32,000 nucleotides of DNA from Candidatus Saccharimonadota bacterium (lineage in GTDB: Bacteria > Patescibacteriota > Saccharimonadia > Saccharimonadales > Saccharimonadaceae): assembly GCA_016700015.1 (NCBI GenBank), contig CP064995.1, positions 660,001 through 692,000 of the forward strand. The letters are read 5' to 3'. Shown one piece after another: positions 1 through 32,000 of this stretch. The notes under the pieces are model-generated. The model worked only from the letters and a program-made list of their open reading frames with translations. It did no database searches and was not told the origin of the DNA. Position 1 is the stretch's first letter. The number at the start of each line of letters is the position of its first letter. Position numbers and translations under genes: made by a program.

Positions 1-145
1 TTCGTTGCCACGTATAGGTATCTTGCGGTGCGGCCGCAGATACCATAGCCACCATCTGGTTTGCAATAACTAACCCGATAACAAATACCCGAACGGCTTG
101 ACCTATGCCCCTTCGAAGCACATGCTTATGTAGAAGTACACGCAT
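1..145 (-). CDS. partial CDS (N-terminus only, continues past window start): putative secreted/membrane protein
   Basis: ATG at 145 (minus) opens a frame that runs off the window edge: MRVLLHKHVLRRGIGQAVRVFVIGLVIANQMVAMVSAAAPQDTYTWQR. It has a basic N-terminus, a hydrophobic core and AAAP, which is signal-peptide-like. GGAGGG lies about 13 nt upstream. It is absent from the ORF track because it is truncated. Confidence 0.35.
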   Translation of the reverse strand, partial: MRVLLHKHVLRRGIGQAVRVFVIGLVIANQMVAMVSAAAPQDTYTWQR

Positions 146-212
146 ATGTGGTAATCACCCTCCATCTCCCTCTGTGTATCTTATATTTTTGTTCTTGGTG
201 GAATTGTGATTA

Positions 213-241
213 AGTATAGCATAAGAATTAACTGCGAACAA
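213..241 (-). promoter_or_regulatory. sigma70-like promoter candidate for the partial gene at 1..145
   Basis: Minus strand reads TTGTTC (241..236), a 17-nt spacer, then TATACT (218..213). Confidence 0.4.
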
Positions 242-410
242 ATCTGGCATTACATCGCAACAGTACTGGAGGTATGGGCGAGTCTTACAGTGTCAAACGT
301 ATTCTCCGTCGTCATAACTGCTTTGACTGTACGAGGAAAGATCAGAGCCATATAAAACAATCCGGGACACGCCCAGGAGACACTCGAGGCCCGGCATGAT
401 AGCCATATTT

Positions 411-1382
411 TCATTGTTCCCACGAGAAATTGGTATGCCCAAAGTGGCCATAGCGTGCTGTCTCTTCATACACCAGACGACGGAGATCGAGTGCAGTAAT
501 AATACCCCGCGGGCTAAGATCATAGCCTTCGACGACTTCTTGTACGCCGTCGATTGTCACCGTCGCTTCAAGTGGCTGATCATAACCTATGGCATACGCC
601 AGGTGACAAAACACTTCATGAGCACCACGTTTCTTCAGATAGTCACGTGCGATCTTGCGAGCCATATAGGCGGCACTACGATCGACCTTGCTCGGATCTT
701 TGCCACTAAAGCACCCACCCCCAATAGGTATGCTTGGGCCGTAGTTGTCGACAACCAATTTACGCCCAGTCAGACCGGCATCAGCATCAAATCCACCCTG
801 GTGCCAATCACCCGCAGGGTTGGCATGAATGACAAGGTTGTCGCTACAGGTAGCTCTTGTCTCACTCTGAGCCCAGGCTTCAACAGCCGCCTTCAGCTCA
901 TCATGTGGAGCGTTTTGAAAACTTGCAACCAAAGCAGTGATCTGACCATCTTTGAGTGTCACCTGTGTCTTGCCGTCAAACGGCCAGCGCTCATACAAAT
1001 ATTGGTTGAGGCTGCGACTGAGAACGACTTCAAGCGGCAACAATTCCTCTGTTTCACTACACGCATACCCCACCATGATACCTTGGTCGCCCGCACCGCC
1101 AGTATCAACGCCCTGTGCAATCTCTGGGCTTTGCTTTACTAAATGAACGGTCAGTTCGACACCACCAGCAATTCGCGTCACAATCGGCTCAATCTCTGGA
1201 TGTTCGGTGCTAGTGACTTCACCGGTAATAAATACTTTGCCATGTCCACCAACTGTTTCCACGGCCACGCGAGCGGTCGGATCTTTTGCTAGATAGGCAT
1301 CCAGTATTGCATCCGATATTTGATCACATAATTTATCTGGGTGCTTTGGTGAAACTGATTCAGCTGTTCGAAATCGACTCAT
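411..1382 (-). CDS. metK: S-adenosylmethionine synthetase, compact 323-aa form
   Basis: Translation carries MetK hallmarks: SESVSPKHPDKLCDQISDAILDA, GAGDQGIMVGYA, GLTGRKLVVDNYG, GGGCFSGKDPSKVDRSAAYMAR, ETARYGHFG. It is about 60 aa shorter than E. coli MetK through several internal deletions. Confidence 0.95.
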   Translation of the reverse strand: MSRFRTAESVSPKHPDKLCDQISDAILDAYLAKDPTARVAVETVGGHGKVFITGEVTSTEHPEIEPIVTRIAGGVELTVHLVKQSPEIAQGVDTGGAGDQGIMVGYACSETEELLPLEVVLSRSLNQYLYERWPFDGKTQVTLKDGQITALVASFQNAPHDELKAAVEAWAQSETRATCSDNLVIHANPAGDWHQGGFDADAGLTGRKLVVDNYGPSIPIGGGCFSGKDPSKVDRSAAYMARKIARDYLKKRGAHEVFCHLAYAIGYDQPLEATVTIDGVQEVVEGYDLSPRGIITALDLRRLVYEETARYGHFGHTNFSWEQ

Positions 1383-1416
1383 TGTCGTTACTTCTCCTTA
1401 TTTTTTATACGTTTGA

Positions 1417-1449
1417 AAACAAAAATCCGCCTGGCAAGCAGACGGATTT
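1417..1449 (-). terminator. intrinsic terminator, the expression platform of the SAM riboswitch
   Basis: Minus strand reads AAAUCCGUCUG-CUUGC-CAGGCGGAUUU (11 bp including one G-U) followed by UUGUUUUC. It lies between the aptamer and the metK start. Confidence 0.7.
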
Positions 1450-1461
1450 ATAAAACACTTC

Positions 1462-1575
1462 GCGTCATATCTTCCCCTTTTTGCTGGGCTGAATGAAAGC
1501 ACCTTGCTCCGTACGAGAAACTGGTTGCTAGCGGTTCATCGAGTCAGATCTCTCCCCGCTTCTTGATACTTCATA
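1462..1575 (-). promoter_or_regulatory. SAM-I (S-box) riboswitch aptamer
   Basis: Minus-strand RNA reads GUAUCAAGAAGCGGGGAGAGAUCUGACUCGAUGAACCGCUAGCAACC...GCAAGGUGCUUUCAUUCAGCCCAGCAAAAAGGGGAAGAUAU. It matches SAM-I consensus blocks (UAUCAAGAG, GAGGGA, AUGAA, GCAACC, AAGGUGC, AGAUA). P1 pairs GUAUC (1569..1565) with GAUAU (1471..1467). It sits in the 5' UTR of metK, the classic context. Confidence 0.75.
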
Positions 1576-1597
1576 AAACTGATAATGTACTGTGTCT

Positions 1598-1626
1598 ACT
1601 ATAGCCTTAGCGAAGCATTTTGGCAA
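1598..1626 (-). promoter_or_regulatory. promoter candidate for the riboswitch-metK transcript
   Basis: Minus strand reads TTGCCA (1626..1621), a 17-nt spacer, then TATAGT (1603..1598). It overlaps the 3' end of the rhodanese CDS. Confidence 0.45.
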
Positions 1627-1870
1627 CGTGATGTTCGTTGATACCGTTTGTTAAGTTGGTAAAACCGTGCGCCTTGAGCAGCTGTATGCACGTGTTTGAT
1701 CGCTGACCGCTGCGACAATAGAGAATGATCGGTTGATCCTTGCTGACATCAACCAATTGTGGCGGCAGCGTACCACGCATGAATTGCATAGTCGATATAT
1801 TGATCGCTCCAGGTACATGACTTGAAGCAAATTCAGCTGGTTCTCGTGTGTCGATGACGATTGGTTTCAT
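1607..1870 (-). CDS. single-domain rhodanese-like sulfurtransferase
   Basis: 87 aa with IDTREPAEF..HVPGAINI and the active-site loop YCRSGQRS (Cys-X-X-G-X-R). Its start overlaps the upstream gene's stop (ATGA at 1867..1870). Confidence 0.85.
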   Translation of the reverse strand: MKPIVIDTREPAEFASSHVPGAINISTMQFMRGTLPPQLVDVSKDQPIILYCRSGQRSNTCIQLLKAHGFTNLTNGINEHHVAKMLR

Positions 1871-2694
1871 GATGTAAGTCCCACTATACGGTTATTTGCC
1901 CTCAGCCATCCATCAACACTGCCGCATTCCATATACTCACCATTAACTGTACCAACGATCACTTTTTTGCCACTATCAACATAACGGTTTATTACGTCAA
2001 TAATAAAATATTCCCCCGTTTTGGGATCGACTGGTATCGACTGAGATAGTTCAAAAATCTCTTTGTTGAATAAGTAGAAGCCCGAGTTATTCAGGTTGCT
2101 TGGTGCATCCTCGACAGATGGCTTTTCTACTATTCTCACATAGTTATCCTCGCCGTCTTTTTCGATAATACCAAATTTTGAAACGTCTTCAGGAGCAACT
2201 GGATTACCAAATAAGCCCACTTCTGCATTGCTATCAGACACAAGCCTTATGAGATCAGCCGCATTTGACCCACCATCCTCACGGTAGAAAAATTGGTCAC
2301 CGTTCATATAGAGCACATGCTCACTTGGATCAACGAATTCATTAACCATCGCTGCTGGGACGGCGGTACCGTATTTACCCGTACTCGGCTGCATAATAAA
2401 GTGTGTCTTTACATCCGTCATAGGCGCGACAAGCGACAACAGATCACTCCGCTGCTTACGGCGTAGATAGTCATTAAGGGGTATATTGGAACGATAGTAA
2501 CTCTGAAGCTGTGAACTCTGTTCGCCAACCACAAAATAGATATCTTTGATACCGGCGCTGACTATATCACGTACTACAAAATCAATGACTGGCCGTGTAC
2601 CGATCGGGAGCATACACTTTTCTATAGACTTAGTAATCGGCAACATCCTCGTACCCCATCCTGCCACCATGATAATCGCCTTCGTCACGTTCAT
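1867..2694 (-). CDS. sugar-1-phosphate nucleotidyltransferase, GalU-like (UTP--glucose-1-phosphate uridylyltransferase family)
   Basis: The N-terminal KAIIMVAGWGTRMLPITKSIEKCMLPIGTRP matches the GalU/nucleotidyltransferase signature G-x-G-T-R-x-L-P-x-T-K...K-x-M-L-P. The protein is 275 aa. Confidence 0.8.
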   Translation of the reverse strand: MNVTKAIIMVAGWGTRMLPITKSIEKCMLPIGTRPVIDFVVRDIVSAGIKDIYFVVGEQSSQLQSYYRSNIPLNDYLRRKQRSDLLSLVAPMTDVKTHFIMQPSTGKYGTAVPAAMVNEFVDPSEHVLYMNGDQFFYREDGGSNAADLIRLVSDSNAEVGLFGNPVAPEDVSKFGIIEKDGEDNYVRIVEKPSVEDAPSNLNNSGFYLFNKEIFELSQSIPVDPKTGEYFIIDVINRYVDSGKKVIVGTVNGEYMECGSVDGWLRANNRIVGLTS

Positions 2695-2717
2695 ATGTAT
2701 CTCTTTGCCTCCTTTTA

Positions 2718-5700
2718 TTATCGCACTGTCAGCGCGATCGTCAGTTTTGCTTTTTCCACGTTTACTTCAGTTTGATAACCTTCGGTAACTTCTGCAAATG
2801 CTACAGCGAGTGTTTCAGCCTGAATCGTATCTGCATGTTCGTCAATTGCCTTTTTTAACTCTTCATCGTCAGTCGCAAGATGTAGTATGATGCGATCATC
2901 GACGTTGAGTCCGGCATTTTTGCGGGCAGCCTGGACGTAGCGGATGACTTCACGCATCAGTCCTTCTCGCTTCAGTTCTGGGGTGAGTGTCTCGTCGATT
3001 TTCACCGCGTCGCCAGTTTTTACCTCTTTGACGTTCACCTCATCGGTGAGGATGCTGACGAAATCAACATGTTCGCCAAGTGACGGTACCGTCACACTTG
3101 AGAGTGGTTGGCGGACTTTCAGCCCAGCCTTAGCGCGCAAACTCAATGCTTCGTTGACGTAGCCGCGCACTGTCTCCATGTCGTTCATGACGAGCTCGTC
3201 GACACGACCGGCTGGCAGCCAATCTTTGAGGTGGATCGATTCGTCATCACCCGTCAAATTGTGATACAACTCCTCAGCCAGGAATGGTGTAAATGGCGCT
3301 AGTACATACGCAAGCCTCACCAGCACATAGTGCAATGTGCGGTACGCCATCGCCTTGTCGTCGTCATCTTCACTCTTCCAAAACCGCCGACGACTACGCC
3401 GCACAAACCAGTTACTCGCGTCGTCGATGAACGGTAAGATCGGGCTCATGGCATCAGGTAAATTGTAAGCGTCCATATGCTTCTCAACCTCAGCTACGAG
3501 CTGATGTAACCGACTAATAATCCATATATCCAACGGATTTTTTAACCCCTCTAACACCTCTCCACGACTATATAAAGGAGTCTCCTTTATACTCTTTATA
3601 TCCCATTGCCAGTCGTCGGCTTCGGCGTAGAGCGTGAAGAAGTCATACATATTCCAGATCATGCTGAGTTTGCGCGCCACGTCACCCACTTCTTTGTCCT
3701 GCAGTGCGAAATCTTCGCCGCTGAGAAGTGGGCTCGATAACAGTAGGTAGCGCAAAGAGTCAGCCGAAAACTTATCCATCAGCTCATTGGGGTCAGTGTA
3801 ATTGCCATAGCTCTTGCTCATCTTGCGGCCGTCGTTGCCCGCCACGTTGCCGGTCACGATAACATTTTTGAAAGCATGCGTACCAAATAGCGCTACGTTA
3901 ACCGCGTGGACATAGTAAAACCATGCGCGAACTTGACCGATGTATTCGACGATGAAATCACCCGGGAAATTTTCTTCAAATTTTTGCTTGTTTTCAAACG
4001 GATAGTGAAACTGTGCGAATGGCATACTGCCGCTCTCAAACCAACAATCAATCACCTTGTCGATGCGATGATACTCTTCGCCGTCAATGCTAAATGTCAC
4101 GTCGTCTATCCACGGTCGGTGATAATCCGCTAACTCAACACCCGATAATTCTTTGAGCTCAGCATAGCTACCGACAACTTTTACCTTGCCCGACTCGCTC
4201 TTCCAGACTGGCATAGCAGTCGCCCAGAAGCGGTCGCGGCTGAGGTTCCAATCTGGTGCTTGCTCGACCGTCTTAGCAAAGCGGCCATTTTTGACATGCG
4301 GCGGAAACCAGTTGATCGGACCGTTTTCCTCGAGCATCTGCTCGCGCTGGCAATCGATGTCCATAAACCAACTCGGGTGTGCGCGGTACATGAGCTTCGT
4401 GCCGCAGCGGTGACAATGCGGGTATGAGTGGCGAATATAATCAATCTTCCACACCACACCGCGCTCGTGCAGGTCTTTAGCAATCGTCTTGTTGGTCGCC
4501 CAGACGTTTTCGCCCGTCCAATCGCCTTCGGTGAAGAGCCCATTCTCATCGATAGTATGCACGATCGGTATACCGTTTTCTTTGGCGAGTACAAAGTCTT
4601 CTTCACCATAGGCCGGTGCGATATGAACAATCCCCGTACCGTCCTCGTGGCTGACATAGGGAGCCGACCAAACCTTGTGCGCATTCTCGCCGCGATCAAC
4701 AAACAGCGGCTCATACGATCGCCCGACAAGTTCTTTGCCTTTGAATTCTCGAATAATCGTATACTCAAGCGGGTGATGTTTTTCATCACGCATGACCTTG
4801 TCCAACAGTTCTTTCGCAAGTATCAAACGTTCCCCGCCCTGCTCAACTTCGACATAAGTCAGTTTCTCATTCACCGCCACAGCCGTATTTGCTGGCAATG
4901 TCCATGGCGTCGTCGTCCATGCGAGTAGGCATGGCTCATTGATCTTATCATCAACAATTTTGCCATCAACTAATTCTTTCACCCGCTTCTCAACTTCGAT
5001 AAAAGCAGATCGACTAGCCAATAGTCGGCTTTCCCGATCATCAACCATACCGGGATCCTTGATATCCCACCATATAACGTTCTCCCCAACCAACCAACCT
5101 GGCGTCTGCCAATGCTCTGCCATATTTACAATCAAGTCGTACCCTTTAATCATATCGGACGACAGTTTATTTCGAGGAGCATCAGAAATATCAATTCCAA
5201 GCTTTTCCAGAATTGTAAGTTTAGCCGTTGATTCATATGCCTTGCCCAGCTCTTCTGTCTTCTTTTTCTCAAGTTCGGCGATCGTTCCTTCACGAAATTC
5301 TTTTCCATAACCTGTTGCGACACCATCAGCATTTGCACTCTCTGTAAGCTGGTTATAGATGACTCGTGCCATTTGTGATCGTCCTATATTCTCACAGCAT
5401 ACGAATAAGACTCTTGAGTGTGGCGTTAACTGAATGTTTTTTTGTTGTGAGGCATCATCTTTTAACTTAAATTTCACATACACACTCGGGTCAGTCACGT
5501 CCTGATACGCCCCGGCATCCATGGTGACTTCTGCCTTACTGAGCGGAGTGGCATCAAGCGTGCAGTACATGAGCACCTTTTCGCCCTCGTAGATCTTGCC
5601 CTTGTCGTACAGTTCTTTGAATGCCCACCAGACTGATTCCATATAGTCTTTGTCCATGGTTTTGTAGGCGCCTTTGAAATCAACCCAGCGACCGATGCGA

Positions 5701-6107
5701 TCGACCACGTCTTCCCACTCACCACTCGTTTGGACCATATTGTTGCGGCAGGCGATGATGTATTTTTCAAGCCCATAATCAAAGACTTCTTCGCGACTGT
5801 TGATGCCGAGTTTTTTCTCGGTAAATCGCTCCGCTGGCAGGCCATGACAATCCCAGCCCCAAACTCGTTCGACCCGCTTGCCTTTCATGGTCTGATAGCG
5901 CGGTATCGCGTCCTTCACGATACTACTGAGTAGCGTGCCATGATGCGGATTGCCCGAAATGAACGGCGGCCCATCGTAAAAGACATAGCTGTTGTCTTTG
6001 CTGCGGTTCTCAACCGACTTTTCAAATGTCTTGTCGGCCTTCCACCGCTGCACCCAATCTTTTTCGTATTCGATCGCCTTGCGGCGGGTGTTTGCTTTAA
6101 ATTTCAT
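2718..6107 (-). CDS. ileS: isoleucyl-tRNA synthetase, type 2, carrying an inserted ~175-aa phosphatase-like domain
   Basis: HIGH-type motif PHHGTLLSS, KMSKS present, CP1 block TTTPWTLPAN, WDCHGLP, and a long type-2 C-terminal extension. The preferred start is the ATG at 6107 (MKFKANT...), with AAGGAG 5 nt upstream; the ORF-track start at 6131 has no such site. Confidence 0.95.
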   Translation of the reverse strand: MKFKANTRRKAIEYEKDWVQRWKADKTFEKSVENRSKDNSYVFYDGPPFISGNPHHGTLLSSIVKDAIPRYQTMKGKRVERVWGWDCHGLPAERFTEKKLGINSREEVFDYGLEKYIIACRNNMVQTSGEWEDVVDRIGRWVDFKGAYKTMDKDYMESVWWAFKELYDKGKIYEGEKVLMYCTLDATPLSKAEVTMDAGAYQDVTDPSVYVKFKLKDDASQQKNIQLTPHSRVLFVCCENIGRSQMARVIYNQLTESANADGVATGYGKEFREGTIAELEKKKTEELGKAYESTAKLTILEKLGIDISDAPRNKLSSDMIKGYDLIVNMAEHWQTPGWLVGENVIWWDIKDPGMVDDRESRLLASRSAFIEVEKRVKELVDGKIVDDKINEPCLLAWTTTPWTLPANTAVAVNEKLTYVEVEQGGERLILAKELLDKVMRDEKHHPLEYTIIREFKGKELVGRSYEPLFVDRGENAHKVWSAPYVSHEDGTGIVHIAPAYGEEDFVLAKENGIPIVHTIDENGLFTEGDWTGENVWATNKTIAKDLHERGVVWKIDYIRHSYPHCHRCGTKLMYRAHPSWFMDIDCQREQMLEENGPINWFPPHVKNGRFAKTVEQAPDWNLSRDRFWATAMPVWKSESGKVKVVGSYAELKELSGVELADYHRPWIDDVTFSIDGEEYHRIDKVIDCWFESGSMPFAQFHYPFENKQKFEENFPGDFIVEYIGQVRAWFYYVHAVNVALFGTHAFKNVIVTGNVAGNDGRKMSKSYGNYTDPNELMDKFSADSLRYLLLSSPLLSGEDFALQDKEVGDVARKLSMIWNMYDFFTLYAEADDWQWDIKSIKETPLYSRGEVLEGLKNPLDIWIISRLHQLVAEVEKHMDAYNLPDAMSPILPFIDDASNWFVRRSRRRFWKSEDDDDKAMAYRTLHYVLVRLAYVLAPFTPFLAEELYHNLTGDDESIHLKDWLPAGRVDELVMNDMETVRGYVNEALSLRAKAGLKVRQPLSSVTVPSLGEHVDFVSILTDEVNVKEVKTGDAVKIDETLTPELKREGLMREVIRYVQAARKNAGLNVDDRIILHLATDDEELKKAIDEHADTIQAETLAVAFAEVTEGYQTEVNVEKAKLTIALTVR
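4968..5417 (-). other. LMW-PTP / ArsC-fold domain encoded in-frame inside ileS
   Basis: The sequence reads SRVLFVCCENIGRSQMARV (C-X5-R-S P-loop, nt 5399..5376), ...ILEKLGIDISDAPRNKLSSDMIKGYDLIVNMAE..., ...NVIWWDIKDPG (DP general-acid motif) and SAFIEVEKRVKELV. All three canonical blocks of the family appear in the canonical order. Confidence 0.75.
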
Positions 6108-6486
6108 CTCTACTCCTTGCAATTGCATCACCCATGCTTATTGGTTCATCACTCACTTTATTCCTCTCGGTATTTGCCATGCCTTGCTCGTTGATATTAT
6201 TAAAGTAAACGCTGAATGACTTATTTGGATAAACTTGGTTCAATCCTGAGATGAAATTGTTAGCAATCGTTTGTTGATCTGGTCGTTTAACGGCTATGAT
6301 TTCTATAATATAATCTATACCAACCAAATCTAATCCCTCTATTAAGACGGTCTCAATCCCACCTGGGGTAGTAGGTGCGGTAGGAACATTAAGCGCCGCA
6401 GCCGCAATTAGTTTAATCGACCGAGCAATCTCCGAGCGAACCTCTATTTGTTTTTCGGGTAATGCGTATATTTTTAGTAGTGCCAT
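6097..6486 (-). CDS. hypothetical 129-aa protein; beta-alpha-beta x2 pattern reminiscent of the MIF/tautomerase superfamily but lacking Pro-1
   Basis: Start ATG at 6486 with GGAGA 4 nt upstream (the ORF-track start at 6546 lies inside the leader RNA). Its stop overlaps the ileS start by 11 nt. By eye, MALLKIYALP..(helix)..IETVLIEG...YIIEIIAVKR..(helix)..FSVYFNNINEQGMA resembles MIF-like proteins. The region is AT-rich: 23 G+C in the 60 nt 6241..6300. Confidence 0.6.
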   Translation of the reverse strand: MALLKIYALPEKQIEVRSEIARSIKLIAAAALNVPTAPTTPGGIETVLIEGLDLVGIDYIIEIIAVKRPDQQTIANNFISGLNQVYPNKSFSVYFNNINEQGMANTERNKVSDEPISMGDAIARSRDEI

Positions 6487-6680
6487 ACTGTCTCCAATTA
6501 AAAATCCCTTACTAGACACTGGAGCCGCTGGGAGCGGTGGTACCATCCAGTTTCTAAAAAGGGATTCTTTTTAGCACTTCGTTTGTTCGGTCTGTCGTGC
6601 CGATACCGGGAAGTTCTACTGGCCCAATGGTTTTCTTCTTCCTAACTTCGCAGCTGATACCTGCTCATCCACCAATGGAG
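6487..6680 (-). promoter_or_regulatory. T-box-like leader RNA, putative tRNA-Ile-responsive
   Basis: Minus-strand 6553..6534 reads AAACUGGAUGGUACCACCGC, against the T-box core AAnnnGGGUGGUACCGCG. It folds as an antiterminator-like element: CUGGA/UCCAG helix, UGGUACC(A) bulge, and CCGCU-CCC-AGCGG hairpin. Upstream, GAUGAG...CGAAG (K-turn-like) flanks the hairpin GCAG-GUAUCAG-CUGC, which holds AUC (6658..6656) followed by A. A second AUC lies at 6604..6602. The SD GGAGA (6495..6491) sits immediately 3' of the element. Confidence 0.6.
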
Positions 6681-6702
6681 GAATGTTATAGACCATAGTA
6701 TA

Positions 6703-7236
6703 TCACAATCGGGCTGAATAATGTTCCCTCAGCCGATCAAACACTTCTTGCGAATACGTGTCATGAGTCTCGGGGTCGTCATGGTCATAGAGTGTATTTG
6801 ACACACCGATAAGCTCTGCCTCTTCGAGTGCGGTATAGGTATGCATAACAAACGGCGGTATAAGCAAGGCCCTTGTGCGCTGGTCGAGAATTATTTTTCT
6901 GGAGCCGCCGTAGACGTCCTCCATAAAAAACTCGGCCCTACCCGAAGACAACGATATGACCTCTTGTTTGATACGGTGAAAATGCTTTCCACCTACTGTT
7001 CCCTCGACAATGCCCTTGGTGTGAAATGCTCGCAACCCCAGCTCAACTTTAGGTGCAAACTTCAGCTCATTGTCGTCGACGTGCAGCATTGTTTCGAGAA
7101 TCGCCTTGGGAAATGCCAGAATTACATGCATCTGGCCTCCAGACTTAGTCTGCCATGGTCCGAGATCCGACTCATAGATAATAATATCGTTGACCGTTGC
7201 CGGCCTGATGGGCGGAATTACCAATGGTGTGATCAT
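6703..7236 (-). CDS. cupin-fold protein, WxcM/FdtA-like (sugar 3,4-ketoisomerase-like domain)
   Basis: 177 aa. GGKHFHRIKQEVISLSSGRAEFFMEDV...LLIPPFVMHTYTALEEAELIGVSNTLYDHDD resembles the RGxHAH...Q...G...ip.g..h......l.v.as..yd..d pattern of WxcM-like domains. Confidence 0.55.
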   Translation of the reverse strand: MITPLVIPPIRPATVNDIIIYESDLGPWQTKSGGQMHVILAFPKAILETMLHVDDNELKFAPKVELGLRAFHTKGIVEGTVGGKHFHRIKQEVISLSSGRAEFFMEDVYGGSRKIILDQRTRALLIPPFVMHTYTALEEAELIGVSNTLYDHDDPETHDTYSQEVFDRLREHYSARL

Positions 7237-7271
7237 GCTGCTACATACTATACTATAGATTTTTCAAATGC

Positions 7272-7299
7272 AAAATGCGGTGATTGCTCACCGCATTTT
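7272..7299. terminator. intrinsic terminator (bidirectional hairpin) downstream of the DoxX gene
   Basis: AAAATGCGGTGA-TTGC-TCACCGCATTTT: a perfect 9-bp GC-rich stem flanked by an A-run and a T-run. Confidence 0.7.
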
Positions 7300-7324
7300 T
7301 GTATCCTTCCTTCAGTCTAGCCAA

Positions 7325-7846
7325 TTACCAAAGCCACGGATTCTTTTTAACTGTCGGTGTTTCTAGCCATTGTTTTGTAAGGCTGAACTTGCGAGGAGCA
7401 AACGCCACGGCCCATAGTACGACTGCATATACGATATGGTCGTCAACGAGCGGATTGTTCTCAAGTGGAAACTCTGCAGCCCACATCATGAGCAACAGCG
7501 CCGTACCGCTCACTGCAGCAACACGTAGGCCAATACCGAGAATGAGTGCCATACCGATGCCGAGTAGACCAAGCATGAACAGCCAGTCAACTAGTACATT
7601 CCCAGCCAGTCCATGGAAAAAGTCAGCAAATGGACTCTTTGCATTGACACCAAAATTCAAAAATCCTGAGGTCGGCGACACGCCATCGAGCCACGACTTT
7701 CCTGGTTTGGTAGCAAACCCTAGGCCCATTGTCTTGTCCAGGAATGCCCACAAAAACACGAAGCCAATCGTGATACGTGCGACAGCGAGTGCCGTCCAGG
7801 CTTTCCCATAATTCACATCTTTTTTTGCTTTAACCATTACGCCCAT
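7325..7846 (-). CDS. DoxX-family integral membrane protein
   Basis: Four hydrophobic segments. IARITIGFVFLWAFLDK...DWLFMLGLLGIGMALILG is typical of DoxX/DoxD. AAGGAGGG abuts the ATG at 7846, so the ATG at 7837 (MVKAKKD) may be the true start. Confidence 0.7.
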   Translation of the reverse strand: MGVMVKAKKDVNYGKAWTALAVARITIGFVFLWAFLDKTMGLGFATKPGKSWLDGVSPTSGFLNFGVNAKSPFADFFHGLAGNVLVDWLFMLGLLGIGMALILGIGLRVAAVSGTALLLMMWAAEFPLENNPLVDDHIVYAVVLWAVAFAPRKFSLTKQWLETPTVKKNPWLW

Positions 7847-7910
7847 CCCTCCTTAGTAAATGGATATGGGCCTATCGTAGCGCATTTGTTTAAAAAAATA
7901 AAGCCTATGC

Positions 7911-8540
7911 TTAAAATAAGTGGCTGCCGTATTTTACAACGATCGCTCCTACAAGGATAGTAACGATACTAAAGAGCAGTACCTTATCGTAACTTTTCTC
8001 CGTCCAGGCGTGTAAAGCCTGCTGCGTACGCCTGGGAAGATAGAGATTATTCTCGCGGATATTAAAGCGTGTAATTGCAAACCATACAAATGTAGTGGTT
8101 GCCGTCACTAGTAGGCACCACGGGCAAAGAGCGCCAATGACAAAATAGCTCATACCAAACAGATAGAATGCGAAGAACAATCCTAGGGTATAGCAAATCT
8201 GCGCAACATACATAAAGAGACGAGGAAACTTTATGCCCGAAAGCCCCGCTATTGCTACCGTAATAACTACTGGTTCAGCAATCAGCCCCAAGAAGCTATT
8301 GGGGAATCCAAATAAGTGTGCCGACGGGTGCAGCCCAACCGTGGCACAGTTCAATACAACATTAATACTACACGATAACACCGCACTGGGGTTGGCCGCT
8401 AGCTCCACAGCCTCAATCGAAAGCACTAATGATGCAATAAGACTACAGACAGCCCCAACCAGCATGCTCGCGAAAATCCAGCGATTATCGCGCAGTTTTT
8501 TGTCTTCGTGGGTAAAATAATGCCTAACCTTGTGTAACAT
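7911..8540 (-). CDS. vitamin K epoxide reductase (VKOR) family membrane protein
   Basis: A loop cysteine pair (LSCSINVVLNCATV) plus CPWC in a transmembrane helix is the VKOR signature. There are 4-5 TM segments. GAGGTGA lies 6 nt upstream of the ATG at 8540. Confidence 0.85.
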   Translation of the reverse strand: MLHKVRHYFTHEDKKLRDNRWIFASMLVGAVCSLIASLVLSIEAVELAANPSAVLSCSINVVLNCATVGLHPSAHLFGFPNSFLGLIAEPVVITVAIAGLSGIKFPRLFMYVAQICYTLGLFFAFYLFGMSYFVIGALCPWCLLVTATTTFVWFAITRFNIRENNLYLPRRTQQALHAWTEKSYDKVLLFSIVTILVGAIVVKYGSHLF

Positions 8541-8790
8541 AGTAACTCACCTCGCTTATCGTTGGAAGTGTCGTGCCTCTCCATATATTCTGCACCTGGC
8601 CATCACTACTCAGTGCAACAATCGATGGATATTCGACAATATCGTACGATTGGCAAAAACTAATTCCTTCGAGTGATTCTGGATCAACCACCTCAAGCGT
8701 ATGACCAGTTTGCCTGGCAAAATCTTCCATAAACATCTGGACTGCTCGGGCATAATCAGTATTATCTTTATACACCACTACTAATCGCAT
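8524..8790 (-). CDS. hypothetical 88-aa protein with a thioredoxin-fold-like pattern but no CXXC
   Basis: Start ATG at 8790, 1 nt after the nrdR stop. MRLVVVYKDNTDYARAVQMFMEDFARQTG..LEVVD....YDIVEYPSIVALSSDGQVQNIWRG follows the b-a-b-a-(cisPro)b-b-a order of thioredoxins. The CXXC position reads DNTDY. The stop overlaps the VKOR start by 17 nt. Confidence 0.5.
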   Translation of the reverse strand: MRLVVVYKDNTDYARAVQMFMEDFARQTGHTLEVVDPESLEGISFCQSYDIVEYPSIVALSSDGQVQNIWRGTTLPTISEVSYYVTQG

Positions 8791-8791
8791 A

Positions 8792-9253
8792 CTAAGCTCT
8801 TTCCTTACTGATTTTCCGCTGTTCAAGTATTTTTACAAAATCATCCAGTGTTTCAAATTTATGAAACACACTCGCAAAGCGTACGTAGGCAACTTCATTT
8901 TTTGCGGCTAGCTCATCGAGCACAAACTCGCCGATCGCCCGTGAGGGTACTTCGTTTTCGCCTAGCTCGTATAGTCTCTCTTCGACATTCGTGATGATGC
9001 CGTCTATTTCGACTTCTGACTTGAAAAACTTACCGACCGAACGACGGATTGCTTGTAGCAGCTTCTCTCGATCGAATAGTTCACGCGACCCGTCCTTTTT
9101 TATGACGGCTAGATTTGGATGCTCAATGCGCTCATAGGTTGTAAAGCGGTGCTTCCCGTCCATCGTCTCGCGACGGCGGCGGATAGTGATTCCATCAGCA
9201 GATTCACGCGACTCAAGCACGCGGCTGTCACCTATTTTGTAGTTTTGTACCAT
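8792..9253 (-). CDS. nrdR: NrdR-family transcriptional repressor (ATP-cone) with a cysteine-less N-terminal ribbon
   Basis: RRRRE..(x)..HRFTTYER, VIKKDGSRELFDREKL, EVPSRAIGEFVLDEL and EVAYVRFASVF all match NrdR. The four Zn-ligand Cys positions read Q, K, T and G. Confidence 0.85.
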   Translation of the reverse strand: MVQNYKIGDSRVLESRESADGITIRRRRETMDGKHRFTTYERIEHPNLAVIKKDGSRELFDREKLLQAIRRSVGKFFKSEVEIDGIITNVEERLYELGENEVPSRAIGEFVLDELAAKNEVAYVRFASVFHKFETLDDFVKILEQRKISKERA

Positions 9254-9270
9254 GGCGTATCTTACCCCTT

Positions 9271-10461
9271 CTAGGATTCGTCAGACTGCTTGTTCTTCTT
9301 GCGACGACGTAAGAAAGCTGGCGTATCGTCATCGTCTTCGTCACCTGGCTGTGTCCAAATATTGCTTGCCGGCTCCTCAGCAAAACTAGCAGCGGCATCT
9401 TTATTCGCCAGCTCCATATCGATTGAGTCAACTGCCTTGTCGATACTCTCATTTTTTTGAGTATCAGCTTTTTGCTCCAGATCAGCGACCTGCTGATGGA
9501 AGTAGGCACTATCAAATCCGGTAGCAATAACCGTGATGATTAATTCATCTTCAAGTTCGGGCTTCAGTGTAGCACCAAAGATAATATTAGCATCAGGACT
9601 CACTGCACTGGTGATAATCTCGGCAGCCTCTTGGATTTCACTCATACTCATGTCATAGCCACCCGTAACATTGAATAGAACACCTTTGGCGCCATCGATT
9701 GATACCTCGATAAGTGGACTCTCAATAGCTTGCTGAGCAGCCTGCGCAGCCCTGTCGTCACCGCTTGCACGACCGATGCCCATGAGGGCACTACCGGCGT
9801 TACTCATGATCGCTTTCACATCAGCAAAGTCGAGGTTAATCAGTCCATGCTCAGTAATAAGCTCCGAGATACCCTGCACACCCTGTCGCAGCACATCGTC
9901 GGCAATCTTAAAGGTTTCAAGCAGCGGCGTACGACGGTCAATTGTCTGGAGAAGTCGATCATTCGGAATGGTAATGAGAGTATCTACTTGTTTGCCTAGC
10001 TGTGCGATCGCCCATTCTGCATTGGTACGACGTTTTTCTCCTTCAAAACTGAATGGTTTTGTGGCAACACCAACAACCAAAATCCCTAGCTCACGCGCTT
10101 GTTCTGCCACCACGTGACCAGCACCGCTGCCAGTTCCGCCACCGGCACCAATCGTCACAAATACCATGTCGGCACCCGAAAGTGCATCACGGATTTCGTC
10201 TATCGATTCCCTCGCGGCGGCTTCACCAACTGATGGGTCAGCACCGGCACCCAGTCCATTGGTCGTGTTATGACCAAGATGGATCTTAACATCCGCTTTG
10301 CTGTTATGGAGCGCCTGGGCATCAGTGTTCATAGCTATGAACTGCACCCCAACCAGACCTGCGTCTTTCATACGGTTAACGGCAGAGCCGCCAGCGCCAC
10401 CCACACCAACTACTTTGATGCTGGCAAACGTCTGTATTTCACTTGGTTTAACTTCAGGCAT
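9271..10461 (-). CDS. ftsZ: cell division GTPase FtsZ
   Basis: GVGGAGGSAVNRM, the tubulin signature GGGTGSGA, NTDAQAL, and the C-terminal peptide DDTPAFLRRR. Confidence 0.97.
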   Translation of the reverse strand: MPEVKPSEIQTFASIKVVGVGGAGGSAVNRMKDAGLVGVQFIAMNTDAQALHNSKADVKIHLGHNTTNGLGAGADPSVGEAAARESIDEIRDALSGADMVFVTIGAGGGTGSGAGHVVAEQARELGILVVGVATKPFSFEGEKRRTNAEWAIAQLGKQVDTLITIPNDRLLQTIDRRTPLLETFKIADDVLRQGVQGISELITEHGLINLDFADVKAIMSNAGSALMGIGRASGDDRAAQAAQQAIESPLIEVSIDGAKGVLFNVTGGYDMSMSEIQEAAEIITSAVSPDANIIFGATLKPELEDELIITVIATGFDSAYFHQQVADLEQKADTQKNESIDKAVDSIDMELANKDAAASFAEEPASNIWTQPGDEDDDDTPAFLRRRKKNKQSDES

Positions 10462-10538
10462 TTATCCTACTCCCCATGTGCATATCGAATAATTATCTTG
10501 TTCTAGTATACAGGATTTGTTCGGGAATACCTAGTAGT

Positions 10539-11780
10539 CTATACTTTAAATTTTCCTAAAATTCCAGATAACAAACCGCCAGCGCTTTTCATGACTGACT
10601 TTCCGTTGCTACGCTGTTTTGGTTCACTGCGTGGTGTGCGGCTATCATCGGCATTTATAAGCATTAAACCAACAGCTGCAGCAAATTGCGGTTCGTCAAT
10701 ATGGTCGGCCACACCAGCATAGCCGGCCGGTTTGCCGACGCGCACAGCGAGCCCTAGCTGATCCTTTGCAAACTCGGCGACTGCGCGCAACTTCGCCGTA
10801 CCACCCGTAAGTACGACACCACTTGGCAGTTGACCAGCTCGCCCCGCTTTTTTCAGTTCATGATTTACAGCCTCAAAAATCTCTTCCAAACGCGCGCCAA
10901 TGATTTCGTCGATGTCACTTGTCTGGAATGAATATATTTCGCCGTCTTGTTTTATGCTGACGCCTTCATTGTCTTTGCGAGGTACGGCCGAACCATGCAA
11001 AATTTTGACCTGTTCGGCAATTGCCGGATCGGTCTTTAATCCTATGGCAAGATCGTTGGTAATATTTGCGCCACCTACCGGAACCACACCGACATACTGT
11101 AAGTCACCTTCTTCAAATACCGCCACACCTGTCGTCGCACCACCTATATCAACAACCGCCACACCACTTTCGATCTGACTTTCCACCAGTACCGCTTTGG
11201 CAGCAGCCATAACGGCCGGTACACAGGCGTGACTGGTTACCGTCGCCATTTCGGCAGTTTTTTGTAGGTTAGCAACATATGGTCCCATAGCTGAAACCAC
11301 GTTCGCACTAATTTCGAGACGCGTTCCACTCATACCGATCGGGTCTTTTATGCCGCCTTGACCGTCAAGCGTATAACTAAACGGTACAACCTCTAGGATC
11401 TCACGATTTGGCGGTACTTTACCAGTGGTAGCAACCTCTTCGAGCCGTGCCAAGTCATCATCTGTTACTTCGTGGTCGGCCATTCCAACCGCTATCATAC
11501 CGTCAGACTTTGTGCTCACAATATGATTGCCGTTTATACTAAGCGTCGCCGCATTGACCTCATAACCGCTCATTCGCTCAGCCTCACCAAGTGCTTCATC
11601 AATCGCCTGAGCGGGGCCATTAAGATTGACGACAGTACCTTTGCGCATACCTGTATTAGCTGCTTCGCCGACTCCAACAATAGTGGGAGTGCCGGTCGTC
11701 GGATCAATATGACCTATTACTGCGCGGACAGTAGTGGTGCCGATATCAATGCCAACTGCGTACCTAGATTGTTCCTGCAT
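10539..11780 (-). CDS. ftsA: cell division protein FtsA
   Basis: Actin-fold motifs VGIDIGTTTVRAV, VVDIGGATTGVAVF and VVLTGGTAKL; the gene lies directly upstream of ftsZ. ATG at 11780 (MQEQSRY). An extended -10 TGgTATAAT at 11798..11790 lies 9 nt upstream. Confidence 0.93.
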   Translation of the reverse strand: MQEQSRYAVGIDIGTTTVRAVIGHIDPTTGTPTIVGVGEAANTGMRKGTVVNLNGPAQAIDEALGEAERMSGYEVNAATLSINGNHIVSTKSDGMIAVGMADHEVTDDDLARLEEVATTGKVPPNREILEVVPFSYTLDGQGGIKDPIGMSGTRLEISANVVSAMGPYVANLQKTAEMATVTSHACVPAVMAAAKAVLVESQIESGVAVVDIGGATTGVAVFEEGDLQYVGVVPVGGANITNDLAIGLKTDPAIAEQVKILHGSAVPRKDNEGVSIKQDGEIYSFQTSDIDEIIGARLEEIFEAVNHELKKAGRAGQLPSGVVLTGGTAKLRAVAEFAKDQLGLAVRVGKPAGYAGVADHIDEPQFAAAVGLMLINADDSRTPRSEPKQRSNGKSVMKSAGGLLSGILGKFKV

Positions 11781-11813
11781 ATGCAAAGTATTATACCATA
11801 ACCACTACTGCTA

Positions 11814-12173
11814 CTAGCGTAGCCACGTACTATCACGCTGAAGACGGCTGTATTCTTCCATCGTCAGACTTCTAAATGGCTCACTTCTTACAAGCCCTTG
11901 TACCAACTCTGCTAACTCGCAAGCTCTCATCAGGCTGATATGGAGATTCCGTGCTACCTCGGGGTCAAATTCTCCTCCTTGGTTTTCGAGTAGTTTACGC
12001 ATATCGACTGGCTCGCAAACACGTATCGGGTACTCAATATCTGCAATTACTTCTCGAGCTGCGTCGGGCAGAGCAACATCTTGGGTAATGGCCAGTAGCG
12101 AAAGTGGATCATCCGGGCCCACAATTGCAAATAGACGCTCCTGCTGCTCCTGCGTCCATAGTACCTCGCGCAC
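11814..12173 (-). CDS. hypothetical protein (119 aa)
   Basis: Intact ORF packed between map and ftsA on the same strand. No motif recognised and no TM segment, so it is not FtsQ-like. Confidence 0.5.
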   Translation of the reverse strand: MREVLWTQEQQERLFAIVGPDDPLSLLAITQDVALPDAAREVIADIEYPIRVCEPVDMRKLLENQGGEFDPEVARNLHISLMRACELAELVQGLVRSEPFRSLTMEEYSRLQRDSTWLR

Positions 12174-12178
12174 TCCGA

Positions 12179-12940
12179 CTACCGCGTCAAAATCTCCGCA
12201 CCCTTATCTGTTATCAAGACGGTATGTTCAAAGTGAGCACTCAGACTACCGTCACGCGTGGCAAACGTCCAGCCGTCCTCTTGCTCCACAATGTTTTCGC
12301 CCCCGAGTGTCGCCATCGGTTCGATTGCAATTGTCTCACCTGGACGTAACAATACACCGGTACCTTTTTTCCCATAGTTAGGTATGTCGGGTGGCATGTG
12401 CATTCTTAACCCTACTCCATGCCCGACTAGCTCGCGAACAATACCCAGCTTTGCTCCGCTCAGCACCTTTTCAATCGCAGCACCAATATCACCGCTATAC
12501 ACCGGACCTTTAATAGCATCGATCCCCGCGTACAAACTACGCTCTGTGGCTTGCAACAAATGCTTGACCGCACCGGTCGGCAACGCATCAACCACCATCG
12601 TAAATGCTGCGTCAACTTTCATGCCTTGGTAGGTGATAACGAGATCAAACCCCACAACGTCGCCCTTCTCAAACGGTTCATCGGTCGGTACGCCATGAAC
12701 GATCGCATCATTACTGCTAATACAGATTACACCTGGGAATCTTACTTCGTCAGTCCTATAGGTTGCCTCTGCGCCGTAATCTTCTATTTTTTGCGCGACA
12801 AATGCATCAACATCTTTGCCAGTTTTTCCCGCGCCTACATACGCCCGGAGCTCAGCAAATATGCGAGCGAGAATTTTTCCGCCCTCACGCATCGCCTGAA
12901 TCTGCTCAGGTGTTTTATGGCCTGTGATTAAAGCTGGCAT
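12179..12940 (-). CDS. map: methionine aminopeptidase, type I
   Basis: Metal-ligand blocks: DVVGFDLVITYQGMKVDAAFT, LVGHGVG, IAIEPM, and HFEHTVLIT near the C-terminus. Confidence 0.93.
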   Translation of the reverse strand: MPALITGHKTPEQIQAMREGGKILARIFAELRAYVGAGKTGKDVDAFVAQKIEDYGAEATYRTDEVRFPGVICISSNDAIVHGVPTDEPFEKGDVVGFDLVITYQGMKVDAAFTMVVDALPTGAVKHLLQATERSLYAGIDAIKGPVYSGDIGAAIEKVLSGAKLGIVRELVGHGVGLRMHMPPDIPNYGKKGTGVLLRPGETIAIEPMATLGGENIVEQEDGWTFATRDGSLSAHFEHTVLITDKGAEILTR

Positions 12941-13479
12941 GCCTCCACCACTTCAGCATAAATACGATCATGAATTTCACCGCCAGTACCGGTGCCATCA
13001 AGGTGCACAATGCGCACCCCCGCCTCGGCAAAAATTCCTAGCACCGGGTACATCTTTTGTCGATAAATCGCCATGCGTTTAGCGATTGTTTCCGGAGTAT
13101 CTTCCATACGCTTGCGCTTTTCAAGTCGCGTCATAATCTCGCCCTCTGGCACTTCAAGCACAATCACAGTGTCAATTTTCTCATCAGTTTGCGCCATATA
13201 ACCATCTAGCCATGCCGCCTGTTCCTTGGTGCGCGGAAAACCATCGATAATGATGTTTGGGTACTTTTTATCCCGCGCTTCTTTCACGGCGTCGGCAAAT
13301 ACCTGGTAGGTTAGCTCATCACCTACAAGTTCGCCTGATTGCAGAGTAGCAATCACTGCCGGATCACTACTCTGACGGAGCATCTCGCCAGTACTTAGCC
13401 ATTTCCAGCCCATCCGCACCGCCAGCATTTGGCCCTGCATACTCTTTCCTGCACCGGTTGGTCCAAATAGCAAAATCAT
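12928..13479 (-). CDS. adk: adenylate kinase, short form without a zinc lid
   Basis: P-loop ILLFGPTGAGKSMQG, then LSTGEMLR and IIDGFPRT. 183 aa. Overlaps the map start by 13 nt. Confidence 0.88.
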   Translation of the reverse strand: MILLFGPTGAGKSMQGQMLAVRMGWKWLSTGEMLRQSSDPAVIATLQSGELVGDELTYQVFADAVKEARDKKYPNIIIDGFPRTKEQAAWLDGYMAQTDEKIDTVIVLEVPEGEIMTRLEKRKRMEDTPETIAKRMAIYRQKMYPVLGIFAEAGVRIVHLDGTGTGGEIHDRIYAEVVEACQL

Positions 13480-13502
13480 CGTGTCGTCCCCTCGCTTTTT
13501 GG

Positions 13503-13958
13503 CTATTTTACTAATTCTTCTTTAACAATACGCGCAACCGTTGCGCCATCAGCTGCATTTCCCAGCTGCTGCTTGACGGCGCCAATCACTTGGCCCATCG
13601 CCGCCATGCCACTGACACCAAGTTCTTCAAGCTTCTTTACTACTGCTGTGCGGATTTCTCCGTCGCTTAGCTGCTGTGGTAAATACTGTTTTAGTACTTC
13701 AGCTTCTTTTTCTTCAGGCTCGGCAAGCTCTGGTCGATTGTTCTCGCGGTAGAGTCTGGCGCTTTCGTCGCGTTTTTTGACTTCACGCGCAATCACTTTT
13801 TCAATTTCTTCGTCGCCAAGCCCGGTATCTCGCTTGTTTTGCGCCACTTCTTCGCTCAAAATCGCTGCCTTTAGGTTGCGCAATGTTTCACCGACAAAAC
13901 GATCGCCGCCTAGCAAGGCGGCTTTCATTTCATCTGCAATTCGCTCCTTGAGAGCCAC
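13503..13958 (-). CDS. GatB/YqeY domain protein
   Basis: 151 aa. LKERIADEMKAALLGGD...LRNLKAAI...EIEKVIAREVKKR..S...Y....RPELAE.E..E..VL..YLP..LS..E is the typical YqeY pattern. The position next to rpsU is common. Confidence 0.85.
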   Translation of the reverse strand: MALKERIADEMKAALLGGDRFVGETLRNLKAAILSEEVAQNKRDTGLGDEEIEKVIAREVKKRDESARLYRENNRPELAEPEEKEAEVLKQYLPQQLSDGEIRTAVVKKLEELGVSGMAAMGQVIGAVKQQLGNAADGATVARIVKEELVK

Positions 13959-13961
13959 CGT

Positions 13962-14177
13962 TTAGCGGATCCCTAGGCGCATCTTGGCCAATTTATCGTT
14001 TTTGCGCTCTTTGCGAATAATCGCTTTGGCGCGACGCTCAGGCTTACTAAGTGGTTTGGCAAATCGCATCGAAGCTTTGGCTTCAGCGAGCACACCACTC
14101 TGCAGCACCTTGCGGTTGAAACGACGAATGATGTTTTCGTTCGCTTCGCGTTCATCTTTACGGGTTACTTGTACCAT
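13962..14177 (-). CDS. rpsU: 30S ribosomal protein S21
   Basis: MVQVTRKDEREANENIIRRFNRKVLQSGVLAEAKASMRFAKPLSKPERRAKA... is basic and 71 aa. Start ATG at 14177, with the extended -10 TGtTACAAT (14195..14187) 9 nt upstream. Confidence 0.9.
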   Translation of the reverse strand: MVQVTRKDEREANENIIRRFNRKVLQSGVLAEAKASMRFAKPLSKPERRAKAIIRKERKNDKLAKMRLGIR

Positions 14178-14247
14178 ATCGCTCGTATTGTAACAGATTG
14201 TGTGTATCTGTGCAACACTATCCATCATTTCAGAAGCACGAGCGCTA

Positions 14248-14275
14248 TTGACATTTTGGCCAAAGTGTGCATAAT
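14248..14275 (+). promoter_or_regulatory. sigma70-like promoter; start codon 7 nt downstream of the -10 (leaderless candidate)
   Basis: TTGACA (14248..14253), a 16-nt spacer, then CATAAT (14270..14275). The ATG is at 14283 and no SD lies in between. Confidence 0.5.
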
Positions 14276-14282
14276 AATAAGC

Positions 14283-14954
14283 ATGAGTAAAATAAAAATT
14301 TCATCAGAAGAACTACGTAATATTGCCGCCCGCCAGCAAAATAAGCGTGACTTCGCACCAAAACCAAACACAGATTCGGCCCGCCGCGGTCTCGCCGCAG
14401 TTGCAGCTAGTCTTACAAGCAAAGAAGGACCTGCTGCCCTGCTTGAAGCACCCGCCGAAGAAGCACTTCTTCCTGCTACAGCTAGCTCAGTTGCAGACTT
14501 TGTTGTGCCTAAACCGACCTCACAGCGCCTTGCACCCAGTGTGGAAAAAGCCTATGTCCCCACCCCTGAAGAAATTACCGCCAAAGATAAAGCAGCTGCT
14601 GAAGCTGCTCGCCGAGCCGAGCTAGATACTCTCATTGCAGAGCAGGCAGCCGAAATGGCTCGTGAAGCTGAAGCGGCCAACCGTGCGACACATCCTGACA
14701 ACTACGATACGCCAAAGGATGAGTATTTGCAGTCACTCGAGCCTACCGATGGTGATGCTCTTCGCGAAGAACGCAATGCCTACGATCGCTTCCGCCGTGA
14801 TACTGCTCATATACGTGACTACGAAGGACATGTGCCCTTCGATAGCAATGACTATGGTGCAAGCCAAGATGACGCGGGTCCAGACGATCCACTTGAGGGC
14901 ATGCAGATAGAGAGACCATACGTCCCGGTTGCAGACCGAAAATCTCACAAGTAA
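14283..14954 (+). CDS. hypothetical acidic, Ala/Glu/Pro-rich, probably disordered protein (223 aa)
   Basis: This is the longest frame, bracketed by a good promoter (14248..14275) and an intrinsic terminator (14974..15003). No domain recognised. The ORF-track start at 14169 would lie upstream of the promoter. Confidence 0.55.
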   Translation: MSKIKISSEELRNIAARQQNKRDFAPKPNTDSARRGLAAVAASLTSKEGPAALLEAPAEEALLPATASSVADFVVPKPTSQRLAPSVEKAYVPTPEEITAKDKAAAEAARRAELDTLIAEQAAEMAREAEAANRATHPDNYDTPKDEYLQSLEPTDGDALREERNAYDRFRRDTAHIRDYEGHVPFDSNDYGASQDDAGPDDPLEGMQIERPYVPVADRKSHK

Positions 14955-14973
14955 TTCTGCCAAAAATAAATAG

Positions 14974-15003
14974 ACCCGCACCTCTCATGGTGCGGGCTTT
15001 TGG
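14974..15003. terminator. bidirectional intrinsic terminator between convergent genes
   Basis: CCCGCACC-TCTCAT-GGTGCGGG (8 bp, GC-rich). It is followed by CTTTTGGG on plus and by TCTATTTATTTTTGG on minus. Confidence 0.75.
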
Positions 15004-15023
15004 GTGACTGCATATCTAGGGCG

Positions 15024-15386
15024 TCACTCTACGATGACGAACGACATGTACACATGAAAGTCGATATCCACGCTGCTCGTATCGGTATGGACTACCACGC
15101 GACAAACTCCTCGTTCGGCTGTCAGCAGCCCCACCACATTCGCATCACAGCCATCGTGCACGGCAGCCGACAGGTAGTTGCCCGTAAAGCTATAGCCACT
15201 ATCGGCTTCATATGTGTCGCGCAGGTTATGTAGCTCAATGGTTGCGTATGACTCTACACAGTCGCAGTAACAAGCTATGCCAAGTGCGACAGCTGCTCCC
15301 GTATCGACTGCGGCTTGCACTTGTTCGAAGCTTGGAACTTCGCGCACCTGCGCCAGCACATGGTGTCCAGCCACCTGCATTCCCAC
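15024..15386 (-). CDS. hypothetical Cys-rich protein (120 aa, CYCDC motif)
   Basis: AAGGGAG lies 7 nt upstream of the GTG at 15386 (an ATG follows at 15380). Six Cys, including GIACYCDCVESY, HDGCDAN and RGVCRVV. No family recognised. Confidence 0.5.
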   Translation of the reverse strand: MGMQVAGHHVLAQVREVPSFEQVQAAVDTGAAVALGIACYCDCVESYATIELHNLRDTYEADSGYSFTGNYLSAAVHDGCDANVVGLLTAERGVCRVVVHTDTSSVDIDFHVYMSFVIVE

Positions 15387-15456
15387 GCATTTACTCCCTT
15401 GTTGTCGATGTGCAGTAGTTGGTGATTATACGAATACCTTGCCAGGATATGCAAGC

Positions 15457-17142
15457 TTAGCCGTGTTCAAGCCGAACCAGCCTGCCTTCGACACTCCGCA
15501 CGCCGCGCCATTCATTAATAAGTGGCGTAAACCACACATCTACCCGTTTGCCAAGTTCGGCATACCAGTCTTTCTCGGCATGAAACGCGATCAGCTGTAG
15601 TCGCCTGCCGTTTTTATCTTCCACCTCAAGCTTACAGTGCTGTCCGTCGCTGCCCATACTTCGACAAGCCGTCACTGTCACGGCATCGGCACGTAAAATT
15701 GGCTCCGGATTGCCATTGCCAAACGGCTCCATACTCGACAATTGCTCCACTAATGCTTCGTTAATTTCTGTAAAATCAGCCACAGTTACATCGGCTCGTG
15801 CCAGCAGTAATGGTGGCTGCGTAGGAAGCTTGAGCGATGCAAAGTAGTCATTAACGCCTTTGCGAAATGCTTCAATATTGGCTGTCGGCAATGTCACTCC
15901 TGCTGCCAGCTTATGCCCACCCCCCTTAGTAACTAGGTGTTGGTTTGCCCGAATTGCATCGGCAGCACTAAAATCGCCGTAGCTTCTGGCCGATCCCTTA
16001 GACTCATCACCCATTTCTTGTAGCACATAGGTTGGCTTTTTATACTTTTCAAGCAATTTCGCCGCCACAATCCCTACAATCCCGTGGTTCCAGTCCGCAT
16101 GACTGACGACAAGCACGCTCTGGTCTTCATACATTTCGGCCTGCTTCACAGCCCCAGCGACGATAACATCTTGGTCAGCCCGGCGCTTGGCATTGAGCCT
16201 GTCGAGTTCCTGAGCTAGTTCAAGCGCCTTCATTCCGTCGCTCGCTAGCAACATATCCTGGGCAATGCGTGCCGTTTCTAGTCGCCCCGCAGCGTTCATC
16301 CGCGGGCCTAGCCCAAACCCCAATGCTCGCGCGTTAACGGTATGCGGCTCGACACCCGCTACTGTCATCAGTGCCTTCAGTCCTGGACGTCGAGTCTTGG
16401 CGAGCACTTTTAGCCCCCAGTACACGTGAGTACGATTTTCATCGACGAGTGTCACCACATCACACACGGTGCCCAGCGCCACAAGGTCAAGCAGCCATTT
16501 TTCCTGGCCATATGCGAGGCCATCCAGCCGTGTCTGCAAGGCCTGCACCAATTTAAATGCCACCCCCACCCCTGGTAAATCGAGAAATGGATAGAGTGGC
16601 TTTTTTGGTGTTTGCTTCATAAGTCGAAGGTTTTGGTAGCGTTTAGGATAGTCTTGCAAGAGCCGCTTTGGGTTAATCACCGCCACTGCCGGTGGCTGCG
16701 TCGGCACTACGTTGTGGTGGTCGGTCACAATTACGTCTACGCCCAGTTCCTTCGCCCTCACAATCTCGCGCTCGCTTATGCTACCGCAGTCAACAGTGAT
16801 GATGAGCTGCGTGCCCTCCTGTGCAATTCGTTCGACCGCCGCAACCGTCATGCCGTAGCCTTCGACAAATCGATTAGGGATGAATGTAGTGACATGTCGG
16901 AAACCAAACGCAGCGAGTGCATCTACTAGCACTGTGGTAGCGGTGAGCCCATCGATATCGTAGTCGCCGTAAATAGTGATGTGTTCTTGAGCTTCGCGCG
17001 CTCGAACCAGCCTTTCAACCGCCTTAGTCATATCGGGCAGTAAAAACGGGTCGTGTCCATCTTCATAGCGAGGGTGCAAAAAAATATCGCGCGTTTGTTC
17101 GTCAAACCCGCGCGCCTCAAGAATCCGCTCGAACAACGTCAT
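15457..17142 (-). CDS. recJ: single-stranded-DNA-specific exonuclease RecJ
   Basis: DHH-family motifs: ITIYGDYDIDGLT, IITVDCG, VIVTDHH, GGGHKLAAG (DHHA1). Confidence 0.93.
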   Translation of the reverse strand: MTLFERILEARGFDEQTRDIFLHPRYEDGHDPFLLPDMTKAVERLVRAREAQEHITIYGDYDIDGLTATTVLVDALAAFGFRHVTTFIPNRFVEGYGMTVAAVERIAQEGTQLIITVDCGSISEREIVRAKELGVDVIVTDHHNVVPTQPPAVAVINPKRLLQDYPKRYQNLRLMKQTPKKPLYPFLDLPGVGVAFKLVQALQTRLDGLAYGQEKWLLDLVALGTVCDVVTLVDENRTHVYWGLKVLAKTRRPGLKALMTVAGVEPHTVNARALGFGLGPRMNAAGRLETARIAQDMLLASDGMKALELAQELDRLNAKRRADQDVIVAGAVKQAEMYEDQSVLVVSHADWNHGIVGIVAAKLLEKYKKPTYVLQEMGDESKGSARSYGDFSAADAIRANQHLVTKGGGHKLAAGVTLPTANIEAFRKGVNDYFASLKLPTQPPLLLARADVTVADFTEINEALVEQLSSMEPFGNGNPEPILRADAVTVTACRSMGSDGQHCKLEVEDKNGRRLQLIAFHAEKDWYAELGKRVDVWFTPLINEWRGVRSVEGRLVRLEHG

Positions 17143-17450
17143 GACTGAATATCAGTAGTTGTGCGCTTTGGCCGCCCGGCACTTGATTGCTGCTGAGACT
17201 TTATAACGATACTTTGCAGTTCTTTGAATATCGGGAACTGCTTATTAGTAGAGTATATTTTGGTGTTCCCCTGCTTCTCACCAAGCAAAAACCCAACTTT
17301 TTCGAGTCGCTTTAATTCACGCTGAATATTACCCGGATCTTCCTTGATAAGCTTGGCAAGACCACGCACATGGGTGTGAAAATCAGGATATTTGGCGTAT
17401 ACCACCACAATTTTTCGTCGCACCCTAGATGTGATAAAAACGTCTAACAT
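17139..17450 (-). CDS. winged helix-turn-helix transcriptional regulator (ArsR/MarR-like, small)
   Basis: 103 aa. HVRGLAKLIKEDPGNIQRELKRLEKVGFLLGEKQGNTKIY matches an HTH followed by a wing. Its stop overlaps the recJ start (ATGA at 17139..17142). Confidence 0.65.
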   Translation of the reverse strand: MLDVFITSRVRRKIVVVYAKYPDFHTHVRGLAKLIKEDPGNIQRELKRLEKVGFLLGEKQGNTKIYSTNKQFPIFKELQSIVIKSQQQSSAGRPKRTTTDIQS

Positions 17451-17527
17451 CGAACCCTTTCCTGTCCACTTCCCTGAATACTGTTGCTTTTTATTCTACA
17501 TTTACCGCCAAGCATTTGCAAGTCCGT

Positions 17528-18184
17528 TTAGCGCCAATTTAGCACAATTTGATTAATCTTCGCGATGGTTTCTTCGTGCGATGGCACAGCGTTATCTTCA
17601 TAATAATGGTTCGTTCCCATATAGTTCTCCTTCACATCAAGCACATGAATTTCATCTGCAATCATATGAATTCTATCGACAGCAGGTATTGTCGCTACAG
17701 GGGCAGCCACTACTAGTCGTAATATACGAATTGGTTTTAGAAAATCAAGTGCCACGCTAAGAACCGCGCTATCACTGAATCCGTCGGCCACGAGTATCAC
17801 GACGCGCTCGCGCAACATATCATTGCCAATCAATCCGCCATCACCAATAAGACGATTGATTCGATTAAATGCTTGGCGTTTCTGATCTTCTAAGTAGCCG
17901 TGAAACTCACTAGTATACTCATCTATCTCACCTGCCGAGAAATCGCTGTTATAGGTAAAGTTACCTGCCTGCGATACGGCACCAAAGCTCGTACTTTCAC
18001 CAGGAACTTCTATCCCCTCAGTCACAAGCATCGTCAAAATACAGTGAAGCTGCGAAGCAATTTGCTCACCAACCAACACGCCACCATCGCTGAGCGCCAC
18101 CACGGCACAGTTTTCGTAGCGATATCTTTCTAATAGCTGAGTAGCTAACATCTGCCCAGCTTGTGCCCTGCTCTCAAAATACAT
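17528..18184 (-). CDS. phosphoribosyltransferase-like protein with a degenerate PRPP loop
   Basis: F.SRAQAGQMLA..L......NCAVVALSDGGVLVGEQIA..L resembles the putative-PRTase family. The PRPP-loop position reads VVILVADGFSDSAV, where VILVDDGxATGxT is usual. Confidence 0.6.
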   Translation of the reverse strand: MYFESRAQAGQMLATQLLERYRYENCAVVALSDGGVLVGEQIASQLHCILTMLVTEGIEVPGESTSFGAVSQAGNFTYNSDFSAGEIDEYTSEFHGYLEDQKRQAFNRINRLIGDGGLIGNDMLRERVVILVADGFSDSAVLSVALDFLKPIRILRLVVAAPVATIPAVDRIHMIADEIHVLDVKENYMGTNHYYEDNAVPSHEETIAKINQIVLNWR

Positions 18185-18236
18185 ATGCTTATAGTAGCAG
18201 TCTTCGACACAGAAATACAGGTATAATTAGGGAGCT

Positions 18237-20171
18237 ATGTATTATTACGAGGTAGCACCAACCAAAATCGTTCGACCAGATCAGGCAGTATTCACGTATC
18301 ACTACGATTCCAGGTTAGCAAAAGGCCAGCTTGTTGTTGTACCCGTTGGAAAGCAGCAACTTGTCGGTATCATCATGGCAGTAGTCAAACGGCCAGTATA
18401 TGCCACAAAACCACTCGCGCCACTTCCACTACCCACTTTACCCTGGTCATTAGTAGCGACCGCTGAATGGATAGCTTCGTACTATTCATCACATTTGGCT
18501 TTGGTTTTACAAGCAATGCTTCCACGCGGTATCACCAAAAAACGACGTGAAGTTGTCCATTCTTCATCTGTAATTCATCGGAATCGAACAAATTTTGTAC
18601 TCAATAAATCTCAGCAAAAAGCAGTTGAAATATTTCTTACCATGTCGCCTGGCACCGGCATACTGCACGGTGTTACCGGAAGCGGTAAAACTGCTGTGTA
18701 TATAGAGCTTGTGCGCGATTGCCTAAAGCAAGGCAGATCCGCACTTGTCCTCGTACCCGAAATCGCCCTTACCTCTCAACTTGTTGCAGATTTTACCAAC
18801 CACTTCGCCACCGTGCTTGTTTCACACTCAGCTCAAACTGAAGCCGAGCGCCACCGTTTATGGACGCGTATCCTACAGTCGACTGAGCCGGTGGTCATCA
18901 TTGGACCACGCTCTATTCTTTTTTCTCCTGTCAAAAGCCTCGGCACTATCATTATTGACGAAGCCCACGAACCATCTTACCGCCAAGACCAGTCACCGAA
19001 ATACTCTGCGCTTCGAGTCGCGAGCGTCCTTGCTACCCAGCACAATGCCCGCGTCGTTCAGGGCACGGCTACTCCCCTCGTGAGTGAGCTTTACCTAGCA
19101 CGAGCCGCAGGCCGTCCGGTAGTTTCGCTGCCGCAGATTGCTCAGCCTGGCGCTGTAAAAGCCTCTGCATCACTAGTTGATATGACAAAGCGCTCATCAT
19201 TTGGTAGTCACAGGTTTTTATCGCAGTTGCTGCTCAAGCAAGTAGAATCTACACTAAAAGATGGCAAACAAGTACTTATTTTTCACAATCGCCGCGGCAG
19301 TGCTAGCATCACGCTGTGCGAAGAATGCGGGTGGTCAGCCCTCTGTGATCAATGCACAATCCCTATGACACTTCACAGTGATTTACACAAGCTCATTTGC
19401 CACATATGCGCTAAAGCCATTCGAGTTCCAACATCCTGCCCACAGTGCCATCATACTAACATTATTCACCGGGGTATTGGGACAAAGTTAATTGAGAGTG
19501 AACTGCGCAAACTATTCCCCTCTAGTACTATCGCTCGATTTGATGGTGACTCTACGAGCGACGCGACGCTCGCCAAAAGCTATCAGTCCGTATACGACGG
19601 CACAATCGACATCATTGTTGGCACACAGGTGATTGCCAAGGGTCTCGATCTCCCCCACTTACGTACTGTTGGGGTTGTCCAGGCAGATGCTGGGCTAGCA
19701 CTACCAGACTATGCAGCCAGTGAGCGCACATTCCAATTACTTTCACAAGTAGTGGGTCGCGTTGGTCGCTCGTCGCACGCAACATCGGTCATTGTTCAAA
19801 GTTACCAGCCAGATGCTCCAGCCGTACAACTGGGTATTATGCAGGATTACGAGCGTTTTTACGATTATGAGCTCGCGCGTCGTCGTCATGACGCATTCCC
19901 CCCGTTTATTTTCCTTCTAAAGCTCACGTGCGTTTATAAAACGGAGTCATCTGCCGTCAAACATGCCGCTGCCCTCGCGCACGCACTTCGTGAAAATTAT
20001 CCTGACGTATCGATACTTGGGCCAGTGCCAGCATTCTATGAATTTCAACACAACACTTATCGATGGCAGCTTCTTATTAAGTCTACCTCAAGGAGTAAGC
20101 TTCTCGCCCTCACCCAGACCGTTCCTATGACACACTGGTATGTCGACATCGACCCACCAAGCCTCTTGTAA
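18237..20171 (+). CDS. priA: primosomal protein N' (replication restart helicase PriA)
   Basis: Walker A GVTGSGKT, DEAH-type IIDEAHEPSY, a Cys-rich zinc region (CEECGWSALCDQC...LICHICAKAIRVPTSCPQCH), and QVVGRVGR. Confidence 0.93.
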   Translation: MYYYEVAPTKIVRPDQAVFTYHYDSRLAKGQLVVVPVGKQQLVGIIMAVVKRPVYATKPLAPLPLPTLPWSLVATAEWIASYYSSHLALVLQAMLPRGITKKRREVVHSSSVIHRNRTNFVLNKSQQKAVEIFLTMSPGTGILHGVTGSGKTAVYIELVRDCLKQGRSALVLVPEIALTSQLVADFTNHFATVLVSHSAQTEAERHRLWTRILQSTEPVVIIGPRSILFSPVKSLGTIIIDEAHEPSYRQDQSPKYSALRVASVLATQHNARVVQGTATPLVSELYLARAAGRPVVSLPQIAQPGAVKASASLVDMTKRSSFGSHRFLSQLLLKQVESTLKDGKQVLIFHNRRGSASITLCEECGWSALCDQCTIPMTLHSDLHKLICHICAKAIRVPTSCPQCHHTNIIHRGIGTKLIESELRKLFPSSTIARFDGDSTSDATLAKSYQSVYDGTIDIIVGTQVIAKGLDLPHLRTVGVVQADAGLALPDYAASERTFQLLSQVVGRVGRSSHATSVIVQSYQPDAPAVQLGIMQDYERFYDYELARRRHDAFPPFIFLLKLTCVYKTESSAVKHAAALAHALRENYPDVSILGPVPAFYEFQHNTYRWQLLIKSTSRSKLLALTQTVPMTHWYVDIDPPSLL

Positions 20172-20201
20172 TCACAAGCATCATCCCTCTATACTACGTG
20201 T

Positions 20202-20771
20202 ATGGCTAAACGATCCACTCGTTTTGGGTTTACAATTGTTGAGCTTATGTTTGTGGTAGTCATTATTGGCATCATTGCCTCTATTACACTCGTTACCTAT
20301 CGCAATGTGCAAGCGCGCGCTCGCGATGACCGTCGTCTTGCCGACATGAGTATGTACGTAAAAACACTTGACGCTTACAAGTCCTTTAATCAGACTTACC
20401 CGGTAGTAGCTTATAGCGGACTTGGTGCACAAAATGGCTGGGAATCCTCCGCCAGGGAAGCGGCTGGCCAATTCCTCGATTCACTCGATTCAATCGCCGG
20501 ACAATCAAGTATGCCGGTTGACCCTACCAACAACGCTAATGGTAACGACATAACCGTCGACCGTACAAACAGTAAATTTACGTACGTTTACAACTACTAT
20601 ACTGCTGGAACCAACGGCTGCGACGCGACAAAAGGAAACTACTACGTCATTGGCGTACTACGAACCGAAACTACTGGCGCCACAAAGATAGCAGGAAGTC
20701 CTGGATTTTCGTGCACAAGCCGCGACTGGCAATCAGAACTTTCGTGGGTAACGGGGCGTTTTGAAAAGTAA
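20202..20771 (+). CDS. type IV pilin-like protein (prepilin N-terminal cleavage/methylation domain)
   Basis: MAKRSTRFG|FTIVELMFVVVIIGIIASI is a class III signal peptide with G/F cleavage and Glu5. A C-terminal Cys pair is present (NGCDAT...FSCTS). Confidence 0.85.
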   Translation: MAKRSTRFGFTIVELMFVVVIIGIIASITLVTYRNVQARARDDRRLADMSMYVKTLDAYKSFNQTYPVVAYSGLGAQNGWESSAREAAGQFLDSLDSIAGQSSMPVDPTNNANGNDITVDRTNSKFTYVYNYYTAGTNGCDATKGNYYVIGVLRTETTGATKIAGSPGFSCTSRDWQSELSWVTGRFEK

Positions 20772-20797
20772 TTTATTCTCTGGCCCTTCTCTATAAT

Positions 20798-21400
20798 TTG
20801 CTGGGCACATCAGGTATACTAACTGGAGTGAAGAAGGAAGCAATTATCACCCTACCGAATACTCATCTGCGTCAAAAATCGCAGCGCGTTCATGTAGTGA
20901 CTGACGATGTTCGCAAACTTGCCAAAGACATGATCGACGCCAGCCTCGACTGGGAAGACTCTCGTCCCCATGAAATCAGTGCTGCCCTTGCAGCTGTGCA
21001 GGTCGATCACCTCTATCGTGTCGTTATTGTGCGGAGCGATTTTGACCACAAAGAAAACCGAGAGTTTGTGACACTTATCAACCCAGAAATTGTGAAGTTT
21101 GAAGGACAAAGAGTCGCCGATTTTGAAGGCTGCTTGAGTGTCAATGGTTATTACGGTAGCGTACCTCGCTATACAAAAGTTCGAGTAAAAGCGCTCGACC
21201 TTGAAGGTCACGAAGTGCGCTTTAAAGCCGAAGGCTTTCTCGCTCGCGTTATCCAGCACGAAATCGATCACACAAATGGTATTGTATTTGTTGACCACAT
21301 TAGAGATGCACGAGATGCGTTTTATCGATTGGATGAGAAAGGCGAACTCCAGCCCCTTAGTTATGAAAAAGATGTCGAACATAGTCTTCTTTGGAACTGA
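20798..21400 (+). CDS. def: peptide deformylase
   Basis: The three PDF motifs are present: ALAAVQV (a degenerate GxGLAApQ), EGCLSV and QHEIDHTNG. The start is uncertain. The TTG at 20798 abuts a TATAAT (20792..20797). The GTG at 20828, 7 nt after TATACT (20815..20820), is an alternative. Confidence 0.88.
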   Translation: MLGTSGILTGVKKEAIITLPNTHLRQKSQRVHVVTDDVRKLAKDMIDASLDWEDSRPHEISAALAAVQVDHLYRVVIVRSDFDHKENREFVTLINPEIVKFEGQRVADFEGCLSVNGYYGSVPRYTKVRVKALDLEGHEVRFKAEGFLARVIQHEIDHTNGIVFVDHIRDARDAFYRLDEKGELQPLSYEKDVEHSLLWN

Positions 21401-22247
21401 AGATCATAGCTTAATCGCCCTACGCACCCTGGTAGAGCATAACTTTCACATAGCCGCCGTCGTCACCAAGCCCGACACACCAAAAGGACGTGGTCACAGA
21501 CTAGTCCCTTCGGCTGTGAAAGCCTATGCCCTCACCCAGGACATCACTGTGCTTGAGCCCCAAAAACTCGACGAGCTTATCGAGCCACTCTCAACAATTG
21601 AAAAGCCTGTTGGCGTGCTCGTTTCGTATGGCAAAATCATACCCAATTACATACTGTCACTATTTAGCCCAGGTATTATCAATGTCCACCCTTCGCTACT
21701 CCCCCTCTACCGCGGTCCCTCCCCCATTGAGTCGGCAATCGAGCATCGCGATGCAAAAACTGGTGTGACAATCATGAAACTCGTAAAAGCAATGGACGCA
21801 GGACCTATTTATGTTCAAGTTCCCTATGCGCTTGATCAGACCGAGACAAAGCCGGAACTCTACGATACGTTGTTCACGCTAGGAGCTAATCTTTTGGTAC
21901 AGTACCTCCCTCGTATCATCGACGGCTCGCTTCAGCCCACACCCCAAGACGAAGCAGATGCAACCTACTGCCATCTCTTACAAAAAGGTGATAGTTTATT
22001 AGATCCCCAAACCCTCACTCCCGGTGAAGCCGAAGCACGTATCCGTGCCCACCTAGGCTACCCACGCACTCGGCTACAGCTTGGTCCCCATACGGTTATC
22101 GTCACCAAGGCTCACGCCGTCATGACACAGCAAACAGCACTCGATATCGAGTGCAAAAACGGTGCATTTTTATCGATTGATGAACTTATCGCTCCCAGCG
22201 GCAAACGCATGTCGACAGCAGAATTTTTACGCGGCTACCGATTTTAA
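21372..22247 (+). CDS. fmt: methionyl-tRNA formyltransferase
   Basis: MSNIVFFGT..., VVTKPDTPKGRGHRL, INVHPSLLPLYRGPSPIE. The gene follows and overlaps def; the ATG at 21363 is an alternative start. Confidence 0.92.
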   Translation: MSNIVFFGTEDHSLIALRTLVEHNFHIAAVVTKPDTPKGRGHRLVPSAVKAYALTQDITVLEPQKLDELIEPLSTIEKPVGVLVSYGKIIPNYILSLFSPGIINVHPSLLPLYRGPSPIESAIEHRDAKTGVTIMKLVKAMDAGPIYVQVPYALDQTETKPELYDTLFTLGANLLVQYLPRIIDGSLQPTPQDEADATYCHLLQKGDSLLDPQTLTPGEAEARIRAHLGYPRTRLQLGPHTVIVTKAHAVMTQQTALDIECKNGAFLSIDELIAPSGKRMSTAEFLRGYRF

Positions 22248-22693
22248 GCAGCTTGCGGTTGGTCGCCAGGCGCTACACCCAAAATCGCATCACGGTTAGC
22301 GATAATCTCGGCTTTCAGCTCTTCCATAGTCTGGGCGACTACTTGACGGTAGTCGGGTCGATTAAGCCCAAGCCACTTGAGCGATGCATACTCCGCCAAA
22401 ATAACATTTTGTGGAATTTCAGCAGGAGCGCCTGCTTTCAGTTGCTGATAGATTTGATCTTGCTCATATTCAGGAACATTCGCCGATAACCACGTAGTTA
22501 CTTTTTCATCATTTCGATCAATAAATGATTCAAATTCTTGAAGCTGAGCATCACTCAAGCCTTCACTAAGGCGCGTCCCGACACGAAGTTCCAATTGCTC
22601 ACGGAAGTGATCAAGAAACATTTGCTTCTGCTCAGCTGGCAGTGTACCCAGACCCACATCTTGCAAAAATTTGTCATCCAACTGAAACATCAC
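22244..22693 (-). CDS. hypothetical 149-aa protein, paralog of 22729..23025
   Basis: Its N-terminal ~70 aa aligns by eye with the neighbouring 98-aa ORF (LGT..., E[LM]RV, [ST]D[AE]Q..EF, V..W). Its stop shares TTAA with the convergent fmt stop. Confidence 0.6.
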   Translation of the reverse strand: MMFQLDDKFLQDVGLGTLPAEQKQMFLDHFREQLELRVGTRLSEGLSDAQLQEFESFIDRNDEKVTTWLSANVPEYEQDQIYQQLKAGAPAEIPQNVILAEYASLKWLGLNRPDYRQVVAQTMEELKAEIIANRDAILGVAPGDQPQAA

Positions 22694-22728
22694 ATACTCC
22701 CTTATTAGCTAGTATTCAGTATACCATA

Positions 22729-23025
22729 CTAGTAAGAGCTGTCACGCGATGCGTCAGCAGCAAGTTCATCTGCTAAATCTTCAAACACTGTCTGGCGGAG
22801 GTTGTCTATGTCGCCAAACTCGCGCTCAATCCACGCTACCACCGTTTCTTGCGGTCCATCCTTAATCGCCGTAAACTCGTTCCGCTGCTCGTCAGTCATT
22901 GTGCGCTCCAATAAATGAGAAACTCTCATTTCGATAAGTTCTCGCGCCTGAGCGATGCTGAGGGCCAAGATGTCAGGGTCATGGGTGCCGAGTTTTAGTT
23001 TTTCGATGATTGCTTCGTCAGTCAT
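22729..23025 (-). CDS. hypothetical 98-aa acidic protein, paralog of 22244..22693
   Basis: See the paralog alignment above. It starts 13 nt downstream of the 911-aa gene on the same strand. Confidence 0.6.
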   Translation of the reverse strand: MTDEAIIEKLKLGTHDPDILALSIAQARELIEMRVSHLLERTMTDEQRNEFTAIKDGPQETVVAWIEREFGDIDNLRQTVFEDLADELAADASRDSSY

Positions 23026-23038
23026 AGCTAACTACAGT

Positions 23039-25774
23039 TTACCACTTCCCACGAGCAGCAAGCCATTGCTGTGCAAATTCAGGCACACCATCAGCCCAAC
23101 TCGTCATACCAGACCGAGCAATACGCAGGTCGCCATTTTGGACGTAGGTGCCGAGTTGCTTTAAAATGCCTTTGTCACCAAAGTGTTGGCGCACGGCAGC
23201 ATGAAGCTGCTTGGCGGTTTCAGAGTCAATCGAATGATTGTTGGCGCCTGCCCACTGGCTCCACTCACGGATAAGTCCGTTGCCTGACTCAACATAGAAT
23301 GTATTGCCTGTTAGTTCTGGGTGAGGTAGGGTTTGATAGCGATCGCTCGGATTGATCCCTTCATTAGCACCAGGAGTCGCGCCGTCATGAGCCGGACCAG
23401 TACTGTTTGTCCCATCCCCTGCGGAAGCTGAGACCTCGTGAGATGATCCCAGTGGAGCACGTAGCTGCCCAGCGCCAAGCCCACTCAAACCACCAGCTAA
23501 TTTTCCAACCGCTACGGTCGAGCGTAAGCGGCGGCGGTTACGAACCATTTCTTCAGTGGTTTTGGCTTCTACTTGCTCGGTCAGTGTGCTGGCACCAGCC
23601 GTAGTGGTTGCACGAAGGGCATCGAACTGACGGTTAGTGCTATACGCAGCTTCAACATCAGCATAGTCCATTTGGCCACCCCGGCCCACAGCGACCCGTG
23701 CATTACCGCGGTGACGCGTTACGCTACGACCAAGCAACCCGCCAGTTATACCGCCAGCGACCGTACCGGTAGCGAGACCAAAGATAGCACCCGGCACAAG
23801 GAAGCCTGCACCAAAGGCGACAACACCGCTTGCAGCAGCAACAGCACCAACTTTTTTAAGGCGTGAGCGCCATTTCCATTTGCTCGTGTCGCCTTCTTGT
23901 TTCATCCACCACGTCGTGAACATACCGGCATACTCGCCGCCACGCTCTTTAATATAATCGCTGATGCGTATCTCAAGCTGGAAGCTTTCGTTTAGCAGTG
24001 CGCGGCGCTGCCGACTACTGCGGTCGGTAGGCGTGCCGGCAATTGCATCGAGTCGTCCAATAAGCCGATCGATACGTACCTCATACTCCATGCGAGCATC
24101 GTCGATTGCCTCAGAACGACGTTCGTTCCAGGCGTCAAGGGCACGTGCCACAAATGGCATGCGGCGCAAAAATCGAGTACGGCGCGAATCATCCGACAAA
24201 AAGCGACCAACATAAGAGGTGCGGTCCTTGGCGGTTAGTCGAGCATAGGTGTCGCGGTAATCCGACAACTCGTTCATCATCGCAGTAATTTCGGGTGACA
24301 TGGCCGTGCCCATTTCGCCCCTGGGAACATAAGTGCCGGTCGCAAGAGCTGCCAGAATATCACCTGTCGTTGCTGGCACATACGTACCTGCGGCAAGCGC
24401 ATCGAGTGGGTCAACTGGGCTCGCAGCAGCACTTGGTACATAGGTACCGACCGCAAGTGCGTCAAGCGGATCGGCGGGAGCAGGCCCAGGAACGTAAGTG
24501 CCAGCCGAAAGAGCATCGAGTGGATCGGTAGGTACGGCCGATGAAGCAGGCGCTATGGTAGCTTTATCGTGCGCTGTCCGCATGTAGCTAACAAACTCTT
24601 TTACCTCTTCGTCTGACATGTTACCCACCTTAAGAGCAGTATCTGCGCCAAAGGCATGGTGAGCAACCAACTGCCGGCGCATAATTGCTATGTCATCAGG
24701 AGCTGAACCTATGGCAATTTCTGCATCAATATCAGCTACAGCCATGTGGATTTTCTGGGCTTCTGCATACAGTGCATTTTGGCGCTCACGCTCATCATAG
24801 CCACCAAGAATCGTATCAATGTGACCATTATGAGCGAACTTACCGCCCTTGTCAGCGATACCCTTTTGCCAGTGGGCGTGACCGCGAGCATCGTAGCTAA
24901 TGGTACTAGCAAGTCGCGGATCGACCGTGCGAGGCGAAGCAGTCGCAGCAGTGCGACGAGGCCTTGGCACTGGCGGAGGTGTAGGTGCCACACCTGCAAA
25001 TCCAGGGGTGGTCACTGCAGGTGAGCTTGCGCCTTTTGGTGCAGTACCGCGAGCTGTTTTGCGCCGGTAGCGCGCTGCCTCTTCGTAGTCTGGATTGTGT
25101 TCATCGATTTCCCATACACGAGTGGTGTTCTCCATTGCATCAAGTGTTGATTGATTGACACCGCCGTCTGAGCGCCGAGGAAACTTTGGCTGATTTTTTT
25201 GCCTAGCTTTGGTCGTTGCCGCTGGTTTACCTGTTGTTGCAAGCGCCTTTTCTAGGCGGGCTAGAATTGCGAGTGACTCATCACTGAGTGGCTCTGTCTC
25301 TTGCTGTTTAGTGGCTTCCAGGTCTTTTACTTCGGTAGGTTGCTCGGCTTTACGAGCCTCGCGGCGAGCAGCATAGGCGGCGGCAAGGAGTAATTTCACT
25401 TGCTCATTTGTCATACCATCGACGTCTTCGCCGGCGTAGGCACCTGACTCGACAAGCGCGTTACGCTGCGCCCTTACTAAACTCCACTTTTTTAGATCGC
25501 CTGTAAAATCGGCTTTGTCGGCATTAATATGAATGGTGATATCGTCGAGAAACGGCACGAGGCTAGGTGCAACATCACGGGCGATTTCTTCGTCAGTTTT
25601 AGCGGGTACGTCTTGGTAAGTGTCATCAAACGTATCACCAACCTCTTGGTCAGCATCATCTGATTGAGGTTCGGAATTACCCACAAGCTCAGCACGGAGC
25701 GCTTGTAGGCGCTCGTATGATTCATCAAGGTCGTGACGACCCTTACTCGATGATTCGTGATTCTTGCGTGCCAT
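23039..25774 (-). CDS. large (911 aa) hypothetical membrane protein with internal tandem repeats
   Basis: A long uninterrupted frame. A Gly/Ala-rich hydrophobic hairpin spans residues ~642-682 (nt 23729..23851). The N-terminal ~640 aa are charged and low-complexity, with a Pro-rich segment and 4 DPLDALxxGTYVP repeats. No catalytic motif recognised. A promoter lies at 25851..25823. Confidence 0.75.
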   Translation of the reverse strand: MARKNHESSSKGRHDLDESYERLQALRAELVGNSEPQSDDADQEVGDTFDDTYQDVPAKTDEEIARDVAPSLVPFLDDITIHINADKADFTGDLKKWSLVRAQRNALVESGAYAGEDVDGMTNEQVKLLLAAAYAARREARKAEQPTEVKDLEATKQQETEPLSDESLAILARLEKALATTGKPAATTKARQKNQPKFPRRSDGGVNQSTLDAMENTTRVWEIDEHNPDYEEAARYRRKTARGTAPKGASSPAVTTPGFAGVAPTPPPVPRPRRTAATASPRTVDPRLASTISYDARGHAHWQKGIADKGGKFAHNGHIDTILGGYDERERQNALYAEAQKIHMAVADIDAEIAIGSAPDDIAIMRRQLVAHHAFGADTALKVGNMSDEEVKEFVSYMRTAHDKATIAPASSAVPTDPLDALSAGTYVPGPAPADPLDALAVGTYVPSAAASPVDPLDALAAGTYVPATTGDILAALATGTYVPRGEMGTAMSPEITAMMNELSDYRDTYARLTAKDRTSYVGRFLSDDSRRTRFLRRMPFVARALDAWNERRSEAIDDARMEYEVRIDRLIGRLDAIAGTPTDRSSRQRRALLNESFQLEIRISDYIKERGGEYAGMFTTWWMKQEGDTSKWKWRSRLKKVGAVAAASGVVAFGAGFLVPGAIFGLATGTVAGGITGGLLGRSVTRHRGNARVAVGRGGQMDYADVEAAYSTNRQFDALRATTTAGASTLTEQVEAKTTEEMVRNRRRLRSTVAVGKLAGGLSGLGAGQLRAPLGSSHEVSASAGDGTNSTGPAHDGATPGANEGINPSDRYQTLPHPELTGNTFYVESGNGLIREWSQWAGANNHSIDSETAKQLHAAVRQHFGDKGILKQLGTYVQNGDLRIARSGMTSWADGVPEFAQQWLAARGKW
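24323..24526 (-). repeat. in-frame tandem repeat, 4 copies of ~17 codons (DPLDAL[AS][AV]GTYVP + 3-6 variable residues)
   Basis: The protein reads TDPLDALSAGTYVPGPAPA / DPLDALAVGTYVPSAAASPV / DPLDALAAGTYVPATTG / DILAALATGTYVPRGEMG. The nucleotide copies are diverged at synonymous positions. Confidence 0.85.
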
Positions 25775-25822
25775 AGTGGTGAATATCGTTCCTTAATTAA
25801 CAGATAGTCTGTCTATACTTTT

Positions 25823-25851
25823 ATACTAGCATAAACATGATAAAAAGTCAA
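25823..25851 (-). promoter_or_regulatory. sigma70-like promoter for the 911-aa gene cluster
   Basis: Minus strand reads TTGACT (25851..25846), a 17-nt spacer, then TAGTAT (25828..25823), about 48 nt upstream of the ATG at 25774. Confidence 0.5.
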
Positions 25852-25922
25852 TACTCTGTAGTAATAATAGAACCCACGTCGCCGAGGGCACTATTAGTTC
25901 GTTGCATACTACCTACGTATAA

Positions 25923-27698
25923 CTATGAAAGTGTTCGTTTCACCAGCTCACGCGTGAAGAATTCAAGCGTATCGCCAATTTCGAGCTGCACTTTTTTGCT
26001 GGTTTTGAGGCTTAGTCCGCACATTTCGCCTTCGAATACTTCTTTGGCTTCGATTTGCTGGCGCTGCACGCTAGTCACTTCTGTTTCCGCCAGCTGCTCC
26101 TCGCCGCGCTTCACGCGCACGAGTACGTGGGGAGTCACTTTGCCGCTCTTCACTTCACCACCACAGATGATTTCGTCTTTCATGGTACGGAATACGCCCT
26201 TGACAGTCAGTGTACCGAGCTCAGTTTCTACCACAGCCGGTGCAAGCATGGCCTCCATACTACTCCTGGCATCATCGAGCAATTCATAAATGACTTTGTA
26301 CAGACGAATTTGCACCTTATCGCGCATAGCCAGTCGCTTGACGGCTGGTGGTAGTATGATATTAAAGCCATAGATAATTGCATTGCTACTTGCCGCCAAA
26401 CGGACATCACTTTCGTTGATATTACCAACACCGCTACCAATAATCCTCAGGTTGATCTCGCCTTTTGTGTCAACAAGACGTAAACTGTCCATAACAGAGG
26501 TAAGCGATCCCTGAACATCGGCTTTGACAATAACATTAATCTCCTGTGTATCGTGCTTTTGGGTCATCATTTTCAATAAATCTGCGCCCGTGACATTGGT
26601 GCTGGCGGCGTGTCGCTCGCGCTCAATCTTGGCCCTCTCAACAAGTAGTCTGGCCTCTTTTTCATTCTTTACGATACCAAACACGTCACCAAACTGTGGA
26701 AGTTCTTTAAAGCCAGTCACCGTAACAGGGGTCGAAGGGCCAGCCTCTTTCAGTGTTTTACCAGTAAAATCAAGTAGTGTTCTAACCTTTCCGTAGCTCG
26801 TACCAGCGACCAGGAAATGCCCAGGTTTTAGCACCCCCTGCTCAACCAAAAGACCTACTACACTTCCACGACCAATTTCCATGTGCGCCTCAATCACCAG
26901 ACCTTCTGCCGGCACGTCAATATCCGCCCTTAACTCCTCAATGTCAGCCACAAGCAGTACCATATCGAGTAGCTTGTCGACTCCTTCGCGCGTTTTAGCA
27001 CTCACTGGCACCATAACCGTATCGCCACCCCACTCTTCTGGGTTTAGATGGTGCTCACTTGCAAGCTGTGCCTTGACCATTTCGGGGTTGGCAGTTTCTT
27101 TATCCATTTTATTGAGTGCGACGACAATTTTAGCGTTGGCATCACGGGCAAAGCGAATAGCTTCTACAGTTTGTGGCTTTACTCCGTCATCCGCAGCCAC
27201 GACAATCACCACAACGTCAGTAAGCGCAGCACCATGCTGGCGTAGAGCGGCAAATGCTTCGTGACCGGGCGTGTCAAGCAGTGTGATGGGACGTCCTTTG
27301 CGGACAGTCTGGTAGGCACTAATGTGCTGTGTGATGCCTCCAGCTTCACCGGCAACCGTTTTCATATCGAGAACCGCGTCGAGCAAACTTGTTTTTCCAT
27401 GATCAACATGGCCCATAACGGCGACAATCGGTGGCCGCTCGACGGCACGTTCAGACGGTTTATGAAGACGCTGCGCGGTTGTCGATTCAACTTCCTTGCG
27501 CTTCAGCTCAACATCAATTCCTAGCTCTTCAACAATAATCTGAGCTGTCTCAAAGTCAATTCGTTGATTGATGGTAGCAACAATACCGTTTTTAAATAAC
27601 TCTCCTACAAGCTGGGTAACTGGTAAGTTGAGCGTTTCTGCGAGCTCTCCGACAGTGATTGAATCTGCGATGACCAACACTTTTTCTGGTTGACTCAT
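25923..27698 (-). CDS. infB: translation initiation factor IF-2 (short form, 591 aa)
   Basis: G-domain motifs: GHVDHGKTSLLD, DTPGHEAF, NKMD. Start ATG at 27698 (MSQPEKV), with GAGGAG upstream. Confidence 0.95.
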   Translation of the reverse strand: MSQPEKVLVIADSITVGELAETLNLPVTQLVGELFKNGIVATINQRIDFETAQIIVEELGIDVELKRKEVESTTAQRLHKPSERAVERPPIVAVMGHVDHGKTSLLDAVLDMKTVAGEAGGITQHISAYQTVRKGRPITLLDTPGHEAFAALRQHGAALTDVVVIVVAADDGVKPQTVEAIRFARDANAKIVVALNKMDKETANPEMVKAQLASEHHLNPEEWGGDTVMVPVSAKTREGVDKLLDMVLLVADIEELRADIDVPAEGLVIEAHMEIGRGSVVGLLVEQGVLKPGHFLVAGTSYGKVRTLLDFTGKTLKEAGPSTPVTVTGFKELPQFGDVFGIVKNEKEARLLVERAKIERERHAASTNVTGADLLKMMTQKHDTQEINVIVKADVQGSLTSVMDSLRLVDTKGEINLRIIGSGVGNINESDVRLAASSNAIIYGFNIILPPAVKRLAMRDKVQIRLYKVIYELLDDARSSMEAMLAPAVVETELGTLTVKGVFRTMKDEIICGGEVKSGKVTPHVLVRVKRGEEQLAETEVTSVQRQQIEAKEVFEGEMCGLSLKTSKKVQLEIGDTLEFFTRELVKRTLS

Positions 27699-27753
27699 AT
27701 CCTGCTCCTCTCCGTCCCAGCTTGGTGGGGACAATTATCCGTTTGTTACACGG

Positions 27754-28824
27754 TTATTTCTTTTTCTTGTCGGCAAGACTCAGTGAAATCTTGCGGTTTT
27801 CTTTATCAATATCAAGCACGACGAACTCTTTGCGTTCGTTAAGTGTAAACACTTTTTCCGGGTCAACACCTTCACCACTGCCTAGTTCGCTAATATGAAC
27901 CAGCGCTTCGACCGCTGGACTAATCTGCACAAAGGCGCCAAACGGTGTTATGCGTGTGACAGTACCTTCAACTTTGTCTCCCTTTTTAAATGTGTCGACC
28001 TCGTCGAGCCATGGATCCTTTGTGAGCTGTTTCATGCTAAGGCTAAGGCGTTCTTTGTCGATGCTAATGATTTTGGCATCGATATTTTGACCAACTTTTA
28101 CATAATCAGCTGGATTGTTGACACGCTCCCAGCTTATTTCGCTGATATGCACGAGACCTTCTATACCATCGACATTGACAAAGACGCCGAAGTCGACAAC
28201 ACCGGTGACGACGCCGGTGACAGTATCACCGATCTTCAGCTGCTCAAACCGAGCAGCGAGACCGTCTTTGATGGCTTCTTTTTCACTAAAGATAAGCTTG
28301 TTCGTCTTGCGGTCACAGTCCAAAATACGAACTTTAAGGTTCTGACCCACCAGAGCATTCAAGCGCTGCAGAATCTCGTCTTTGTCGGCACTACCGACTC
28401 GCGGGTAATGCTCGGCAGATAGTTGCGATACTGGCAAGAAGCCACGCACGCCTTCGTATTCAACCAACATACCACCACGATTTGCATCGTACGGAGCAAC
28501 CTCGATAATTTCACCTGCTTCCATCTTGACAGAAATTTCTTCCCAACCCCGATCTTTTGCAGCTTTACGAAGGCTCAGCAAACTATAACCATTGTCAAGT
28601 TCTACGTCAACAACACTGGCAGTTACTTCGTCACCGGTGGCCAGCTGACGACTAAAGCCGACTTCACGGCGTGGAACATAACCAACACCTTGTGCGCCTA
28701 AATCGATCAACACTTCGTGCTTACGTACTGATAGCACATGACCCGTTATAACTTCGCCAGCAGCGATTTGCTTAACACTATCGCCAGCCATTAGCTCGTC
28801 CATCGTTACTAAATTTTTTGTCAT
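27754..28824 (-). CDS. rpsA: 30S ribosomal protein S1 (four S1 domains)
   Basis: Repeated S1-domain signatures (G.V..V...G..V.L....GF.P.S). 356 aa from the ATG at 28824. No SD precedes this ATG. Confidence 0.9.
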   Translation of the reverse strand: MTKNLVTMDELMAGDSVKQIAAGEVITGHVLSVRKHEVLIDLGAQGVGYVPRREVGFSRQLATGDEVTASVVDVELDNGYSLLSLRKAAKDRGWEEISVKMEAGEIIEVAPYDANRGGMLVEYEGVRGFLPVSQLSAEHYPRVGSADKDEILQRLNALVGQNLKVRILDCDRKTNKLIFSEKEAIKDGLAARFEQLKIGDTVTGVVTGVVDFGVFVNVDGIEGLVHISEISWERVNNPADYVKVGQNIDAKIISIDKERLSLSMKQLTKDPWLDEVDTFKKGDKVEGTVTRITPFGAFVQISPAVEALVHISELGSGEGVDPEKVFTLNERKEFVVLDIDKENRKISLSLADKKKK

Positions 28825-28825
28825 A

Positions 28826-28873
28826 CTATACGGTATCAATGGGTAATGTCGCGACAGGCGCGAACAGAACCAT
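28826..28873 (-). CDS. candidate 15-codon upstream ORF (MVLFAPVATLPIDTV) coupled to rpsA
   Basis: A strong SD, AGAGGAG (28885..28879), lies 5 nt before the ATG at 28873. The TAG stop ends 1 nt before the rpsA ATG. The call is speculative. Confidence 0.3.
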   Translation of the reverse strand: MVLFAPVATLPIDTV

Positions 28874-28969
28874 CAACACTCCTCTCTTAAAGTTAATATT
28901 TTCTTGGCGCACTTCAAACAAACGCGCACCGAGATTGTTGCCTATTGTACACTAGTGGACGTCATCTGT

Positions 28970-29380
28970 CTAGATGAGCGACCGAGACCTCACATAAGAG
29001 ACCGCTGTGCCAGCCAACAGCGTAGCTCCAATGAGGGGGATAATCAAGTCTTCGGGACCAGTAGTTGGGAGATGATTGCTCGTCGAGGTGATGGATGAAT
29101 CGCTAGTCGTCGCCGTAGAAGAACTCTTTGCCGGCGAATCTGTCTGTTTTTGCTGCGAAGCTTGGTTTTTTAGTGCTTGCTCCAGATCAGTATTAGTCGA
29201 AGACAAGGCCTCGTTCGACTGTGTGACAGTATCTTCGACTACCTTATTAGTTTCATTGCCTGTGTTATTTTTTGTCGCGTAGTTTTTTACCACGAAGATC
29301 CCGCCGACAACCAGTGCCAGCAGCAGCGCCCCCACCAGCACATATCCCACAATCGTACCTTTGTGCATTTGTTGTGCCAT
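28970..29380 (-). CDS. small LPXTG-anchored, Ser/Thr/Asn-rich surface protein
   Basis: N-terminal TM/signal (IVGYVLVGALLLALVVGGIFVV) and a low-complexity S/T/N/Q-rich middle. The C-terminus has LPTTG, a hydrophobic stretch and RSRS, which is a sortase sorting signal. ATG at 29380 with AAGAGGTGA upstream. Confidence 0.75.
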   Translation of the reverse strand: MAQQMHKGTIVGYVLVGALLLALVVGGIFVVKNYATKNNTGNETNKVVEDTVTQSNEALSSTNTDLEQALKNQASQQKQTDSPAKSSSTATTSDSSITSTSNHLPTTGPEDLIIPLIGATLLAGTAVSYVRSRSLI

Positions 29381-29463
29381 TCTATTCACCTCTTAAGTAA
29401 CTTACCTGACTATACTATATTTTGCAACTAAACGCAACAGATGCGGTATGCTACACTGGTACT

Positions 29464-30291
29464 ATGATAGTCACAATCGATACCGGCGGGACAAAGACAC
29501 TTATTTCGTCGTTTAGTGCGCACGGCAAAATTGGTGAATCGATAAAATTTCCTACCCCTTCTGATCCAAGTCAGTATGTTGCGCAGCTAAAAAAGATCGT
29601 GCGTGAACAGTACGAACCAGACAAAGTCGAAGTCGTAGTGCTCGCTATCCCTGGGGTAGTTGATGCTGGGGTTATAAAATGGTGTGGTAATTTGCCGTGG
29701 CAGAACCTTGATCTAGGCAAAAAACTACACGATCTTTTGCCGGGTGTACCTTTGTTTATCGAAAACGATGCCAAACTTGCCGCTCTGGGCGAAACTCGCA
29801 GTTTGCCATCTATTCCCGTCTCATCGCTCTACGTCACCATTAGCACTGGTATTGGTGGGGGGTTGGTAGTTGATGGTAAGCTCGATCATGGCATGCGGTT
29901 TAGTGAAATCGGGCATATTCCGCTTGAGTACGATGGCAAAGTACGCATTTGGGAGTCGTTCGCCAGTGGCCATGCAATTGTAGCGACCTACAAACAGTTC
30001 GCACGGGACATCACCAGTAAACGCACCTGGCGACAGATCGCCGACCGCATGAGTCGTGGTTTTCTGGTCGTGATTCCTACAATTCAGCCCGACATCATCA
30101 TTATTGGCGGGAGTGTTGGTACCTATTTTGAACGCTATGGAACATACCTGCGCGATATTCTACTTGAACACCTACCTCCACACATTGCTTGTCCCAAGAT
30201 TATTCAGGCTGTTCATCCCGAAGAAGCAGTTATTTATGGATGTTACTACTATGGCAAAGATTACCTTACTAGTAAGAAAGCTAAAAAATAG
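29464..30291 (+). CDS. ROK-family sugar kinase (glucokinase-like)
   Basis: MIVTIDTGGTKT (the DxGGT ATP motif), NDAKLAALGE, and a GIGGGLVVDGKL..G...SEIGH block. ATG at 29464. The extended -10 TGcTACACT (29449..29457) lies 6 nt upstream. Confidence 0.85.
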   Translation: MIVTIDTGGTKTLISSFSAHGKIGESIKFPTPSDPSQYVAQLKKIVREQYEPDKVEVVVLAIPGVVDAGVIKWCGNLPWQNLDLGKKLHDLLPGVPLFIENDAKLAALGETRSLPSIPVSSLYVTISTGIGGGLVVDGKLDHGMRFSEIGHIPLEYDGKVRIWESFASGHAIVATYKQFARDITSKRTWRQIADRMSRGFLVVIPTIQPDIIIIGGSVGTYFERYGTYLRDILLEHLPPHIACPKIIQAVHPEEAVIYGCYYYGKDYLTSKKAKK

Positions 30292-30736
30292 CTGGCGACT
30301 CGATCAAAGTGTCGCTTCTCCTATTCGCTTTCAAACCGGTACTGCTTTTCAGTGGAATCACCTTGAGCGCTGTATCACCTATGACCCGACCGACAGTGAA
30401 GTAGTAGCATTTCTTTTGCATGAGGCTGGCCACGCTTGGTTGAACCATGGAAAATACACTAACAGTATTGAGCTACTGGAAATGGAGCGTGACGCCTGGG
30501 AGTGGGCTCGAAAGAATAGTTCCCACTATGGAATTACTATTGATCCAGACACTATCGATCAGTCGGTAGACACGTATCGTGATTGGCTTCATGCGCGTTC
30601 ACTCTGTCCCCGCTGTAATGCAACTGGCGTCGAAACAGCTCGCCAGTTTACCTACGTATGTATTGCCTGCAGCCACCAATGGCGCGTTAATGAAGCGCGA
30701 AACTGCCATCTACGTCGCTATAGCCCAAACAAATAG
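30251..30736 (+). CDS. HEXXH zinc-metallopeptidase-like protein with a C-terminal zinc ribbon (SprT-like architecture)
   Basis: FLLHEAGHAWLNH (HExxH) plus CPRCN...YVCIACSH (a CxxC...CxxC ribbon). The start (ATG at 30251 or 30236) overlaps the end of the ROK gene. Confidence 0.55.
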   Translation: MAKITLLVRKLKNSWRLDQSVASPIRFQTGTAFQWNHLERCITYDPTDSEVVAFLLHEAGHAWLNHGKYTNSIELLEMERDAWEWARKNSSHYGITIDPDTIDQSVDTYRDWLHARSLCPRCNATGVETARQFTYVCIACSHQWRVNEARNCHLRRYSPNK

Positions 30737-30759
30737 TCGACCCCTGAAGAGTCGACTAT
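30733..30759. terminator. bidirectional intrinsic terminator between convergent genes
   Basis: ATAGTCGAC-ccctgaaga-GTCGACTAT (9 bp, perfect). It is followed by TTATTT on plus and by TTTGTTTGGG on minus. Confidence 0.7.
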
Positions 30760-30778
30760 TTATTTGCGCTATATCTGA

Positions 30779-30979
30779 TTATTTATCAGAGCTTTTTTTA
30801 GTGCGGCGTGAAATACGGCCACCCTTGGCACCTGCAATACGAGCAAGTTCTGGGTTAGCGGCAAAACCGCCCGTATGACCGTTGCGACCACCTTTTGCGC
30901 CAATTTTTGCGTAAAAGTTTGGGTCTTTAGCCAAATTCTTTTGTGCGGCCTTGATGCCACCAGCTTTAGTTCCTGCCAT
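30779..30979 (-). CDS. KGG-repeat general stress protein (YciG/GsiB-like)
   Basis: 66 aa, basic and Gly-rich. The repeated GAKGGR motif (IGAKGGRNGHTGGFA, IAGAKGGRISRR) is typical of the stress-induced KGG repeat family. Confidence 0.8.
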   Translation of the reverse strand: MAGTKAGGIKAAQKNLAKDPNFYAKIGAKGGRNGHTGGFAANPELARIAGAKGGRISRRTKKSSDK

Positions 30980-31092
30980 TAGTAGGTTCTCCCTGCCCTC
31001 TTGAAGGGCGATTATTAAAAGGGCTCTGACTACCCCTGTTACGGTTCGTCAAAACCCTCGCTTTACCTCACATCTGAGATGTGTATGAAATA

Positions 31093-31121
31093 ATATTAGC
31101 ACAAACGATACAAAATGTCAA
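31093..31121 (-). promoter_or_regulatory. near-consensus sigma70 promoter for the KGG stress gene
   Basis: Minus strand reads TTGACA (31121..31116), a 17-nt spacer, then TAATAT (31098..31093). This predicts a structured 5' UTR of about 105 nt. Confidence 0.55.
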
Positions 31122-31156
31122 TGGTTACAGTCAATATTTTTATGATATAAAAACTA

Positions 31157-31303
31157 TTGTACTTATGCTGCTGGTGAGTTATTATAAGGAAGCACCTGTT
31201 TGAATCTTGAAAAACTACGAGATTCATTACAAAAAGGATTCTTGCTTTCTGCGAGATCCAAGAATCCACCACAAAAGCACCTTCCTTGATGGAGGTGTTT
31301 TTT
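31157..31303 (+). ncRNA. candidate small RNA transcription unit (promoter + ~110-nt structured RNA + terminator)
   Basis: TTGTAC (31157..31162), a 17-nt spacer, then TATTAT (31180..31185). Hairpins follow: TGAATCT/AGATTCA (31201..31226) and GGATTCTTG/CAAGAATCC (31236..31267). The terminator is CACCTTCC-TTGAT-GGAGGTG plus TTTTTT (31278..31303). There is no ORF with an SD. No known RNA family recognised. Confidence 0.3.
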
Positions 31304-31345
31304 ATATGGTATAATTCATTTGACCAAGGGCGTTGCTGCAAAAAT

Positions 31346-31423
31346 ATGACCAAAATTAATAAGCTTGGCATAACCATTGGAATTGTTCCGTGGTTTTTCA
31401 TCAAAATCAACATCGAAAAGTAA
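31346..31423 (+). CDS. candidate 25-aa hydrophobic peptide (MTKINKLGITIGIVPWFFIKINIEK)
   Basis: It is preceded by an extended -10 TGgTATAAT (31307..31315). There is no SD. The stop abuts the repeat-1 hairpin. Very speculative. Confidence 0.15.
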   Translation: MTKINKLGITIGIVPWFFIKINIEK

Positions 31424-31426
31424 AAG

Positions 31427-31498
31427 AAAAAAACCTCCTTTCGGAGGTCTTCTTGAAAATTCGGCACCGTGCTAGTTTCCCACTTGTGGCAGTATAAT
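31427..31498. repeat. 72-bp direct repeat, copy 1 (orphan copy of the 5S 3' end + terminator)
   Basis: Identical base-for-base to 31634..31705: AAAAAAACCTCCTTTCGGAGGTCTTCTTGAAAATTCGGCACCGTGCTAGTTTCCCACTTGTGGCAGTATAAT. Confidence 0.95.
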
Positions 31499-31633
31499 AT
31501 CTTTGCTTTGCAAAGATGTAAAATTGCGTCGTCTCGGAAAATAAAACGAGTTTTCTTTTCGCTCGCCTCCTTATTTTATCCGCCGTCGGGCTTATACTGC
31601 GCAAAAGCGGGAAATACCAAAAATCGAATTTAC

Positions 31634-31656
31634 AAAAAAACCTCCTTTCGGAGGTC
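31634..31656 (-). terminator. intrinsic terminator of the rRNA operon (after 5S)
   Basis: Minus strand reads GACCUCC-GAAA-GGAGGUU followed by U-run (7 consecutive U counting the terminal UU of the stem arm). The stem is GC-rich with a GNRA loop. Confidence 0.8.
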
Positions 31657-31705
31657 TTCTTGAAAATTCGGCACCGTGCTAGTTTCCCACTTGTGGCAGT
31701 ATAAT
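31634..31705. repeat. 72-bp direct repeat, copy 2 (the last 39 nt of the 5S rRNA gene plus its terminator)
   Basis: Perfect match to 31427..31498, with a 207-bp period. Confidence 0.95.
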
Positions 31706-31775
31706 CGCCGCTGATGAGCTTGACTTCTGTGTTCGGAATGAGAACAGGTATTTCCTCATCGCCATGGGCACCGAA
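31667..31775 (-). rRNA. rrf: 5S ribosomal RNA
   Basis: Minus strand reads UUCGGUGCCCAUGGCGAUGAGGAAAUACCUGUUCUCAUUCCGAACACAGAAGUCAAGCUCAUCAGCGGCGAUUAUACUGCCACAAGUGGGAAACUAGCACGGUGCCGAA. The conserved CCGAACACAGAAGU.AAGCUC..CAGCG.CGAU core is present, and the helix I termini pair (9 bp including 2 G-U). Confidence 0.85.
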
Positions 31776-31899
31776 GAAGGGGGTCTGAAGCGCTTGGACC
31801 CGTATATCTCCACGGTGGGCCAAACCCCTTTCTTCGATGTCCTTGTTGCACGGATGTAGTTGATTGTAAATAATTGACCGGTGTTATGAACACCAATTA

Positions 31900-32000
31900 C
31901 TAGTTAAGTCTAGTCCACTTTACAGTGGATTTCAAGATGGCTTCATTCGAATGAGATACGAGGTGCTCACCGAGAACCGAACAAGCTGTACAAAAGGTAC
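31900..32000 (-). rRNA. probable 3' end of 23S rRNA (partial, continues past window end)
   Basis: It lies about 125 nt upstream of 5S on the same strand. Minus strand ...GGUGAGCACCUCGUAUCUCAUUCGAAUGAAG...GGACUAGACUUAAC loosely resembles the bacterial 23S terminus (...GAGCUAACCGGUACUAAUGAACCGUGAGGCUUAACC). The call rests mainly on operon logic. Confidence 0.4.

Follow-up and report, generated by a model that had tools for sequence, protein, structure and literature searches.

Bacterial aminoacyl-tRNA synthetases are regarded as architecturally conservative enzymes to which catalytic additions are rare, and the accretion of further domains is usually seen as a eukaryotic hallmark. The locus analysed here, in a 32,000-nucleotide stretch of DNA (the window), raises the question of what an inserted enzyme domain may be doing within an isoleucyl-tRNA synthetase (IleRS), and whether it is a fixed part of the latter. 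A preliminary description of this DNA had claimed that an in-frame domain with the low-molecular-weight (LMW) phosphatase/ArsC fold lies at the entry to the editing domain of IleRS, and this is upheld by the profile, modelling and structure comparisons reported below. What that description missed is that the insert is a single variant at a polymorphic, modular cassette site common to many Saccharibacteria.

The synthetase and its inserted module

The ileS gene of the window encodes an intact type-2 IleRS and sits at the orthologous position. Its protein scores 803.5 bits against NCBIfam TIGR00392 (cut-off 621.4), contains the Pfam domains tRNA-synt_1, Anticodon_1 and DUF5915 (PF19302, 76 bits), the last being the type-2 C-terminal domain, and is 100% identical to a database protein (P0003) entitled 'class I tRNA ligase family protein [Candidatus Saccharibacteria bacterium]'. 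The longest open reading frame at this place is 2718..6131(-), and the start was assigned to the ATG at 6107 because an AGGAG Shine-Dalgarno sequence lies upstream and because homologues, which start with MKFK, agree with this choice. Both GTGIVH and LLAWTTTPWTLPAN are found in the protein beside PHHGT and KMSKS, and since PHHGT, KMSKS and the editing motif are all in place (Table 1), the synthetase core is intact. Synthetases with such modules carry in databases only the name 'class I tRNA ligase family protein', or none.

Table 1. Positions, in the window, of ileS, its motifs, the inserted module and the two genes upstream
Feature	Position	Strand	Remarks
ileS, type-2 isoleucyl-tRNA synthetase	2718..6107	minus	1129 aa including the inserted module
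KMSKS catalytic motif	3810..3824	minus	motif position
Editing motif GTGIVHIAPAYGEED	4596-4640	minus	motif position
Right border LLAWTTTPWTLPAN, threonine-rich editing-site motif of CP1	4887..4928	minus	kept in relatives
Inserted LMW-phosphatase/ArsC-fold module	4929..5462	minus	aa 216-393, 178 residues, in frame
C-terminal linker DGKIVDDKINEPC	4929..4967	minus	G..DD motif kept in fused and free-standing members
D-loop NVIWWDIKDPG	5049..5081	minus	presumed general acid Asp351
P-loop CCENIGRS	5376..5399	minus	nucleophile Cys237, Asn240, Arg243, Ser244
N-terminal linker KDDASQQKNIQLTPHS	5415..5462	minus	coil of reduced pLDDT in the two AF2 models
Left border of the cassette site, conserved strand DPSVYVKFKL	5463..5492	minus	kept in all relatives
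HIGH-type motif PHHGT	5934-5948	minus	motif position
149-aa ORF without known family	6097..6546	minus	overlaps the ileS start; in variable gene island upstream
FdtA/WxcM-like cupin gene	6703..7236	minus	Pfam PF05523, 26 bits; variable island upstream of ileS

The insert replaces a short hairpin loop between DPSVYVKFKL and LLAWTTTPW. It had been put at about 175 extra residues at the entry to the editing domain, and it indeed occupies, in frame, the loop just ahead of the TTTPW editing motif, with its C-X5-R-S motif on exactly the nucleotides claimed for it. The insert has a GC content of 42.1% (GC3 36.9%) against 50.5% (GC3 58.5%) in the rest of ileS, and none of the equal-length windows elsewhere in the gene is as low in GC; the segment is thus the AT-richer part of ileS, as had been noticed, and the contrast fits the later acquisition that had been proposed. 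DNA identity to the sister allele L008 falls within about 40 nt of the left border and is back at 100% just past LLAWTTTPWTLPAN. The N-terminal linker KDDASQQKNIQLTPHS is homologous to the N-terminus of 182-aa free-standing genes, and the AF2 model of the insert contains a short beta bridge between the C-terminal and N-terminal linkers, so that the termini of the module adjoin each other. Where other IleRS have a solvent-exposed hairpin loop leading into the CP1 editing domain, there is here a complete domain that folds independently. For the full-length IleRS, AF2 with a shallow MSA of 44 sequences gave a model too poor to place the module relative to the editing pocket or the tRNA path (pLDDT 65.9, pTM 0.42).

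Domain identity and predicted catalytic residues

The profile search of the insert alone gave a match to Pfam LMWPc (PF01451) of 33.9 bits, above the gathering threshold of 23.2, and its relatives reach 38-51 bits. A profile built from 14 inserts, whose pairwise identities are 35-65%, matches ArsC and LMW-PTP chains of the PDB with E values of 1e-17 to 1e-6. Folded alone by AF2, the insert yields a model with a pLDDT of 91.9 and a pTM of 0.89, for which the best Foldseek matches are LMW-PTP, ArsC, Wzb and YwlE; the chains 4egs, 1jl3, 1jf8, 7dhd and 4pic were all matched with a probability of 1.00 and target-normalised TM-scores of 0.66-0.81. According to this model and these matches, the fold has a parallel sheet, and the P-loop joins its strand 1 to helix 1.

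The Cys, Asn, Arg, Ser and Asp of the predicted active site (C22, N25, R28, S29 and D136 of the alignment) are invariant across the 14 aligned inserts, in agreement with the earlier claim that the nucleophile Cys, the Arg and the Asp are retained; P137 beside D136 is nearly invariant, and two invariant Trp (W123, W132) are located close to the D-loop. This loop falls within a motif of the clade, NxAE..QTPxWLxGxNVxWW. Among 60 metagenome loci, the LF[VI]C-X5-RS motif is present in all 60, the ORF having been picked by that same motif, and the DP of the D-loop in 57.

Within the superfamily, the insert stays below the cut-off of every curated NCBIfam subfamily tried. The relay cysteines of ArsC are absent, as had been stated: the corresponding loop of the insert reads NMAEHWQTP, with no Cys, and in an alignment to 2l19 the Cys-bearing 'SLCGSG' of that chain faces 'NLAEKS' in the insert profile. 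Both the thioredoxin-coupled arsenate reductase of the pI258 type (TIGR02691, 28.3 bits against 174.3, no Cys82/Cys89 relay pair) and the glutaredoxin-coupled one (TIGR02689, 23.7 bits against 157.6, no Cys80/Cys82 pair) were rejected, and the module is probably not an arsenate reductase. In the YwlE-type phosphoarginine phosphatase, the residue four places after the nucleophile Cys is a Thr (CTGNTCRS); this type was rejected as well, since the insert has Ile, Val or Ala there, and the insert profile meets YwlE chains at E values of 2e-3 to 7e-3. Classical LMW-PTPs frame the phosphotyrosine ring with aromatic residues, in DPYY and in the Trp/Tyr49 loop. The insert reads DPG in place of DPYY and has the two invariant Trp close to its D-loop, and its sequence similarity to these enzymes reaches only about 1e-6.

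A replaceable cassette position in Saccharibacteria

The preliminary description had expected short linkers in other type-2 IleRS and had considered the cases of a universal feature of these enzymes and of an assembly chimera. Most Saccharibacteria IleRS are indeed short at the cassette site, with 8-20 residues. Of 120 close IleRS relatives, 100 have 8-35 residues there, 74 of those 100 exactly 8, and the linker at this position counts about 22 residues in E. coli and about 17 in T. thermophilus. The insert is not universal among type-2 IleRS. The fused LMWPc architecture recurs in more than 60 independent assemblies, and an assembly chimera is rejected because of this recurrence. The independent fused cases comprise P0004, P0005, P0016, P0023, P0024, P0026, P0030, P0063, P0094, P0121 and P0127, further L002 and L004, and 48 of 60 metagenome loci, from a scan with two peptide patterns whose proportions are not prevalences. 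The ileS of L004 continues only to about residue 476, where unrelated DNA follows close to the end of its contig, and this locus was used for its insert and upstream genes only.

The contents of the site vary widely, and they include LMWPc, LMWPc with NUDIX, LMWPc with a Ser-hydrolase, all three together as in L037, NUDIX alone, the hydrolase alone, or one of three domains without known family (123, 135 and 204 aa), for which no significant match was obtained in Pfam up to E=10, PADLOC, NCBIfam or the PDB. Arrays of modules are in frame and their order is always LMWPc, NUDIX, Ser-hydrolase. The cassette is all that distinguishes some alleles, which elsewhere are 93-100% identical. Thus, the cores of P0003 and P0004 are 93% identical (most 40-aa windows 95-100%) and their inserts just 43%, and the pairs P0022 and P0012, and P0039 and P0043, are 100% identical apart from the segment at the cassette site. 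One 135-aa module was found in three different core backgrounds, insert-bearing members are scattered over the IleRS-core tree, and in the domain tree LMWPc sequences fused to IleRS are interleaved with free-standing ones, both trees being neighbour-joining trees without support values. In Saccharibacteria, the site between VKF and LLAWTTTPW is thus a position at which cassettes are replaceable. Judging from the identity profiles between alleles, cassettes are probably exchanged by homologous recombination via the highly conserved flanks within ileS.

An intein was rejected, since the Pfam scan detected no Hint or intein family and the junctions vary: examples such as ...EPC|LLAW, ...SYL|LAW and ...VVL|LAW are not kept as the splice residues of an intein would be, with Cys/Ser at the start and His-Asn followed by Cys/Ser/Thr at the end. 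Searches of phage and plasmid collections with the module (tblastn) returned no match and so provide no evidence for a phage or plasmid vehicle. PADLOC gave no match for the LMWPc module or the three modules without family, and a generic NUDIX match (PDC-S07) only for the NUDIX module.

Free-standing relatives and neighbouring genes

The clade is not rare; one 90%-identity cluster of it holds 456 member sequences. In L001, L003 and L018 ileS is immediately preceded by a free-standing LMWPc gene, the stop of which overlaps the ileS start in the sequence ATGA, and genes of the same clade also occur, together with NUDIX, inside the ATP-synthase (atp) operon. A NUDIX gene usually accompanies the free-standing genes of this clade, and P0166 is a free NUDIX-LMWPc fusion protein; the NUDIX modules matched no curated subfamily above its cut-off. 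The LMWPc subtypes A and B each occur both fused and directly upstream of ileS. In an exhaustive HMMER search, IleRS was the sole large host protein among the top 150 matches. Taken together, the cassettes probably derive from a pool of small accessory genes that is kept upstream of ileS and in the atp operon.

The island upstream of ileS in the window is itself variable. Its 149-aa ORF (GC 40.9%, GC3 34%) has no Pfam, NCBIfam, PADLOC or PDB match, and relatives have other genes in its place. The FdtA/WxcM-like cupin gene is missing from the corresponding position in L006 and L008.

Proposed function and alternative explanations

The best explanation overall, towards which we lean with moderate confidence, is an intact IleRS with a swappable cassette, in which the module is an active phosphomonoesterase working with NUDIX on a nucleotide-type substrate. 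The IleRS would keep aminoacylating and editing, and would mainly serve as a constitutively expressed scaffold for the module. As its conserved residues suggest, the latter is probably an active cysteine phosphomonoesterase, in which Cys237 would attack a phosphate held by the P-loop and Arg243, Asp351 would protonate the leaving group, and water would release the phosphate. Since pairings and fusions with NUDIX recur, the module most likely removes the monophosphate left by a NUDIX pyrophosphatase step on a nucleotide-type compound, for example a 2'/3'-phosphorylated adenosine nucleotide, with gene association as the sole guide to the substrate. A coupling of the module to editing or aminoacylation, which the preliminary description had offered as speculation, remains speculative.

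An unlikely alternative is tRNA 3'-end repair in cis, where modules tethered at the foot of CP1 would free A76 of tRNA-Ile from chemical blocks and so enable charging. NUDIX would take off a 3'-pyrophosphate, a damage attributed to toxSAS-type toxins, the LMWPc module would take off the 3'-phosphate that stays behind or one produced by an RNase, and aminoacyl esters N-acylated by GNAT toxins would be cleaved by the Ser-hydrolase; the variability between strains would then reflect an arms race with toxins of the host or of competitors. This would accord with the site itself, some three residues ahead of the TTTPW editing motif, at which the CCA end binds. However, the modules are acidic (pI 4.5-6, with one exception at 8.9, and net charges of -3 to -13), which is unusual for RNA-binding domains, and enzymes of the LMW-PTP fold are not known to act on the 3' ends of RNA. 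All three types of module are hydrolases, and their chemistries match known blocks of the tRNA acceptor end, such as those studied for toxSAS (10.1101/2021.04.30.441581, PMC11559606, PMC11782079), and a preprint describing how actinobacterial hosts defend against Saccharibacteria by an Esx secretion system (PMC13622651) can also be counted for repair. Hypervariable cassettes are typical of conflict loci, and two of the fused ileS genes are immediately preceded by an RNase-toxin-like gene (CdiA_C in L008, PemK/MazF-like in L004); on the other hand, free copies of the same clade reside in the atp operon, where there is no link to tRNA, and the LMWPc module is without a PADLOC match. Quite unlikely, taken as a whole, is the idea that the hairpin at the entry to the editing domain is a programmable dock, where phosphatases, pyrophosphatases, esterases and other hydrolases are swapped in to reverse the chemical damage done to adenine nucleotides or to the 3' end of tRNA-Ile by toxins of hosts, competitors or phage-defence systems, the locus being a hypervariable, immunity-like one inside an essential enzyme.

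It appears improbable that the module is a protein phosphatase that acts on phosphotyrosine or phosphoarginine of IleRS or other proteins and thereby regulates translation or shields proteins from being inactivated or degraded once phosphorylated. Membership of the LMW-PTP superfamily and the best structural match, the bacterial LMW-PTP 4egs, would be compatible with such a role, and Ile or Val at the P-loop position that separates phosphotyrosine from phosphoarginine enzymes is of the phosphotyrosine type by a rule from the YwlE literature, but the profile is nearer to ArsC (E 1e-17 to 1e-12) than to LMW-PTP (about 1e-6) or YwlE (about 1e-3), and DPG stands in place of the DPYY-type aromatic pair. 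Moreover, NUDIX is a constant partner, which points to nucleotides as substrates, and no tyrosine or arginine kinase was seen in the neighbourhoods examined.

It is distinctly improbable, in our view, that the module is a neutral or selfish passenger, a domain lodged in a permissive loop beside a recombination-prone island, expressed for free, hard to lose and attached to IleRS without benefit. Strict retention of the catalytic residues in inserts diverged to 35% identity, the occurrence of subtypes A and B each fused and directly upstream of ileS, the fixed order of modules and the fact that IleRS is the only large host of the clade among the top 150 HMMER matches speak for a module that is under selection and has a degree of specificity for IleRS, without proving that the attachment matters. 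This is so even though seven unrelated module types occur at the site, their presence or absence differs between otherwise 100% identical alleles, the atp operon also holds wedged-in small accessory genes, and L004 carries a partial duplication of the ileS 5' end upstream. Finally, an arsenate reductase using an external thiol, or a thiol/redox sensor modulating IleRS, is highly improbable, for although the nearest solved relatives by sequence are ArsC enzymes and the subtype of the window has a vicinal Cys237-Cys238 pair, the second Cys is not kept in other subtypes, NLAEKSQTP replaces the Cys-containing loop and the relay cysteines are absent, the NCBIfam ArsC models give 24-28 bits against cut-offs of 158-174, and no ars genes lie nearby.

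Implications

The essential IleRS of these ultra-small symbiotic bacteria holds one to three extra hydrolase domains in a single surface loop, and these vary between alleles that are otherwise identical, so that an essential translation enzyme appears as a dock for interchangeable accessory enzymes. This offers a natural map of the tolerance of IleRS for large insertions, which is of use for engineering, together with a clear case of domain-level recombination within an essential gene and a functional tie of an uncharacterised phosphatase clade to NUDIX, IleRS and ATP synthase. Should toxic nucleotides or the acceptor end of tRNA prove to be the target of the modules, they would represent a new layer of translational quality control or immunity.

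Comparison with known systems

The preliminary description knew of no aminoacyl-tRNA synthetase with such a domain. This stands for the LMWPc insert, as no publication was found on an IleRS with an LMW phosphatase or on Saccharibacteria, GNAT or CP1 insertions of IleRS, and in a recent survey of 96,219 IleRS sequences the words Saccharibacteria, Patescibacteria and phosphatase do not occur, and 'insertion' is used for the ARD2/INS subdomain. It does not stand for catalytic additions in general: NCBIfam already curates NF040702 (ileS_w_GNAT, 'isoleucine--tRNA ligase, N-acetyltransferase domain-containing'), on which no paper was found, and an extra catalytic domain in IleRS is thus not entirely unprecedented. 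Residue 434 of the window protein aligns to position 446 of that model, which suggests that the model contains an insert of comparable length near the same point; the extra domain is GNAT there and LMWPc here. The window protein scores 278.4 bits against a cut-off of 1999 and is not a member, and the Pfam scan found no acetyltransferase family in it.

With the LMW-PTP/ArsC superfamily (PF01451; 4egs, 1y1l, pI258 ArsC, Wzb, YwlE) the module shares the fold, the Cys-X5-Arg-Ser P-loop with its Asn and the Asp of the D-loop. It differs in being embedded within another enzyme, in an additional 25-30 residues or so after strand 2 and in the clade motif QTPxWLxGxNVxWW, and it has neither relay cysteines nor DPYY. 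Inteins and the rRNA insertions of CPR bacteria resemble the present case in their conserved site in an essential gene, their patchy distribution among close relatives and their foreign composition, whereas the insert has no Hint domain, homing-endonuclease signature or conserved splice residues, and it codes for a conserved enzyme that, on the simplest reading, stays part of the mature protein. Polymorphic cassette loci, such as toxin/immunity tips and the target-recognition domains of HsdS, likewise combine conserved flanks, interchangeable modules and exchange between near-identical alleles, but the host here is a housekeeping aminoacyl-tRNA synthetase and the modules are general hydrolases with no PADLOC link to toxins or immunity. 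Eukaryotic aminoacyl-tRNA synthetases have appended or inserted domains, among them GST, WHEP, EMAPII and UNE, and keep their core function. These additions are fixed within lineages, mostly non-catalytic and usually terminal, whereas the modules of Saccharibacteria are hydrolases that are internal, modular and polymorphic between strains.

The ileS gene and its inserted domain

The host gene lies in the same neighbourhood (NrdR, VKOR, ileS, metK) as its insert-free orthologues, indicating that it is the housekeeping copy. The start is the ATG at 6107, which follows an AGGAG and fits the MKFK N-terminus of homologues; the IleRS thus has 1129 residues. The sole name of a database protein 100% identical to it is 'class I tRNA ligase family protein [Candidatus Saccharibacteria bacterium]'; it scores 803.5 bits with the curated IleRS model (cut-off 621.4), retains the PHHGT, KMSKS, LLAWTTTPWTLPAN and GTGIVH motifs and, according to a profile search, carries the type-2 C-terminal domain. 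Judged by these features, it is an intact member of IleRS type 2.

The LMWPc insert in this IleRS is real, and the preliminary description had placed both its borders and the C-X5-R-S motif (nt 5376-5399) where they are found. Its assignment to the LMW-phosphatase/ArsC fold was also right, as the insert alone reaches 33.9 bits with Pfam LMWPc (PF01451; cut-off 23.2), and only 24-28 bits with the NCBIfam arsenate-reductase models, whose cut-offs are 158-174. A profile of 14 homologous inserts retrieved ArsC-type chains as leading PDB matches (1y1l, 1e-17; Synechocystis ArsC, ~1e-15), ahead of classical LMW-PTP (~1e-6) and YwlE (~1e-3). AlphaFold2 modelling of the insert from a 37-sequence alignment (pLDDT 91.9, pTM 0.89) predicted N- and C-terminal linkers tied by a small beta bridge, which puts the two termini side by side, in keeping with a domain lodged in a hairpin loop. 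Foldseek recovered structures of LMW-PTP, Wzb, ArsC and YwlE with this model (probability 1.0; target-normalised TM-scores reach 0.8), but these matches do not resolve the subfamily. The phosphatase-type domain is intact, and flexible linkers hold it within a surface hairpin of IleRS.

Inserts that share only 35-65% identity with one another all keep the nucleophilic Cys, the Asp and, in the P-loop, Asn, Arg and Ser, and the LF[VI]C-X5-RS motif occurs in 60/60 metagenome loci, whose ORFs were picked by that motif. ArsC relay cysteines were found neither in the aligned inserts nor in the alignments to PDB ArsC chains; retention of the catalytic Cys, Arg and Asp without these extra cysteines had been anticipated from the window alone. 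Together, the profile and fold matches, the invariant catalytic residues and the missing relay cysteines argue for a bona fide cysteine phosphatase-type domain, probably active, and not for an arsenate reductase, which in any known type is ruled out by the missing cysteines and the low NCBIfam scores. On sequence grounds, the module belongs to the LMWPc superfamily but to none of its characterised subfamilies. It is AT-richer than the remainder of ileS, as had been proposed from spot counts (GC 42.1% versus 50.5%, GC3 36.9% versus 58.5%), and its GC is lower than that of any equal-length window elsewhere in the gene.

Features of the window and of compared sequences (P, database proteins, mostly IleRS relatives; L, genomic or metagenomic loci; cassette site, IleRS loop between VKF and LLAWTTTPW)
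Feature	Location	Strand	Remarks
ileS	window ORF 2718..6131, start ATG at 6107	minus	homologues, Shine-Dalgarno, curated model
Inserted LMWPc module	window 4929-5462 (aa 216-393)	minus	flanks DPSVYVKFKL and LLAWTTTPW
NUDIX domain	cassette site, P0052		
Ser_hydrolase-type alpha/beta hydrolase	cassette site, P0029		
LMWPc+NUDIX	cassette site, P0127		
135-aa module	cassette site, P0017/P0022/P0035		no known family; equivalent to window 4929-5462
123-aa module	cassette site, P0039/P0054		no known family; equivalent to window 4929-5462
204-aa module	cassette site, P0050		no known family; equivalent to window 4929-5462
Orphan 149-aa ORF	window 6097-6546	minus	overlaps ileS start by 11 nt; GC 40.9%, GC3 34%
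Cupin + orphan 149-aa ORF	window, upstream of ileS		
Inositol-monophosphatase-family gene	L006, upstream of ileS		
Cupin_3, TehB-like methyltransferase, CdiA_C toxin-like gene	L008, upstream of ileS		
PemK/MazF-like gene	L004, upstream of ileS		
atp-operon accessory genes	L010 5001-5495, 6379-6825; L012 5001-5489; L015 2308-2973, 4543-5504, 8653-9336; L066-L080		
SAM riboswitch	window 1464-1572	minus	Rfam RF00162, 51.5 bits; upstream of metK
metK	window 411-1382	minus	downstream of SAM riboswitch
5S rRNA gene	window 31666-31775	minus	RF00001, 81 bits

A modular cassette site

The 120 closest IleRS all come from Saccharibacteria; in 100 of them the cassette site is just 8-35 residues long, which rules out a universal IleRS feature. 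Independent assemblies supply no fewer than 13 proteins with LMWPc at the site, and a metagenome scan with two peptide patterns (60 loci, in which proportions are not prevalences) yielded 48 further loci with the IleRS N-part, LMWPc and the IleRS C-part as one ORF; this recurrence excludes an assembly artefact. The comparison of IleRS relatives advocated in the preliminary description thus shows the insert to be neither universal nor chimeric. Other alleles carry different contents, and the 123-, 135- and 204-aa modules, mutually unrelated, have no family match in Pfam, NCBIfam, PADLOC or PDB. In metagenomes the site holds LMWPc alone, LMWPc+NUDIX (308-313 aa), LMWPc+hydrolase (364 aa) or LMWPc+NUDIX+hydrolase (504 aa, in host ORFs of at least 1565 aa), in frame every time and constantly in that order.

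The window IleRS and P0004, the sister allele encoded at L008, are 93% identical outside the site (95-100% in most 40-residue windows) and 43% inside it, and DNA identity drops and recovers within ~40 nt of the site borders. The pairs P0022/P0012 and P0039/P0043 are 100% identical apart from the site, where a 19- or 8-residue linker is swapped for a 135- or 123-residue module, and the 135-residue module is near-identical in three different IleRS backgrounds. Inserts are scattered over the tree of IleRS cores, and the LMWPc domain tree has two groups in which fused sequences alternate with free-standing ones (both trees neighbour-joining, without support values). As read from these alleles, the site is modular and its contents are exchanged; on the simplest reading, cassettes would have been gained, lost and replaced repeatedly by recombination through the highly conserved ileS flanks.

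P0004 (L008 8001-11387) has WTTTTW where the other relatives examined keep the editing motif WTTTPW. A second variable segment may lie in its final ~70 residues, which are just 41-75% identical to the window protein against 90-100% for nearly all the rest of the core. At L026 (329-2494), LMWPc lies at a second insertion site within the editing domain. This site follows '...LVGKSYESIIT' and corresponds to window aa ~470, and at the first site this protein has an ordinary linker of 20 residues.

Free-standing relatives and the region upstream of ileS

Free-standing members of the clade share with the inserts the NxAE..QTPxWLxGxNVxWW motif and a C-terminal (V/L)DD.ID tail, and occur in two settings. 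In the first, a free LMWPc gene lies directly upstream of an insert-free ileS, its stop overlapping the ileS start (ATGA), as at L001 (two copies), L003 and L018, with both LMWPc subtypes represented. The gene runs upstream of ileS at L001 and L003 also hold GNAT, His_Phos_1, NUDIX fused to a P-loop kinase, a chloramphenicol-phosphotransferase-like kinase, an SGNH hydrolase and a cupin. The kinase part of the L001 NUDIX fusion (1617-2699) is AAA_33-like, and the 168-aa kinase of that locus (2696-3202) gives a weak alignment (16.6 bits), though over its full length, to chloramphenicol-phosphotransferase-like proteins.

In the second setting, the free LMWPc gene stands between atpA and atpG in the F1Fo ATP-synthase operon, usually with a NUDIX gene adjoining it or after atpG. 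P0166 is a free-standing NUDIX-LMWPc fusion protein, and when 1.84 billion representatives were searched exhaustively with HMMER, IleRS were the only large hosts among the best 150 matches. These fusions and shared loci indicate that LMWPc and NUDIX form a recurrent pair, with a specific and repeated ileS association. Small accessory genes with overlapping starts and stops, including same-clade LMWPc, NUDIX, NYN nuclease and methyltransferase, lie between the subunit genes of this operon in Saccharibacteria, and NUDIX presence differs among atp operons that are otherwise identical.

The region immediately upstream of ileS varies among close relatives; the 149-aa ORF of the window has no family match, and relatives have other accessory genes there. 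The CdiA_C domain (PF18451, 53.7 bits) lies in a 125-aa ORF (L008 7517-7894; also L009 6135-6512), which at L008, the closest relative of the window, is directly upstream of the LMWPc-bearing ileS and has no delivery domain attached. At L004 (4760-5314 and 5311-6798) the PemK/MazF-like toxin gene adjoins ileS and opens with a near-exact copy of ileS codons 1-17, and ileS ends after ~residue 476, where the sequence passes into a RhuM-like ORF close to the end of the contig; either this ileS is a pseudogene or the contig end is chimeric.

Possible function of the module

We consider it somewhat more probable than a coin toss that the module is, all in one, an active accessory phosphatase cassette, NUDIX-partnered and with a nucleotide-type substrate. 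It would hydrolyse a phosphomonoester, Cys237 forming a thiophosphate intermediate while Arg243 binds the phosphate and Asp351 serves as acid. It would probably follow a NUDIX pyrophosphatase that acts first on a nucleotide-type compound, and IleRS may merely be a constitutively expressed scaffold for it.

Toxins can block the 3' end of tRNA by acetylation of the aminoacyl group or by cleavage. Other toxins block this end by pyrophosphorylation (10.1101/2021.04.30.441581, PMC11559606, PMC11782079). Repair of the tRNA-Ile 3' end by modules acting in cis would agree with the position of the cassette site, which precedes the TTTPW editing motif by some three residues, and with three module chemistries that would fit these blocks; however, the modules are acidic and the same LMWPc clade is also found in the atp operon, and we regard such repair as unlikely. 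The structure prediction for full-length IleRS was of poor quality. A protein phosphatase, an arsenate or redox function and a purely neutral insert are each less probable than cis repair or the NUDIX-partnered cassette.

Comparison with known systems

Our literature search found no account of LMWPc, NUDIX or hydrolase inserts in IleRS, nor of IleRS insertions in Saccharibacteria; in a 2026 survey of 96,219 IleRS the terms Saccharibacteria, Patescibacteria and phosphatase are absent, and 'insertion' is used for the ARD2/INS subdomain. The precomputed Pfam annotation already assigns PF01451 to several such proteins; the architecture was thus visible there, though apparently unremarked. As an aminoacyl-tRNA synthetase (aaRS) with an added domain, the window IleRS is of a kind already known. 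The nearest architectural precedent is NCBIfam NF040702, IleRS with a GNAT domain, of which the window protein is a non-member (278 bits versus 1999), and alignment offsets suggest that the insert of that family lies at a similar place. Inteins likewise occupy a conserved site of an essential gene, and one is ruled out here by the lack of intein features in the Pfam scan and at the junctions. The domain additions of eukaryotic aaRS are fixed and mostly non-catalytic. A lone fusion would be less unusual than what is found here, an essential synthetase with a polymorphic, modular site for hydrolase cassettes.
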